Shown here: piece after piece, positions 1-64,000 of the stretch
Numbering within the stretch: position 1 is the first letter of the stretch
Layout: each line of letters starts with the position of its first letter
From: Hyphomicrobiaceae bacterium
GTDB lineage: Bacteria; Pseudomonadota; Alphaproteobacteria; Rhizobiales; Hyphomicrobiaceae
NCBI GenBank assembly: GCA_965223255.1
Contig: CBDCWA010000004.1
Coordinates: 1,611,514 to 1,675,513, forward strand
DNA length: 64,000 nt
Reading direction: 5' to 3'
Notes under the pieces: generated by a model
Told to the model about the DNA's origin: nothing
What the model saw: only the letters and a program-made list of their open reading frames with translations
Databases searched by the model: none
Position numbers and translations under genes: made by a program

Positions 1-273
1 TTTCTAATGAAGGCCGCTTTCAAAAGGGGCCGGTGCTTCCGACGTCATTCTTCGAGGTCGCACTTACTCGTTTCAATGTCCGCAGCAGCTCTTGGGCGTG
101 TCAAAAGGTCATGATGCGACGGCATTAGGCTGATGGTTCAAAGTCTGCTTTGCCCCTGGCAGCAGCCCCGATGTTCACAACTTTACGGATTCTCTTCGGC
201 ATCAGACATCAAAGTGGTTGAGCCAATAGGGCGCATGGGGCATCTTGGATGAGTGTCAAACAAGTGAGCAGCC

Positions 274-1101
274 GTGAGAAGTTTCATTTCGATCATCGGC
301 ATAGGGGCCGTGGCTTATGGTCTAGTGCTCGTGTTCTTGTTCATTACTCAGTCGCGACTGATCTACTTTCCGAGCGTTCCGTCACGTGCACTTGATACAA
401 CGCCCAAAAGCATCGGTCTCGATTATGAAAATGTCAAAATAGTCACCGAAGATGGTCTCAGGCTCGACGCCTGGTATGTGCCGGCACGAAAAATGCGTGG
501 CTTCCTATTGTTCTTTCATGGCAATGCAGGCAACATTTCGCATCGGCTCGACTCACTAAAGATCTTCCATGACATAGGTCTGTCCACCCTGATAATCGAT
601 TATCGTGGCTATGGTCGAAGCGAGGGCAAACCTTCCGAGCAAGGTACCTATCGCGATGCCGAGGCCGCATGGCGATATCTTACGAAACAGCGGGGTGTCC
701 CCGCCTCACGTATTGTACTTTTTGGACGTTCTCTGGGTGCAGCCGTCGCAACCTATCTCGCAACCCGAAAGGCACCTGCCGCGCTGATTATTGAAAGCGG
801 CTTCGTGTCCGTGCCGGAGCTAGGCGCTCAGATCTATCCTTGGCTTCCGGTGAGGTGGCTCGCACGGTTTAAGTATCCGACCGGCGAATATCTTAAGACG
901 GTATCTGTCCCTGTATTAATCGTTCATGGCCGCGATGATGAGATCATTCCATTTACGCACGGCAGATCGCTCTTTGAACGCGCACGCAGGCCAAAAGAGT
1001 TCCTAGAGCTGCGGGGCGGTCATAATGATGGCTTCCTTGTCAGTGGCAGGCGCTATGTGAACGGGCTAGATGCCTTTATCGCCTCAGTGCTGGGCAAATG
1101 A
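274..1101 (+). CDS. alpha/beta-fold serine hydrolase with N-terminal membrane helix (BEM46/ABHD13-like)
   Basis: 275-aa ORF. It has an N-terminal hydrophobic helix, an HGNAGN motif, a GRSLG nucleophile elbow (GxSxG) and late acid/His residues (HGRDD, GGHND). Confidence 0.8.
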   Translation: MRSFISIIGIGAVAYGLVLVFLFITQSRLIYFPSVPSRALDTTPKSIGLDYENVKIVTEDGLRLDAWYVPARKMRGFLLFFHGNAGNISHRLDSLKIFHDIGLSTLIIDYRGYGRSEGKPSEQGTYRDAEAAWRYLTKQRGVPASRIVLFGRSLGAAVATYLATRKAPAALIIESGFVSVPELGAQIYPWLPVRWLARFKYPTGEYLKTVSVPVLIVHGRDDEIIPFTHGRSLFERARRPKEFLELRGGHNDGFLVSGRRYVNGLDAFIASVLGK

Positions 1102-1493
1102 ACCCATCAGCGATGACGTTGGCTTGAGTGGGGTCGAGATTGCCTTGGCGATCCGGCACTGACCGCAAAACCTCTCTCCGTCAGACATCAATGACAAAAA
1201 GCAGGACCTCCTTGCTGCTCGATTGACAGGACTGTGTTTGATCAGATCGGTCTACTGCGTGAACCACACATTTTGGCCATCTAGCGATGATCCCGGCTGA
1301 CAATTGAACGACCGTATTTCCTTACAGCGAGCCAAGGCACAGATTCATTCTCGCACCATCCGAATTTCATACAATGAATGGACTTGGCCTGGCGCTTGAC
1401 TGGCATCCGGTCATGTTTTTGATCCATACTCGCTTCTTGGTGAGGCTTTCTAATCTGTGGTTGCCATGCTGCCGTAGCAAAGGAGTGCTCCAC

Positions 1494-2120
1494 ATGACTG
1501 CAAGACGTATCGTATTGTTGGGTGACTCGATCATCGACAACGGCCCGTATGTCCTTCCCGGTCAGCCGGACGTTGCACAACAGTTGGCGACCCTGCTGCC
1601 AGAAGATGACATCGAGAAGCGTGCGCTAGATGGGGCGGTCTGTGCCGATGTGCTCCGCGATCAGACGACCGGACTTCGGCCAGACGATCGCGTAGTATTG
1701 AGCGTCGGGGGCAACGATGCTCTCTCCCACATTGACTTGATCTACTCTCCATCCGACACCGACACCAGAAGCTTTCTTGCTGGCCTTTGGCAAATACGAG
1801 AAACTTTTCGAAACGGCTATGCCTCGCTTCTCGATGTGCTCAATCATCCAGCCCATCGCGTCCTGGTCCTAACGATCTACAATCCGAGCTTTGTGGCCAT
1901 TGGAATGGAGGAGACTGACCAACAGGCCGCCGAAGGCGCGTTGTCGATTTACAACGATGTGATCCAGCAGGAGGCACTTCGGCGTAACCTTGAGTTACTT
2001 GACCTGCGCGCTCTGTTCAGTGACATCGAAGACTATGCCAATCCAGTCGAGCCCTCGGCAATTGGCGGCTTGAAGCTCGCAGCCGCCATTCGCGATTGGG
2101 CAAAAAATTCAAATTTCTGA
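1494..2120 (+). CDS. SGNH/GDSL-family hydrolase
   Basis: The track ORF is 1374..2120. I prefer the internal ATG at 1494 because AAGGAG lies about 8 nt upstream. The N-terminus LLGDSIIDNG is a block I GDS motif, and GGNDA is block III. Confidence 0.7.
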   Translation: MTARRIVLLGDSIIDNGPYVLPGQPDVAQQLATLLPEDDIEKRALDGAVCADVLRDQTTGLRPDDRVVLSVGGNDALSHIDLIYSPSDTDTRSFLAGLWQIRETFRNGYASLLDVLNHPAHRVLVLTIYNPSFVAIGMEETDQQAAEGALSIYNDVIQQEALRRNLELLDLRALFSDIEDYANPVEPSAIGGLKLAAAIRDWAKNSNF

Positions 2121-2352
2121 GCAGATTCTATCGCTGGGTGTTTGGATGGTTCTCATAAATCAAGCGATTTATAGACCATCATTGACGAATTCGAGCGACT
2201 GTCTGACAAATTCATGACGGCATTGCCCCTGACAGCTGAACATTGCCCGCTTTCCACCTAACTCTCCGCTGTGCCCGTGAGAGCGGCTACTACCCAGCGT
2301 TGGGTCGATGTCAGTGTAGGACTAAAATTACAAGACGCAGCAAGCACATCAA

Positions 2353-2724
2353 TTACAGCAAAGCCCAGGCCGCAATGTGAAGCGCGCCCAAGACGCCGGC
2401 CAAACAGATTAGCAGCCATGAGCTTAAATCATTGTATTCATACGCTGGATGGTTTCGGAGCAACCAGGTCAATCCCACGTGAATTATTGCAAATGCCGAC
2501 AATCCGATTGCAAAGACTGATCCTGCACCGAACTGTGAAAGCCAAAGCACCAAGAAAACAAACGGTAGGTGCATCCAGATAAAGATTTGTTCGCCAACGT
2601 CGTCTGGTAGATTCTGTAAGATGGGCAAAATCCGCCATTCATGATTCTTTATGGCATCTAATTCATGCGTTAGGAGTGCCGACACCATCAACCAATAGAA
2701 AACCTCTATCATCGCCATCTCCAT
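2353..2724 (-). CDS. small integral membrane protein, function unknown
   Basis: 123-aa ORF with about four hydrophobic helices. I recognised no catalytic motif. Confidence 0.5.
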   Translation of the reverse strand: MEMAMIEVFYWLMVSALLTHELDAIKNHEWRILPILQNLPDDVGEQIFIWMHLPFVFLVLWLSQFGAGSVFAIGLSAFAIIHVGLTWLLRNHPAYEYNDLSSWLLICLAGVLGALHIAAWALL

Positions 2725-2882
2725 ATAAATAAACGTGATATTGCTACCAGAACGCTACCTCGCAATTCATCGCTCCGATCAGTGGCAAATTGGCACTTCA
2801 TTTTCGTACTACGGCTGATTGGAGTCCTGTTTTGGAATACGCTACAAGTATGCACGTGAAATTGTAGCGACCACCAAGGATC

Positions 2883-3683
2883 ATGAGGCGACGGCAGCAT
2901 GCTCAAGCTATGCGACCATTAGCTGAGGTACCCTTTTTGACTGCCAGTCAAAATGTTCCAAAGGATACGGTCATTGTGAATATTCATTGCGCACTCAATA
3001 AATTGTTGTGCATTGTAGGCGACGCTAAAGATTACTTCATAAGCGGCTCGCTCTCATTCCTACCGTTACTCCCGGACTATCGCGAGCCGATCCATGACGT
3101 AGATGTCGCAATATCGATTGAACTCTTCCAACAGCGTAAAGCTGAATTTGAGGCGGCGGGTCAGCCGCGCGTACTGCGGATATCAGAAATTGCCATAGCG
3201 AAGGAGTCCTTACTCGCCGGTCTTCCGACACCCAAAACAAAGTTCGTGCATGTCGAGACGAACAACGGACTTATCGACATTGCGCAATACCAGCCGAGAA
3301 AGGAAAGTATCGAGCTATTCTTCGGTTGTGGCCTAACACTACGTGTCCCCAACTCAATTCTGGAGCGGGTTCGCTTGCTGGATTGGAAAGGTTTGAACTA
3401 TCGAGCCGGGCCACCCGAACTGGCGCTCTTGCCGAAAATGCTCTGTTACCACGATTGGAAGACGAGAGGGACCAAACTCAATCGCGAACAGAAAAAACAC
3501 CTTGCCGATCTTAAGAATGCATTGTCACTTGTGGACTGGCAGTTCTCTGAAATGTTAATCGCTGCGGCGGAATTTCGATACTTGGGACGCCGCTTACCTA
3601 ATGCGCTAGATCGGCAATTGAACCCATTTCGGCGGCTTCAAGTTGCGAGAATGAAAGAGGAGCTTAAGGGATTGACGCTCTAA
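2883..3683 (+). CDS. hypothetical protein (possible nucleotidyltransferase-fold protein)
   Basis: 266-aa ORF. The segment GSLSF...HDVDVAI resembles a GS...DxD nucleotidyltransferase signature. This is weak, and the start is uncertain. Confidence 0.4.
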   Translation: MRRRQHAQAMRPLAEVPFLTASQNVPKDTVIVNIHCALNKLLCIVGDAKDYFISGSLSFLPLLPDYREPIHDVDVAISIELFQQRKAEFEAAGQPRVLRISEIAIAKESLLAGLPTPKTKFVHVETNNGLIDIAQYQPRKESIELFFGCGLTLRVPNSILERVRLLDWKGLNYRAGPPELALLPKMLCYHDWKTRGTKLNREQKKHLADLKNALSLVDWQFSEMLIAAAEFRYLGRRLPNALDRQLNPFRRLQVARMKEELKGLTL

Positions 3684-4079
3684 CAGGCCGCAAGAGCAAA
3701 AGTGTTTGCGCATATTTGAGACCATTGCGCCGGACATAGGTAATCATTTTGGCTTCTCCGTTGAAAACTATGCAGAAAGGCCATGACTAAGAAGCCAAGT
3801 GCTGTGTATTCGAATGTCAATCGCGAACCTTGGAAAAAGGGCAAGTTGATCGTTGCGAAGCGAGCGACCAGACAGTCGCACGAGTAACAGGCACTGCTAT
3901 CTGAGGGACAATTAGTGGGTGTTGAGCCCCCAGACCTTGCCCCGTCTAGCCAGGGAGGTCGTTCAAAAGTTGATGCGACCATTAAAGTGATCACGAATCG
4001 TTTACTTTGAGCTTCTTGCTTCGCTGACCGAAAATACTTTGCACGTGATGCAGAATGGGATAGCGCTAGCCGGAGCGCA

Positions 4080-4787
4080 TTGGTTGATGTGAGGTTGCTT
4101 GTGAGACGCTTACTGCTGGTCGCTCTATCTGTTCTGGCCGTAGCTGGTGTAGTCTATTGGGCGATCGATTCAAATGGACTACAGCGAAGCGCCGTTATAG
4201 AGGATCCGGTCAAGAACTTAGATCGAACGGGGCTGTCAGTCGCAACGTTTGCAGGCGGGTGTTTTTGGTGTGTCGAAGCAGCTTTCGAGGCCGTGCCGGG
4301 CGTTCGCGCGGCAGTATCCGGCTATTCTGGTGGTGTTATTAAGAATCCGACATACAAAATGGTCACGCGCGGCCTGACTAAGCACGCGGAGTCGGTGCAA
4401 GTCTATTACGACCCAACGATAATAACATATAAAGGGTTACTGCAGGTGCTATGGCGCAGCTCTGATCCTACAGACGATCGGGGCCAGTTTTCTGACAGGG
4501 GCAGCCACTACCGGCCAATCATTTTCTATCACGATAAAGAACAGCAGCGCATAGCCATTCGTGCACGTGACGAACTCTCAAAATCTGGACGTTTCAGCAA
4601 ACCGATCAAGGTCGAGATCGTCGCATTCAAAGCATTCTATCCAGCCGAAGCCTATCACCAGGATTATTATCGGAAGAACCCGGGTTACTACCAGATTTAT
4701 AATATAGGGTCAGGCCGGGTCGATTTTCTGACCAAAACATGGGGCGATGATCTCAAGGTCGACTATGCTAAATACCGACCCCAATGA
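4080..4787 (+). CDS. msrA: peptide-methionine (S)-S-oxide reductase MsrA with N-terminal transmembrane anchor
   Basis: It carries the catalytic GGCFWCVEAAFE motif, YHQDYY and overall MsrA collinearity. The first ~30 aa (LLVRRLLLVALSVLAVAGVVYWAI) form a hydrophobic anchor. The start is a non-ATG codon (TTG). Confidence 0.9.
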   Translation: MVDVRLLVRRLLLVALSVLAVAGVVYWAIDSNGLQRSAVIEDPVKNLDRTGLSVATFAGGCFWCVEAAFEAVPGVRAAVSGYSGGVIKNPTYKMVTRGLTKHAESVQVYYDPTIITYKGLLQVLWRSSDPTDDRGQFSDRGSHYRPIIFYHDKEQQRIAIRARDELSKSGRFSKPIKVEIVAFKAFYPAEAYHQDYYRKNPGYYQIYNIGSGRVDFLTKTWGDDLKVDYAKYRPQ

Positions 4788-5147
4788 AATCAGCTAACAG
4801 ATTTCCACCTTTCCCTACGACACGGATTATCAAGGAACGTGGCGCCAATGGATGTGGCGAACAAACGTAACTTGACCAGGTCTCTATTGTTCCGATCGGC
4901 GATCAATCTCGCGCGGCTTTTTTCTTGCACCATTGAAATGCCCCGCCGGCTTTGCGCAGAAATGCGGTCGGACACCGCCCCATATGACAGCGTTTGCCGC
5001 TGTATTGGCTGAACAATTCCGCCTGCAGACCGAGCGCGCTGGCTGCAAGTATATCGTAACGGCCGGTTCTTGGGTGGCACACATATTGCAACAAAATGGT
5101 GGTCTTAACGTAAACCGCTAAGTTAACTGAAAGCTTTGGAGGACGAG

Positions 5148-5618
5148 ATGGGAACATGGTTGATTGATCGCCGCTTGCTGGGGGTTGTCCTTGCCAGCCT
5201 GGTATTGTTGGTCGTGCCTGGTATGAGCGCGCAGGCTAAAAATGAGGCGATGGCCTCTTACCGGGCTTCTATTATGCAGAGTCTGAATGGGCACGTTGCG
5301 GCCATCGGCGCGATTGTCGATGAAAAGGTCGCCTTTAGGCATCACCTCCTTGATCACGCGGTCGCAATCGTTGGCACAAGCCGCGGTTTGCTGGAAATTT
5401 TCCCCGAGAAGGTAAAGAAAAAGACCGCTGAAAAATCCAAGGCGAATGGCAAGAAGTCAAAGTCTTCTCCTTCCTTCGAGGCTCTGGCTACGGAATTCAA
5501 TCTGGCGGCTGCACATTTGGTTCAGGTGATTCCATCGGGGAACAAGGCAGCCATCAAACAACACTTTGCAAAACTGAAAACAGTGTACGGAAAGCTTCAG
5601 GAGCAAACGAAGAAATAG
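5148..5618 (+). CDS. secreted helical protein (four-helix-bundle / cytochrome b562-like guess), Lys-rich insert
   Basis: GGAGGA lies 5-6 nt upstream of the ATG at 5148. The signal peptide ends in SAQA. Helical heptad-like content is present and there is no CxxCH. The function is not established. Confidence 0.55.
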   Translation: MGTWLIDRRLLGVVLASLVLLVVPGMSAQAKNEAMASYRASIMQSLNGHVAAIGAIVDEKVAFRHHLLDHAVAIVGTSRGLLEIFPEKVKKKTAEKSKANGKKSKSSPSFEALATEFNLAAAHLVQVIPSGNKAAIKQHFAKLKTVYGKLQEQTKK

Positions 5619-6305
5619 GTACCCGCCAAGAGCGATGCAAAGTAGTTTCAAAGCCGATCAGGCCAAGGGACCCTACCCTTGGCCTGCCAAAATGTCGGAG
5701 TAGATTTATTGTGGGTAGAGGAATCCGTGCCGGCGAAGCTGGTAAGAACGCGGGCTGCGACAAGCCTGCAATGGAGTTGAAGCAGCTGGACACAAAGCCA
5801 GTCAATTTATCGGATCAGGCGCAGTCGCAGATTAACTTTGTCCACTCTGACAAACAACAAACAAGTGGCACGGCGGACCAATGCGTGCCGTCGCATCAAC
5901 ACAAGCTGAGCATTTAATTCCCATGGTCAACGAGCGCTTTCGAAGGGCGCTTCCATTGTGTGGCGCAGGTGTCCGATTGCTTGATTGACCGGAGCCCCAT
6001 GCGTTCCATGGGTGTGATTCAACAGCTGACAACTAACATAGATAACATAGACGAATTTTTGCCTATTCGGCTCAAGTATCCGACATGCATGGGTTTTGCC
6101 AATTTGTCAGATGTAGGCCGCCCAACCTACGCATTGATAAATAATGTGAAAGTGCGGAGGTGGCCTGATATTTCCAAGTGCACCCAGACAAGATGGCAGC
6201 ATAGCTGCCACATCTGGCCGGTGTTGCTTGAGGCCGGAGTGGCTATTGTCTTGAATTTCCGGAAAAACCGAAGTTTTCCATTGCGAATCAATCAGTTGTA
6301 GCTTC

Positions 6306-6321
6306 TGGCACAGTCCTTGCA
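6306..6321 (+). promoter_or_regulatory. sigma-54 (-24/-12) promoter TGGCAC-AGTCC-TTGCA
   Basis: This is an exact match to the TGGCAC-N5-TTGCW consensus. It lies ~180 nt upstream of the Gly-Met-X gene and on the same strand. A sigma-54 activator is encoded in the same module. Confidence 0.8.
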
Positions 6322-6498
6322 AGCGGTTAATAGAACGTGATGCATTGGGAACGTTTTGTGAGGCCAGGACGCACAGCTGGGGGGTCTCATGTTCTGTAGT
6401 CAGTCAAGAGGCATCGGATTCGCCGCGGTTGTGAAGACGTGCCGCCAACCGAAGGAGCAGGATTAGCAATGGTAACGTTTCAAAAGGAGTTTGGTCGA

Positions 6499-7425
6499 AT
6501 GCGTGGCTACATGGCCGCGGCCGCGGTTATTGCAGCGGGCGTAATAACGGGTATGAGCAGCTCGGAAAGTACCGCGCAGGGCATGCGTGGCATGTACGGA
6601 ATGCCGGGTATGTACGGCATGGGCGGCATGCGCGGCATGCCTGGTATGGGCGGTATGTACGGCATGGGCGGCATGCGCGGCATGTACGGCATGGGTGGTA
6701 TGCGCGGCATGTACGGCATGGGCGGCGTGCGCGGCATGTACGGCATGGGTGGTATGCGAGGTCCAGCCGGCAGGTGGACTTGGGTGTGGGTGCCAGCTCC
6801 TACAAGCAGAATGAGAGGCATGTACGGTATGTACGGAATGCCGGGCATGTACGGCATGGGTGGCATGCGTGGTATGTACGGCATGTACGGAATGCCGGGT
6901 ATGTACGGCATGGGTGGCATGCGCGGTATGTACGGCATGGGCGGCATGCGCGGTATGTACGGTATGCGGGGCATGCCGGGCATGTACGGCATGGGCGGCA
7001 TGCGCGGTATGTACGGCATGGGCGGCATGCGCGGTATGTACGGTATGCGGGGCATGCCGGGCATGTATGGCATGTATGGAATGCCGGGCATGTACGGCAT
7101 GGGCGGCATGCGCGGTATGTATGGCATGGGCGGTATGCGCGGTATGTACGGTATGCGTGGCATGCCCGGTATGGGTGGCATGTACGGCATGTACGGAATG
7201 CCGGGCTTGTACGGCATGGGCGGCATGCGCGGCATGCGCGGTATGTACGGCATGGGCGGCATGGGCGGTATGTACGGCATGCGCGGAATGCCAGGTATGG
7301 GCGGCATGTATGGCATGCGCGGCATGCCGGGTATGGGCGGTATGCGTGGCATGCCCGGAACGCGAAGCTGGGCTCCTCCGCAACCACCGCAGACTCCGCC
7401 ACCGGCGCAGAAGAAGCCGAGCTAA
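6499..7425 (+). CDS. secreted hyper-methionine (Gly-Met-X)n repeat protein, collagen-like Gly periodicity
   Basis: The track ORF is 6439..7425. I prefer the ATG at 6499 because AAGGAG lies 9 nt upstream; ATG 6469 is an alternative. The signal peptide is MRGYMAAAAVIAAGVITGMSSSESTA/QG. After it come 20 and then 60 G-M-X triplets, followed by a Pro-rich tail. The gene shares strand and operon context with the downstream genes. Confidence 0.7.
   Translation: MRGYMAAAAVIAAGVITGMSSSESTAQGMRGMYGMPGMYGMGGMRGMPGMGGMYGMGGMRGMYGMGGMRGMYGMGGVRGMYGMGGMRGPAGRWTWVWVPAPTSRMRGMYGMYGMPGMYGMGGMRGMYGMYGMPGMYGMGGMRGMYGMGGMRGMYGMRGMPGMYGMGGMRGMYGMGGMRGMYGMRGMPGMYGMYGMPGMYGMGGMRGMYGMGGMRGMYGMRGMPGMGGMYGMYGMPGLYGMGGMRGMRGMYGMGGMGGMYGMRGMPGMGGMYGMRGMPGMGGMRGMPGTRSWAPPQPPQTPPPAQKKPS
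6580..6759 (+). repeat. coding tandem repeat block 1: 20 x 9-nt GGN-ATG-NNN triplet units
   Basis: Hand parse gives GMR GMY GMP GMY GMG GMR GMP GMG GMY GMG GMR GMY GMG GMR GMY GMG GVR GMY GMG GMR. Confidence 0.9.
6817..7356 (+). repeat. coding tandem repeat block 2: 60 x G-M-X units with a higher-order 9-triplet (81-nt) unit
   Basis: 59 of the 60 triplets have Met at position 2 (the exception is GLY). The unit GMG GMR GMY GMG GMR GMY GMR GMP GMY recurs at 6907, 6988 and, as a variant, 7096. Confidence 0.9.
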
Positions 7426-7629
7426 GAGGGCATGGATTTTATGTGATGACAATGTGGGTGCCGGTGGGCAAAGACAGTGCACGCGCACAATGCCCCACCG
7501 GCCTCCGCAAAAACAACCCATCGCATCGTTTCGCTCGTCAACTAACAGCAGTCAAAATCACTTATACCGTGAACCGTTGATTTGATTTTGGGTGCGGTGA
7601 GATTTTCAGAATCTGTGCGGGGGAGGTGA

Positions 7630-8220
7630 ATGTCAGACAGTACTGAGAGCTACAGCGAGGCTGAAGCGTCGTCTCCAATAGAAGAGGCGCGAGCGAAGCC
7701 TATGAAACGAGAAGCATTCAACCAAATTGCTCCGTTTCTTGTCGCTGTCGCAGTCACCGCAGGCATTATAATGGTCTCCGTGGGGGTATCGAAAAAGCAG
7801 CCGGAGCTCGAGCCAGGTCCAAGCAAAGACATCGGCCGACCTGCGGCTCCGCTGTCAAGCGCGAAAGTGCCCGCCGCAAAAGGGCCGGCCGCCACTGCAC
7901 CAAAAGATCCGCAAGTGAGAACGACACCACCAAAGGAGACGGCTTCCCGGCCCTCGAAAGTAGAACCAGTAAAATCCGAATCATCATCGACTGTTAAGAG
8001 TCTTTTTGTCGGCGGTGCAGCACCGAGTAGACGTCCCTCTGATGCTCCGTCGATCAAAGACCTTGCAAAGGACGCCGATTGGTATGCGCGTGCACTTACC
8101 GGCCTCGCAAAGCCCTACCCGCGCAGCTTCAAGTTTTTGGAAGACCAAGGTGCTTGGTATACGCCCTTCAACAAGCGCGGAATGACTGGCCCTTACGACA
8201 TTAGGAGTTGGCATGAATAA
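7630..8220 (+). CDS. single-pass membrane protein with Pro/Ala/Ser/Lys-rich linker and conserved C-terminal module (unassigned)
   Basis: GGGAGG sits upstream of the ATG. The protein has an acidic N-terminus, one TM helix (IAPFLVAVAVTAGIIMVSVGV), a low-complexity linker and a C-terminal ~70 aa paralogous to the C-terminus of the next gene. Confidence 0.7.
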   Translation: MSDSTESYSEAEASSPIEEARAKPMKREAFNQIAPFLVAVAVTAGIIMVSVGVSKKQPELEPGPSKDIGRPAAPLSSAKVPAAKGPAATAPKDPQVRTTPPKETASRPSKVEPVKSESSSTVKSLFVGGAAPSRRPSDAPSIKDLAKDADWYARALTGLAKPYPRSFKFLEDQGAWYTPFNKRGMTGPYDIRSWHE

Positions 8221-9046
8221 GAACACTGGGATGCAACAAATAGCACAGCCATTCACAAATCATGCGTGGCGACCAATGGGCGTCACTGCAATCAAATCCT
8301 TGATTCCAGAAGCGTCGCTCATAGCATCTCTATTGTGGGCAAGTCTGTTCATGATCGGCGTCGCCGACGCGCGCGCTGAAGGCGATATTGAGCAGGGCAA
8401 GAGAGTATTCAGGCTCTGCATCGCCTGCCATAAGATTGGGCCAGGGGCGAGAAACCTGAGCGGGCCAAAACTCAATGGCATTGTTGGCCGAAAGGCCGGC
8501 ACCGTTGAGGGGTTCAAGTATTCTCCCGCCAACAAGAAGGCTGGCGAACAGGGATGGATTTGGACCGAACAGGCATTGGATAAATATTTGGAGAACCCGC
8601 GCAAGGCGATGCCTGGCAATCGGATGGTGTTCATCGGGATAAAAAGCGCGAAGGATAGAAAGAATCTCATCGCTTATCTCAAGTCATTCAAGTCAAGTCA
8701 GCACCGCGGGACGACCAAGACCATGGACGCCGCATCAGCACCGGTCCAGCCGGGGGCTAAAACAAAGCGTTCGGCGAAGGCCGAGCGCGGGGGCAAATCC
8801 CAACCCAAACGGACGACGTCAGTCATATGGGTCGGTGGATCAACCCCGTCCAAACGGCCACCCGCCGCACCGCGCCTGAGAAGCTTCGAGAAGACGCCTG
8901 CCTGGTACCGCCGTGCTCTGGCAGGCCTGTCGAAGCCCTATCCGCCGAGCTTCCGGTTCCTCGAGGATCAAGGTGCTTGGTACACACCATTCAATAGCTC
9001 GGGCATGACAAGCCCTTACGATCTGCGCGCTTGGCATAAAAGTTAG
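8213..9046 (+). CDS. class I c-type cytochrome (c2-like) with N-terminal signal/anchor and the same C-terminal module
   Basis: An ATGAATAA overlap links it to the previous gene. It has a CIACH haem motif and a PGNRMVF distal Met region, typical of c2/c550 cytochromes. Its C-terminus is paralogous to 8002..8217. Confidence 0.8.
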   Translation: MNKNTGMQQIAQPFTNHAWRPMGVTAIKSLIPEASLIASLLWASLFMIGVADARAEGDIEQGKRVFRLCIACHKIGPGARNLSGPKLNGIVGRKAGTVEGFKYSPANKKAGEQGWIWTEQALDKYLENPRKAMPGNRMVFIGIKSAKDRKNLIAYLKSFKSSQHRGTTKTMDAASAPVQPGAKTKRSAKAERGGKSQPKRTTSVIWVGGSTPSKRPPAAPRLRSFEKTPAWYRRALAGLSKPYPPSFRFLEDQGAWYTPFNSSGMTSPYDLRAWHKS

Positions 9047-9116
9047 CTTCGCGCAGTGGGTGCCGACGGAGCCCCGGCGCGGTGTGAGAAACAGCATAAG
9101 AATATGAGATAAGAAG

Positions 9117-9977
9117 ATGATGCACAGAACGCTAACCTTGGCAGTGAGTTGCCTGTCCGTCGTTCTTGTCACAGGCAGCATTTATTCGTTTGCATGGTCA
9201 GAGAGTGGCACACGCAAGGGCGATTATGCTGCTGCGGTATGGAACAAACTTCATTTCTCACCAGCCATTGATCGCGCAAGAGATGAGCAGTGCCTTTCAT
9301 GCCATAGCGAGATCCTCAAGCAAAAAGTGCGCACCAAGTCTCCCGCCGGGATAAAGGCGAAAGATTCAATTGCTTGGTATCAGGCAATGGATACGTACAC
9401 AGGAGATCAAGAAACGTTTCATTGGCGGCATATTTCTTCGCCTTTTGCAAAGGCTGTCATGAAGCTGTCGTGCAATTTCTGTCACCGTGGACACGATCCG
9501 CGTGAAGAGGCGCCAGGCTCGAGTGCAACCGCACCGCAAATTGGCAAAGCGACTGGGTTTGCCTTGCGCAAGACGGTTGATCCTTCGCAAACGTGCCTCA
9601 AGTGCCATGGCAGCTTTCCCTATAAGATCATGCAATTGCCGGGACCTTGGCACGAAGTGCGACCGTTAATGGAGTCACCGGAAATAAAAAACGGCTGCCT
9701 AGGCGCTTGTCACAAGGTAGCATTCCGCACCAATCGCCATAACGTGACCTATCTCAATCGCGACAAGATAGAGGAATTGTCCAAGGACAACTCGGACACG
9801 TGCTTTGGCTGTCATGGCGGAAGGGCATGGTACCGGAATTCCTACCCTTATCCGCGAAATCCCTGGCCCGGCATGGACAAAGAGATTCCAAAGTGGGCCA
9901 AGGATAGGCCCACCCAATCCGAAGCGCGCTTTCGCATTGGCGACAAACAAGGCGCCGCGGCTGGCAAGACGAAATAG
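9117..9977 (+). CDS. multihaem c-type cytochrome (4 CxxCH + 1 CxxxCH)
   Basis: The motifs are CLSCH, CNFCH, CLKCH, CFGCH and the variant CLGACH. The N-terminal hydrophobic segment could be a signal peptide or an anchor. A NapC/TorC-like quinol-dehydrogenase role is only a guess. Confidence 0.8.
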   Translation: MMHRTLTLAVSCLSVVLVTGSIYSFAWSESGTRKGDYAAAVWNKLHFSPAIDRARDEQCLSCHSEILKQKVRTKSPAGIKAKDSIAWYQAMDTYTGDQETFHWRHISSPFAKAVMKLSCNFCHRGHDPREEAPGSSATAPQIGKATGFALRKTVDPSQTCLKCHGSFPYKIMQLPGPWHEVRPLMESPEIKNGCLGACHKVAFRTNRHNVTYLNRDKIEELSKDNSDTCFGCHGGRAWYRNSYPYPRNPWPGMDKEIPKWAKDRPTQSEARFRIGDKQGAAAGKTK

Positions 9978-10012
9978 CGGGCACGGCAGCAAAGTGTTGG
10001 AGGCAAAACCAT

Positions 10013-12547
10013 ATGAGTGTGAAGATTGACGTCCTCAGATCAGCTTTAAACCTGACGCGCCGCCGTTTCGTGCAACTGTCGGCGGCAAGTGCAGCCGCCG
10101 GTGCGGCAGGGCTTAAGCCGGAGCAGGCACAGGCGTTCGCCTATGAACCATATCCGACTGACGACGAGCTGACGACGATAGTAACAAGCTGCGCGCATAA
10201 TTGCGGATCGCGTCACGCACTCGTTGCACACAAGAAAGGTGATGTAATTGTCAGGCTGTCATCGGATGACGGACGCTATCAGAAGGATGGAGAATACGGC
10301 AAGGATACAGAGGACGAGCCGCAGGTGCGCGCCTGTCTGCGCGGACGGTCGTATCGTTCGCGGCTCTACTCGGCAGAGCGCCTGCTCCATCCCATGATTC
10401 GGGTCGGAGCGCGCGGTGAAGGGAAATTCAAACGCGCCTCCTGGGATACGGCGTTGGACTACATTGCCGAGCGCATAGTGAACATTAAGAATACCTATGG
10501 GCCAACTGCAATCCTGGACCAAAGCTATGCCGGCGCCTCATGGGGCGTCTTGCATCGCTCGGATCAGATCGAGGGGCTATTAGGGCGCTTTCTCGGCATT
10601 TTCGGTTGCCGCACGACGTCCTGGTCCGTGCCTTCGTATCAGGGAACGACTTTTTCGTCAGAAACGACCTTTGGCACGATTGAGGATGGAAATGAGGATG
10701 ATACGTTTGCCCACTCCAAGCTGATGATCATGTGGGGCTGGAATCCGGCCTACACATTTCATGGCGGCAATACATTCTACTATATGCGACTTGCAAAGCA
10801 GCGCGGATGCAAATTTGTCTTGGTGGACCCGCAATACACAGATTCAGCGGCCTCCTATGATGCCTGGTGGATTCCAATTCGGCCTAATACGGATGCGGCA
10901 ATGCTCGCGGCAATGGCCCACTATATCTTTGTCAACAAACTTCAAGATCAGAGCTTCATCAATCGCTTCTGCCTTGGCATGGACGCGGGCACAATGCCGG
11001 CATTCGCCACCGACCAGGAAAATTTCAGAGACTACATTCTTGGCAGGTATGACGGTCAACCTAAGTCTCCGGAATGGGCGCAAGAGATCTGTGGTGTAAA
11101 GGCCGATGACATCAAGAAGCTCGCGCGGATGTATGCGACGACAAAGCCAGCGGCATTGAAAGCAAGCTGGGCGCCAGGGCGATGCGCATACGGCGAACAG
11201 TATAGCAGGATGGCCGCGGCCCTTCAGGCAATGACCGGAAACATCGGTGTCTTGGGCGGCAGTGCTGAAGGCGTCGGCAAGGCCTGGAAAGCACAGGCTG
11301 CTGCGGGACCGGTAGATCAATACGCCAACATACATGCCGCTGCGATCAAGTCAGATAGATGGGCCGACTGCGTCCTTAATTACCCAAATGTGCGCCGCGA
11401 AGATGTCGGCTTGTGGCCGAAGTCGGGCGCCATGGATGGGGTAATACCGAATATTCGAGCGATTTGGTGGCAAGCGTCCGACTGGTTTAACCAGCTCCCC
11501 AACATCAACAAACAAATAGAAGCGATCCAAAAGCTTGATCTCGTCGTCTGCCAAGATTCGACCATTACGCCATCTGGGATATGGGCCGATGTGCTTCTGC
11601 CGGTTGCTACCCACTTCGAGCGCCACGATGTGGCCCTGCCTTGGTACAAGGGCCACTACTATATTCATAGGCCGAAGGTGATCGAGCCGCTTGGAGAAAG
11701 CAAGACCGACTGGCAGATTTTCACCGAGCTCGCGTTCCGACTCGGATTTGGCAAGACCATGAATCCACTTGCCTCCCGCGACTATTTCCACAACGATGAT
11801 GCGACCGACGAGGCGTATCTCAGGGATTGGTGGGAAAAGCGCGTCATGGGGTATCAAGGAGTTACGATGCCCTGGGATGAGTTCAAGAAACGCGGCATCT
11901 ACAAATTCCGACTGGACAAGCCCCATGTTGCCTTTCGCGAGCAGATTGAGGAGGGCAAACCATTCAAGACCACCTCCGGCAAGATCGAGATATTCTCTAT
12001 CAAACTATCGAACATTAAGGACTTTCGCCAAACGCAGTTTGGTTATCCTATCCCCGCAATCCCAAAATGGATTGAGCCATGGGAAGGCAGGCGCGATCCA
12101 AAGGTGCGCCAATATCCATTCCAGATGATCACGCCACACCCACGTTGGCGAACGCACTCAATATTCAACAACATCGGGTGGCTTCGGGAGACCTATGAGC
12201 AGGAAGTGACAATCAATGCGGACGATGCCGAGAAGCTCGGCATTAAGACAGGGGACAACGTCTACATCTGGAATGAGCGAGGCGCGACGGTGACACCAGC
12301 CTATGTGACACAACGACTGATGCCGGGCGTCGTTGTGCTTTACGAAGGCGCTTGGATGGATCGGGACACAAAGGGTATCGACCGGTCCGGCAATCCGGAT
12401 TTCCTGACCCTGGATGCGCCCAGCCCTGCAGGGGCATTTGCATACAATACGCTGTTGGTAAACATGCAGAAGACCGATCTGCCGCATCGACCCGGCTGGG
12501 ACAAGCTCGCAACGGCACGCAGCCACGTCTTCCGGCGTGACAATTGA
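10013..12547 (+). CDS. Tat-exported molybdopterin oxidoreductase catalytic subunit, DMSO reductase family (DmsA-like)
   Basis: GGAGG RBS. The twin-arginine motif is TRRRFVQLSAASAAAGA. The N-terminal FS0-type motif is C-AHN-C-GSR-H ... QVRACLRGRS. As far as I recall E. coli DmsA, the protein is collinear with it (e.g. RVGARGEGKFKRASW). Length is 844 aa. Confidence 0.85.
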   Translation: MSVKIDVLRSALNLTRRRFVQLSAASAAAGAAGLKPEQAQAFAYEPYPTDDELTTIVTSCAHNCGSRHALVAHKKGDVIVRLSSDDGRYQKDGEYGKDTEDEPQVRACLRGRSYRSRLYSAERLLHPMIRVGARGEGKFKRASWDTALDYIAERIVNIKNTYGPTAILDQSYAGASWGVLHRSDQIEGLLGRFLGIFGCRTTSWSVPSYQGTTFSSETTFGTIEDGNEDDTFAHSKLMIMWGWNPAYTFHGGNTFYYMRLAKQRGCKFVLVDPQYTDSAASYDAWWIPIRPNTDAAMLAAMAHYIFVNKLQDQSFINRFCLGMDAGTMPAFATDQENFRDYILGRYDGQPKSPEWAQEICGVKADDIKKLARMYATTKPAALKASWAPGRCAYGEQYSRMAAALQAMTGNIGVLGGSAEGVGKAWKAQAAAGPVDQYANIHAAAIKSDRWADCVLNYPNVRREDVGLWPKSGAMDGVIPNIRAIWWQASDWFNQLPNINKQIEAIQKLDLVVCQDSTITPSGIWADVLLPVATHFERHDVALPWYKGHYYIHRPKVIEPLGESKTDWQIFTELAFRLGFGKTMNPLASRDYFHNDDATDEAYLRDWWEKRVMGYQGVTMPWDEFKKRGIYKFRLDKPHVAFREQIEEGKPFKTTSGKIEIFSIKLSNIKDFRQTQFGYPIPAIPKWIEPWEGRRDPKVRQYPFQMITPHPRWRTHSIFNNIGWLRETYEQEVTINADDAEKLGIKTGDNVYIWNERGATVTPAYVTQRLMPGVVVLYEGAWMDRDTKGIDRSGNPDFLTLDAPSPAGAFAYNTLLVNMQKTDLPHRPGWDKLATARSHVFRRDN

Positions 12548-13233
12548 TGATTGGGGACACAGATATGGCAAAGGCGCCGATTGACAAGAAGAAGATAAAG
12601 AACGCGGTAAAACGCAAGAAACAAGACGTTTACAAGCCAGTGGTTCCCCACCAACAGCTCGGGTTTATCCATAACAATGTCGATTGTATCGGGTGCAGGG
12701 CTTGCGAGATTGCTTGTAAGGATAAGAATGGGTTAGCACCCGGACCAAGATTCCGCAGAGTACAATATATCGAGGGTGGCACATATCCCGAGGTGTTTGC
12801 ATACAAGGTAAATATGTCGTGCAATCACTGCGCTGAACCTGCCTGCCTTCCCGCCTGTCCCACCGGCGCGATCTACAAACGGAAAAAGGATGGTATTGTC
12901 GACATTGACTCGACGTTGTGCATCGGATGCCGGCGCTGCGAGGCCACATGCCCCTACGGCGCACCGCAATACATCCCTGATCAAAATATCGTTTCTAAGT
13001 GTAATATGTGCGTGGATGAGATTGATGCCGGTCGTAAGCCCTATTGCGTGATGGCCTGCATGATGCGCGTGCTCGATATTGGTCCGATAGACAAATTGCG
13101 TGATGGGACTTGGGACACTAAAGCCAAGGCAAAGCAGGAGAAAGTTGTACGTCAGGTGCAGAATATGGCGGATCCGGAGCTAACCAATCCATCGATCGTA
13201 TTCGTCGCGCATAGCAAGGGCAAAGTGAAATAG
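12544..13233 (+). CDS. 4x[4Fe-4S] ferredoxin-type electron-transfer subunit (DmsB-like)
   Basis: Four Cys clusters are present (CIGCRACEIAC, CNHCAEPACLPACP, CIGCRRCEATCP, CNMCVDE...CVMAC). The start overlaps the stop of the A subunit (TTG 12544 / ATG 12547). ATG 12565 with a GGGGA RBS is an alternative start. Confidence 0.85.
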   Translation: MMIGDTDMAKAPIDKKKIKNAVKRKKQDVYKPVVPHQQLGFIHNNVDCIGCRACEIACKDKNGLAPGPRFRRVQYIEGGTYPEVFAYKVNMSCNHCAEPACLPACPTGAIYKRKKDGIVDIDSTLCIGCRRCEATCPYGAPQYIPDQNIVSKCNMCVDEIDAGRKPYCVMACMMRVLDIGPIDKLRDGTWDTKAKAKQEKVVRQVQNMADPELTNPSIVFVAHSKGKVK

Positions 13234-13302
13234 GCGGTATGCTGCCGTGTTCGTGAACCACCCTGCGCCTTTTCCAATGCGCACTCACCTAGAGCGTTTC
13301 AA

Positions 13303-14130
13303 GTGCACAAACCTATCAGAGGTGCCCACCATGCTGGCCCTAGCCAGCATGCAGGGCGGGAGAATTCATTCGTGCAAGACCATGGACAAAGCGAAGCTGA
13401 ACTTCTTGCTGCTTTCAGAGAGTCGGTCGATGATGACCTGAAGTTGATTGCAGCACTGCACGATCGCGAGATCGATGCACCTGCGATCGCGCAGCTCAAA
13501 CAACTGAGGTTTCCCAGTGGCCTCGGTTTTAATCTGTCAAAGTCGGCAGCGAAACAAGCCCAACGACAAATGATCGATGCTCTTGCGGATCTGCCGGATG
13601 TACCCGATCAAGCGCTTCTCGATGAACTCGCCGTCGATTTTGCAGCAATCTATCTGACCTATCGCTACCGGGCCGCGCCAACGGAATCCGTGTGGCTCGA
13701 TAAGGACCATCTCGAGCGCCAGCAACCTATGTTTCAGACCCGAGCCGCCTACCGCCGAAGAGGTCTGAAGGTCGTCAACTGGAACGTGAGGTCTGAAGAT
13801 CACCTGGTCACTCAACTGCTTTTTGTGGCGCATTTGATTGGCGAATGTCGCGACGAAGTGGCGCTAGCGGATGCTGCAGCGTTCCTTGACCAGCACTTGC
13901 TCCGTTGGATTGACATCTTCGCCTTGAGTGTAGCGCAACGTTGCAGCGCTCGTTTTTATAGCGCCCTCGGCTCGCTGACAGCTGCCTATTTGGACGAGCT
14001 GCGCGATGTTCTCGCAGAGATCCTGGATGAACCGCGACCCCAAATCGTAACAGCCGATCAGATTCTGCAGCCACCCGACGAAGCCGAGCAGCACACTCCA
14101 ATCGCACCGGCCGTTGGTCCAAGCTGGTGA
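13303..14130 (+). CDS. TorD/DmsD-family redox enzyme maturation chaperone
   Basis: The EDHL-type motif (SEDHLVTQLLFVAHL) and helical layout are typical of the TorD family. It sits immediately after the A and B subunits. The GTG start is uncertain. Confidence 0.65.
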   Translation: MHKPIRGAHHAGPSQHAGRENSFVQDHGQSEAELLAAFRESVDDDLKLIAALHDREIDAPAIAQLKQLRFPSGLGFNLSKSAAKQAQRQMIDALADLPDVPDQALLDELAVDFAAIYLTYRYRAAPTESVWLDKDHLERQQPMFQTRAAYRRRGLKVVNWNVRSEDHLVTQLLFVAHLIGECRDEVALADAAAFLDQHLLRWIDIFALSVAQRCSARFYSALGSLTAAYLDELRDVLAEILDEPRPQIVTADQILQPPDEAEQHTPIAPAVGPSW

Positions 14131-14151
14131 TCAACCAGCGAATGGGTGCCG

Positions 14152-15534
14152 TTAGTCGCTGCGTTCACTAACGCTAAGTCCATGCTTCTTGAGCAACCTG
14201 TACGTGTTGCGCTCGCTTATTCCCAATACTTCAGCAATCCGCGAGCGATGTCCGCCGTATTTTACGACCAATCTAGCCAGGTAATCTCGCCGGATTTCCT
14301 CTAACGTTGGCTCGTGATCAAACATGAACGCCGCCGTTTCACAACGAGACGACTGAGCGCTGGGTGGAGCACTCAACCCCAGGTGCCGTGCTCGGATAGT
14401 AACGTCGTCGCCAGATACCAGGATTGCCCGCTCTATGACGTTTCTAAGCTCGCGAACATTGCCTGGCCATGAGTATGCGGTAAGCACCTCAATGGCATCC
14501 TTGCTCAATATCTTCTGCCGGGCGCGCTGAAAAGATCTGGTATCCAAAAACAGCTCTGACAGCACCGCGATGTCCTCGCGCCGCTGTCGCAGCGGTGGTA
14601 CACTGATCACAACTGTAGCCAAGCGATAGTAAAGGTCAGATCGAAATCGTCCCTCGTCGATGGATGCTATAAGGTCACGATTAGTTGCAGCGACGATGCG
14701 CGCGTCACTGATTATCTTCTGGGTGCCGCCGACGCGCCGAAATTCTCCGGTCTCAAGCACGCGCAGTAGTTTTGCCTGCATCGACGCAGGCAATTCGCCG
14801 ATTTCGTCAAGGAACAGTGTTCCGCCCTCGGCAATTTCGATCAAGCCCTGCTTGCGCCGGTCCGCTCCTGTAAATGCCCCTTTCTCGTGACCAAACAACT
14901 CCGATTCGAACAGCGTCTCTTGTAATGTCGTTGCATCCACAGGCACAAAGTTGGAATCCGCACGATCGCTCAGCTGGTGAATGGCTTTTGCTACAAGCTC
15001 CTTGCCGACGCCACTTTCGCCCTCGATTAGAACCGTTGAATCGCTTGGTGCGACCAACTCAATAAGATGTGCCATTTCCTCAAAAGCATTGCTCCGTCCA
15101 ACCATAATCTTCTTGATGTTGGGATTTAGTTGTTCTCGGCAATACTGGTAGCTGCGCCTCAAGGAGCTGTTTTCCAATGCTCGGCCAATAGCAAACTCCA
15201 GTTCGGACGGATTGATCGGTTTCGTCAGATAGTCAACCGCACCAGACCGGATAGCTTCGACTGCATGCCGAATGCTTCCGTACGCCGTCAGAACGAGCAC
15301 AGGGCATTGAGCTGAAAGTTCCGGCAAACACTGGATACCATCGATGTCGGGAAGTCTGATATCGAGGAGAGCAAGAGCGGGATCATGAGTCTCCAGCGTC
15401 ACCTTGGCTTCCTCCCATGAATAGACGCCAGTTGGCTGATAGCCCATCGCCCGCAGTTGTTCGATCAGAAAATGATTAAGTGCCTTGTCGTCCTCTATGA
15501 CAAGAAGATGCTTACCTTTCTTTCTTTGCGTCAT
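14152..15534 (-). CDS. sigma-54-dependent response regulator (NtrC family enhancer-binding protein)
   Basis: It has a receiver domain (LDIRLPDIDG), an AAA+ Walker A (GESGVGKE), the GAFTGA sigma-54 contact loop and a C-terminal Fis-type HTH. Confidence 0.9.
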   Translation of the reverse strand: MTQRKKGKHLLVIEDDKALNHFLIEQLRAMGYQPTGVYSWEEAKVTLETHDPALALLDIRLPDIDGIQCLPELSAQCPVLVLTAYGSIRHAVEAIRSGAVDYLTKPINPSELEFAIGRALENSSLRRSYQYCREQLNPNIKKIMVGRSNAFEEMAHLIELVAPSDSTVLIEGESGVGKELVAKAIHQLSDRADSNFVPVDATTLQETLFESELFGHEKGAFTGADRRKQGLIEIAEGGTLFLDEIGELPASMQAKLLRVLETGEFRRVGGTQKIISDARIVAATNRDLIASIDEGRFRSDLYYRLATVVISVPPLRQRREDIAVLSELFLDTRSFQRARQKILSKDAIEVLTAYSWPGNVRELRNVIERAILVSGDDVTIRARHLGLSAPPSAQSSRCETAAFMFDHEPTLEEIRRDYLARLVVKYGGHRSRIAEVLGISERNTYRLLKKHGLSVSERSD

Positions 15535-17435
15535 GATAGTTCTTTCGCTACTTCTGCAGAAGGCAATGTGACAACGAATCTAGTCCCCTCACCAACCACG
15601 CTCGTCACATCTAACCTGCCGCCGCTTCGTTTGACTATTTCTTGGCATATTGAAAGCCCAAGCCCTGTTCCGTGAACGCCGTCGGCACGTTTACTCCAGA
15701 AGGGATCGAATATTTTGGCGAGATCGCTCTTCTTGATCCCCACGCCAGTGTCCTCAAAGACCAGCTCGACCACATCTTCGCAGACTGAGCCCGAAACCAG
15801 CAGGCGCCCGCCATCAGGCATGGCATGCAGAGCGTTCTGTGCGATGTTTAGCACCATCATTCTCATCTCGCTGTCGGAGCCGATTGATCTGAGTTCACTC
15901 TCAAGATCCATCGATATGTCGACCTCTGACTTCAGTGCCTCAGCGTTGAGTAGGGAGAGAACCTCGAACACGACGTTGTTGAGATTTACAAGTTCGCGGT
16001 GCTCGCTTGCTGGTGCGCTAAGCTTCAAAAGACGCGACGTAACTTCTATGCAGCGCGTTATCTGATCTTCGATAATGTCAAGATACTTGCTTGCCTTCTC
16101 GTCCCGACCCTCCCGTAGAGCTCTTTTCGCTGAGTCGAAGCCCAAAAGTATGGACGCAAGAGGGTTGTGAATCTCGTGTGCAACACCCGCGGCCAGGAAG
16201 CCAATTTCCGACAGCCGCTGCTCTTGCGATAGCCGCACGTCCTTGCTCAGGTCTCTAATGACCTCCACAACGAATTTTTTTTGCGTGTCGTCAATAGTGA
16301 TTTCAAGCAGCGCTGCTGAGACCTCGACCGGGATTTCTTTCTCATCGGCGCTCACATGAGAATGCCGACAAGTCAAGACCTGCCCTCCTTTCTGCAGTTC
16401 ATGCAGCGGACAGCTGACCAAGCTCGCTGGGCAAGGCGATTCACGAGAATGGCTGGACCAATAGCAGGGTCGCTGTACCACCTCAGACCGCGCGCGATGC
16501 TGTTGTTCGCAGAATGCGCGGTTAGCCTTGACGACCTGATAGTTCATGTCGATCACGCGCACTCCATCGGGCATTATGTCGATCAGGTCCTGCAAATACC
16601 GCTCTCTGGTCTCTATATTGTGTACAGCTTGAGCGATACGAGCGGACATGTCGTTAAAGGCACGTCCAAGCCGCCCAATCTCATCGGAGCTTTTTAGCGG
16701 CACACGGTGACCCAGTTGGCCCAGCGACATCTTATCCGCTGCCTCGGTCAGTCCTTTCACAGGTGCGAGCACGAACCAGTTAAGCAGAAATCCGATGCCA
16801 CCAATGGTAGTCAGCACGACTGCTATTCCGGCACCACTCAGCATCAATACTGCAAACATTGTGTCGCGTCTGATGTTCGTTGCGTCATAGTCAACGACGA
16901 GAATTCCGTTTATTGGGTGGGTATCAATCTGGCCATGGCATTTAGTGCATGGGCCGCGGTTGCGGACCGGGTTTATGCTGCGCAGAATGTCACCAGCAAC
17001 GGCGTCCGCAACGAAGGCCGAACGGGGCCCGTGCCCTTTTATTGTTGCCTTGCAGTCTGGGCACAACTCACCTGCTTCGAGATCAAAACGTCGGCCAAGC
17101 TGTATCTTGTTGCTCGCAAATCTGACTTCACCATTCGGCGCAAGAATCATGACACCGGAAATATTCTCCTGTTCACCCAATCGTTCGACCATTTTCCTCA
17201 GGCCAACGATGTCACGATTGAGCATCGCATTCTCAAGCCCCAGCTGCAGCAGGCGGTTGACCTCCGTGGATGCTGCGCTGCGTTCCCTCAGGATTTGATC
17301 ACGATAGGAGAGAATGACCAACGCAAGGAAACAGATCGATGCAAACGTTAGGCTTGCGACAAGGATCAGGGTTATTTTCCGCCTTAGGCTTGCAGCAGAC
17401 CACCTGGCTAGGTCATTCCATAACTGTCCCATCAT
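15531..17435 (-). CDS. sensor histidine kinase: periplasmic Cys/haem-motif domain, HAMP, PAS, HisKA, HATPase
   Basis: Two TM helices flank a ~150-aa loop containing CPDCK and CTKCH. It also has a HAMP domain, a Cys-rich PAS-like domain, the H-box GVAHEIHNPL, and G-boxes DTGVGI and GTGLGLS. There are 4-nt overlaps with both neighbouring genes. Confidence 0.9.
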   Translation of the reverse strand: MMGQLWNDLARWSAASLRRKITLILVASLTFASICFLALVILSYRDQILRERSAASTEVNRLLQLGLENAMLNRDIVGLRKMVERLGEQENISGVMILAPNGEVRFASNKIQLGRRFDLEAGELCPDCKATIKGHGPRSAFVADAVAGDILRSINPVRNRGPCTKCHGQIDTHPINGILVVDYDATNIRRDTMFAVLMLSGAGIAVVLTTIGGIGFLLNWFVLAPVKGLTEAADKMSLGQLGHRVPLKSSDEIGRLGRAFNDMSARIAQAVHNIETRERYLQDLIDIMPDGVRVIDMNYQVVKANRAFCEQQHRARSEVVQRPCYWSSHSRESPCPASLVSCPLHELQKGGQVLTCRHSHVSADEKEIPVEVSAALLEITIDDTQKKFVVEVIRDLSKDVRLSQEQRLSEIGFLAAGVAHEIHNPLASILLGFDSAKRALREGRDEKASKYLDIIEDQITRCIEVTSRLLKLSAPASEHRELVNLNNVVFEVLSLLNAEALKSEVDISMDLESELRSIGSDSEMRMMVLNIAQNALHAMPDGGRLLVSGSVCEDVVELVFEDTGVGIKKSDLAKIFDPFWSKRADGVHGTGLGLSICQEIVKRSGGRLDVTSVVGEGTRFVVTLPSAEVAKELS

Positions 17436-17908
17436 TGCGATGCCAGCCGAATGATAAAGCTCTCAGTAGGAACAAGATCCGTATCAATCCGGCAAAGCCT
17501 TTCGGTTTGGTCAGCAAGATCATCCTGGAAGACGGTGATCGGAACGACGACCGGCACCAGCCATTCCCGCGCAGCAAATGCCTTAAGCCAGTCCCGCCGC
17601 TCCTCAGAGGCCTTTGTCGCGAGAATGGATTCCGCGTTATGCACAACGAGCCCGCCACGATTCGATTTCTTTTCGATGTACGCGGTCAGAGCCGATAGTG
17701 GAACCTGGCCGGCCTCCCATCCCAGGGGGAGAAGTTTTTCCGCCCGAAAGTCTATGAAGGTGAAGTCAAGAGCATTCGTCATGGCGCGTATTAACTCTGG
17801 CCGGTACTCGGGAAAAACGACGAAGAAACCTCCACGTCCAGCAGCCTGGGCAATCATCTCGGCAACCGGCCTTATCCAAGGTAATAGAGGCTCTCGAGAC
17901 TGCATCAT
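17432..17908 (-). CDS. hypothetical protein co-transcribed with the kinase
   Basis: The track ORF starts at 17962. I prefer ATG 17908 because it forms an ATGA start/stop overlap with the upstream ferredoxin gene. The stop overlaps the kinase start. I recognised no motif. Confidence 0.55.
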   Translation of the reverse strand: MMQSREPLLPWIRPVAEMIAQAAGRGGFFVVFPEYRPELIRAMTNALDFTFIDFRAEKLLPLGWEAGQVPLSALTAYIEKKSNRGGLVVHNAESILATKASEERRDWLKAFAAREWLVPVVVPITVFQDDLADQTERLCRIDTDLVPTESFIIRLASQ

Positions 17909-18993
17909 CGCAACACTTGAAACAGTTTGTCGTAATGCTGCGTCTTCAGGCAGATCCGACATCGCAACTCGGCCGATCCCTGGCTCTCAGGCATCAAAAA
18001 CACAGTTCCGCACGAGCGGCATTGCGCAGAATCAAGTTGAATGGATGTCGGGTCGCCGCGCTGCCAGGACTTGACGGCGACTGCATCAGTATCACAAACG
18101 TCAGCGCACAGCCTGCAGCCGGTGCAATGTGACGGAGCGATCTTGTAGGCGGGCCGGCCCGCGTGATCAGTCACAAGTGTGATTGCATGAGTTGGGCATA
18201 TGCGAATACAGGCATTGCACCCGACGCAGTTCGCAGTATCAATTTCGGGAAGATAGGGGTTCAAAGGCATCCCGCTTTCGCCGGCTGGAAGTCGCTCCGC
18301 TGCCGGAACCTGACGTTGTGTCTTCAAGTTGGAATCCACGTCCACCAACCTGCTAACGGCCACAAAAAAACCGCGCCGGGATGCACGCATCGTTGTTGAA
18401 CGTATAGTATGCCATTCGCCAGGTGTGTACTCAGTGATGCTGAATTCATCCATGCCTCGGTCCGCCCAGAGACGTTGGAGGTTGATAACCGCTTGATCAA
18501 ACTGATGACTCAAACCACGCTCGCAGCTCAGGCATGCTTCGCGGCTCACGATCAGCTGTCGCAAACCTTGTGCATATAGTTGAGCCAGTTCATCTATTCC
18601 GATCGAATTCAGGCAAGGTCGTACACCAGGTCCACCTTCTTCGACGGCGACGGAACAGGCAAACAGTCCAATCTTGTCATCGTCATAAGATCTCGCAGCG
18701 TTGGCCAGTGGCAATTCAATCGCAGTCTGCGGGCAGACCGGCACACAGATGCCACATCCATCGCAAGCTTGTTCGTCAAATCCGAGAGCATCCTCCTCTA
18801 AGACCCACGCGGCACGTGGACAAGCATCAACGCAGTCTTGGCAACTAGCGTTGGACACGATCGCATGAACGCAACGATCAGCATCAATAACTGGAAGGTC
18901 TGCGGGCAGATGCGACAGCTTATCGCTTCGCGGAAGGGCAAAGCTGCGTCCTGGCAACCCAGACTCAGTCGTGTCCGAACGATTCTTCGACAT
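17905..18993 (-). CDS. polyferredoxin-like protein (two 2x[4Fe-4S] dicluster domains + C-terminal CxxC...CxxC ribbon)
   Basis: Motifs are CQDCVDACP, CDGCGICVPVCP, CVGCNACIRICP, CTGCRLCADVCD, and CRSCG...CRIC. Start is either ATG 18993 (MSKNRS) or the upstream start at 19083. Confidence 0.75.
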   Translation of the reverse strand: MSKNRSDTTESGLPGRSFALPRSDKLSHLPADLPVIDADRCVHAIVSNASCQDCVDACPRAAWVLEEDALGFDEQACDGCGICVPVCPQTAIELPLANAARSYDDDKIGLFACSVAVEEGGPGVRPCLNSIGIDELAQLYAQGLRQLIVSREACLSCERGLSHQFDQAVINLQRLWADRGMDEFSITEYTPGEWHTIRSTTMRASRRGFFVAVSRLVDVDSNLKTQRQVPAAERLPAGESGMPLNPYLPEIDTANCVGCNACIRICPTHAITLVTDHAGRPAYKIAPSHCTGCRLCADVCDTDAVAVKSWQRGDPTSIQLDSAQCRSCGTVFLMPESQGSAELRCRICLKTQHYDKLFQVLR

Positions 18994-19148
18994 CACGTTA
19001 TCGCTTCCGGCGCCCGGTTGCCCTCGCTCGCGCTCGCTGCGCGCACCTACTCGCGTGGCAGCCGACCCGGCGGGCACGGGCACTTCCGACGATTATGAAA
19101 GACAGCTATTCCAACCCGAGAAACAGCCGCCACGACACGCTGTCGTGA

Positions 19149-19164
19149 TGCAACTCCTGTGCCA
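19149..19164 (-). promoter_or_regulatory. sigma-54 (-24/-12) promoter TGGCAC-AGGAG-TTGCA (minus strand)
   Basis: This is an exact consensus match on the minus strand. It lies 66-156 nt upstream of the polyferredoxin start candidates. Confidence 0.8.
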
Positions 19165-20049
19165 TCACCAATACTCTTTGGCGTCCTGTGTCGACGGCTC
19201 GGCAGATAGCCTTTCAGCGCCGTGACTTGGGCAGGAGGAGCACTGAGGCTGACAAATTGTCATGGGTCGGAGGCGCTGAATATGCCAGTCTGTCAGGTCT
19301 GCGCCAAGCATGTTTGATGCTAGTCTCGGATCGACCATATCGAGTGTCTGGAGTCTCTCCGAAAGAGGGGTCCAATAGATCGGTCTTAGCTATGCCCGAC
19401 AACTGGAGGGCAAATATTTGGGGGCAGACCAACCATCGGATATGCGACGACATTTTGCCGAGTTAGCGAAAGCTTCGCAGCAAGAACGCACGAGCTTCTG
19501 TGCTGCCCACTGAGAGCGGACATCACCCGGCGTGGGGCTGACATCGCGGTGGGGGCAAACGAGAAAGTCACACTGAAGCATTGGCTTACAGCCATGGATG
19601 GATGAGCTGGACCGATCGGTACAATTGTAGCTAATGTCCCACTTGGCGTTCAGGACCAGTTCCATCACCAGCAAGTGCCGGCAGTTAGTCTCGATTTGAT
19701 GAGAATTCCTCGTCAATATCGATGAGCCGGCGCCAGAGCATACAAGCGCGGTGCACGAACACGACGCCAGATCAGACACTTGCACTTCCTTTCCATACGG
19801 CCCCGGCACGCTTCTTTTGATCGAGTCGGGAATCAAATGCCATACGCATCGTAGGCTTTGCTCATGGAGCGCGGGCAGTCATGCCAAGTATTTGGCAAGA
19901 TTTGACGCACATCAAAAACTACGCGCAAGACTTGCATGGAACTTGCATGGAAAGAGCAAATTGCCTGCAGAAGTGGAGAGAGCCGTTGGTCCATGATGGT
20001 GATGTGCAGGCCCGTCGCAAAGGGACGGCTCATTTTAGGAGGAAGTAAG

Positions 20050-20346
20050 ATGGCTGCAATGTTCGCGCGAATCCGTACGCCTGTCGCGGGGAAGCACGTC
20101 GACGGTTATAAGTTCGCTCAGGAGCGGGCGAAGGCGATGAAGGATGTTTTGGGAATTGACCAAGAGGTCTATGTGCGCCTGGGTGGTCCGGTCGGCCAGG
20201 TGATTGCGGTCTCGAAGCACAACAGCATCGCCGAGATCGAGGAAGTGAAGAAGAAAGTGATTAAGGCAGACGGCGAGGGAAAGTTACCGACAGCGCCGGC
20301 GGGTACCTTCTCTGAGATCGTCGATCACGTCTGGCTGCAGGAATAA
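20050..20346 (+). CDS. small hypothetical protein (98 aa)
   Basis: AGGAGG lies 7 nt upstream of the ATG at 20050, which is internal to the track ORF 19936..20346. I recognised no motif. Confidence 0.55.
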   Translation: MAAMFARIRTPVAGKHVDGYKFAQERAKAMKDVLGIDQEVYVRLGGPVGQVIAVSKHNSIAEIEEVKKKVIKADGEGKLPTAPAGTFSEIVDHVWLQE

Positions 20347-20766
20347 GGCGGATCCGCAGTGGTCTGCGCGGCCCTACGTGGAATTCAAGAGGCATGTTAG
20401 GAGTGATCCCACCGTTATGGAGAGCGGGATCGGCGGTTGATATGCAGTGTGATCATCGGCTGAAGTGACCAATACTTTGGGGCTAGAAGCTGGTCGAAGC
20501 ACACGCGCACCGCGCAATACGCAAATGGCACAAACGTGCTATTCATAAAAACTGCCTTCGACATAAGACTTGTGCCCATGTGATCCGATTTGCGGCAGCG
20601 CTGCTTCCAGCGAAGGCTCCCGCAGTTCCCGGGGGCTCCGACATCACCTAACGCTGATCCGATAAGCCGTTCAGGGCAAGCAACGACATCTTGCTTGGCA
20701 GCGCCGTGACAGGATCACCTGAGACATAGCGCCTGGCTAGAGGGGTAAGCCGAGGGGTCGTTACGC

Positions 20767-20813
20767 AAAAAATAAACGCGGCCAGCGCTTGCGCCTCTGG
20801 CCGCGTTTATTTT
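20767..20813 (-). terminator. rho-independent terminator (bidirectional hairpin)
   Basis: AAAAAATAAACGCGGCCAG / CTGGCCGCGTTTATTTT is a perfect ~16-bp stem with an 11-nt loop. A and T runs flank both sides. It lies directly downstream of the OmpW-like gene. Confidence 0.8.
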
Positions 20814-20830
20814 GAATGGATCTTAAGCTC

Positions 20831-21538
20831 CTACTTCAAAGGTTCATAAGCCGGTGCGGATCGCCGACCGAACAAGTTGAATCGGTAACCGATGTTCGCC
20901 GAAAAAATCCATGGATCGAGATCAACGTCGGCGGTGAAGGCGGATCCTACCCAGCTGGCATCGGCATCGAGCCAGGTCTTCTTAACGTCCGCGTTGAGGT
21001 ACCAGCCATCACCAATTGGAACGTCGATACCCACCTGGAGCGTAAAGCCGAAAGCGTTATCGATGCTCAATGTGGGATTCCCGGCCAAGTTGCTCCGGCC
21101 CTCAGCGAAGAAGGCGATATATTGGACACCTGCACCGACGTAAGGCTTGATCCGGCCCATGTTGGTGAAGTGGTATTGCAGCGTTATAGCTGGTGGGAAG
21201 ATCCAGGTATCGCCCAGGTTTATGCCATTAAGCACGCCTTTGCCGTCAACGTTGTGTTTGGCGAAGCAGCAGAAGAGTTCCAGGGCAAGATTCGGGCTGA
21301 CGAAATATGTGAGTGTCGCTGAGGGGATGACCTCCGTGCTGACCTCTGCGTCAGCGCCCGCTACGGGTACGCCACCTGAAAACACATCGGCACTCGAGTC
21401 CGGATGGACAACGCTGGCACCCAACCGGATCATGAAGTCACCGTTGTAATCACCGGCCGCCACCCGCTGATCCGACACAGCTATAGCGCACAGCGAAAGC
21501 GCCAGCGCAGCGGTTAGCATCTTAAGTTGTCGTAACAT
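20831..21538 (-). CDS. ompW: OmpW-family outer membrane beta-barrel protein
   Basis: It has a signal peptide (LTAALALSLCAIAVS), alternating beta-strand pattern and a GYRF-type terminal strand. Size is typical of OmpW. Confidence 0.75.
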   Translation of the reverse strand: MLRQLKMLTAALALSLCAIAVSDQRVAAGDYNGDFMIRLGASVVHPDSSADVFSGGVPVAGADAEVSTEVIPSATLTYFVSPNLALELFCCFAKHNVDGKGVLNGINLGDTWIFPPAITLQYHFTNMGRIKPYVGAGVQYIAFFAEGRSNLAGNPTLSIDNAFGFTLQVGIDVPIGDGWYLNADVKKTWLDADASWVGSAFTADVDLDPWIFSANIGYRFNLFGRRSAPAYEPLK

Positions 21539-21896
21539 TTTGGCCCCTCGAAAAGAAAAGAATTTCTGGACAAGAGGTTTGCTGATTCGCGAGGGCGGGC
21601 CAATATCCGGGATGCCACAGGCAGGGCGGAAAGGTCATAACACCTGCCAGGCCGATGAGGCTTACTGATTTGGACCACCCATAGCCCGGCGCTGGGCTGG
21701 TGCCGGCATTAGGCGTGCTCCGGCCATCGACTCGATGGTCCCAGTTGTGGAGAGTCGAACGTTTCAAGTCTTGGCGCAATAAGGCAACAAACCGACCCAA
21801 TATTATAGGGCTGATGCTCCATACACCGGAGGAATCAAAGCTGTAGGAACTCTATGCGGCACTGATCGTTCAACCGTGTGGTCACCCTAAAAGGAA

Positions 21897-22586
21897 TCAC
21901 GCCGCGACCAGTTCTTTAGCTCCTTCCACGCCGAGATTGTCGCGCAGCGTTCTTACGGTCGCCTCGGAGCGGAACACATTGCGCTTCTGCAGGATCGGCA
22001 CGACGTAGTCAACGAAATCATCAAGACCGGTTGGGAAGCAGCCGATCATTAGGTTGAATCCATCGGCCGCGCCGTCGCGCCACTGCGCCTCGACGAGATC
22101 GGCCACCTGCTCGGGCGTACCGACCAACTGCCGATGGCCGCCGACATTGTGGTATACTATTTTACGTACTGTCAGCTTTTCCACTGTCGCCAACCGGAGA
22201 GCTGCTGCCCGGACTCCTTCGGATGCGCTGAACTGATCGTTGGCGAGGGTCTTGTCGACTGGCATCGGCTCGTCAAACTTCAGGTCTTCAACCTTGCAAC
22301 CAACACGGCGTGCAAGCTTTTTCAACTCCGCCTGGCCGCCCAGTTCATCGAGCTTTTCCTTGCGCGCCCGGGCCTCCGCCTCCGTAGAGCCGATCACGGA
22401 CATCAGTCCTGGCAGAACCTTTATCCGGTCTGGATCACGACCAAATCTGGCGGCATGCCTGCGGATATCGGTGCAGAACTCCGTCGCCGCGTCTGTCGTG
22501 TTCTGCGCCGTAAACACGACGTCGGCGATGCGCGCAGCCAGATTGCGGCCCAGACCACACGAACCGTCGGCCACGAAGGGCATCAC
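21897..22586 (-). pseudogene. C-terminal half of an NtaA/SnaA/DszA-type flavin-dependent (LLM) monooxygenase; N-terminal half absent
   Basis: The 229-aa ORF matches only the distal half of a ~440-aa family. Only ~200 nt of non-coding DNA separates it from the next gene. Confidence 0.5.
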
Positions 22587-22785
22587 TATGCGGTTAAGGG
22601 GCCACTGACATTGCCTCGGACGCCACTGGGCCGCACACTTCTGTTCCAGGCCCTTTGTTAAGAGTCTTGACTTGTATCAAGTCGATGGTTTGCTCATCGC
22701 CATCGGAGGATTGACCCAAAATTAGTCGGCCTAAGCCTCTAACGTGTGAACAAGTCTCGGTCCTGGGCAAGCCTCTGGAGCCACA

Positions 22786-23625
22786 CTAACTGACGGGATC
22801 CGGGTCGCGCACGGTCACCCGCCGCATCATACGGCGCTTGTCCGGTGAAAAGTACGTCCGCGCGTGTATCGAGCAGCGATTGTCCCACATCATCATGTCG
22901 CCAACCGTCCAGACATGTTCGTAGACGAACTCAGGGCTCTCGATGTGATCAAACAGATAGTTGAGTATTTCGTCGCTCTCTTGGCGAGCCAAGCCATCAA
23001 TCGACAGCGTCATGAGGCGATTAACGAAGAGTGCCTTTCTGCCGGTCTCCGGGTGCGTGCGAACGATGGGGTGGACCCAATGCGGTGCTTCTGTGTTGAT
23101 CTCGTCCGGCCGGAGCGTTGGATTGCCGCTATAATCGTAGTAATTCAGCGCTCTTAGACCCTCCAATCGCCTCTTCCAATCTACGGACAAAGCGTCATAA
23201 GCCATGGCACAATTTGCAAATAACGTATTTCCCCCTTCATCCGGCACTTCAATCGCGTATAGCGTTGCCCCAAGGCAGGGGTGTTCGTAGTAGCACTGGT
23301 CGTAGTGGAACATCATCTCGCCGTCCTCGAGCGCGGTAGGCCGGCCAGTGTCGTTGGCATTGGTGATCATCATCACGGCAGGATGGTCTCCACCGACAGC
23401 CTGGCCGGTTCGGACGAGTTCCAAGTCTCCGAAATAGCGGCAGAACCGTTCTTGATCGTCCTCCGTGAGATCTTGCCCCGGAAATAAGATGATCACGTTG
23501 TCGAGCAGAGCCTGCTTAATCTCACGAACCGCCTCCTGGTCTAGGTCATGGCCGAGATCGACACCTTCAATTCGGGCACCGAGCGCGTCCGAGAGCCTGT
23601 CAAAGGTGATCCGTCGCCTATTCAT
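22786..23625 (-). CDS. TauD/TfdA-family Fe(II)/2-oxoglutarate dioxygenase
   Basis: It has an HxD motif (FHYDQ) and the distal WDNRCSIHAR motif. I prefer the start at MNRRR (23625). Confidence 0.8.
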   Translation of the reverse strand: MNRRRITFDRLSDALGARIEGVDLGHDLDQEAVREIKQALLDNVIILFPGQDLTEDDQERFCRYFGDLELVRTGQAVGGDHPAVMMITNANDTGRPTALEDGEMMFHYDQCYYEHPCLGATLYAIEVPDEGGNTLFANCAMAYDALSVDWKRRLEGLRALNYYDYSGNPTLRPDEINTEAPHWVHPIVRTHPETGRKALFVNRLMTLSIDGLARQESDEILNYLFDHIESPEFVYEHVWTVGDMMMWDNRCSIHARTYFSPDKRRMMRRVTVRDPDPVS

Positions 23626-23965
23626 GCCAAGCCCCTCTTCATGTGGTTCAACAGTCCGCGGTTCCAATTCCAGCAATCCTTCAAAAAGAACTACCAAATT
23701 CTCTGTGGTATGGCCCCTGAAGACGGGGCTATCGACAGAATTGCTGTGTCAGATTATGGCGCATAATGTCGTATTGCCGGCCCACAACGCACCGGCCGGC
23801 CTCCGCCCGATCCATCAACTGATAAGATACCTTGGTCGGTCGTACGTGTATCGCTTCCGCTTCCATTTGATCCGAATACATTCGCCAAAGTTTCACTCGC
23901 TGATCGGTCGCTTTTCGCAAGCTTTGCTGGCGCCGTCGATGGCTACATCTAGGCCAGGTAGTATT

Positions 23966-25144
23966 TCAGGCAGCCGGGCTGTAAGTTCGTCCAGCCTTCG
24001 TACCCGGAAGACTAGCGATCTGTGGATACACTTCTTCGGCAAACATCTTGATGTTCTTCACGGTCCGTTTGTGGTCCAGGAAGCCGGCCTGCATCATCAT
24101 AAGCAGATGATCGAAACCGCCGACACGCTCATACTGACGCTTGATCTGCTTGACGATAGAGTCGGGCGTGCCGTACATCATTGTCCCGGCTTCCCGGGCA
24201 TCCTCCATTTTCAAGCCGCGAACACTCTCGCTCCGTGAAGTGCGAGCCGATCCGGAGCCTTTTAAAGCCTCGACATTATAGGAGACAGGGACATAGCCTG
24301 GCGGATTACGGAACTGTGGCTCAACCTTCGCAGCGAGATACCATGCGAGCTCCCGGGCGCCTGCCTCTGCTTCCACTTCGGTATCCCCGACGTACATCAG
24401 CGGCATGAAGGCAACGCCTCCCCCGCCCGGTTGACCATTATCCTTGTAGTTCTCCCGATAGGCATCGAACAACTTCCGTGCCTGCTGATGGGGTTGCAAG
24501 AAGGTGGCAAATACGAAACCGGCCGCCGCCGCTCGCTTAACTGACTCGACATCACTCGATCCGGTGACCCAGACCGGTGGATGAGGAATCTGATAGGGCC
24601 GCGGCCATAGGTTCACCGATCGTTTATGCGTGAACTGCCCCTCGAAATTGAACGGGCCGGTTGTCGTTGTCCAAGCCTTCACACATAGGTCGACACCTTC
24701 CCACAGCCTACCAAGCGTTTGGGTTGGATTGGTGTTTGCTGCAAAAACCTCATAGGGCACACCGCGCACGAAACCCGCGTCAAGCCGGCCCCTGGAAATA
24801 CAGTCGACCATTGCCATCTCTTCCGCAATGCGGATGGGGTCGCCACGATTTGCAATTGGATTGCCGAGTATGCAAAGCCGCGCCTTCTTCGTCTCGCGCG
24901 CCAGTATCGCCAGCGACAAGGGCGCTGCCACATCGATGCACGTCGCGGTTTGATGGTGTTCATTGACCATCAAGTCCAGTCCAGCCTCATCAGCGATGAT
25001 GTATTCGTCCAGATACCGGTTGTAGAGATCCGCCCCAACCTTTGGGTCGAAGTGTTTGCTCGGTAGCGAGACGCGGATCGATGATACCTCCTCGAAAGGC
25101 GGCAAATGTGGGTAGGGCATTTCTGTGAAGTACCAAGCCCGCAT
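23966..25144 (-). CDS. luciferase-like (LLM class) flavin-dependent oxidoreductase
   Basis: The N-terminus MRAWYFTEMPYPHLP and the NEHH motif are typical of the LLM family. Length is 392 aa. Confidence 0.75.
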   Translation of the reverse strand: MRAWYFTEMPYPHLPPFEEVSSIRVSLPSKHFDPKVGADLYNRYLDEYIIADEAGLDLMVNEHHQTATCIDVAAPLSLAILARETKKARLCILGNPIANRGDPIRIAEEMAMVDCISRGRLDAGFVRGVPYEVFAANTNPTQTLGRLWEGVDLCVKAWTTTTGPFNFEGQFTHKRSVNLWPRPYQIPHPPVWVTGSSDVESVKRAAAAGFVFATFLQPHQQARKLFDAYRENYKDNGQPGGGGVAFMPLMYVGDTEVEAEAGARELAWYLAAKVEPQFRNPPGYVPVSYNVEALKGSGSARTSRSESVRGLKMEDAREAGTMMYGTPDSIVKQIKRQYERVGGFDHLLMMMQAGFLDHKRTVKNIKMFAEEVYPQIASLPGTKAGRTYSPAA

Positions 25145-25675
25145 CTATGCTTTTCCTCTAGGCGATACAGATTCCGTAACAATATGTTTCTAGCTGCGCC
25201 AGAATCATTGCCAGATTGATCTGGATCAAAGGGCGGCAATCGAGCGCGGTAAGGCAGCACTCATTGGACTTACGACAGCTCCTTAGACCCTGTCGTACAG
25301 ACGACTAACGCGGCCCAAAACTAGGCCGTGCCGGCTGGCTCCCGGCGTTGATGCAAACTGCTGGGCGACCAATTGAGCTCTAATCTAGCCAAGCAATATT
25401 GCACCGTGGATATTCGCGTAACCAACGTCTGGAACCGGTCAAACTCGGCCATCGCACTACGTCCCCGCCGAGGCTGCTCTAACTCCAAGAACAGACCAAA
25501 ACTAGCTGCGGCGTCGGAGATGCACCCTTGTTCTGAAATGAGGGGTAGAGCGGACATTGATTTGTGCGACGCCGATAACCGAGTTTGACCCTGAGCCGTG
25601 ATAAGATGTTCACAAAGATTTTCTGCCCCACCCGTTCTGGTTTCGAGAAGAACAACAGTCGATAGCAGCAATTCC

Positions 25676-26128
25676 CTATTTTGCTCTAGATTGCTTCAGA
25701 AGCAATTTTCCCGCCAGCTCTGAAACCACCCATTCTTCCACAATTTTCCCGTTCTCAAATCGGGTAACCACCATGTCTATCCATTGAACCTTCCTGTTGC
25801 TGGCAGGAATACCCATCATTTCTGCCTTATGGGTGCCGCCCAGTGTGCGCTGCCATATGGTGGTCTCATCCGCTTGTGCCAGGAATGCAATTTTCAGAAC
25901 CGTGATATCGGGAATCGCTGAGCGGAGTTGATTTGTCCATCGTTTGATATTTGTCCATCGTTTGATAAAGGTGTGCCCCCTAAATTCACTGTCTCCCGCA
26001 TGTGCGATGTAATCGTGTGAGAAAATTTCGTCCAAGAAATCCAAGTTTCCTTGAGTGAGTTGTTCAAGCCCGAATCTGATGTGCGCTTCTTTGTCCATAA
26101 TCGTCGTGTCCAACATAGCTCGTGGCAA
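25676..26128 (-). CDS. SnoaL-like / ester cyclase family protein
   Basis: 150 aa with a cone-like alpha+beta pattern (DYIAHAGD, VEEW). It contains an in-frame 6-aa duplication. Confidence 0.55.
   Translation of the reverse strand: MPRAMLDTTIMDKEAHIRFGLEQLTQGNLDFLDEIFSHDYIAHAGDSEFRGHTFIKRWTNIKRWTNQLRSAIPDITVLKIAFLAQADETTIWQRTLGGTHKAEMMGIPASNRKVQWIDMVVTRFENGKIVEEWVVSELAGKLLLKQSRAK
25931..25966. repeat. perfect 18-bp tandem duplication inside the CDS
   Basis: TTTGTCCATCGTTTGATA occurs twice in tandem. This gives IKRWTNIKRWTN in the protein. Confidence 0.9.
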
Positions 26129-26491
26129 GCAGTTCGTTGAATGCTGATTGTACAGATCACTTGGGCGACGGATCGGCGGGTCCGCGACGATTTCGCTGAA
26201 TTTTTCTCTGGCCTACGGGCTGATCGCAACGGAGGCAATCGCGGTAGCCATCGCCCTCGCACGTCATTTCGATGTCTCATTTGTCGGATAATCTCGTTGA
26301 TTGGCCCACTGCGTCGATCAGGTTGGCGATTACGATCGTCCGACGCTGGAAGTACCGCACCCGCGGTCCTGATCCGGAGCGCGATCGGCAGTTGCCGAAG
26401 ATTGAGCTGACATGCCCAGGGACGGGCGCTACTCACCTTCGCACCCACGTGAGACATCGCGTGATGACTCCTAAAAACGGAGACGCCAATC

Positions 26492-27157
26492 ATGGCTGAG
26501 GCACTGACATTTTACACACATCCGATGTCGCGTGGGCGAACGGTGCGCTGGATGCTTGAGGAAATCGGGCAACCCTATGAAACCGAAGTGCTGACGTACG
26601 GCGGGACGATGAAGTCACCGGGGTACCTGGCCATCAATCCGATGGGAAAGGTTCCTGCGATCAAACATGGCAACACGGTCGTTACGGAGTGCGGCGCAAT
26701 CCTCGCATATCTAGCGGATGCATTCCCCGACGCCGGTTTGGCCCCAGCGATCAACGATCCGCGGCGTGGTGCGTACTATCGGTGGCTGTTCTTCGGTGCA
26801 GGTTGTGTTGAGGGGGCCTCTGGCGCTGCCGCCATCGGCATCAAGGAATTGAACGAGCGCCAGCGGGCGATGGCTGGCTTCGGCTCGCTGCAACAGGTCG
26901 TCGACACACTCGACCAAGCACTATCACGGCCTCAGCCCTATTTGACTGGCGACACGTTCACGGCTGCCGACCTATATATTGGGTCCCAGCTTGCTTGGCT
27001 AACCAGTTTCGGCGTGTTTGATAAGCGCGACTCGTTCGTAGCCTTCATAGATCGGGTCACGTCGCGCGAGGCCGGCAAGCGAGCCGACCGAATCGATGAG
27101 CAATTGCTGGCCCAAGACCCGGGGCTGATCCCTGAAGGCATGGGTGAGGGCCCTTAG
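26492..27157 (+). CDS. glutathione S-transferase family protein
   Basis: It has an N-terminal thioredoxin-like GST fold (LTFYTHPMSRG...GKVPAI) and a helical C-terminal domain. Confidence 0.75.
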   Translation: MAEALTFYTHPMSRGRTVRWMLEEIGQPYETEVLTYGGTMKSPGYLAINPMGKVPAIKHGNTVVTECGAILAYLADAFPDAGLAPAINDPRRGAYYRWLFFGAGCVEGASGAAAIGIKELNERQRAMAGFGSLQQVVDTLDQALSRPQPYLTGDTFTAADLYIGSQLAWLTSFGVFDKRDSFVAFIDRVTSREAGKRADRIDEQLLAQDPGLIPEGMGEGP

Positions 27158-27439
27158 CAGAGGCCGACCGCTTGAGAGGAATGCAGTCAGCGCGAACTGG
27201 CAGGCCAGATTTTGCCCGTTGGCGAACTCAAGCATGCGCTTGGCGATAACCGGTGCTGGGGGTGAATCGGAATGTTGATCGAAGAAGCGGACATAGGTCC
27301 GCTGTTGGTGGCTAAGCTGTCCCAAAACCTTCAGATCACGATGGTCGCCCAATGACCCAAAGGCGGAAACAAAATAGCTTGGCGCAGTCCCCGACAAAAT
27401 CATCCACGTCAGTGTTTCTGTGAAGGGGACGGGGTCTTT

Positions 27440-28300
27440 TCAAGCTGCCTTTCTCTTCGCATTGCCGTTCATCAGAACCTGGGTGGCTGCCGCTGTATTG
27501 GAAATAGGCACGTGATAGTTGCGATGCAGCTGGCTCACTTCGCCGGTGAGTGCTCCGCGCATCGCAAGCCAGTTGAGAAGTTCAACGCCCTGTGCGCCAG
27601 CTTCCTTTATCAGCATATGAGTCGAGTATTTCGCTAGCGCATCAGGATCATCAATGAGCTTGTCCATGCTCATCTTGTCGAATGTTTTGTTGACGAAACC
27701 AGCACGTGTTCCATCGAGCTGATGGGAAAGTCCACCGGTTCCAACAACTAGAATACGTTGGTCGGATGCGTAACTGTCGAGTGCCCGTCCGACACTGCGC
27801 CCAAGCGCAAGACATCGGCGTGGAGATGGCAACGGATGTTGTACGGTATTCACTGCAATCGGGACAACTTTGACCGGCCATTCTCCTCCGCCCGGCCACA
27901 TCAGCTGCATCGGAATGGTAGATGCATGGTCGACGAGCATTTCCTGGCACATGGTAATGTCGAACTCATCGCCGACGACCGAATTGATGATATGCCAGGA
28001 CAAATCGGGATCACCGAGGAACCTTCGGGCGACCGGGATACCCCAACCCTCGTCTTCGCTATGATATTCTGCAGCAGCCCCAATCGCGAAGGTTGGAAGT
28101 TTGTCCAGAAAGAAGTTCAAGCCATGGTCATTATAGAAGATCACCACGACATCAGGCTCGTTCTCGTTAAGCCAGCTGTGCACAAAATCGAAACCGGAAA
28201 AGAAAGGTTTCCAATAGGGATCATCCTGAAGACCATCAGCAATCGCTTTGCCGATGGATGGCACATGGGTGGTGCCGACTGCCCCAATGACATTGGCCAT
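27440..28300 (-). CDS. class III extradiol dioxygenase beta subunit (LigB-like, second copy)
   Basis: THVPSIG, VVIFYNDHG and FAIG motifs are present. It is collinear with the LigB copy at 35261..36103. Confidence 0.8.
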   Translation of the reverse strand: MANVIGAVGTTHVPSIGKAIADGLQDDPYWKPFFSGFDFVHSWLNENEPDVVVIFYNDHGLNFFLDKLPTFAIGAAAEYHSEDEGWGIPVARRFLGDPDLSWHIINSVVGDEFDITMCQEMLVDHASTIPMQLMWPGGGEWPVKVVPIAVNTVQHPLPSPRRCLALGRSVGRALDSYASDQRILVVGTGGLSHQLDGTRAGFVNKTFDKMSMDKLIDDPDALAKYSTHMLIKEAGAQGVELLNWLAMRGALTGEVSQLHRNYHVPISNTAAATQVLMNGNAKRKAA

Positions 28301-28301
28301 T

Positions 28302-28679
28302 CTAAGCCCTCCCCGCTTCCAGAAGCTTGGCCTTGAACTGGTCTACGCTCATACCCGTCTGCTGTGCGCCGATGTCCTGGACGTTGAGGCCGAATATCCC
28401 CGCCAGCTTGGCCAGATAGTAGATATTGCCGCCGGCCTCGATCATCCTGAGAACATTTCTGCTGCGAACGGCTTCGCGTTGTTCATCGGTCAGGCCAAAT
28501 TTTGCGCAATAGGCATCCTCATCATCGAGGAAGGCCTGACGATTTTCCGCGCTATTAAAAGAAAAGCACATCTTGTTAAGCGCATATCCTTTCTGCGCCT
28601 GGTCCCCATCGAAGAGGGTGGTGCCGGGTATCTGTTGATCTGCCATCTCGTCCATCCGTGTATTCCGATCTCCGGTCAT
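28302..28679 (-). CDS. extradiol dioxygenase alpha subunit (LigA-like, second copy)
   Basis: GYALNKMCFSF...GGNIYYLAKL parallels the LigA copy at 34867..35268. The start is uncertain (28679 or 28727). Confidence 0.75.
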   Translation of the reverse strand: MTGDRNTRMDEMADQQIPGTTLFDGDQAQKGYALNKMCFSFNSAENRQAFLDDEDAYCAKFGLTDEQREAVRSRNVLRMIEAGGNIYYLAKLAGIFGLNVQDIGAQQTGMSVDQFKAKLLEAGRA

Positions 28680-28808
28680 TAGTTCACACTCGGAAGATGT
28701 CGAAGGTGAAACCTTGATTTGTATCAACGCAACACAAAGTGTCAGATCCTTAGCTATCTAAGTATATTCAGCGGCGCGTCATGTTGACGTTCGGCGGCGC
28801 GTGCGCGT

Positions 28809-30452
28809 ATGTCGGAGGGTGGGGACTTGAACCAAGAAGTACTGATCGTCGGGGCAGGACCTGTTGGCCTGACGCTGGCAATCGATCTGGCCAAACGTGG
28901 CGTCAAATCTGTTCTTGTCGAGATGAAGGACGCCCCCCAGTTCCTTCCCAAGATGGAACGCTGCAACGCTCGCACGATGGAGATCTACCGCAGGCTCGGG
29001 CTTGCCGATCAGATCAGGAGGGCAGGCCTGCCGGCGGACATCCCGATGGATGTCTATGTTATTCTCTCAATGAGCGAGCCACCACTACTGCGCCTTGCTT
29101 ATCCTTCCGTGAACGAAGCGCGGGCGACGATCAAAGCCACCAACGATGGTAGCGAGCCGCTTGAGCCCTATCAGCTCATCTCCCAATACACGTTGGAGCC
29201 GCTCCTGAAAGCCGTGGCCGAAGGCATGTCCAATATCGACGTGCGTTTCGGATGCGAGCTGTTGTCGTTGGAACAGGACGAGTTAGGCGTAAGTGCCAAA
29301 GTGAGAAATACCGATCGATCAACGGAAACGTTGAGAGCTCTCTATCTTGTCGGGTGTGACGGTGGCGCCAGCACGGTGCGCAAGGAACTCGACATTACGC
29401 TTCGCGGAGAGTTCAACATCCTTGAACTCTACCAAGCGCTTTATCGCTGCGACGAGCTATTCGAGAAGATACCCATTGGGAATGGCCCTGGACCCGGTCG
29501 GCACTATCACGTTGCCGATGGTCAAAGCACGTTTCTCATCATGCAGGATTCCACTCGGCATTTCACGCTCCACTCGGTGGTCGAACGGCCTGAGGACATG
29601 AAAGCCATGTTCGAGAAAACCGTTGGCATCCCAATAAAATACGAGATGTTAGCCTCAAATCCCTGGCGGCAAAATTTGGTCGTCGCGGATCGCTATCAGC
29701 TCGGCCGGGTATTCCTAGCGGGCGATGCCGTTCATCTTGTTATTCCCACCGGTGGACTTGGTATGAACACCGGAGTAGGCGATGCTATCGATCTCGGCTG
29801 GAAGCTTGCTGCCACCATAAAGGGCTGGGGAGGCCCCCGTCTACTCGCCTCGTATGAGGTCGAACGCCGCCAGATCGGCGATCGCAATGTGGGTGCATCT
29901 CGATATGCTTCGTTGGGACGGCGTAAGTGGCGCGGGCAGTGGCGGCCCGAGATCCGAGAGCGAACCCCGCAAGGCAAATGGGTGCGAGAGAACCTGACCC
30001 GTGTGGCTGACGTCGAACAACGTAAAACGAACGAAATGATCGGCGCTGAACTCGGATATCGGTATTTTGGATCGCCCATTATTTGGGATGAACCTGGGGG
30101 GCCTGAGACGCTATATCGCGTTTATGAGCCAACGACATGGCCGGGCGCACGCCTGCCGCATGTCTGGCTGAACGATGGCTCGGCATTGCAGGATAAGATC
30201 GCCTATGAAGGCTACACCATCTTAAAGCTAGGCGATGCCTCCCACGATATCGGCGGCCTAGCCGAGGCCGTGCGCGGCACCGGGGCCCACTGCGAAATCC
30301 AAGACATACCCGACGAGGTGGCGCGTGACATATATGGCTATGACTACATACTGCTACGGCCTGACATGCATGTCGCCTGGCGGGGCAATGCGCCGCCGGA
30401 GGACGCGGCGCATGTGGCAGGTGTTGTGACCGGACATCGACCATTGTTTTGA
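28809..30452 (+). CDS. FAD-dependent aromatic monooxygenase (PheA/TfdB-type hydroxylase)
   Basis: It has the GAGPVGLTLAIDLAKRG dinucleotide fold, DG and GD motifs (GCDGGAS, FLAGDAVH) and a C-terminal thioredoxin-like domain. Length is 547 aa. Confidence 0.8.
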   Translation: MSEGGDLNQEVLIVGAGPVGLTLAIDLAKRGVKSVLVEMKDAPQFLPKMERCNARTMEIYRRLGLADQIRRAGLPADIPMDVYVILSMSEPPLLRLAYPSVNEARATIKATNDGSEPLEPYQLISQYTLEPLLKAVAEGMSNIDVRFGCELLSLEQDELGVSAKVRNTDRSTETLRALYLVGCDGGASTVRKELDITLRGEFNILELYQALYRCDELFEKIPIGNGPGPGRHYHVADGQSTFLIMQDSTRHFTLHSVVERPEDMKAMFEKTVGIPIKYEMLASNPWRQNLVVADRYQLGRVFLAGDAVHLVIPTGGLGMNTGVGDAIDLGWKLAATIKGWGGPRLLASYEVERRQIGDRNVGASRYASLGRRKWRGQWRPEIRERTPQGKWVRENLTRVADVEQRKTNEMIGAELGYRYFGSPIIWDEPGGPETLYRVYEPTTWPGARLPHVWLNDGSALQDKIAYEGYTILKLGDASHDIGGLAEAVRGTGAHCEIQDIPDEVARDIYGYDYILLRPDMHVAWRGNAPPEDAAHVAGVVTGHRPLF

Positions 30453-31131
30453 TGGTGTAGCGATGCCTCTTGGCTGCAGCATTATGAACACGTCGATTGC
30501 AATAAGAAATCGTGCGCCCGCCTAGCCCCGGAAGTTCAGACCGCTAACAGATTTGCGATGTTCACTCTCGGTCCTGGGTGTTACGAAACGCGCATACTGA
30601 TAACTCGGGCTACTTCATCCTCATTGCGAACGGCAACGACTTCACGGCCACAAAGCCTACAATCGAAGGCAAGGCTGGAGAGCGCTAGATCGCGCTCTGT
30701 TCTGCGATCCGGAGTTTTGTCCTAAATGACCAATCATGGCTTGGTCGCAGGGGCGGCTTCGGTCCGACAATCTTGCCTTTGCTCTTTGGCTCGCATCGAG
30801 CGGATTCTGGCCCAATTAGAATCTGATGGTTTTACGTACCATGTCTCGTTGTCTGAGAGACCGAGAAATTTGGCCTTCTGGCAGTTTATGCTCTTGAACT
30901 GATGGCTGTTTTTGAAAGTGCGGCTGCTGTTATGCACTCGCGATCCTGCTGGGACCACAAAGAGGGGAATATCAACTGGCCCTGTTCTATGCGAAACGGG
31001 ATAGAGACTTCATAAAGTCTCAAACTGGTTGCCGCATATAGGTAGAGAGACATAGCAACAATTATTTGCGAATTGTGCTCCTTGCGGCAACGAGTAGATT
31101 GCAAAGTTTGGAGTTACAAGCCTGCCCGCAC

Positions 31132-31207
31132 TGGCTGGGGAACCAGGAGTCGAACCTAGGCTGACGGAGTCAGAGTACTCTGCTCTAACCCTGTGTGCTA
31201 GTCGTTT
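31132..31207 (-). other. chimeric pseudo-tRNA (good T-arm and CCA end; 5' half cannot pair)
   Basis: The minus strand reads AAACGAC-TA-GCAC...GAGC-A-GAGTA-CTCTGAC-TCCGT-CAGC-CTAGG-TTCGACT-CCTGG-TTCCCCA-G-CCA. The acceptor and anticodon stems do not pair. Confidence 0.5.
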
Positions 31208-31221
31208 CGGAGAAGCCGAAG
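31197..31221. repeat. 25-bp direct repeat copy A (GCTAGTCGTTTCGGAGAAGCCGAAG)
   Basis: It is identical to 32989..33013. It contains the inverted motif TTCGG-N5-CCGAA. Confidence 0.9.
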
Positions 31222-31364
31222 AGCGTAGCATTTGTGGCGAGGCAAGCATCGGCGAGGCCAAAGAACTCGTTGCAGAAGGCATTCCTGTGGTGCCGCTCGC
31301 GCGCTTACCAGAAGATGAGAACTGGAACCGACGAGACAACCGCCTTTGCGCCTTTTGAACGTCC

Positions 31365-31400
31365 AAAAAAAATGGGGTTCGCACGTGGCGTGCGAACCCC
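31365..31400 (-). terminator. rho-independent terminator of the SPFH gene
   Basis: On the minus strand, GGGGTTCGCACG-CCA-CGTGCGAACCCC is followed by T8. Confidence 0.85.
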
Positions 31401-31427
31401 AATATCCTGACCAACCAAGCGGCCGGA

Positions 31428-32573
31428 TCAATCGTCCTTGTTGGCGAGCCGGTAGAGGTTTTTCAGCATCGCATCGAAGCCGCCGGCCCCATCGCCGGTG
31501 TGCAGATCGATCCGCCCGACTTTTTCCACCAGCTTCTCCAGCGCCTCCAGCTCCTTCAGACGCAACAGCAATGGATTATCTTCCATCAGCCGTGACGTGT
31601 TCAGCAAAGAGCGTGTTGCCGCAGTCTCTTCCTGGCGCCGGATGAGGTTGGCCTTGGCGACGCGCTCAGCCTCGACGACCTTGTTCAGGAGCTCGCGCAC
31701 TTCACCCGGCAGTATCACATCCTTGATACCGATCTCTCCCACTTCGACACCAAGCTCAACGGCCCGCTTGGTGACATAGGCCCGGATTTCATTGTCGATC
31801 GCATCACGCGCTGCAAGAATGTCGTCCAGCGTGCGCGTCGCCACCGCCTCACGCACCGCGAACTGAACCAGCCGGTAGAGCGTGTTGAGTACGTCACTCG
31901 ATGCCAGCACAGACTTTTCCGGATCGACGATCTTGGTGAAGGCCGTCAACGTGACACGGATCGCAACCCGATCCTTGGTCAGGATTTCCTGTGCTGTGAC
32001 CTCCAGCGGCAACGGACGCAGATCGACCTTCTCGATCCGAACCTTGCGCCCGATTGCCCAGAACGCATGTTGACCTGGCTTCAACCGTTCGACCAGATCG
32101 CCATCGATGAACAACAGACCCGCCTCGTATGCTTGCACCACATCATGCACAACATGCGGCACACGCTGGAGATCCAGCTTGTCGAGATGGCTTTTGGCCA
32201 CCCGCATGTTCTCGTCGGTGTTGATCCGCTCGACATCGACGTCATTGAGCGTCTTCCAAAACGCCCGCGTCGTATTTGCCATCACCACATGCGTCGGCGC
32301 CCCATCTATCGAGACGATCGCAACCTCGCCGGGACCAACCTGGACGATCTCGAAATTCTCTGCGGCAAGCGCCGGATGCGTCTTGGCAAGCAACATTGCC
32401 CGCTCGCTCGCGATCTCGGCCTGCGCCACCTTCAAGACCTCCACCGAATACCGGCGAAAAGGATCGAAAGCGGTAAAGCGGCCCGGCATGAGCAGCCGCA
32501 CCAATCGGCCGTCGCGAGACAGAAAAGCACGCTCATCGTCGCGAACAACCACGCAGAATTGTGACAACCGCAT
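31428..32573 (-). CDS. SPFH/band 7 (slipin-like) domain protein
   Basis: 381 aa. A central SPFH-type region (EVTAQEILTKDRVAIRVTL...) is followed by a coiled-coil tail (LLRLKELEALEKLVEKV). Confidence 0.7.
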   Translation of the reverse strand: MRLSQFCVVVRDDERAFLSRDGRLVRLLMPGRFTAFDPFRRYSVEVLKVAQAEIASERAMLLAKTHPALAAENFEIVQVGPGEVAIVSIDGAPTHVVMANTTRAFWKTLNDVDVERINTDENMRVAKSHLDKLDLQRVPHVVHDVVQAYEAGLLFIDGDLVERLKPGQHAFWAIGRKVRIEKVDLRPLPLEVTAQEILTKDRVAIRVTLTAFTKIVDPEKSVLASSDVLNTLYRLVQFAVREAVATRTLDDILAARDAIDNEIRAYVTKRAVELGVEVGEIGIKDVILPGEVRELLNKVVEAERVAKANLIRRQEETAATRSLLNTSRLMEDNPLLLRLKELEALEKLVEKVGRIDLHTGDGAGGFDAMLKNLYRLANKDD

Positions 32574-32926
32574 TTTATTTCACTCCCATTCATACGCCTG
32601 CGCAGCTGGCAGAACATACAAACTCAATTCAATTGGGGTCCACCGACCGCCTACCCATAAGGAGCCGTGGATCCGGATTTAAGCCCCGCAGCGCCATCCC
32701 CTGGCCCTGGTTGCGTCCATCCAGACCGAAGTCTGCCATGCCGGTGCCAGGACCGCGGATTTTGCCGCACAGGCGGTATCCATCCGGATACAAAACGTCT
32801 CAATATGTGCCCGTGTTGCTTTGCCCGCCGCCGAAGCTTTGGGGGCCACAAAACGGGCTGGCAGACAGCCGGCTTTCCCCTTGGATAGGCTCTCGCCTCA
32901 CTAGCAGTGTGCTTAACAGGCACGTG

Positions 32927-32999
32927 CAAACGACGTGGGAGTTGAACCCACGACCGCAGGATTAGTAGTCCTGTGCTCTACCCTCTGAGCTAGTCGTTT
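32927..32999 (-). tRNA. tRNA, canonical 73-nt cloverleaf, anticodon loop CU-ACU-AA, isotype undetermined, no encoded CCA
   Basis: Hand fold: AAACGAC/GTCGTTT acceptor, GCTC-AGAGGGTA-GAGC D-arm, CAGGA-CTACTAA-TCCTG anticodon arm, CGGTC variable loop, GTGGG-TTCAACT-CCCAC T-arm, discriminator G. Confidence 0.65.
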
Positions 33000-33013
33000 C
33001 GGAGAAGCCGAAG
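32989..33013. repeat. 25-bp direct repeat copy B
   Basis: It is identical to 31197..31221. It spans the first 11 nt of the tRNA plus 14 nt upstream. Confidence 0.9.
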
Positions 33014-33033
33014 GGATTCGAACCCTCCCAACC
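33000..33033 (-). other. orphan tRNA 3' fragment (T-arm + acceptor 3' strand) abutting the tRNA
   Basis: The minus strand reads GGGAGGGTTCGAATCCCTTCGGCTTCTCCG. No matching 5' half occurs within 100 nt. Confidence 0.45.
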
Positions 33034-33299
33034 GTTCCCGGTCAGCAGCCAGCTTAGCCTCGACCCCAAAAAACGCGGAACACGGATGAGCGCCGCAAAG
33101 CGGCCCGCGCCAGCCGGGTCTCAGCGAGCCCGGACACATGGCGTCCCTCAGGGCCGGGTGATCTAGCCAAAGATTCTGGCGTGATGACAGCGATTATTGG
33201 AAGAAAGTTTAACTTTGTGAAAATCGCCATCGCAATTGCGCCACAATTGGTGAGCACCGCGCCGAAGAACGTTCGATGCCAGCACTTTGAAAAAGATCA

Positions 33300-33344
33300 T
33301 TGACAGCGAGATGTACACACCCTATTAGTTTGGTTATCAAACTA
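33300..33344 (+). promoter_or_regulatory. putative sigma-70 promoter (TTGACA-N17-TATTAG) overlapped by palindrome TAGTTTG-N5-CAAACTA (candidate MarR operator)
   Basis: Both elements were read directly from the sequence. They lie 70-110 nt upstream of the MarR gene. Confidence 0.45.
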
Positions 33345-33412
33345 TATTGCAAACGCTAATCACACCAGCGCAAGTGTGCTGGGGCTAAGTCCCCATCGAG
33401 GGTTCCCAAGTT

Positions 33413-33946
33413 ATGGCGAAGTCAGGGCCCGATAGCATCGCTACAGCAGTGTCAGCCGAACAACGTGCCGACTCGCTTGGCCCAGGCGGGATCGACTATG
33501 ATGAACTGCCGACCTATCTCGGATATCTCATACGCCGCGCCCACTCGCACATCCAAACAGAATTCGAAAGCGATCTCGCCTATGTCGGCATGGCGACCAG
33601 CGCATTTGGTATCCTTACACTCATTCGCGCCAACCCCGGCATTACAGCAAATCAATTGGCGCAAGCCTCCCGTCTCGACAAATCAACCTTGAGCCCAATG
33701 ATCGTGAACCTCGAAACCGCCGGCCTCATAACGCGAAAACAGCGCACCTCTGACCGCCGCTATCAATCCCTGTTCCTCGCGAAAGGTGCCGAAGCCAGTT
33801 ATATGCGCTATCGCGATAAGATCCGCACATTTGAAAGAAAAGTTGCAAACCGCTTGACGCAAGGCGAACAATCGCAGCTCGCGAAACTCCTCACAAAACT
33901 GCAGGGATTAGAGACTCCCGCACCCGATCACCAGGAGGACATATAG
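33413..33946 (+). CDS. MarR-family transcriptional regulator
   Basis: It has a winged-helix region (LTLIRANPGITANQLAQASRLDKSTLSPMIVNLETAGLITRKQRTSDRR). Confidence 0.85.
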   Translation: MAKSGPDSIATAVSAEQRADSLGPGGIDYDELPTYLGYLIRRAHSHIQTEFESDLAYVGMATSAFGILTLIRANPGITANQLAQASRLDKSTLSPMIVNLETAGLITRKQRTSDRRYQSLFLAKGAEASYMRYRDKIRTFERKVANRLTQGEQSQLAKLLTKLQGLETPAPDHQEDI

Positions 33947-33950
33947 GCCC

Positions 33951-34823
33951 ATGGACCCCAATTGGATCCCCTTCCACCCAAACCCCTCGAAGCCAAAATT
34001 CAGGGTCCCGGCCGGTGCCGTCGACGCGCATTGTCACGTGTTCGGTCCCGCCGATATTTTCCCCTACGCACCAGAGCGCAAATACACACCGTGCGATGCG
34101 CCAAAAGAGAAGTTATTCGAATTGCGCGACTATTTGGGCTTCGAAAGAAATGTCATCGTTCAAGCGAGCTGCCACAGCAAAGACAATCGCGCACTGGTCG
34201 ATGCCCTGGAAAATTCCGATGGCAAGGCACGCGGAGTCGCCTTTATCGGTGAAGAGGTCAGCGATGACGAACTCAAGTGGATGCACGATGCCGGCGTACG
34301 CGGCATCCGCTTCAACTTTCTCAAACGCCTTGTCGACATCACACCGAGCGACGTGTTGGAGCGCATTGCCGCCCGCGTAATTCCACTCGGCTGGCATATC
34401 GTGATCTACTTTGAAATGCCCGATTTGCCGGAATTCGAGGACTTCTTCAAATCTTTGAAGACAACGGTTGTTGTCGACCATATGGGGACACCCGACATTA
34501 CAAAAGGTGTCGACCATCCAGAAAATCAGCGATTTCACAAACTGATGGAAACCCATACCAACTTCTGGGTGAAGGCAACCTGTCCCGAACGGCTGACTCG
34601 CGCCGGAGCACCCTACGACGACGTCGTCCCCTTCGGCCGCGCGTTGGTTGAGAAATTTCCCGATCGTGTGATCTGGGGCACTGATTGGCCCCACCCGAAT
34701 ATGAAAGTCGAAGCACCCAACGATGGCGAGCTCGTAGACTTCATCGAAAAGATTGCGCCAACACCGGAGCAGCAGCAGAAGCTCCTGGTCGACAACCCGA
34801 TGCGCCTATATTGGGCGGATTGA
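33951..34823 (+). CDS. ligI: amidohydrolase-2 family, 2-pyrone-4,6-dicarboxylate lactonase (LigI-like)
   Basis: It has an AVDAHCHVFGP N-terminus and a DWPHPN distal motif. It sits next to ligABC. Confidence 0.7.
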   Translation: MDPNWIPFHPNPSKPKFRVPAGAVDAHCHVFGPADIFPYAPERKYTPCDAPKEKLFELRDYLGFERNVIVQASCHSKDNRALVDALENSDGKARGVAFIGEEVSDDELKWMHDAGVRGIRFNFLKRLVDITPSDVLERIAARVIPLGWHIVIYFEMPDLPEFEDFFKSLKTTVVVDHMGTPDITKGVDHPENQRFHKLMETHTNFWVKATCPERLTRAGAPYDDVVPFGRALVEKFPDRVIWGTDWPHPNMKVEAPNDGELVDFIEKIAPTPEQQQKLLVDNPMRLYWAD

Positions 34824-34866
34824 TACCCGCTCTCAGGCCCAACCAAAAAACCAAAGGAGGTGGAGT

Positions 34867-36103
<1,237 letters not shown>

Positions 36104-36137
36104 GCACAATTTACGATCCCAATTTAGGAGGACGACG

Positions 36138-37094
36138 ATGAAAATCTGCGTGGCCGGTCAAGGGGCCTTTGGACAAAAGCATCTCGATGCGCTGGCCCGC
36201 ATCGATGAAGCCGAGGTAACATCACTTGTCGGCGGCAATCAGGATGCAACGGCGGAGGTGGCAAAAAAGTATGGCATCCCGCATTACACCGGCGATTTGT
36301 CGGAAGGCATCGCCCGCGCCGACGCCGTTATCTTGACCACACCGACGAAGATGCACCATTCGCAAGCTGTGCAAGTCATGCAGGCTGGCAAACATGTGTT
36401 GGTCGAAATCCCCGTTACAGATAGCGTCGCAGACGCTGAAGACCTGGTCAAGGTTCAGCAGCAAACCGGCGTTGTCGCAATGGGCGGACACGTTCGCCGC
36501 TTCAATCCGAGCCATCAATATGTGCACAAGAAGATAAAGGCAGGTGAGCTCAAAGTTCAGCAAATGGACGTGCAGACCTACTTCTTCCGCCGTAAGAACA
36601 TCAACGCCGCCGGCAATCCACGCAGCTGGACCGACCACCTTTTGTGGCATCACGCTGCCCACACCATTGACCTGTTTCAATATCAGGCCGGTGAAGAAAT
36701 TTCTGATTGCTATGCCGTCCAAGGCCCCATCCATCCAGAACTCAACATCGCAATGGACATGGGAATTGTCTGCAAGACGCCATCGGGTCCGATGTTGACA
36801 CTCTCGCTATCGTTCAACAACGACGGACCGCTCGGATCGTTCTTCCGTTACATCTGTGACAACGGCACCTACAAGGCCTATTACGACGACTTGAGCGATG
36901 GCAAAGACAACGTCATCGATCTTTCAGGAGTTGACGTCTCGATGGACGGTATTGAACTCGAAGATCGGGAGTTTATTGCAGCCATCAAGGAGAACCGGGA
37001 GCCGAACGCCAGCCTGAAACAGGTCCTCTCCTGCATGCATGTATTGGGTAAGCTGGAACAAATTATCGATCCCGAACGCAAGGCGCATGCCTAA
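36138..37094 (+). CDS. ligC: Gfo/Idh/MocA-family dehydrogenase, 4-carboxy-2-hydroxymuconate-6-semialdehyde dehydrogenase (LigC-like)
   Basis: AGGAGG RBS. The N-terminus MKICVAGQGAFGQKH forms a Rossmann fold. It sits directly after ligAB. Confidence 0.7.
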   Translation: MKICVAGQGAFGQKHLDALARIDEAEVTSLVGGNQDATAEVAKKYGIPHYTGDLSEGIARADAVILTTPTKMHHSQAVQVMQAGKHVLVEIPVTDSVADAEDLVKVQQQTGVVAMGGHVRRFNPSHQYVHKKIKAGELKVQQMDVQTYFFRRKNINAAGNPRSWTDHLLWHHAAHTIDLFQYQAGEEISDCYAVQGPIHPELNIAMDMGIVCKTPSGPMLTLSLSFNNDGPLGSFFRYICDNGTYKAYYDDLSDGKDNVIDLSGVDVSMDGIELEDREFIAAIKENREPNASLKQVLSCMHVLGKLEQIIDPERKAHA

Positions 37095-37184
37095 TCGCAC
37101 CCAGCAGCAAGCCATCGGCAGCACAAAAGTAAAAATAACGGCGAGTGTGCAGGAATTCGATCCTGCAACTCGCCGTTACTCAAG

Positions 37185-37232
37185 CCTGGTCTATCCACCA
37201 GCGCGGATCGCCGCGCTGGTGGATAGACCAGG
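37185..37232. repeat. perfect 22-bp inverted repeat with 4-nt loop between convergent genes
   Basis: CCTGGTCTATCCACCAGCGCGG-ATCG-CCGCGCTGGTGGATAGACCAGG. No U-tract follows it. Confidence 0.85.
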
Positions 37233-37314
37233 CTGGCTAGCAAACGCATGACCTGTTGCCAGCATGCGATCATCTAGCACTATGATTATTACAAAAGTCC
37301 AAAGAAACTTATGG

Positions 37315-38079
37315 TTAACGCTGCGCACCGCATAGCCAGGCCGGTAGAAACTGCTGCAACCACCTACGAACATTCGCCGAATGTGCCAGATGCTGGGTGA
37401 AATGGTCGTCCCGGCCCTTGGCCCCAGGATAGCTCAGCGGTTCTTGATTGCGGCTCCACCGGTTAATCATCATGTAAGTTATCTCCGGGTGAAACTGCAA
37501 TCCGATGGCGCTTTCCCCAAATCTAAATGCCTGATTGGGAAATGGCCCATCAGATACCGCAAGCGGCGTAGAATGGGCCGGCAGATCAAAGCCTTCCTTA
37601 TGCCAGTGATAAACTTCACCGGGCCAACCTTCACACAACGCCTGCCCATCGTTGGTGGCGATCAAGGGGTAATAACCCCGCTCGACGAAACCATCTGGAT
37701 GCAGACTGACCTCAGCCCCTAACAGCCCGGCCAGCATTTGGCCACCAAGGCATACGCCAAGATAAGGCGTCTTGGCATCAATCAGCTTTCCGATCCACTT
37801 AGTCTCGGCGACTATGAAATCCGAGCGATCATTGGCACTATCCGGCCCGCCAAATATAATCCCACCGGCATAGGATTGCACATCATCGGGCAGCGTATCA
37901 CCAAACTTTGGCCTGCGAATATCCAGGTCATATCCCGCTTCGACAAGACACTGGCCAATCGCGCCAGTAGAGCCAGGATTGCGATGCAGTACGATAGCGA
38001 TCGTACCTCGCCGATGCACAGGCACCGGCACCGTGCTCATCGCGCCCGCATCATCGAGCTTCATGCGCTCATCATCCAT
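37315..38079 (-). CDS. class I glutamine amidotransferase-like protein
   Basis: It has the nucleophile elbow GVCLGGQ and a distal HWH/FHPE. The start is uncertain (38079 or 38064) because the track ORF start overlaps the upstream SDR gene. Confidence 0.7.
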   Translation of the reverse strand: MDDERMKLDDAGAMSTVPVPVHRRGTIAIVLHRNPGSTGAIGQCLVEAGYDLDIRRPKFGDTLPDDVQSYAGGIIFGGPDSANDRSDFIVAETKWIGKLIDAKTPYLGVCLGGQMLAGLLGAEVSLHPDGFVERGYYPLIATNDGQALCEGWPGEVYHWHKEGFDLPAHSTPLAVSDGPFPNQAFRFGESAIGLQFHPEITYMMINRWSRNQEPLSYPGAKGRDDHFTQHLAHSANVRRWLQQFLPAWLCGAQR

Positions 38080-38902
38080 TATTATCTCTAGACTTATTGC
38101 GATGTGGGCCCAGCAGAAAACCCACGATCGGCGCCAAAAGAATATTGGGCACGATACGCGAGACAACCGCTATTGCAAAACTGATCGGATCTGGAAATAT
38201 TACCGTCACACGATACTTGAAGCCGATGCGGGCGATGCGAGCAACCCACCCGGCTGACATATGCGGCAACAGCCAGCGATAACGCGCACTTCCAGCGCCC
38301 ATCTTCGCATGAAATCGAGTCTCGACCGGCCCCGGAGCGACCACCGACACCCTGACACCGCTCCCCCACACCTCCTGGTTTATCGCCTTGGTAAATGAGA
38401 TCAAGAACGCCTTGCTGGCATAGTATAGGGCTTGCCCCGGCCCCGGAACGTAGCCACCAAGCGACGCCATGTTGAGAACGCCACCCTCACCCCGCCGGCA
38501 CATGTCGGGCAGAAAAACCCGTGTCAATTGGGCAGGGACATCGACATTCAGCGCGATGATTTCAGCGACAGAATCAGCATCCTGGTGACTAAAAAGGCCG
38601 CTGTAACCGACACCGGCATTGTTCACAAGCACATCGCAATAAAGTTGGTGCGTTGCCAGGAAACGTTGAACACGCCCGCCAGCGTCTTCCTCCGTCAGAT
38701 CCATAGCCACAACATGAAACATTCTGTCATCACGCTGTGCCAAGTCCTGCTTCAAGGTCGCCAGAGCATCGCTTCTTCGCGCGATCAACACCAGGGCCCT
38801 CTTGTCTGCGCGCGCAAATTGCCGGGCGAGTTCCCGGCCAATCCCATCATTTGCGCCTGTAATCACGATGGCTGGCTGCAACTCCACACCGATATCCCTC
38901 AA
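38072..38902 (-). CDS. short-chain dehydrogenase/reductase (SDR) with hydrophobic C-terminus
   Basis: It has TGANDGIGRE cofactor motif, NNAG and YxxxK (YYASKAF). Confidence 0.8.
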   Translation of the reverse strand: MRDIGVELQPAIVITGANDGIGRELARQFARADKRALVLIARRSDALATLKQDLAQRDDRMFHVVAMDLTEEDAGGRVQRFLATHQLYCDVLVNNAGVGYSGLFSHQDADSVAEIIALNVDVPAQLTRVFLPDMCRRGEGGVLNMASLGGYVPGPGQALYYASKAFLISFTKAINQEVWGSGVRVSVVAPGPVETRFHAKMGAGSARYRWLLPHMSAGWVARIARIGFKYRVTVIFPDPISFAIAVVSRIVPNILLAPIVGFLLGPHRNKSRDNNG

Positions 38903-38991
38903 CTGTTATAAATCCCTGTGACAGTCGTGTTAGTACTTGCCACTGACACCCTAGAATGGCTCAAGGCCGGTTGGAATGGAGACCATTAAAT

Positions 38992-40602
38992 ATGTTCTCG
39001 CCGCGATTCATCACGTACACATTATCAATTCTCGCAGCGCTTAGTCTGGCATTACTCGTCTGGCAGTTTCCCGATTGGCGAACGATCCTCGCCGCACCGC
39101 TCGCTATAGCAGCATTTCTGGTCATTCTCGGCACTCGCGACAGACTTCAGACCGGCCACTCAATATTACGCAATTATCCGATCGCAGCCCATATCCGCTT
39201 TTTGCTGGAAGAAATCCGGCCCGAGCTCCGGCAATATTTCTTTGAAAGTGAAAAGGACGGCACGCCCTTCAGCCGTGACAAGCGTACGATCGTCTACCAG
39301 CGCGCCAAATCGGCACCCGACAAGCGCCCATTTGGCACACAATACGATGTTTACGAGGAAAAGTTCGAGTGGATCCAGCACTCAATGACGCCCTGTTCGC
39401 CCAAGCCGTCTGAATTCCGAGTGACCATCGGCGGGCCCGATTGCACAAAACCCTACAATGCCTCGATATATAATATTTCAGCACTCAGTTTTGGCTCCAT
39501 ATCCGCCAATGCCGTCCGAGCCTTGAATAAGGGGGCAGCAAACGCAGGCTTCGCTCACGATACCGGTGAAGGTGGCATTACCCATTATCACACGCAGTAT
39601 GGCGGTGACCTTATCTGGGAAATTGGTTCCGGGTATTTTGGGTGTCGCACAGCTGACGGCCAATTTGACCCTGAACAATTCGCAGAGAAGGCAAAACAAT
39701 CCCAAGTTAAAATGATTGAGATCAAATTGAGCCAGGGCGCCAAACCCGGTCATGGTGGCGTTCTACCGGCCGCCAAAGTAACAGCAGAGATCGCGCGCGT
39801 ACGCGGCGTGCCAATCGGCAAAGATTGTATCTCACCGCCCAGGCATCCTGCATTTTCGACACCGATCGAATTAATGCAATTTATTGGCAAACTGCGTCAA
39901 CTCTCCGATGGCAAGCCCATAGGTTTCAAGCTCTGCATCGGTCATTACTGGGAGTTCCTGGCGATCTGCAAAGCCATGCTGGCAACGGAAACCTATCCCG
40001 ATTTCATCGTTATTGACGGCAAGGAAGGCGGCACAGGTGCTGCCCCACTCGAGTTCATGGACCATATCGGCACCCCCCTGCGGGAAGGCCTGCATTTTGC
40101 ACACAATGCGCTGATCGGCATCAATGCACGCGACAGGGTCCGCATCGGCGCAGCCGGAAAAATCGTGACTGCGTTTGATATCGCGCGGGCAATTGCACTA
40201 GGCGCCGACTGGTGCAACTCCGGGCGCGCATTCATGTTCGCGCTCGGCTGCATCCAGTCTCAAAGCTGTCACACCGATCTTTGCCCGGTCGGCGTGGCAA
40301 CACAAAATAGGTCGCGCCAGCAGGCACTCGTTGTTTCCGACAAGTCGGTACGCGTTGCCAATTTCCACTCTGCCACGATGCAAGCCCTCGGCGAGCTTAT
40401 CGGTGCAGCTGGCCTGGAGCATCCCCGTGAGCTGCTTCCGGAGCATTTTTACCACCGCATGACAACGGATAACGTGGCAAGCTTCAAGCAACTCTACCCC
40501 ACATTGGAGCCAGGCGAATTGCTCGCCGGCACCCGCCACGCCGAATACGCCTTAGCCTGGCAACGCGCCAGGGCCGACAGCTTCGCCCCCCAGCCCGCCT
40601 AA
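38992..40602 (+). CDS. FMN-binding glutamate synthase-family protein with N-terminal TM helices
   Basis: It has a GltB FMN-domain-like core (KLSQGAKPGHGGVLP, DGKEGGTGAAP). The start is at MFSPRF, with GGAGA upstream. Confidence 0.7.
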   Translation: MFSPRFITYTLSILAALSLALLVWQFPDWRTILAAPLAIAAFLVILGTRDRLQTGHSILRNYPIAAHIRFLLEEIRPELRQYFFESEKDGTPFSRDKRTIVYQRAKSAPDKRPFGTQYDVYEEKFEWIQHSMTPCSPKPSEFRVTIGGPDCTKPYNASIYNISALSFGSISANAVRALNKGAANAGFAHDTGEGGITHYHTQYGGDLIWEIGSGYFGCRTADGQFDPEQFAEKAKQSQVKMIEIKLSQGAKPGHGGVLPAAKVTAEIARVRGVPIGKDCISPPRHPAFSTPIELMQFIGKLRQLSDGKPIGFKLCIGHYWEFLAICKAMLATETYPDFIVIDGKEGGTGAAPLEFMDHIGTPLREGLHFAHNALIGINARDRVRIGAAGKIVTAFDIARAIALGADWCNSGRAFMFALGCIQSQSCHTDLCPVGVATQNRSRQQALVVSDKSVRVANFHSATMQALGELIGAAGLEHPRELLPEHFYHRMTTDNVASFKQLYPTLEPGELLAGTRHAEYALAWQRARADSFAPQPA

Positions 40603-40710
40603 TCCACAACGAACCGGCAAACAAAATTTTTCATTTGGTATTTGGCTTCTGTGCAGCCCGGCCTATAATCTCGCCAGTACAATTGGACGATTGAGAATGG
40701 GGAGCTGATC

Positions 40711-41592
40711 ATGAGACTGTGCCGTTACGACAATGATAAGTTGGGTGTCATCATCAATGGAAACGTCCATGATGTGACCTCGGCTCAAGACGAAATACGC
40801 GCCAAAGCGCCATATACGATGAAGGGTGATCCGGTTATTGCCGCGCTTCCAGAGTGGCGCAACAAGCTTGAAGAAATTGCAAAGAGCGCACCAGGCAAAC
40901 CCTTGTCGGATGTGAAGTTGCTGCCCCCCGTGGCCCGTCCCAGCAAGGTGATGGCGGCCCCGACCAACTATCAAAAACACATCGAGGAAATGGCGGCGCG
41001 CAGAGCTGACAAGACGCATCAAATGCCAAATACCAGCCCCAAAATTCTTGAAGCGGGCATTTTCCTCAAGGCCAATTCGGCGGTCGTCGGCCCGTCGGAA
41101 GGCATCCCGCTGCGCTTTCCTGAGCGGCGCAATGAACACGAAGCTGAGCTTGTGGTGGTGATTGGCAAGGAAGGAACAAACATCCCTAAGGAAAAAGCGC
41201 TTGAATATGTTGCTGGCTACAGCCTTGGTCTTGATATGACAGCACGCGGCTCCGAGGACCGCTCGTTCCGCAAGTCAATCGATGGTTATGCGCCAATGGG
41301 ACCCTGGTTCGTTACAGCCGACGAAATTGCCGATCCCAATAACATTGACTTCGAGTTGACCGTCAACGGCGAGACCCAGCAAAAGGCAAACACCTCAGAC
41401 CTGATCCTAAACGTGCACCAGCTCATAGAGTTTGCCTCGAAATTCTATACGCTGTATCCAGGCGACGTATATTTTACAGGGACACCTGAGGGCGTCTCAC
41501 CAGTCAAGCCTGGCGATTGGATCAGCCTGACGTCCATCGAGCCACTCGGCGAACTGAAGATACAGTGTCGCGGTCACGGCGACGGTTGGTAG
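40711..41592 (+). CDS. fumarylacetoacetate hydrolase (FAH) family protein
   Basis: The N-terminus is MRLCRY..., and HEAELVVVIG, GYSLGLDMTAR and GDVYFTGTPEGV are FAH signatures. Confidence 0.8.
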   Translation: MRLCRYDNDKLGVIINGNVHDVTSAQDEIRAKAPYTMKGDPVIAALPEWRNKLEEIAKSAPGKPLSDVKLLPPVARPSKVMAAPTNYQKHIEEMAARRADKTHQMPNTSPKILEAGIFLKANSAVVGPSEGIPLRFPERRNEHEAELVVVIGKEGTNIPKEKALEYVAGYSLGLDMTARGSEDRSFRKSIDGYAPMGPWFVTADEIADPNNIDFELTVNGETQQKANTSDLILNVHQLIEFASKFYTLYPGDVYFTGTPEGVSPVKPGDWISLTSIEPLGELKIQCRGHGDGW

Positions 41593-41702
41593 ACCACGCC
41601 CTCGACCTCACCTGGCGTGAACGAACACTAGAGCAATATCCGATGTGCGACTTGCGATGCCAGCCCATCAGATCGGATATTGCCGTACCACTATAAAGAG
41701 GC

Positions 41703-42896
41703 CTAGGCCGCCTTTTTCATGGCGACCTCGTCTTGGCAATGGCCGAGTGCGGTCAGTGCAGCTGCCACCGCGTCACCCTTGCAGTCCCAGCTTTCGCACA
41801 ACAAAACCTTTCGTTGCGCACTGGCCTCCACCGGCGCAGTAATAGCGTTCTCAATCGCTTGGGCAAAACTGACCGGCTCATCTGCAATGCTTACAAACCG
41901 CTGCCACGCACCCAATGCCGGAAAATCGGTGGTCACCACTGGGCGCCCGACAGCCAAATACTCTTTGAGCTTGATCGGATTGCACGCCTTGATCCACTCG
42001 CTCTTATTCCAGGGCATTATCAGTACATCCATCGCCGCCATATAAGCTGCAACATCCTGATAAGGCTTGCGCCCGAGGAAATATACATTCTCATGCGGGC
42101 ACCACTTATCAGGTAAAGAACACCCGCCAACCATAACGAAATTCACATCAGGCATGGCGCCGGCAACGTTTAGAAAAAGTTCAGGGTCGAATGTGTGCGC
42201 ATCAATGCCGCCGATAAACCCAACCTTGGGACCAGGGATATGCGCCATATCACGAGGCGGTTCATAGCCAGCTTGAAAGCGCCGATTGCCAGCCTCAACA
42301 AAACGATCCAAATCCACGCCATGCGTAACGAGGAGACTTTTCTTGACCTCACCACGCTCTTCCGCTTCCAGTACCGGGCTTGCATAAATGGCAAGATCCG
42401 CAGCCGACTTAAGCGCTTCGATTTGCGCCGACAGAATCTTTGGGTCGCCTTCCGGAAAACTCTCGAATCGATCGGTCCGCTGCATCACGACGGCGACCGG
42501 ATCGAGCCATTGCTCCAGCCCGGCGCCCGCCGGACAATGAAGCCACAATAACGGCTTGCGTATGCCGAGCCGCCAGGCTGCGATTTTGATTTGTGTGGCA
42601 AGTGCCAATTTCGACAGATCCCCGCCTATGGACCCTGGCGGCACAAGCGGCGAATAGACATGAAATCCCGGAGCGGCCGTCACCAACCCACGTGACAAGC
42701 TTGTCAGCTTGCGGGCAATTTTTGCACCGAATTGCCGATTGTTCTTCAAACTCGGCATGCGCACGCCGATTGAATTTATGAACAAGACCGGCCAGCGGCG
42801 CCCCAACCGCTGCATAATCTGGAAATCAAAATGGCCGCGATTGTGATACCACCAATCTTCCCCGCCCAGGCAAATGATACCGTCGAACGCTTGCAA
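41703..42896 (-). CDS. glycosyltransferase family 1 (GT4-like)
   Basis: 397 aa. The C-terminal half has the typical GT-B pattern (FIGGID...NPIKLKEYLAVGRPVV). Confidence 0.65.
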   Translation of the reverse strand: MQAFDGIICLGGEDWWYHNRGHFDFQIMQRLGRRWPVLFINSIGVRMPSLKNNRQFGAKIARKLTSLSRGLVTAAPGFHVYSPLVPPGSIGGDLSKLALATQIKIAAWRLGIRKPLLWLHCPAGAGLEQWLDPVAVVMQRTDRFESFPEGDPKILSAQIEALKSAADLAIYASPVLEAEERGEVKKSLLVTHGVDLDRFVEAGNRRFQAGYEPPRDMAHIPGPKVGFIGGIDAHTFDPELFLNVAGAMPDVNFVMVGGCSLPDKWCPHENVYFLGRKPYQDVAAYMAAMDVLIMPWNKSEWIKACNPIKLKEYLAVGRPVVTTDFPALGAWQRFVSIADEPVSFAQAIENAITAPVEASAQRKVLLCESWDCKGDAVAAALTALGHCQDEVAMKKAA

Positions 42897-43118
42897 ATTA
42901 AGAAACCCTTAAAAAAAAAATTACGGCTCAAGCCCCAACGATCGGCGAGGCGATAAGCACCAATGCAACCATTTAAGCCAGCCCAAGGATTAAATTTCTC
43001 TTATCGTTACGCAATTCCAGCCCGTTTGTTCGCAAATAACATCTCTTCAATGCACTTAACCGACGGTTAGTTCAAAAGAATTTATAATGGACCGATTTTA
43101 AAACCTCCGCAGGGCACT

Positions 43119-44117
43119 ATGTCGGGATATTCAAACACCAAACTCACAATCATTATCGTGAGCTACAATACGCGCGACCTCACCATTGCCTGTCTCGACA
43201 GCCTTGCCGATGAGCTGGCCTCCTTGCCGGAAAATTCAGTCGAGGTGATTGTCGTCGATAACGCTTCGAAAGATGGCTCGGCCACTGCGATCGTGGCTCA
43301 CGAGGCCCCCAGCCAGGTTATACCGCTCGCTGATAACATCGGTTTTGCAGCTGCAAACAACCTCGCCGCACAATATGCATCGGGCGAGTATTTGTTGCTG
43401 CTCAATCCAGACACCGTCGTTTTGCCCGGGGCTATTATCAAAGTGTTAAAGACAGCAAGACGCAACCCAAGGAACGGCATCTGGGGTGGGCGCACGTTAT
43501 TTGGCGACAAGAGCCTCAATCCATCGTCCTGCTGGAGTGAGATTACGCTCTGGAATCTGTTCTGCCGTGCGGTTGGCCTGACGGCAGTTTTCAAGAACAC
43601 CGAGACCTTCAATGGCGAAGCTTATGGTGGCTGGACACGCGATAACGTCCGCAATGTCGATATCGTTTCCGGCTGCTTCCTACTCATTACCCGCAGCCTG
43701 TGGCGGCAGCTTAACGGCTTTGATCTGTCGTTTTGGATGTATGGCGAAGACGCAGACCTGTGTCTTCGTGCCAAGCGGCTCGGCTATCAGCCAATGATCG
43801 ATCCCAGCGCCGAGATTATCCACTACGGCGGTGCCTCGGAAAAAACGCGAACCGGCAAGATGATCCGTTTATTGGATGCCAAGGCGAAGCTGATCAGGCA
43901 CCACTGGCACCCGCGGCTCGTACCACTTGGTCTTGCCCTCCTGGCAGCCTGGCCGGCCTCCCGTTTACTGGCCCTTGCAACTCTGGCTTCCGTCTCGAAA
44001 GCGGTCGACGTCAAGACCAGTGCCCAAGCATGGCGTGAAATCTGGGCAACGCGATTACTATGGTGGCACGGTGCAAGCACGGGACGCACAACGTCCTTTG
44101 TGCCCTCACCACACTAG
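43119..44117 (+). CDS. glycosyltransferase family 2
   Basis: IIIVSYNTRDLT...VDNASKDGS and a later DADL (DxD-like) motif are present. Confidence 0.8.
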   Translation: MSGYSNTKLTIIIVSYNTRDLTIACLDSLADELASLPENSVEVIVVDNASKDGSATAIVAHEAPSQVIPLADNIGFAAANNLAAQYASGEYLLLLNPDTVVLPGAIIKVLKTARRNPRNGIWGGRTLFGDKSLNPSSCWSEITLWNLFCRAVGLTAVFKNTETFNGEAYGGWTRDNVRNVDIVSGCFLLITRSLWRQLNGFDLSFWMYGEDADLCLRAKRLGYQPMIDPSAEIIHYGGASEKTRTGKMIRLLDAKAKLIRHHWHPRLVPLGLALLAAWPASRLLALATLASVSKAVDVKTSAQAWREIWATRLLWWHGASTGRTTSFVPSPH

Positions 44118-44147
44118 GGCTGCTGCAATTAGACGAGACCTCTAGAG

Positions 44148-44960
44148 ATGTCCGAGCCAAACACACAAACCAGATCAAGCAGTCGGCCGACCTATAGCAT
44201 CGCAACACTTGTCACCGACTGGGACCAGCACACGGCAATGCGCCAATCATTCGAAGCTGCCGGCTTTACGATTGACGACTGCCAGTATCATTTCGTCGAC
44301 AATACCGGCCAACAGCAGACCTCAGCCTATTCCGGATTGAACCAACTTCTAAATGACGCCGACGGCCGCTTTATCATTCTCTGTCATCAAGACGTCCGCC
44401 TCGAATTCGATGATCGCGCAAAACTGGACAGCTGCTTGGAAGAGTTAGAGCAGCGTGATCCCAATTGGGCCTTGGCTGGCAATGCGGGCGCCACAAAACC
44501 TGGCAACCTGACAATCCGCATTACCGATCCTCATGGCGACGATCAGCGCCGCGGCCATTTTCCGGCACGCGTCATGAGCCTGGATGAGAATTTCATTGTC
44601 ATAAAGCGTCAGGCGCGACTGTCGTTCTCGCGCAATCTGGATGGATTTCACCTCTATGGTGCCGATATTTGCCTGGTTGCAGACGTTCTCGGCTATACCG
44701 CCTATGTCATAGATTTCCATTTGCATCATTTGAGTCCGGGCCGCAAATCGGCTGACTTTTTTCAGAGCAGGGCGGCATTTTCGAAGAAGTGGTCACATGC
44801 GCTCCGCCCGCGCATATTACAAACCACCTGCACATTGATACGTCTCAGCCCTCAGCGGTTCTCGCGCCGTATTTCAGATGCCGCAACGGCGATTGCCGAA
44901 AAGGTTTTGCGTCGCTATCCCCGCCTTGGCAATTTGATCTCGGATCGAAAGGTCATCTAA
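44148..44960 (+). CDS. putative GT-A-fold glycosyltransferase-like protein
   Basis: The call rests on its position in the cluster and a weak GT-A-like N-terminus (YSIATLVTDWDQ). Confidence in the function is low. Confidence 0.45.
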   Translation: MSEPNTQTRSSSRPTYSIATLVTDWDQHTAMRQSFEAAGFTIDDCQYHFVDNTGQQQTSAYSGLNQLLNDADGRFIILCHQDVRLEFDDRAKLDSCLEELEQRDPNWALAGNAGATKPGNLTIRITDPHGDDQRRGHFPARVMSLDENFIVIKRQARLSFSRNLDGFHLYGADICLVADVLGYTAYVIDFHLHHLSPGRKSADFFQSRAAFSKKWSHALRPRILQTTCTLIRLSPQRFSRRISDAATAIAEKVLRRYPRLGNLISDRKVI

Positions 44961-44963
44961 GAG

Positions 44964-46472
44964 ATGCCGACCCGGACGCAAAATGCGGCCCCCACATCGT
45001 CGAGTGTCATGGGCCAGTCGGCAATCCTATTCACCGGTTATGCGATCATGCAAGGCTGCGCCTTTGCCCGCAACATACTGCTCGCCTACTGGTTGTCCAA
45101 GGGTGATTTCGGCATTACCGCCGCACTCACCCTCGTTTTACAAGTCCTGGAAACACTAAGCGACCTCGGCGCCGATAGGTTGATCGTGCAGGCCAAGGAC
45201 GGTGACGACCCCGACTTGATGGCCAACATTCATACGATCTTGGTCGCCCGTGGTTTGCTAAGCGGCCTGATCATAGTCGCGTTAGCCTGGCCCACGGCGA
45301 TGTTCTTTAACATCGAACACGCGACCTGGGCCTTTGCCGCCGCAGCAATAGTCCCGGTGCTAAAGGGCTTTATGCACATCGACAGCCGGCGCATGCAGCG
45401 GAACTTAAACAATGCCCCGTTTATGGCTGCTGAAGCTCTCCCGCAGGTCATTACGTTGGCCGTCGCCATACCAATCCTTTATTCGTCAGGTGACTACCAC
45501 GCTGCAATCTGGCTTGCCATCGTACAGGCCGTCGTCCTGCTTGCCACCACGCATGGTCTTGCCTATCGCCCCTACAAGCTGGGCATCAATTGGCCCATTT
45601 CTAAACGCATCATCGCATTCGGTTGGCCAATATGGCTCAGCGCAATTCCACTAATGGCTGTCTATTACACCGATCGTGCGATCATTGGCCGACTGTTTGG
45701 GATGGAAGAACTCGCGACATACACCGTCGCGTTCTTGGTAACGATGGTTCCAGCAGTCATTCTGGGTCGCGGCGCAACCGCACTTATTCTACCGATGCTC
45801 TCCCATGCACGCCCGACCATGGCTCTTTATACCCGCCACTACCGTGCCATGTGTGAAATCATAATCGTGCTTGCGAGCCTGTATGCCATGGCGATGATCA
45901 CGATCGGCGACCAACTGATCTCATACGTGTTTGGCCAGCGTTACGCGGGCCTGGCCTCTCTCGTCTCCATCCTAACCATAGTGTGGACGCTACGTATAAT
46001 TCAGTGTGTGCCTGGCACAGCCATGCTGGCTAGCGCTGACACAAAAGCTCTGCTGAAGGCAGGTTCGCTACGCGCTACAGCAATCATCCCCGCGATCTTC
46101 GCGGCCCTTTACCTCGGGTCAGTTGAAGCGGTTGCCATTATGGGCATAGCCGGCGAACTCCTCTCGACCGGTTACGTATCTTGGGCGACCCGCGCCATAA
46201 GCCCGCGCATGTCTAGGATCTTTCTGATGCGATGCCTCTATCTCGCAAGCGTCATAATTGCAGCGCTCGCCATAAAATTGACCTTACCTCCAGACCTGGG
46301 CTTGTTGCCTGCCTTGCTCTTAACAACGCTGACCATTTCGGCGGCATTTGTGCTGGCGATGTTTGTCATGCCGGCCCTGCGGCGTTACCTCGAAGAGGCG
46401 TTCGAAGAAATTCAACTCTTTGGCAGAAAGCGGGGCGCCGGCAGGCAACCGCCGCAGCCCCTTAGCAGTTAG
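44964..46472 (+). CDS. polysaccharide flippase (MOP/Wzx-like, multi-pass membrane protein)
   Basis: 502 aa with ~12-14 predicted TM helices. It sits directly downstream of the GT genes. Confidence 0.7.
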   Translation: MPTRTQNAAPTSSSVMGQSAILFTGYAIMQGCAFARNILLAYWLSKGDFGITAALTLVLQVLETLSDLGADRLIVQAKDGDDPDLMANIHTILVARGLLSGLIIVALAWPTAMFFNIEHATWAFAAAAIVPVLKGFMHIDSRRMQRNLNNAPFMAAEALPQVITLAVAIPILYSSGDYHAAIWLAIVQAVVLLATTHGLAYRPYKLGINWPISKRIIAFGWPIWLSAIPLMAVYYTDRAIIGRLFGMEELATYTVAFLVTMVPAVILGRGATALILPMLSHARPTMALYTRHYRAMCEIIIVLASLYAMAMITIGDQLISYVFGQRYAGLASLVSILTIVWTLRIIQCVPGTAMLASADTKALLKAGSLRATAIIPAIFAALYLGSVEAVAIMGIAGELLSTGYVSWATRAISPRMSRIFLMRCLYLASVIIAALAIKLTLPPDLGLLPALLLTTLTISAAFVLAMFVMPALRRYLEEAFEEIQLFGRKRGAGRQPPQPLSS

Positions 46473-46894
46473 TATTCCGAAACGTCCGGATTATCGTTGA
46501 AGAATTTCTTCTTCAAGCGATCCATTTTCAATTGCTTGTGCGCGCGATCAACCAGATGCTCGTAATTGCGCTGCCACTGCATGTTCATCTTAGCGGTCAG
46601 CGACATGCTGCGCATCGAGGCGATGTCAGGGTCCAGTGTACGGCAACGCCGCGCATCTTCCCACAAATCGTCCTTTTTCCACTCGGGCATGCCAATTTCC
46701 TTAATGACATCCCAGAGACTGCGCATGTCCTCATCATCGCTATCGCCGACGAAGCCAGGATAGATCGCATCATCATAAATGCCGACATTCGCAGCCTCCA
46801 TCTGCGCGTCTTCTGCAACTTGTTTCGCAAGATCCCTGGCGGTAAACGGCGAGACAGCAGCTGCGCCAAGGAAGTTGCGGCGATTGAGTGTCAT
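46469..46894 (-). CDS. small acidic protein with Tat-like N-terminus, function unknown
   Basis: The N-terminus is MTLNRRNFLGAAAV. I saw no cofactor motif. Confidence 0.45.
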   Translation of the reverse strand: MTLNRRNFLGAAAVSPFTARDLAKQVAEDAQMEAANVGIYDDAIYPGFVGDSDDEDMRSLWDVIKEIGMPEWKKDDLWEDARRCRTLDPDIASMRSMSLTAKMNMQWQRNYEHLVDRAHKQLKMDRLKKKFFNDNPDVSEY

Positions 46895-47232
46895 TTAAAC
46901 CTCCTATGAAAATCAGCCGAAGCCGGACCATTGCCAGCATCATGACTTGAAAACCTTGTTGCTACAATTCACTGGAACGAACTGGATCACACCGCCCGCC
47001 GAGCCCGGGGATCGCCAAACGTCGCTGATCGACGTCTAAAGTTAATCCTGCCTGCGCGCTGCGCACCAGACTTAACTGGTTCGCCCGTGCATCCAATTCC
47101 ATTACCAACGCTTTGCCAATCAATGGCAACTTATAGCAACTGGCAGCCCCAATATTCGATTGAATTAAATGCTTTGCAACCACCCGATACACCCGGTTTT
47201 ATCGCCGCTCATCGCCAGAATAAGGCCATTCT

Positions 47233-48114
47233 TTGACATCTACTATGGCAGCGCCCCAACTAGAAAAGGACAACGCCGTGCCCATTGCAAAGCTACCCAC
47301 CGGGATCGATCTGCATTTCGAGACCACTGGCAATGGAGAGCCCCTGGTATTGATTCCAAGTACAGGCCTTGCCGGCAACATCTGGCACATCTATCAGGTG
47401 CCAGAGCTCGCCAAGCAGTTTCAGGTTATCACCTTCGACCCCCGCGGTTGCGGGCGCACTGCAGCACCCGACAGCCCGTTTACGATCGACCAATTGGCAA
47501 GCGACCTTGCTGCACTCTTGGATCACCTAGACATTCGTGCGGTACATTTGCTCGGCCACTCAATGGGCGGGCGCATTGCCATTGCCTTTGCCCTTGCCTT
47601 TCCGCGCCGCATCAAAAGTCTCATTCTCGCCGCCTCGGGTTCTGGTATTGCTGCCCGCCCCGGCGATGAATGCGTGCCCGGCCTTTCCATTCGCATGATG
47701 ACGCACCTGATTGAAGCGGGCTTCGACAGCTACATCCGCTCCGAATTCACCGAAAAGACAACATATTTCACACAAGCCTACCTCGACAGCCATCCCGACA
47801 AAGTCCAGGAGTTTTTTGACATCGCCTGGCGGCATCACGCCAAATTGCGTCCCTACCTGCGCCTTGTCATCGCCCGCCAAAATTGGGAGGCAACACATCG
47901 GCTAGCTGAAATCTCCGCACCCACGCTGGTTGTGATCGGCGACCATGACGCCGGCGGCTCCAATCACCTCGCCCAAGCTGAGCGCCTGCTGGAAGGCTTA
48001 CCCAACGCAGAACAACTGGTCTTGAAGGATCAGGCCCACGGCTTTTTTTGGCAGGCGCCGGACGACACCAACCGCTGGATAGCGGACTGGGTGAACCGTC
48101 ATGCACAAATTTGA
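47233..48114 (+). CDS. alpha/beta hydrolase
   Basis: It has a GHSMGG nucleophile elbow, an HG-type N-terminal region and a distal His (QAHGFF). Confidence 0.8.
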   Translation: MTSTMAAPQLEKDNAVPIAKLPTGIDLHFETTGNGEPLVLIPSTGLAGNIWHIYQVPELAKQFQVITFDPRGCGRTAAPDSPFTIDQLASDLAALLDHLDIRAVHLLGHSMGGRIAIAFALAFPRRIKSLILAASGSGIAARPGDECVPGLSIRMMTHLIEAGFDSYIRSEFTEKTTYFTQAYLDSHPDKVQEFFDIAWRHHAKLRPYLRLVIARQNWEATHRLAEISAPTLVVIGDHDAGGSNHLAQAERLLEGLPNAEQLVLKDQAHGFFWQAPDDTNRWIADWVNRHAQI

Positions 48115-48311
48115 CATCAAGAACTGAGCCGCACTGCGGTGCGCATTGGCCGCCTATTCAGGCCAGGCGATATTCGATCAGCAGTTAGCCTCTGTGGCTA
48201 TCGCTGTAAGCGCCCGCTTCCGGACAGAACACTTATTGCAAAAGCGCGCACAAGGGCCCGGTCAAGTCTTTGAACAACCCGTTATGTTGAGGCACGACCA
48301 CGTCGCCCCGA

Positions 48312-49586
48312 TCACCATTTCGCTTGAATTTCAGAGCCGAAGACATCACGCCAATGGGCGTCGCCTTCGACATAATTGTCGTGCGGACGAACATTGCGAT
48401 AGGATTCGGGGTCAAGCCCGCGCGGCTTTTCACCTTTTTCCACACTGGCGACAGCCTCCAGCATCAGGCGACGCATGGCAACGATTGCCTTGTCCGATGT
48501 ACCCAGATTCTCGGTCGAGCGATCGACAATCGGCCCGCCCATATTTTCCTGGAGCGCATAGTCCTGCGTGTTAACGCCTGGAATTCCAGAATAGCTCTTC
48601 GTCTTTTGCTCGTGACGATCGATAAAATAGTCGTTGTCACGGTTACTCTTGAGCTTGTACGTGCCCGGCACGAAGTCGGCCCGGCCGCGTCCCATTAGAG
48701 TTTCCCATTCCTCGACGTATTCGGGATCGAGAGGATGCGCCTCATCATAAGCGCACATCAAATTGAAGACATTCGTCGAGTAGTCATCGATGGGCACCCA
48801 GATATGCCCATCCATTTTTGGCGGCTTGGCACGCTTGCCATCGAAGCCCGTCGTTTGCGCCCGAAATTGCTGGTTGGGCATGAAGTATTGATAAACGCGA
48901 ACATAACGCCGGTTTGGACCGACATGTCGCGTCGACACGTAGTAGTAGCCATAGTCCGTGCGTTCTAGATCAATACTGGGAGTGGTATCGATATTGCGGA
49001 CATCGGTTTTAGAATTGATATCGAAGCGGTGCAGGAATGAGGCATGCACGGTATCCAGTCCACCTTCCAGACCTTGCAGATAATTGCAATCCTCATAGGT
49101 CTTGGACACGAAAAAATGTGTTGCCGGCATCCGCATCCATTCGTAGTCAGGGTAAGGCGGCTGCTCGCCAGGATCACCGAGATAGGCGAACACAATCCCC
49201 GCCTTCTCATAGGTCGGATACGCCTTAAGTTTGATCCGATCCTTCATTGTGCTGTCGGCCGGCTCAGACGGAAGGTCAACACAATTGCCTTCGAGATCGA
49301 ATTTCCAACCATGATAGACGCAACGAATGCCGCACGCCTCATTGCGTCCGAAATAGAGCGGCGCATGTCGATGCGGACAATAGGCATCGACGAGCCCGAC
49401 GCGCCCCTCGCTGTCACGAAAGGCGACCAGATCCTCACCCAACATGCGCACCTTGACGGGCGGCCCGTCAGCCTCCTTGACCTCTTCAGAAAGCAGTGCC
49501 GGCTGCCAATACCTGCGAAACAAAGCGCCGCCCGGCGTTCCAGGCCCAACGCGTGTCAAACGTTCGTTGTCCTCCGCTTTCAGCAT
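48312..49586 (-). CDS. Rieske [2Fe-2S] aromatic ring-hydroxylating oxygenase alpha subunit
   Basis: The Rieske motif is CPHRHAPL...CVYHGWKF. GGGAGGA RBS lies before the ATG at 49586. Confidence 0.8.
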   Translation of the reverse strand: MLKAEDNERLTRVGPGTPGGALFRRYWQPALLSEEVKEADGPPVKVRMLGEDLVAFRDSEGRVGLVDAYCPHRHAPLYFGRNEACGIRCVYHGWKFDLEGNCVDLPSEPADSTMKDRIKLKAYPTYEKAGIVFAYLGDPGEQPPYPDYEWMRMPATHFFVSKTYEDCNYLQGLEGGLDTVHASFLHRFDINSKTDVRNIDTTPSIDLERTDYGYYYVSTRHVGPNRRYVRVYQYFMPNQQFRAQTTGFDGKRAKPPKMDGHIWVPIDDYSTNVFNLMCAYDEAHPLDPEYVEEWETLMGRGRADFVPGTYKLKSNRDNDYFIDRHEQKTKSYSGIPGVNTQDYALQENMGGPIVDRSTENLGTSDKAIVAMRRLMLEAVASVEKGEKPRGLDPESYRNVRPHDNYVEGDAHWRDVFGSEIQAKW

Positions 49587-49791
49587 TGCCTCATCCTCCC
49601 AAGCAAATCTAAGATCCTGTTGCACCGGCTCCGGCGCCGCGCAGCACACCAACAATAGGCAGTTTTGGGGCTTTCGTCACTACCCGCAGAAACCCTATGT
49701 CGCGCTGTTGAAACCACCCCAATTTTTTCAACCCATTGTGGTAACTGCACCGAAACGAACCGATCCACATTACCCCAATGAAGGATATCCA

Positions 49792-50850
49792 ATGTCCCAA
49801 AAAATCGTCCAAGCGCAAACACTCAAGGCGTTCTGCCAACGGGCCTATCAGGCGGTCGGCGTACCCGAACGCGATGCTCTACTGGTCGCCGATAGCCTCG
49901 TTCAAGCCGATCTATGGGGCCATCAATCGCACGGCGTCATGCGCACATTTTGGTACGTCAAGCGGATACAATCTGGCGCAACCAACATTAGCGCACCCCC
50001 TGAATTTGTTATCGACCGTGGCGTCGTACGTGTGCTGGATGGCAATGATGGCCTGGGTCAGGTGGTGACTGAACGAGCGACGCGTGAAGCCATTCAAACT
50101 GCCAAACAACACGGTGCCGCCATCACATCAATTCGCAATTCCGGCCATTTCGGCACTGCCATGTACTATACCCGCATGGCCGCATTGGAAGGCTGCATCG
50201 CATTGTTGTTCACCAATGCGAGCCCCGCCATGGCGCCCTGGGGCGGGCGCCAAAAACTGGTGGGCACAAATCCCTGGTCGCTCGCAGCGCCCGCCGGCGC
50301 GCACCCACCAATGATCATGGATATCGCAACCAGCGCCGTTGCCCGTGGCAAAATTTATCTTGCCCGCCAACGTGGCACATCTATTCCAGAAGGCTGGGCC
50401 ATTGACAGCGATGGCCGCCCGACGATCGACCCGGTCGCCGCCATTGCCGGTAATATTATGCCAATGGCTGGCCACAAAGGGTATGCGATTTCCACCATGT
50501 TGGATGTGCTGTCCGGTGTACTAAGCGCCAGCCACTTTGGCGGCGACGTTGTTGGCCCCTACGTACCGGAAGGCAAGAGTGGTGCTGGCCATCTCCTCAT
50601 CGTGCTCGACATAGAGGCTTTTCGTCCTCTGGCGGACTTCAATAAGGACATGGAAGAATTGATCCGCCGCATCAAAACGGCCCCTAGATCACCGGATACC
50701 GAAGAAATATTTTATCCTGGCGAGATCGAGGCAAATACCGAGAAAAAATTGGCCCCTTCAGGCATCCCGATCCCTGAAGATACGTTTATTGATCTGAACA
50801 AAAACGCTGCGGCTCTATCAATTCCAACATTAGATGAAAAGACAAAATAA
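49792..50850 (+). CDS. Ldh2-family (malate/L-lactate/ureidoglycolate-type) NAD(P)H oxidoreductase
   Basis: SHGVMR, NSGHFG and GHKGYA motifs are present. GAAGGA RBS lies before the ATG at 49792. Confidence 0.75.
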   Translation: MSQKIVQAQTLKAFCQRAYQAVGVPERDALLVADSLVQADLWGHQSHGVMRTFWYVKRIQSGATNISAPPEFVIDRGVVRVLDGNDGLGQVVTERATREAIQTAKQHGAAITSIRNSGHFGTAMYYTRMAALEGCIALLFTNASPAMAPWGGRQKLVGTNPWSLAAPAGAHPPMIMDIATSAVARGKIYLARQRGTSIPEGWAIDSDGRPTIDPVAAIAGNIMPMAGHKGYAISTMLDVLSGVLSASHFGGDVVGPYVPEGKSGAGHLLIVLDIEAFRPLADFNKDMEELIRRIKTAPRSPDTEEIFYPGEIEANTEKKLAPSGIPIPEDTFIDLNKNAAALSIPTLDEKTK

Positions 50851-50897
50851 AAAGCCGGCCGCACTGGGCAGCCGACTTCAAATATCGTGATCAGAAA

Positions 50898-51380
50898 TTA
50901 CTTCGGCAGCAAAACTTTATCAATGACGTGGATCACACCATTATCCGCCATAACATTTGCCGAAACGACATTGGCACCATTTACGGTAACCCCTGCCTTG
51001 GACTTTTTAACGATCAACCGCGACGCAGTATTAAGCGGTTTCACTTTGATTGACTTGTGCGGCAGCATATCAGCTGTCAGCTTCCGCCCAACCACATGAT
51101 AAGTCAGAATACTTGCCAGCTTTTGCTTATTTTCAGGCTTCAGCAGGCTTTCTACAGTGCCAGCCGGCAACGCCTTGAACGCATCATCTGTCGGCGCAAA
51201 AACAGTGATTGGCCCTTTGCCGCTCAACGCACCGACAAGACCTGCCGCTTTTGCCGCGGCAAGAAGCGTGTTGAACTTGCCGGCAGATTTCGCCGTCTCA
51301 ACAACATTTGCTGCTTGCGCCGAAACAACACTTGCGAACAATACGCCCGCTGCAACCAAACCTGCTCTAATGATCTTCAT
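50898..51380 (-). CDS. secreted fasciclin (FAS1) domain protein
   Basis: It has a signal peptide, FTVFAPTDDAF-type motif (ITVFAPTDDAFKALP) and a VIHVIDKVLLP C-terminus. Confidence 0.85.
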   Translation of the reverse strand: MKIIRAGLVAAGVLFASVVSAQAANVVETAKSAGKFNTLLAAAKAAGLVGALSGKGPITVFAPTDDAFKALPAGTVESLLKPENKQKLASILTYHVVGRKLTADMLPHKSIKVKPLNTASRLIVKKSKAGVTVNGANVVSANVMADNGVIHVIDKVLLPK

Positions 51381-51523
51381 TATTCAGCTCCTGATTTTTC
51401 GACAAATTGAAGCTTGGCCAAGCTTGATCATAAAACGATGCCGCTCCAATAACAGATCAACAGGGCAATCAAAATTTTTGAAAAAATTATTTGCTCAAGA
51501 AAATCGTTCTGGTGCTATGCTGG

Positions 51524-52741
51524 TTACACATGACGGAGTTGAAACAAACCGACATCCGTCTGCCGATGTCGGAAACCAACTTCGCAATAGACCAAGTAGT
51601 AGCGCCACATTCTGCGAAACCTTTCATCAAAACCAAGCTCCGCGATCGCTGGCCAGGCGCGTTCGAAACGCATCCGCCATTCAAGCAGCGTCTCTGCGTA
51701 GCTGTCACCGAACCGTTGATGCTGAGTGACTTCGAGTCCGGCCCGCGTCGCCTGTTCATAGATTATCCGTTCAGTAGGCAGCATACCGCCAGGGAAGATA
51801 TATCTTTGTATGAAGTCCGGGCGCCGACGATAACTTTCGAAGATTCGTTCATTGATCGTGATCGCCTGCAAAACGGCAACGCCGCCGGGCTTCAAACAAG
51901 TCTTGAGACGTTCAAAGTATTGAGACCAATAACGTTCACCGACTGCTTCAATCATCTCGATCGACACGATCCTGTCGAACGCCTCGTCGACATCACGATA
52001 ATCGCGAAGTGCAAAGTCCGCTTGTCCGGCAGACTGCAGCTTGGCATGAGCGGTTTTGGCATGCGCCAATTGCTCTTTCGACAACGTTATCCCATAGAGC
52101 GTGCATTCGGTGTCACTGATCAACCGGCGCGCAAAGGCACCCCAACCGCATCCAATCTCTAGTACCTTATGCCCCGGCCTGACATCGAGAAGCGCCTTGA
52201 CGCGATCCAGCTTCTCGACTTGCGACGCCTCCAGCGATCGTACACCGTCACTATAGAGGCCCGAAGAATAGTTCATTTCAGGGTCGAGCCATTGCCCGTA
52301 GAAGGCGTTACCGAGATCGTAGTGCTGCGCAATATTGCGCCGACTGCCGCGGCGCGTATTGGAACGTGAAAAGTGTCCCATGCCGTTCAACGCATGCGCC
52401 AATCGCCAGCCGCTAGTCTCTTTTGTTAGCGCCTGTACATTAGCCAATCCGAAAGACATCACTTGGAATAGATCCGGTGTTGACCAATCGCCGTCGACGT
52501 AGCTTCGCGCAAGGCCATGTTCACCCTCATAAACAAGACGCCACAAGACACGCCAGCGATGAATAACAAGTGTCGCGGTCGGCCCGGGTTGAACACCGAC
52601 ATGTTCGATACTCTGGCCATTTGGCAACTCGATCATTGCGCGCCCGGCGCGAAACGACCGCAAGCGATAGCGGATGAACCAATGCACAAAATTCTGTGCT
52701 GCAAAGGAATTGTCGGCGGTCCTGGAGCGGCTGGGTATCAT
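51524..52741 (-). CDS. cyclopropane-fatty-acyl-phospholipid synthase family SAM methyltransferase
   Basis: It has the VLEIGCGWG SAM motif and a CFA-synthase-like layout. Confidence 0.8.
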   Translation of the reverse strand: MIPSRSRTADNSFAAQNFVHWFIRYRLRSFRAGRAMIELPNGQSIEHVGVQPGPTATLVIHRWRVLWRLVYEGEHGLARSYVDGDWSTPDLFQVMSFGLANVQALTKETSGWRLAHALNGMGHFSRSNTRRGSRRNIAQHYDLGNAFYGQWLDPEMNYSSGLYSDGVRSLEASQVEKLDRVKALLDVRPGHKVLEIGCGWGAFARRLISDTECTLYGITLSKEQLAHAKTAHAKLQSAGQADFALRDYRDVDEAFDRIVSIEMIEAVGERYWSQYFERLKTCLKPGGVAVLQAITINERIFESYRRRPDFIQRYIFPGGMLPTERIIYEQATRAGLEVTQHQRFGDSYAETLLEWRMRFERAWPAIAELGFDERFRRMWRYYLVYCEVGFRHRQTDVGLFQLRHV

Positions 52742-52753
52742 AGGTAGGTCTTT

Positions 52754-53530
52754 TTATTTGCTTTTTTCTATAATTGTAATGTCGTTTTCGGGCGGCGCGG
52801 GCTTTGCCATGATTTCAAAACCCTGCCACCACATGACCAATGCATGCCAATAGATTGAGGCCACCACTTTCAGCGTCAGCAGCGGATACGTCAGCAACAG
52901 GCGTGCAAGCCCGAGATCGGTGAGCGCCCGCCGTCTTCCACTGAGCCCTGTATTGATAATCAGCCCGGCATCATCATACCCGCCGACACCCAGCGCAATA
53001 TGGCCTCCAGGCTTCTTGGCACGAAAGCGATAAGACATCTTCATGCCGAGGAACGGTGAAACGTAAAAGCCTTTCTCGCAGCGTTGGCGCACGTCCCCAT
53101 CACCGTTTCCGGCCGGCACAACATAACTATGACGCTCACCATAGGTATTGTTGACCTCGTAGATCATGGCCACCAATTCGCCGTCACCGTGCGTGCAATA
53201 ATAAACGGTCAAAGGATTGAAATCGTAGCCCATCACGCGTGGCATGCATAAAACCTGCACTTTAATGCCATCGCCAGAAATACCCGCCGCCTCAAGGTGT
53301 CTGATAATCTGTAATTTTATCGATGTCTTCGAACCATCACCATGATCGCGATCAAAAAAACTCAATATGTTTGGCTTGTTATACGAGAACAACCAGAGCC
53401 TTCGGCTGAGAGCCTCAATCTCATCGAGATCCAAGAACAACCAGTAGACCCGATAGCGCAAACGATGTGCACGCGGCCTTAATCTATGATGCATCACATG
53501 GCCATAATAGAGGCAGGATCGATCGTTCAT
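52754..53530 (-). CDS. DUF1365-family protein
   Basis: The N-terminus YYGHVMHHRLRP...YRVYWLFLDLDE is typical of this family. It commonly sits between an amine-oxidase-like gene and a CFA-synthase gene. Confidence 0.7.
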   Translation of the reverse strand: MNDRSCLYYGHVMHHRLRPRAHRLRYRVYWLFLDLDEIEALSRRLWLFSYNKPNILSFFDRDHGDGSKTSIKLQIIRHLEAAGISGDGIKVQVLCMPRVMGYDFNPLTVYYCTHGDGELVAMIYEVNNTYGERHSYVVPAGNGDGDVRQRCEKGFYVSPFLGMKMSYRFRAKKPGGHIALGVGGYDDAGLIINTGLSGRRRALTDLGLARLLLTYPLLTLKVVASIYWHALVMWWQGFEIMAKPAPPENDITIIEKSK

Positions 53531-54885
53531 GCACCCGCCCCTAATTGCACCAGCGGTATTCGCGCCGGCTCAAGTGAAATACGACCAGATTCGTTTGCAA
53601 CTCGCCACGGACGCCGCACACCACCAAGCGCCTCCGCAACGGCCAACCCGGCCTGTAGTCCGTCCTCATGAAACCCGGCACCGAAATAAGCACCACAGAA
53701 CCACGTTCGCCGCCGCCCCTGCAGCGACCACAACTCGCGTTGCGCCGAAATCGCAGCTTCATCCATGACCGGATGGGTGAATGTTTCGCAATGAATTGTT
53801 TTATCAGGGTGGGGCGCGTGCTCCGGATTGAGTGTCACGAATAAGGGCGTGCTGTCTGGAATGTGCTGCAGCAAATTCATCCAGTACGTGACGGTCAACG
53901 CTTCACCCTGTGCCCGATCGCGACGCCCGATATAATTCCAGCTCGACCACACCTTGCGCCGCTTCGGCATCAACTGCACATCGCTATGGAGATAGGCAAG
54001 GTTTGTGTTGTAGCGGAAGGCACCAAGCAACCGGCGTTCATCATGATCGGCATCCGCAATCAAGCCCAATGCTTGATTGGCATGCGCCGCAATCACAACC
54101 TCATCGAACGTTTCCGTGCTCCCAGATGCATCCACCACTTCCACGCGATCCGGGAAACGGCGCACCGCACGCACCGCGCATCCGAGCTTGATGCGTTCTC
54201 GGAAGCTATGCGTTAGCTTTTCGACATAGGCGCGGCTACCGCCGGCGACCGTCCGCCAAAGCGGCCGATTAAACACCTTGAGCAGACCATGGTTCTCGTT
54301 GAATCTCAAAAACGCACGCGCTGGATAGTTCAGAATTTCGGCCCGTGGCACCGACCAGATTGCAGCCGCCATAGCCAATAGATGATCATTGATGAAGGCC
54401 TCGCCATATCGATGGCGCACGAGATATTCGCCAAGCGAAAGCCCTTGGCACTCCGGCTTCGAAATATCGCGCGGCGCATTGCGGTAGAAGCGAAGCACAT
54501 CGCGCACCATACCGAGGAACCGCTTCGAAACGATATTCTTGCGCTGCGCAAAAAGATGGTCAAGCGAGGTACCGGCATATTCTAACGCACCATCGTCGAG
54601 CGAGATGGCCAGCGACATGTTGGTCTCGCGCGATTGCACGCCCAGGTGATCAAAAAGCTGAACCAAATTGGGGTAAGCGTCAGGATTATAGACGATGAAG
54701 CCAATATCGACCGGCTGATTGCCTTCCGCACCCGGCGCATCAAAAGTGTAGGAATGACCGCCGATCCGCGGTGCCTGCTCAAAGACTGTGATAGACTGCG
54801 TCTTATCGAGCAACCAGGCAGCGCTGAGCCCGGCAATACCTGTACCGACCACGGCCACCCTTTTGCCGATAAACTGCCCATCCAT
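53527..54885 (-). CDS. FAD-dependent (amine oxidase-like) oxidoreductase
   Basis: VAVVGTGIAGLSAAW is a dinucleotide-binding fold. GGAGAA RBS lies before the ATG at 54885. Confidence 0.75.
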   Translation of the reverse strand: MDGQFIGKRVAVVGTGIAGLSAAWLLDKTQSITVFEQAPRIGGHSYTFDAPGAEGNQPVDIGFIVYNPDAYPNLVQLFDHLGVQSRETNMSLAISLDDGALEYAGTSLDHLFAQRKNIVSKRFLGMVRDVLRFYRNAPRDISKPECQGLSLGEYLVRHRYGEAFINDHLLAMAAAIWSVPRAEILNYPARAFLRFNENHGLLKVFNRPLWRTVAGGSRAYVEKLTHSFRERIKLGCAVRAVRRFPDRVEVVDASGSTETFDEVVIAAHANQALGLIADADHDERRLLGAFRYNTNLAYLHSDVQLMPKRRKVWSSWNYIGRRDRAQGEALTVTYWMNLLQHIPDSTPLFVTLNPEHAPHPDKTIHCETFTHPVMDEAAISAQRELWSLQGRRRTWFCGAYFGAGFHEDGLQAGLAVAEALGGVRRPWRVANESGRISLEPARIPLVQLGAGA

Positions 54886-54941
54886 TGCGTTTCTCCAAGA
54901 GGTAGAAGGGCCCGGTTGAGGCACCCGCCGAATTACGCAAT

Positions 54942-54970
54942 ACTTACGAACCGGTATCACTGACGGATCA
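54942..54970 (-). promoter_or_regulatory. candidate ECF (RpoE/ChrR-type) promoter TGATCC-N17-GTAAGT
   Basis: Read on the minus strand, 57 nt upstream of the FAD-oxidoreductase start. Confidence 0.55.
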
Positions 54971-54993
54971 CCGTCAATTAATGCTACCTGCAA

Positions 54994-55022
54994 TGATCCA
55001 TTGCACCCCTCTGGCCGTATTT
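54994..55022 (+). promoter_or_regulatory. candidate ECF (RpoE/ChrR-type) promoter TGATCC-N17-GTATTT
   Basis: Read on the plus strand, ~110 nt upstream of the rpoE-like start. Its architecture mirrors the divergent promoter. Confidence 0.55.
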
Positions 55023-55132
55023 GGTCCATGCAGGTAGAAATTATGATAGAACAGACAGGTTTTTCGGCGCCTCGGCCCGTTAGGTCGGATCGCGTGGTCT
55101 GGCGGCAAACACGTCTTCCCAGTGGAACATCA

Positions 55133-55708
55133 ATGCATGATCAACCCCAAATATCTCCGGCCGCCGCCGACAATCCATCAACGCTGATCAAATTGATCGC
55201 AAAGGAGCAAAACAAAGAGGCTTTCAAGCAATTGTTTGATCTTTATGCGCCACGTCTGAAGAATTTTCTGATGCGCCAAGGCACGACGCCCGAAGCGGCA
55301 GAGGATCTTGCTCAGGAAGCCATGCTGATGGTTTGGCGTAAGGCCCACTATTTCGCCGACAGCAAGGGCAGCGCCTCAACTTGGATCTTTACCATCGCGC
55401 GCAATCTGCGCATCGACGAGGCCCGTCGGGCGCAACGCGCGCAGCATTATGCCATGGTCGAAGACTTCGATGATGAGGAGCCCGAACGCCCGGATGACAT
55501 TGTGACCAACGCGCAATATGCCAGTCATGTGCATGCCGCCATGCAGGAGCTGCCGCCCGAACAGCTTGAAGTCATCAAATTATCATTCATGGAGGGGGCA
55601 GCGCACGGCGAAATTGCCGAGCGCCTCAACCTTCCGCTTGGAACAGTAAAATCACGCCTCCGGCTAGCAATCCGTCGTTTGAGGAATTCTCTTGAGGACC
55701 TTTCATGA
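55133..55708 (+). CDS. rpoE: ECF sigma factor (RpoE-like)
   Basis: It has region 2 (DLAQEAMLMVWRKA) and region 4 (GEIAERLNLPLGTVKSRL). It is translationally coupled to the ChrR-like gene. Confidence 0.8.
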   Translation: MHDQPQISPAAADNPSTLIKLIAKEQNKEAFKQLFDLYAPRLKNFLMRQGTTPEAAEDLAQEAMLMVWRKAHYFADSKGSASTWIFTIARNLRIDEARRAQRAQHYAMVEDFDDEEPERPDDIVTNAQYASHVHAAMQELPPEQLEVIKLSFMEGAAHGEIAERLNLPLGTVKSRLRLAIRRLRNSLEDLS

Positions 55709-56367
55709 CCATCTCCCATCACCCAACTGACGAAACTCTGGCAGAATTTGCTGCTGGAACCTTGGACGAAGGCAAATCATTAGTTGTCTCGGTCCATCTT
55801 ACTCACTGCCAGGCCTGCCGGCAGGCTGTAAAGCAGTTCAATTTGATTGCTGGTGCTATGCTTGAGACCCAGTCAGTGTTGGCTGGGGCAACAAGTGCTG
55901 ACCACAAGGTTCGAATGCCGAACCTTGACACCTTGCCACCGATGGATGCCGCACCAGACCGGTCTCACCACCTCGCAGAACGCCGATTCAAGGACGACGG
56001 TAAGACCTCGCCGTTGGATCTTTATAGCGCCTGCGAATGGCGTCGGATCGGTCTTGGAGTTCAGTTCAAGTCCGTTGATGTACCGTCAAATGATGGCACG
56101 CGCGTCTTTCTTTTGAAGGCAGCTCCTGGAACCCGCCTTCCTGACCATCGCCATAGCGGTTTGGAATGGACATGCGTCCTCAAGGGCGCGTTCAGCCATG
56201 ACTTTGGGCGCTTTGGCCCTGGCGATTTCGACGAAGCCGATCATACTGTCGAACATCGTCCGTTTGTCGAGCGCGAGGGCGATTGCATTTGCCTTGTTGC
56301 GCTAAATGGGCAGATTGAGCTGCGCAGTTGGGTCGGTCGGCTGATACAGCCGCTCGTAAAACTTTAA
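55705..56367 (+). CDS. chrR: ChrR-family zinc anti-sigma factor with C-terminal cupin domain
   Basis: The ZAS motif is H-x3-C-x2-C (HLTHCQAC). The C-terminal cupin carries LPDHRHSG. Confidence 0.8.
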   Translation: MTISHHPTDETLAEFAAGTLDEGKSLVVSVHLTHCQACRQAVKQFNLIAGAMLETQSVLAGATSADHKVRMPNLDTLPPMDAAPDRSHHLAERRFKDDGKTSPLDLYSACEWRRIGLGVQFKSVDVPSNDGTRVFLLKAAPGTRLPDHRHSGLEWTCVLKGAFSHDFGRFGPGDFDEADHTVEHRPFVEREGDCICLVALNGQIELRSWVGRLIQPLVKL

Positions 56368-56422
56368 ACTGGCGAAACGGCACAATTTGCATTGTATCGG
56401 CGACCAATTTTCCACACCCGAT

Positions 56423-56451
56423 AGAACCAAGCTGATCCACGAAGCGTAAGC
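56423..56451 (+). promoter_or_regulatory. tentative degenerate ECF-type promoter AGAACC-N17-GTAAGC
   Basis: It lies 41 nt upstream of the DUF1295 gene. The -35 element is a poor match. Confidence 0.3.
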
Positions 56452-56491
56452 AATTAAACGCTGAAGAGACCGTCATCACCCGGGGCTCACC

Positions 56492-57319
56492 ATGTCTTGG
56501 CTCTCGCTGCTACACCTCTCGTTCTTGATCTGGCTCGCACTCACAGCCGTGATGGCGTTTGCCTGGCTCGTCCAGCAGCGGTCCGGCAACAGCGGCTGGG
56601 TCGATGTGTTTTGGACCTTCGGTGTGGCACTCGTAGCCATCGCCACGGCAATAGTCTGGCAAGTCGCAGAAACCAACGGCGTACGGTTCATATTGGTGAT
56701 TTCAATGACCACCCTTTGGGCTTTGCGCCTTGGTGGCTACATCGTGATGCGTACCAAGGACATTGCCGACGACCCGAGATATGCCAAACTCAGCGCCGAT
56801 TGGGGCGCGCGGGCTCCGTTCAATATGTTCTGGCTATTACAATTCCAGGCGTTAGCATCCGTACCATTGTGCCTCGCCATAGTGCTGGCCGCCCTCAATC
56901 CGGCACCAACATTTGCCATTTTGGATGTGTTTGGCGTGTTGCTTTTTGTCGCCGGCATCTCCGGATCCGCCATCGCCGATCAACAGTTACGCCACTTCAA
57001 AGGGCGGCCAGACGCCAGCGGGCAAATCTGCGATGTCGGTCTTTGGTCGCTCTCGCGTCATCCAAATTACTTCTTCGAATGGTTGGTGTGGTGCGCTTAT
57101 CCGCTATTGGCAGTTTCGTTTGCCGGCGGCTGGCCCTGGGGGTGGCTGGCGTTCGCCGCACCGATCTTGATGTACGTCTTGCTCAATAACGTATCAGGAA
57201 TTCCGCCGCTTGAGGCGCATATGACCGCGAAATACGGCGAAAAGTATCTCAGCTATCAACGCCGCACCAGCGCGTTTTTTCCGATCCCGACCTCCGATTT
57301 TGAAGAAGGACAAGCCTAA
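56492..57319 (+). CDS. DUF1295 / steroid 5-alpha-reductase-like membrane protein
   Basis: It is a multi-pass membrane protein with a SRHPNYFFEWLVW motif. Confidence 0.7.
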   Translation: MSWLSLLHLSFLIWLALTAVMAFAWLVQQRSGNSGWVDVFWTFGVALVAIATAIVWQVAETNGVRFILVISMTTLWALRLGGYIVMRTKDIADDPRYAKLSADWGARAPFNMFWLLQFQALASVPLCLAIVLAALNPAPTFAILDVFGVLLFVAGISGSAIADQQLRHFKGRPDASGQICDVGLWSLSRHPNYFFEWLVWCAYPLLAVSFAGGWPWGWLAFAAPILMYVLLNNVSGIPPLEAHMTAKYGEKYLSYQRRTSAFFPIPTSDFEEGQA

Positions 57320-58347
57320 TGACCATCGTTGAAAACATTCTTTCGTTTACCGAGCGCACCAATCTGCCGGATCCGGTGACACAAGCAGGGATTACGTTTT
57401 TGGTAAGCCGGTCCAAACGGGATCGCGCCCGCCAGCCCGAAACCTTGACGGCCGAATTTGCGAGAAATATGAGCGCCTACCCTATCGCCCTGAACACCGA
57501 CGCAGCAAACCGTCAACACTATGAAGTCCCGGCGGCCTTCTTTGCCAAGTCTCTCGGCGCGCGGCGCAAGTACTCCTGCTGCTATTATGAATCGGATGAC
57601 ACGCCCCTCGATGTTGCCGAGGAAAAGGCGCTCACAATGACGTGCGGTTATGCCGACCTCCAAGACGGCCAATCGATTTTGGAATTGGGCTGCGGCTGGG
57701 GCTCACTAACGCTATGGATGGCTGAAAAATATCCCGGTTCCCACATTACAGCAGTGTCAAATTCGCAATCTCAACGCGACTATATTTTGTCTCGCGCCAA
57801 GGCCGCAGATCTGACCAACGTCGACGTCATCACCGCCGACATGAATATATTCGAAACCAACCAACGCTTCGATCGCATCGTCTCAATCGAAATGTTTGAG
57901 CATATGGCCAACTGGCGTCCCCTTTTCGAAAAGGCCCTCAAATGGCTGCAACCAGATGGCCGAATGTATATTCATATTTTTAGTCATCGAACCGCCCCTT
58001 ATCGCTTCGACATCGGCGACAAATCCGATTGGATCGCCCAACACTTTTTCACCGGCGGCATCATGCCGAGTCATTATTTGATGTTTGAATTCTCTGACCT
58101 TTTTGAGGTCGAACGCGATTGGCGCTGGAGCGGTATCCACTACGCCCGCACCGCCCGTGACTGGCTCAACAACTACGATAACAATAGCGCCGAAATCGAT
58201 CCGATTCTGCAAACCGTCTATGGACCGGAGGCTCAGATCTGGAAACGTCGCTGGCGTCTCTTTTATCTGGCAACAAGGGGTTTGTTTGGGCACAGTGACG
58301 GCCAGGAATGGGGCATCAGTCATTATCGCTTGAAGCCCCGCTCCTAA
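57319..58347 (+). CDS. CFA-synthase-like SAM-dependent methyltransferase
   Basis: It has the ILELGCGWG SAM motif. Its start abuts the previous stop. Confidence 0.8.
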   Translation: MTIVENILSFTERTNLPDPVTQAGITFLVSRSKRDRARQPETLTAEFARNMSAYPIALNTDAANRQHYEVPAAFFAKSLGARRKYSCCYYESDDTPLDVAEEKALTMTCGYADLQDGQSILELGCGWGSLTLWMAEKYPGSHITAVSNSQSQRDYILSRAKAADLTNVDVITADMNIFETNQRFDRIVSIEMFEHMANWRPLFEKALKWLQPDGRMYIHIFSHRTAPYRFDIGDKSDWIAQHFFTGGIMPSHYLMFEFSDLFEVERDWRWSGIHYARTARDWLNNYDNNSAEIDPILQTVYGPEAQIWKRRWRLFYLATRGLFGHSDGQEWGISHYRLKPRS

Positions 58348-58418
58348 AACACTTCCAGTTGCGGCTGCAAATAGAAGGGGCCAGCCGCAGAGACCGGCGC
58401 TTCTTTGCTTCAGACCAA

Positions 58419-58817
58419 TCAATAAATTGCGCGCACGGCATAAAACGCCGCTAGCGCACAAAATGCAGCCGTCAGCGCACCATAGGTAATATCGATCAAT
58501 GTCAGTTGCAGCGTCCAAGCCTTGAGCGTGGCATAATTGGTTAGATCATAAGTGGCATACGCAAGTGCCCCGTAGAGCATTGCCAGCGCCACTGCCAGGA
58601 TAGCCGAGTTCTCACGCAATGCCGGCATCACTGCGAACACCACGATCCCGACCGGATAAAACAAATAAAACACCACCGCCGGCAGTATACGGATCTGATC
58701 GAGCAGCATCGGGCCTAAAATCGGACGGTAAAGTTTGTCGGCCATGGACATCAACCATATCGCATCGATGATCCCGAAAACGATAAGGATCGTCACATAG
58801 GCCACGAGATAAGACAT
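58419..58817 (-). CDS. DUF2177-like small membrane protein
   Basis: 132 aa with four hydrophobic helices. Confidence 0.55.
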   Translation of the reverse strand: MSYLVAYVTILIVFGIIDAIWLMSMADKLYRPILGPMLLDQIRILPAVVFYLFYPVGIVVFAVMPALRENSAILAVALAMLYGALAYATYDLTNYATLKAWTLQLTLIDITYGALTAAFCALAAFYAVRAIY

Positions 58818-58850
58818 TTAAGACCTCCGTTCCGCATAGGTGAATGCACC

Positions 58851-58879
58851 AACTACGGTTCGCGCTGGCATATGGATTG
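58851..58879 (-). promoter_or_regulatory. tentative ECF-type promoter CAATCC-N17-GTAGTT
   Basis: Read on the minus strand, 34 nt upstream of the 58817 start. It has the same spacing and GTA element as the TGATCC promoters. Confidence 0.35.
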
Positions 58880-59028
58880 ATTATTGGCCGTCCGACGCCG
58901 CACCCGCAGCGGCGAAAAGTTACCATTGCTGCTACTGCTTAATGGATGTTGGCCTTATTCAGTGCTGACAGTATAACGAAAAGGGCATCACGAGGTGCCT
59001 CAACACATGCGTCGGGATAAAACCGCAA

Positions 59029-60042
59029 ATGCATAGATCGTTATCAGGATCAATTCAGTTGCCACTGCTTCTCATCGCTGGAGCAGTATTGTTGATATCT
59101 ACCGCGCCAGCCCACAGCTGCGGCCGTGTCACCATCGCTGAAATGAAGTGGGCCTCTGCGGAATTCGCTGCCAACGTCGATAAGATCATTCTTGAGAAAG
59201 GCTTCGGCTGCCGCGTGCGCCTGTTAGCTGGCGATACCATGCCGACCACCGCATCGATGACATCGAAAGGCCAACCTGATATCGCTCCCGAACTTTGGAT
59301 CAACGCGATCAAGGCGACAATCGAGCGCGCCGTCAAAGCCGGTCGACTGAAGATTGCCGGCAAAATCCTCTCTGAGGGCGGCATCGACGGCTGGTGGATA
59401 CCGGCTTACATGCTTGAGAAACACCCGGAACTCACGACACTATCCGCGGTCCTGAAGCGGCCGGACCTATTTCCCAACCCTGAAAACAATTCACGTGGCG
59501 CATTATACAATTGCCCATCGGGCTGGCATTGCCAGATCATCACGGAGAATTTGGCCCGTGCCTTCAAGCTCAAGGCAAAAGGCTTCGACCTGGTGGATAC
59601 CGGCTCGGCTGCCGGTCTCGATGGCAGCCTTGCCAAGGCCTACACCCGCCGCCAGGCATGGTTCGGATATTATTGGGCACCAACGCCATTGTCAGCGAAA
59701 TACAAAATGGTACGGCTAAAAATGGGCGTTGCGCATGACCCGGTGGAGTGGGACCGTTGTACCGGCCGCGCCGATTGCGCAAAACCAAAGAAGAACGCTT
59801 TTACCCGCGCAACGGTCAACACCGTTACATCAGCCGAATTCGCAAAGCGCGCACCCGAAGCCTTTGCTTATTTGGCCAAACGATCCTGGACCAACGCACT
59901 GATCACCCGCTACATCGCGTTCATGGAAAAGAACCAGGCCGCTGGCGATGAGGCGGCGGAAAAATTCCTAAAGTCTGCGCCAGACGTGTGGACCAACTGG
60001 CTCCCGGACCATATCGCCAAAAAAGTCAAAGCCGCGCTTTAG
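59029..60042 (+). CDS. proX: glycine betaine/proline-type ABC transporter substrate-binding protein
   Basis: It has a signal peptide and an OpuAC/ProX-like layout with aromatic-box residues (GWWIP, YYWAP). It sits upstream of the permease and ATPase genes. Confidence 0.7.
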   Translation: MHRSLSGSIQLPLLLIAGAVLLISTAPAHSCGRVTIAEMKWASAEFAANVDKIILEKGFGCRVRLLAGDTMPTTASMTSKGQPDIAPELWINAIKATIERAVKAGRLKIAGKILSEGGIDGWWIPAYMLEKHPELTTLSAVLKRPDLFPNPENNSRGALYNCPSGWHCQIITENLARAFKLKAKGFDLVDTGSAAGLDGSLAKAYTRRQAWFGYYWAPTPLSAKYKMVRLKMGVAHDPVEWDRCTGRADCAKPKKNAFTRATVNTVTSAEFAKRAPEAFAYLAKRSWTNALITRYIAFMEKNQAAGDEAAEKFLKSAPDVWTNWLPDHIAKKVKAAL

Positions 60043-60134
60043 TTCGAACTGGCGAGGCGCAGCGCTATTCGCCAACCCACTATCGCAAGCGCTCGCAATC
60101 AGATTCGAACCTAGCTGGTTTCACAGAGGTCTCC

Positions 60135-61043
60135 ATGAGCATATCGAGTGCACTGCCAAATTGGTTGTTTCAGTTTCCAGAGATGGACAAAGCTGCCTTA
60201 CGCGACCTCAAGCGATCGATTGACAGCGGCTATCGCGAGTTCTCACGTGACTGGGGCGCAAGCATCGAAGCCTTCTTCGACCCGCTCCTTGGCCTCCTGG
60301 TCAGCGTCGAATACCTGTTTCAGGCAATCCCCTGGTGGCTGGTGATTGCGATGCTCGCAAGCATTGCCTATTCGGCCTCGCGACGCTGGTCGCTGCCTCT
60401 CGGACTTGCCGTTGCACTCATCGCAATCGGTTATTTCGGGATGTGGCAGGCGATGATGTCTACAATGGCATTCATTACCGTTGCTACGGCGTTGTCGATC
60501 CTCATTGGATTTCCGATCGGCATTGCCATGGCACGCCACGATCGCGCACAATCCGTCATCACCCCCATCCTCGATGTCATGCAGACGATGCCAAACTTCG
60601 TCTACTTGATACCCGTCGTCATGTTGCTCGGGATCGGCAAGATCCCAGGTCTCATTGCCGTCGTCATCTATGCCATGCCGCCCATAATCCGCTTCACCAA
60701 CCTTGGCATTCGGCTCGTCGACAAAGAAGTCCTCGAAGCCGCCCACGCATTTGGCACGACCCATTGGCAGCGTCTTTTCAACATCGAGATTCCCATGGCC
60801 CTGCCAACGATCCTGGCCGGCGTCAATCAGACCATCATGATGGCTCTCGCCATGGTCGTGATCGCTGCAATGATCGGTGTTCAAGGACTTGGCCAACCGG
60901 TTTTAAAAGCCGTCACAAACCAGTATTTTGCGCTTGGCCTCTTTAATGGCTTGGCAATTGTCGCCCTGGCGATCATGTTCGACCGCATCACTCAGGCATT
61001 CGGGACCCGCGTGCACACTGATCGGACCGCTCCCCATGCCTGA
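60135..61043 (+). CDS. proW: ABC transporter permease (ProW-like)
   Basis: The start is at MSISSALPNW. It is a multi-pass protein with the EAA-type loop (EAAHAFGTTHWQRLFNIEIPMALP). Confidence 0.8.
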   Translation: MSISSALPNWLFQFPEMDKAALRDLKRSIDSGYREFSRDWGASIEAFFDPLLGLLVSVEYLFQAIPWWLVIAMLASIAYSASRRWSLPLGLAVALIAIGYFGMWQAMMSTMAFITVATALSILIGFPIGIAMARHDRAQSVITPILDVMQTMPNFVYLIPVVMLLGIGKIPGLIAVVIYAMPPIIRFTNLGIRLVDKEVLEAAHAFGTTHWQRLFNIEIPMALPTILAGVNQTIMMALAMVVIAAMIGVQGLGQPVLKAVTNQYFALGLFNGLAIVALAIMFDRITQAFGTRVHTDRTAPHA

Positions 61044-62091
61044 CCAATCCCAACCAGCAATTCGCATTCGCGACCTCTACAAAATCTTCGGCCCCTCACC
61101 GAACGACGCATTGGCGGAAGTAAAAGCTGGCTTGAGCAAGGCCGATCTATTGGCACGTGATGGCCATGTCCTGGCCTTGAAGGATATAGATCTCGATATT
61201 GGAGAGGGAACGATCACCGCCATAATGGGTCTTTCAGGCAGCGGCAAATCCACACTCTTACGCCACATCAACTTCCTGATCGCACCGACCGGTGGCACTG
61301 TCGAGGTCCTCGGCCATCAGCTCAACGAGCTGACGCCAGCGGAGATTCAGCATCTTCGACGCCATACCATTTCGATGGTCTTTCAGTCCTTTGCACTGTT
61401 TCCTCACAAGACCGTTCGCGCCAACATTGCCTTCGGTCTTAGTGTCCAAGGTCGGAGCCAGGCAGAAATCATCACCACCACCAACCATTGGATCGACCGC
61501 ATGGGCTTGGTCGGCTTTGCGGACCATTATCCGGTCACCCTCTCAGGCGGCATGCAGCAACGCGTCGGCCTAGCCCGGGCGCTTGCAACTGACGCTGAAG
61601 TTTTACTACTTGATGAACCCTTCAGTGCCCTCGACCCGCTGATCCGCCAAGATATGCAGACACTACTGCTGGATCTCCAGAACGATCTCCGAAAAACCAT
61701 TGTGGTGATCAGCCATGACCTCGACGAAGCACTGAAATTGGGCGATCGTGTTCTCATCCTTGCTGAGGGCGAAGTCGTCCAGGACGCACCGCCGGCAGCG
61801 CTCCTCCTCAACCCGGCCAATGCTTATGTCGAACGCTTCACGGCCAGGATAAATTCCGCTCGTGTTCTGACATTAGGTGACATCGTCAGCCGAAATGCAG
61901 CACAATCCGGCGACATTACGTTACCGGCCAGCCTAACCCTTGAGGCGGCGCTTGAGACCATGATCGGCGCAAATGCGGTAGCGACGCTTGTCACCGATAG
62001 CGCCAATCAGCCGCTAGGCCGCGCCGACTTACACACCATCATGGCCGCCATCCGCGGCCACCAAAATTTGCGCGCAAATCCTGACAGCTGA
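61036..62091 (+). CDS. proV: ABC transporter ATP-binding protein (ProV-like) with C-terminal CBS-like region
   Basis: It has Walker A (GLSGSGKST), the signature LSGGMQQR and Walker B (LLLDEP). The start overlaps the permease stop. Confidence 0.85.
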   Translation: MPDQSQPAIRIRDLYKIFGPSPNDALAEVKAGLSKADLLARDGHVLALKDIDLDIGEGTITAIMGLSGSGKSTLLRHINFLIAPTGGTVEVLGHQLNELTPAEIQHLRRHTISMVFQSFALFPHKTVRANIAFGLSVQGRSQAEIITTTNHWIDRMGLVGFADHYPVTLSGGMQQRVGLARALATDAEVLLLDEPFSALDPLIRQDMQTLLLDLQNDLRKTIVVISHDLDEALKLGDRVLILAEGEVVQDAPPAALLLNPANAYVERFTARINSARVLTLGDIVSRNAAQSGDITLPASLTLEAALETMIGANAVATLVTDSANQPLGRADLHTIMAAIRGHQNLRANPDS

Positions 62092-62406
62092 GTTGTACGA
62101 TGGCATGTCATGGACAGATCGATACGCATCACGTCCGATCAGGCACAGACTGTGGCCTTCGCGACACGCACCACACATGACCGGCTGACCTCACGAACAC
62201 CACAAGACATCAGACACAGGGAGCGTTCGTTGCTCACGACTATAGGACGAATTAACAATTTACTGCCTGTTTTTATTGGTTAATTTGAGATACATTGGCC
62301 ACAAACCGCGTTAGAGAACAAGGCCGGAACCCAGATCGCTCCCCCAGCCTCGCCGCCACATCGAACCGGATCGGCGAATCTGGCGGTTCATAGGCGGCAT
62401 TGTGAC

Positions 62407-62432
62407 GAGAATATTTCTAGTCACTGTTCGTT
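62407..62432 (+). promoter_or_regulatory. candidate ECF-type autoregulatory promoter GAGAAT-N16-CGTT
   Basis: Read directly from the sequence, 32 nt upstream of the ECF sigma start. Confidence 0.35.
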
Positions 62433-62463
62433 GTTCAATTAGACACGCGAGGAGACTTCAATA

Positions 62464-62973
62464 TTGGACGAGGTCCGAAAAGAACTTCTCGAGTTTTTGC
62501 CACGACTAAGACGTTTCGCTCTTGGACTTACCGGAAGTCAAGATTCGGCAGATGACCTCGTGCAAGAAACATGTCTGCGCGCGTTGTCTCGTATCGACCA
62601 GTTTGAAAAGGGGACCCGATTAGACAGTTGGCTTTATCGAATTGCACAGAATGTATGGATTGACGAACGCAAAAGTGCCCGCGCTCGTACGCCACACACC
62701 GACCTCGATACAGCAGCGGACGTTGCCGACACCTTAGGACAAAACGCAATCGAAGCGCGCATAACAATGCTGGAGGTTAGCAAGGCGATCAGCCAGTTAC
62801 CCGATGATCTCAAGGTCTTAGTACTCGTCGTGTGTGTTGATGGCAGCAGCTACCAGGAGGCAGCAGAAATATGTTCCATACCGGTCGGCACCGTGATGAG
62901 CCGTTTAGCCAGAGCGAGACGCATGCTGCACGGCGCATTGAATATGCCGCATAACGAGAAGGGCAACGGTTAA
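62464..62973 (+). CDS. ECF-subfamily RNA polymerase sigma factor
   Basis: It has region 2 (ADDLVQETCLRAL...WLYRIAQN) and region 4 (SYQEAAEICSIPVGTVMSRLARAR). The start is TTG. Confidence 0.8.
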   Translation: MDEVRKELLEFLPRLRRFALGLTGSQDSADDLVQETCLRALSRIDQFEKGTRLDSWLYRIAQNVWIDERKSARARTPHTDLDTAADVADTLGQNAIEARITMLEVSKAISQLPDDLKVLVLVVCVDGSSYQEAAEICSIPVGTVMSRLARARRMLHGALNMPHNEKGNG

Positions 62974-63086
62974 AGAATTGGGGTTGAGAAAAAGCGACAA
63001 AGAGGTGGCAACCCAAGATAAACCAAACTTGGGCGGCTGACTGATGGATTAAAAATTGCCAGGTTTTTTAGAATTTGAACCACAAT

Positions 63087-63133
63087 CTATATGACAAAAA
63101 TTTATATGACAAAAATCTATATGACAGCAAAAT
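63087..63133. repeat. three tandem 15-bp AT-rich direct repeats YTATATGACAAAAAT
   Basis: The copies are CTATATGACAAAAAT, TTATATGACAAAAAT and CTATATGACAGCAAAAT. They lie in the 290-bp gap between the sigma and anti-sigma genes. Confidence 0.85.
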
Positions 63134-63260
63134 TATTAAAGTGACAATTAGCAACGGAACATAAGCACAAAACCAAATTAAAGAACATTAACGCGTGACA
63201 AGAAAAACGGCCGACAGTGCATTTCCCGCGCATTATAGACTTTTGGAGCAAAGGTGACCC

Positions 63261-64000
63261 GTGACCAAACCCGACGGACAAACAATAATGGCCTACGCAG
63301 ACGGCGCATTGGATGCCGCGACGCAAGAAGCCGTTAAACAACAGATTGACCAGGACCCAGAGTCACAGGCACTGCTCCGGATTTATTTGGAGACCGGTCA
63401 GTCACTTTCTGAAGCATTTAAACCCATCTATGAAGCACCGCTTCCTGCCGCATGGATTGACTTGGTGAACAACCATGGCCGGGCTGTCTCCCGGCAAGCA
63501 GATGCGACGGCTGACGCATATATTTCCCAGCGTGGCAAATCTCTGTTCACACGCATGGTGGATCGGGCCAGGCACCTGGTATCCGGTAACTTTGATTTCA
63601 CCCCACAATTGGCAGCAGCAAGCGCGATGTTCATCTTTGCGGTCGGTGCAGGCTTTGGCTGGCTCGTGAGCATGAATCCAACGCCAACACCGGGCCATCC
63701 GGCAAACACGTCTATTGTCATGGGAGCGTTGGCGCAAGATAGTCCTATGGCCACCGCCTTGGCGCGCACGCCGAGCCGTAAGGCAGCATTTTGGAAAACG
63801 GCAGCGGGGACTGACGCCGCCTTCATGCCGATCATGAGTTTTCAAACTAAGGACCGCCGCCTTTGCCGCCAGTTTATATATCGCACTACAACACGTGCTG
63901 GCGTCAGCGGCCTCGCCTGCAAACACGCAACCGGCGGTTGGCGCATCGAAGTCGCAGGGAATGCCAACATCCCGATCCTCAACAAGGATAACGTGAAGAC
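63261..64000 (+). CDS. anti-sigma factor-like membrane protein (3' end runs off the window)
   Basis: This ORF is not in the supplied track because it has no stop inside the window. Hand translation gives VTKPDGQTIMAYADGALDAATQEAVKQQIDQDPESQALL..., followed by a TM segment AAASAMFIFAVGAGFGWLV. Start is GTG 63261 (GGAGCAAAGG upstream) or ATG 63288. Confidence 0.6.
   Translation, partial: MTKPDGQTIMAYADGALDAATQEAVKQQIDQDPESQALLRIYLETGQSLSEAFKPIYEAPLPAAWIDLVNNHGRAVSRQADATADAYISQRGKSLFTRMVDRARHLVSGNFDFTPQLAAASAMFIFAVGAGFGWLVSMNPTPTPGHPANTSIVMGALAQDSPMATALARTPSRKAAFWKTAAGTDAAFMPIMSFQTKDRRLCRQFIYRTTTRAGVSGLACKHATGGWRIEVAGNANIPILNKDNVK

What the first reader, a model, noticed from the sequence alone, without database searches (positions are those of the whole stretch)
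31132..33033. 25-bp perfect direct repeat brackets an SPFH gene; each copy overlaps the 5' end of a tRNA-like sequence, one of them a chimera
GCTAGTCGTTTCGGAGAAGCCGAAG occurs at 31197..31221 and at 32989..33013. It contains the inverted motif TTCGG-N5-CCGAA, which looks like a recombinase core.

Copy B leads into a fully foldable tRNA and is preceded by an orphan tRNA 3' fragment (T-arm plus acceptor strand). Copy A leads into a 76-nt sequence whose 3' half is an excellent tRNA end (anticodon-loop-like CTCTGAC, T-arm, TTCCCCA-G-CCA). Its 5' half resembles tRNA B, so the acceptor and anticodon stems cannot pair.

This looks like the scar of site-specific recombination at tRNA genes. However, the bracketed 1.77 kb holds only the SPFH gene and its terminator, and I could not recognise an integrase.
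Basis: partly seen in the sequence, partly recalled or inferred. Interest (0 to 1): 0.5.

Follow-up and report, generated by a model that had tools for sequence, protein, structure and literature searches.

The report
tRNA mimics guarding a slipin gene
The "tRNA" next to this SPFH/slipin gene is not an integration site: it belongs to a conserved ~560-nt structured RNA with two tRNA-like domains that accompanies this protein family across Proteobacteria, and the second repeat copy is a local, decayed chimera of that RNA with half of a tRNA-Gln gene.

Summary
The 25-mer is exact at 31197-31221 and 32989-33013. All relevant features lie on the minus strand.

Copy B is not an att site. It is the junction between two abutting tRNA-like units inside a conserved structured RNA that sits upstream of a soluble slipin (SPFH) gene. 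A leader motif retrieved 112 metagenome loci, and wherever the contig reached far enough a slipin gene followed 435-670 nt downstream on the same strand, with two loci lacking it. All 7 loci found through the protein also carry the RNA.

- Unit 2 (32926-32999) is a covariation-supported cloverleaf with a free-drifting "anticodon".
Across the family it keeps G3·U70 and an NCCA tail.

Beta- and gammaproteobacterial homologues place the same tRNA-like plus slipin pair in RtcR/RtcB RNA-repair operons. This matches the predicted but unvalidated "band 7-associated tRNA" of Burroughs and Aravind (2016).

Copy A occurs only in this window. It is a non-folding chimera of the unit 1/unit 2 junction and the 3' half of a tRNA-Gln(CUG), lying beyond the slipin terminator. 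No integrase was found, and the palindrome is not conserved. A is a rearrangement scar, not evidence that the SPFH gene is mobile.

The parts
33193..33221 (-). sigma-70-like promoter candidate (TTCACA-17-AATAAT) upstream of the structured RNA
   Evidence: consensus scan, 10 of 12 matches. A -35/-10-like pattern stands at the same place in the family consensus. Not tested experimentally.
33065..33152 (-). 5' three-way-junction domain: a closing helix plus hairpins CCGGGCUC..GAG.CCCGG and GCGCG-CCGC-UUU-GCGG
   Evidence: 91.7% of cells paired. Nine of 10 closing-helix pairs show changes on both sides. 0 of 500 shuffles reach the observed value, and slid controls give 37-48%. Coordinates.
33000..33061 (-). 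tRNA-like unit 1, reduced. Acceptor GAGGCUA/CGGCUUC with G3·U70, a GGAA-capped hairpin in place of the anticodon arm, T arm GAGGG-UUCGAAU-CCCUU, tail UCCG
Evidence: In the family, 3:70 is G·U in 42 of 53 and the tail is NCCA in 33 of 53.
32989..33013 (.). 25-mer repeat, copy B. Equals the last 14 nt of unit 1 (T-stem end, acceptor 3' strand, UCCG) plus the first 11 nt of unit 2
32926..32999 (-). tRNA-like unit 2 (band-7-associated tRNA type). Full cloverleaf, loop CUACUAA, no encoded CCA
   Evidence: ARAGORN. Rfam tRNA 66.5 bits. Covariation in the anticodon, T and inner acceptor stems over 54 sequences. Model R1 scores 104.6 bits here, 74.8 in Photobacterium and 65.2 in Burkholderia.
32642..32873 (-). 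long rod-like RNA domain closed by a 10+4 bp helix (32873-32858 with 32657-32642). Contains the near-invariant GGAUACCGCC
   Evidence: RNAalifold on 53 leaders. 54 pairs, 87% paired, 408 double-change cells against a shuffle mean of 151 (maximum 179) and 94-141 when slid.
31428..32573 (-). slipin (SPFH/Band 7) gene, 381 aa. No hydrophobic membrane segment was noticed by eye. The N-terminal ~185 residues form three beta-rich modules, followed by SPFH and a long helix
   Evidence: Pfam Band_7 3.5e-27. Stomatin is the best solved relative. AlphaFold pLDDT 78. Fold searches.
31365..31401 (-). intrinsic terminator of the slipin transcript (13-bp stem plus T8)
31197..31221 (.). 25-mer repeat, copy A
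31132..31207 (-). chimeric pseudo-tRNA. nt 1-33 resemble unit 2, and nt 34-76 resemble tRNA-Gln(CUG) including TTCCCCA-G-CCA. The switch falls at the shared ACU on the 5' side of the anticodon loop
   Evidence: blastn of 31174-31221 against 32967-33013, 89.6%. Best match of the 3' half is a real tRNA-Gln(CUG) in L008. R1 gives 37.3 bits with broken acceptor, D and anticodon pairs. No cloverleaf forms. No tRNA-Gln 5' half exists in the window.

Best explanation
Shown. The slipin gene at 31428-32573 (-) is preceded by a conserved ~560-nt structured RNA made of four domains:
- a 5' three-way junction;
- tRNA-like unit 1;
- abutting tRNA-like unit 2;
- a 230-nt rod domain.

Copy B of the 25-mer is simply the unit 1/unit 2 junction of this RNA. 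Unit 2 is the kind of element predicted in 2016 as 'band 7-associated tRNA'. It is a tRNA mimic kept for its shape, not for decoding. It travels with a soluble SPFH protein, and in beta- and gammaproteobacteria the pair sits in RtcR/RtcB RNA-repair operons.

Inferred mechanism.
1. The RNA is transcribed with slipin.
2. RNase P cuts at the 5' end of unit 2, which leaves unit 1 ending in NCC(A).
3. In the alphaproteobacterial clade, unit 1 carries the alanine identity set (G3·U70 plus NCCA), so it is probably recognised, and perhaps charged, by AlaRS.
4. The tRNA-shaped RNA then acts with the slipin oligomer as a cofactor or decoy in handling damaged tRNA-like RNAs. This would parallel Y RNA working with Ro60/Rsr.

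Copy A is a non-functional relic found only in this genome. A 48-nt copy of the unit 1/unit 2 junction became fused, at the ACU that opens the anticodon loop, to the 3' half of a tRNA-Gln(CUG) gene lying beyond the slipin terminator. The likely route is illegitimate or microhomology-mediated recombination, or duplication followed by deletion. It has since decayed.
For: Association of RNA and protein.
- 112 loci match the leader pattern. Every locus with about 650 nt or more of sequence downstream has slipin 435-670 nt away on the same strand, except L035 and L040 (no slipin) and L038 and L085 (longer gaps).
- All 7 protein-ascertained loci carry the RNA.
- Flanking genes differ between loci.

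RNA structure.
- Unit 2 covaries: 21-28 double changes per anticodon-stem pair.
- The 5' domain gives 0 of 500 shuffles reaching the observed value.
- The rod domain has 408 double-change cells against 151 in shuffles.

Evidence that unit 2 does not decode.
- 19 different triplets occur in 52 unit 2 copies.
- ARAGORN calls vary widely between loci.

Unit 1.
- G·U at 3:70 in 42 of 53, while 2:71, 4:69, 5:68 and 6:67 covary.
- NCCA tail in 33 of 53.
- The two units abut within -2 to +4 nt.

RNA-repair link.
- Full-length homologues at 33-39% identity.
- rtcR next to slipin-RlaP in Citrobacter.
- rtcR, tRNA-like, slipin in Burkholderia.
- rtcR, a sigma-54-like TGGCAC-N5-TTGA motif read by eye, two tandem tRNA-likes, slipin and RtcB in Photobacterium.
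- Model R1, built from alphaproteobacterial sequences, scores 74.8 and 65.2 bits on these.
- Literature: b7a-tRNA is described in 10.1101/312249. PaFlo8 lies in the rtc locus of P. aeruginosa (PMC13086221).

Copy A.
Against: - No expression, processing or aminoacylation data exist. The b7a-tRNA itself has never been validated.
- This window has no RtcB, RtcR or RlaP among the 40 ORFs scanned, so the repair link rests on homologues at 33-39% identity.
- The window's unit 1 ends in CCG, not CCA, and has lost its D arm. The Photobacterium unit 1 has U-A at 3:70 and no CCA tail, and the Burkholderia unit 1, read less securely, appears to have G-C at 3:70.
- The leader pattern used for the metagenome scan fixes part of the 5' domain by construction.
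- For A, the 25 perfect bases next to 4 differences in 23 are mildly non-random (about p = 0.03 on a simple model, my own arithmetic). Simple decay does not explain this. The exact mechanism that made A cannot be recovered from one genome.
Confidence: 0.75

Rival explanations
1. The two 25-mers are attL and attR of a site-specific recombination event at tRNA genes, and the 1.79-kb SPFH segment is or was an excisable cassette.
For: Perfect 25-bp direct repeats with an internal palindrome. Site A is a hybrid of two tRNA-type sequences joined at the anticodon loop, a classic crossover location for tRNA-targeting integrases (general knowledge).
Against: - The tRNA-like plus slipin unit is invariant in over 100 loci, so the 'cargo' is ancestral.
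- The repeat covers the 5' end and upstream leader, not a tRNA 3' part.
- The palindrome appears in only 3 of 54 relatives.
- No recombinase was found in 40 ORFs across 64 kb, and the adjacent gap holds only short ORFs.
- The loops of B (CUACUAA) and Gln (CUCUGAC) are not identical, as an overlap region would require.
- No A-like element occurs in 55 relatives.
Confidence: 0.05
2. The RNA is only a cis-acting 5' UTR. The tRNA-like units would be RNase P/RNase E processing or stability signals that set slipin mRNA levels, with no trans or ribonucleoprotein role and no aminoacylation.
For: - Same strand, fixed order and short distance to the ATG in nearly all loci.
- No terminator between the RNA and the ORF in the window.
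- In Photobacterium the units lie between a sigma-54-like motif and slipin.
Against: - In L085 an opposite-strand gene separates the RNA from slipin. L038 has about 1.4 kb inserted.
- The Shine-Dalgarno sequence sits in an unconserved, unstructured linker about 70 nt past the rod domain.
- Selection for G3·U70 plus NCCA is hard to explain for a mere processing signal.
- About 560 nt of covarying structure is large for a processing signal.
Confidence: 0.25
3. The two units are ordinary tRNA genes or pseudogenes (for example tRNA-Ala-like plus tRNA-Asn) that merely happen to be syntenic with slipin.
For: Unit 2 scores 66.5 bits on the Rfam tRNA model. GTT (Asn) is the commonest triplet, in 15 of 52.
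Against: - 19 different triplets with intact covarying stems.
- Unit 2 lacks an encoded CCA.
- Unit 1 often has a tetraloop-capped stem, or is reduced to a microhelix.
- Both units are embedded between two other covarying RNA domains.
- The linkage holds across Alpha-, Beta- and Gammaproteobacteria.
Confidence: 0.03
4. Site A arose at the RNA level. A 5' fragment of the unit 1/unit 2 precursor, cut after U33, was mis-joined to a tRNA-Gln 3' half (34-76 with CCA) by an RNA ligase, then copied back into DNA.
For: The switch point is compatible with a join between U33 and N34. The Gln part ends in CCA. The protein family is linked to RtcB ligase operons in other clades.
Against: - No reverse transcriptase or RtcB was found in the window.
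- tRNA genes of these bacteria often encode CCA anyway: the tRNA-Gln gene of L008 does, and this is also general knowledge.
- DNA-level microhomology (ACU) explains the junction more simply.
Confidence: 0.03

Closest known systems
[quoted passage not shown] Known to me through the description in Wang...Wolin 2018, 10.1101/312249
   Same: A tRNA-shaped ncRNA gene sits next to, and co-oriented with, a Band-7 protein gene. The RNA and protein here are homologous to copies found in RtcR/RtcB operons.
   Different: - The pair here stands alone among aromatic-catabolism genes, with no RtcB, RtcA, RtcR or RlaP nearby.
- It appears to use a sigma-70-like rather than a sigma-54 promoter.
- The tRNA mimic is one of four domains of a ~560-nt RNA.
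- A second unit carries G3·U70 and NCCA.
- I could not read the 2016 paper, so I cannot say which of these features it already described.
YrlA/YrlB Y RNAs with Rsr (Ro60) in rsr-yrlBA-rtcBA operons
   Same: A tRNA-mimicking ncRNA is encoded beside a ring- or cage-forming protein in RNA-repair contexts. The proposed role is as a cofactor or tether.
   Different: - Rfam YrlA scores only 18.7 bits against a gathering score of 69.
- There is no Rsr gene.
- The units here are complete, in-order cloverleafs, not a permuted T/D module closed by a Ro-binding stem.
tmRNA tRNA-like domain
   Same: Unit 1 lacks an anticodon and keeps G3·U70 plus CCA. That is the AlaRS identity set used by tmRNA (established knowledge of AlaRS recognition).
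   Different: - No tmRNA call from ARAGORN or Rfam.
- The acceptor strands are contiguous in one ~60-75 nt unit.
- I did not look for a tag reading frame.
- No smpB was found among the genes examined near the RNA.
MALAT1-mascRNA type processing (a tRNA-like element cut by RNase P to define the 3' end of the upstream RNA)
   Same: Cleavage at the 5' end of unit 2 would create the NCC(A) 3' end of unit 1. The units abut within -2 to +4 nt.
   Different: This is a bacterial case. The upstream product would itself be tRNA-like. Processing is inferred, not shown.
Genomic islands integrated at tRNA genes (attL/attR direct repeats)
   Same: Direct repeats overlap tRNA-type sequences, and one end is a tRNA fragment.
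   Different: The repeat lies at the 5' end. There is no integrase. The bracketed DNA is the conserved partner gene. See the membership test.

Membership tests
Band-7-associated tRNA-like RNA (b7a-tRNA) / SPFH RNA-repair module | ncRNA that folds as a tRNA-like cloverleaf | tested here: met
   ARAGORN. Rfam tRNA 66.5 bits. Covariation over 54 sequences. Fold z -2.49.
Band-7-associated tRNA-like RNA (b7a-tRNA) / SPFH RNA-repair module | encoded adjacent to, and on the same strand as, a Band-7/SPFH protein gene | tested here: met
   Pfam Band_7. Slipin lies 435-670 nt downstream in the pattern-derived loci whose contig reaches far enough; L035 and L040 lack it. 7 of 7 protein-derived loci carry the RNA.
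Band-7-associated tRNA-like RNA (b7a-tRNA) / SPFH RNA-repair module | RNA and protein homologous to those in RtcB/RtcR loci | tested here: met
   tblastn 33-39% identity over residues 8-373. R1 scores 74.8 bits in Photobacterium and 65.2 bits in Burkholderia. RtcR and RtcB confirmed by Pfam.
Band-7-associated tRNA-like RNA (b7a-tRNA) / SPFH RNA-repair module | neighbourhood contains an RNA ligase (RtcB) or its regulator RtcR | tested here: not met
   40 large ORFs of the window were scanned. None is RtcB, RtcA, RtcR, RlaP or Rsr. None appears in alphaproteobacterial loci L003 and L116-L119 either.
Band-7-associated tRNA-like RNA (b7a-tRNA) / SPFH RNA-repair module | RNA is expressed and works with the Band-7 protein | not testable with these tools
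   The literature states it has not been validated.
Decoding tRNA gene | anticodon conserved among orthologues | tested here: not met
   19 triplets in 52 unit 2 copies. ARAGORN calls are inconsistent between loci.
tRNA-targeted integrative element (attL/attR) | integrase or other recombinase gene within or next to the bracketed DNA | tested here: not met
   The gap beside site A has only short ORFs; the 134-aa one has no Pfam family.
tRNA-targeted integrative element (attL/attR) | repeat corresponds to the 3' part of the target tRNA gene | tested here: not met
   The repeat equals the 5' 11 nt of unit 2 plus 14 nt upstream.
tRNA-targeted integrative element (attL/attR) | bracketed segment is variably present relative to the tRNA in related genomes | tested here: not met
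   The tRNA-like units and slipin are constant partners. No A-like second copy occurs in 55 relatives. No close sister genome was available to test for an empty site.
tmRNA | recognised by tmRNA models; tag reading frame present | tested here: not met
   No ARAGORN tmRNA call. Rfam tmRNA gives 9.7 bits on 13 nt only. A tag reading frame was not looked for.
tmRNA | G3·U70 and a 3' CCA (alanine identity) | tested here: inconclusive
   Across the family, G·U in 42 of 53 and NCCA in 33 of 53. The window has G·U but a CCG tail. Charging was not tested.
YrlA / bacterial Y RNA | matches the YrlA covariance model; an adjacent rsr gene | tested here: not met
   18.7 bits against a gathering score of 69. 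No TROVE/Rsr gene among the scanned ORFs.
Major vault protein-like shell protein | N-terminal beta-repeat domains plus SPFH-like shoulder plus cap helix, better matched by MVP than by other SPFH proteins | tested here: inconclusive
   [not shown]

The most novel reading that the evidence does not exclude
In Alphaproteobacteria the band-7-associated tRNA may have grown into an autonomous ~560-nt RNA. Its first tRNA-like unit would be a true alanine acceptor: G3·U70, with an NCCA end made by RNase P cleavage of the abutting second unit. This aminoacylatable, anticodon-less tRNA mimic would be held by a soluble cage-forming SPFH protein. The result would be a new ribonucleoprotein, between tmRNA and Ro-Y RNA in logic, that senses or decoys tRNA-directed damage independently of RtcB.
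Probability: 0.2. Interest if true: 0.8.

Novelty: new variant of a known kind. Interest (0 to 1): 0.5.

Why it matters
- It removes a false lead. The SPFH gene is not mobile cargo, and the tRNA-like sequence is not an att site.
- It ties the locus to a nine-year-old untested prediction: SPFH/Band-7 proteins with a cognate tRNA-like RNA in RNA repair.
- It adds testable detail: a four-domain covarying RNA absent from Rfam 15, selection for the alanine identity pair plus NCCA in one unit, a free-drifting anticodon in the other, and independence from the Rtc operon in Alphaproteobacteria.
- A soluble SPFH protein with a dedicated RNA partner would broaden the known roles of a family otherwise seen as membrane scaffolds.

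Tried and rejected
- Megablast of the locus against plasmids found nothing. Distant blastn of the RNA against plasmids gave only a 58-nt tRNA-type hit.
- The genome-contig scan with the protein returned only 2 loci and not the source genome. The exact protein is not on record for contig look-up.
- Rfam at E<=10 found no family other than tRNA. The YrlA, mascRNA, tmRNA and Plastid-ycf2 hits are weak tRNA-likeness artefacts.
- PADLOC found no defence family. NCBIfam gave only sub-threshold HflK/C hits.
- The leader pattern has no match in viral contigs.
- Sigma-54 promoter idea for CTGGCGC...TTTGC: rejected, because the spacing is 8 rather than 5 nt (read). The element covaries as RNA.
- Two-piece tmRNA and permuted tRNA ideas: rejected, because the acceptor strands are in normal order and there are no model hits.
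- Search for the missing tRNA-Gln 5' half or a TGGGGAA partner in the window: none found.
- Literature searches for slipin or SPFH together with tRNA-like gave nothing direct. The link came through RtcR/band-7 terms. Burroughs and Aravind 2016 could not be opened.
Full report
**Observation.** The 25-mer GCTAGTCGTTTCGGAGAAGCCGAAG occurs exactly twice in the window, at 31197-31221 and 32989-33013. None is expected in dinucleotide shuffles (sequence). Everything of interest reads on the minus strand.

ARAGORN finds a single tRNA-type gene in all 64 kb, at 32926-32999 (-), with anticodon ACU. The Rfam tRNA model scores it 66.5 bits, and no other family reaches significance between 29000 and 35000. 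The gene between the repeats, 31428-32573 (-), is an SPFH/Band 7 protein of 381 aa. A strong intrinsic terminator follows at 31401-31373.

**What copy B is.** I fetched relatives in two independent ways.

*Through the protein.* Seven loci (L001-L003 and L116-L119) have slipin identities of 52-75%. All seven have a gene-free stretch upstream of slipin. It is 682-1187 nt in the five loci with gene calls (L003, L116-L119), and it holds the same conserved sequence blocks. Six of the seven have one or two ARAGORN tRNA-like calls on the slipin strand. L117 has none, though it matches the relaxed leader pattern.

*Through the RNA.* A 24-base pattern from the 5' block retrieved 112 metagenome loci. 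Among these:
- Every locus with about 650 nt or more of sequence downstream has a slipin homologue (38-76% identity) starting 435-670 nt away on the same strand.
- L035 and L040 have none. L038 and L085 have insertions between RNA and gene.
- Neighbouring genes differ from locus to locus.

The RNA and slipin therefore form a self-contained pair. The pattern has no match in viral contigs.

**Anatomy of the RNA.** RNAalifold was run on 53 non-redundant full leaders, with targeted pair counts on individual parts.

1. *5' three-way junction*, window 33152-33065.
   - Nine of 10 closing-helix pairs show changes on both sides.
   - 91.7% of cells are paired, against 37-48% when the partner is slid.
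   - 0 of 500 shuffles reach the observed value.
   - Caveat: part of this domain was fixed by my search pattern.
2. *tRNA-like unit 1*, 33061-33000. See the next section.
3. *tRNA-like unit 2*, 32999-32926.
   - Each anticodon-stem pair has 21-28 double changes.
   - The T stem and inner acceptor stem also covary.
4. *Rod domain* of about 230 nt, 32873-32642.
   - It has 54 pairs, 87% of cells paired.
   - There are 408 double-change cells, against a shuffle mean of 151 (maximum 179) and 94-141 when slid.
   - It contains the near-invariant GGAUACCGCC.

A sigma-70-like promoter candidate lies at 33221-33193. An unconserved linker of about 70 nt separates the rod domain from the Shine-Dalgarno sequence and the ATG.

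**The two tRNA-like units.** Unit 2 keeps its cloverleaf, but its "anticodon" drifts. There are 19 different triplets in 52 sequences, with GTT the commonest at 15 (ARAGORN names). It has no encoded CCA. It is therefore a shape mimic, not a decoder.

It does have a 5' acceptor strand: GAGGCUA at 33061-33055 pairs with CGGCUUC. In this genome a GGAA-capped hairpin replaces the anticodon arm and the D arm is lost. In some relatives unit 1 is a full cloverleaf. In others it is only a microhelix.

Across 53 sequences:
- pair 3:70 is G·U in 42, while 2:71, 4:69, 5:68 and 6:67 covary freely;
- the tail is NCCA in 33 (UCCA 20, ACCA 10).

The two units abut within -2 to +4 nt. It is established that G3·U70 plus CCA is the alanine identity set shared by tRNA-Ala and tmRNA. 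That unit 1 is matured by RNase P cleavage of unit 2, and then recognised by AlaRS, is my inference.

The window's own copy ends in UCCG, so the terminal A is not encoded. The Photobacterium unit 1 has U-A at 3:70 and no CCA tail. The Burkholderia unit 1 ends in ACC and, read less securely, appears to have G-C at 3:70.

**Link to known biology.** tblastn of the slipin against annotated plasmid and chromid records found full-length homologues (residues 8-373, 33-39% identity) in Burkholderia, Photobacterium, Citrobacter and E. coli. Their contexts are:
- Citrobacter: rtcR diverges from a slipin-RlaP nucleotidyltransferase pair.
- Burkholderia: rtcR diverges from tRNA-like plus slipin.
- Photobacterium: rtcR, a sigma-54-like motif (TGGCAC-N5-TTGA, read by eye), two tandem tRNA-likes, slipin, then RtcB.

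A covariance model built only from alphaproteobacterial junction plus unit 2 sequences (R1) scores 74.8 bits in Photobacterium and 65.2 bits in Burkholderia. Both hits include the upstream unit 1 T arm. E. coli and Citrobacter retain only a T-arm hairpin.

Wang et al. [quoted passage not shown] They note it has never been validated. PaFlo8 of P. aeruginosa is an SPFH protein inside the rtc locus (PMC13086221). The element in this window is therefore a member of that predicted kind. It differs in being unlinked to any Rtc gene (13, 67-70), in being embedded in a larger four-domain RNA, and in carrying an Ala-like first unit.

**What copy A is.**
- Only 2 of 55 relatives have any tRNA call within 1.5 kb downstream of slipin, with Lys (CTT) and Arg (ACG) anticodons.
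- Site A matches B over 48 nt (31174-31221 against 32967-33013, 89.6%): 25 perfect bases, then 19 of 23.
- From the anticodon loop onward it matches a genuine tRNA-Gln(CUG), down to TTCCCCA-G-CCA.
- The switch lies at a shared ACU on the 5' side of the loop.
- R1 scores A at 37.3 bits, with broken acceptor, D and anticodon pairs, against 104.6 bits for B. Nothing else in the window scores.
- A does not fold as a cloverleaf.
- The window holds no tRNA-Gln 5' half.
- A lies beyond the slipin terminator and has no evident promoter.

I read A as a decayed relic. A short copy of the unit 1/unit 2 junction was fused to the 3' half of a tRNA-Gln gene by illegitimate or microhomology-mediated recombination, or by duplication followed by deletion. 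That all differences fall outside the 25-mer is mildly non-random and remains unexplained.

**Against the recombination-cassette reading.**
- The bracketed DNA is the conserved partner gene.
- The repeat covers a tRNA 5' end plus leader.
- The palindrome appears in only 3 of 54 relatives.
- It is built from unit 1's acceptor 3' strand and CCG tail.
- None of 40 large ORFs is a recombinase.
- The 975-nt gap next to A has only short ORFs. The 134-aa one has no Pfam family; the shorter ones were not scanned.

**Verdict.** The real feature is an alphaproteobacterial, Rtc-independent, expanded variant of the predicted Band-7-associated tRNA-like RNA. It is absent from Rfam 15, and I found no description of it in this form in the searchable literature.

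Noticed in passing
L085 7783-10132; L038 9733-12825: In L085 an opposite-strand gene of about 190 aa sits between the complete RNA and slipin. In L038 about 1.4 kb is inserted. The RNA is therefore not always a contiguous 5' UTR.
   Followed up: partly
L035 32-1887; L040 2955-4902: The RNA is present, but no slipin gene follows within 1.8-1.9 kb. In L040 the RNA is truncated after the GGGAAGCCGG block. These may be decayed or rearranged loci.
   Followed up: partly
L120 5801-5815 (E. coli STEC639) and L121 5802-5816 (Citrobacter freundii): Upstream of the enterobacterial slipin-RlaP pair only a T-arm hairpin (UGGGUUCGAUUCCCA) survives. Citrobacter has rtcR divergently upstream. The E. coli record does not.
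   Followed up: partly
[not shown]
   Followed up: partly
window about 32770-32781 (-); all aligned leaders: GGAUACCGCC (GCGGAUACCGCC in most relatives) is nearly invariant inside the otherwise covarying rod domain. It could be a protein- or tRNA-elbow-binding site.
   Followed up: no
L010, L022, L023, L063, L118 (unit 1 position): Unit 1 is reduced to a tetraloop-capped microhelix followed by NCCA-like tails, for example GGAGCC-GCAA-GGCUCC-UCCA. L118 keeps a G·U at the third pair.
   Followed up: partly
L008 2416-2489 (oriented coordinates, opposite strand): A genuine tRNA-Gln(CUG) gene lies about 200 nt upstream of the RNA element in one relative. It is the best match to the 3' half of site A. 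This is probably coincidence.
   Followed up: no
window 26492-30452 and 33413-37094: The slipin module is embedded among aromatic-ring cleavage genes: two LigB-type dioxygenases, an amidohydrolase, a MarR regulator, an FAD monooxygenase and a GST. FAA-hydrolase and Glu_synthase genes, which flank the module directly in L003, L117 and L119, lie 6-8 kb away here. This suggests local insertion or rearrangement around the module.
   Followed up: no
window 32926-32999 (+): The Rfam 'Plastid-ycf2' hit (25 bits against a gathering score of 65.7) is the antisense of the tRNA-like unit. It is an artefact.
   Followed up: yes
window 32856-32870 (-): A weak terminator-like hairpin (GGCUG-UCUGC-CAGCC plus a U-rich tail) lies at the start of the rod domain, where relatives have GGGAAGC-CGGCC-GCUUCCC. 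It might allow an RNA-only transcript in this genome.
   Followed up: no
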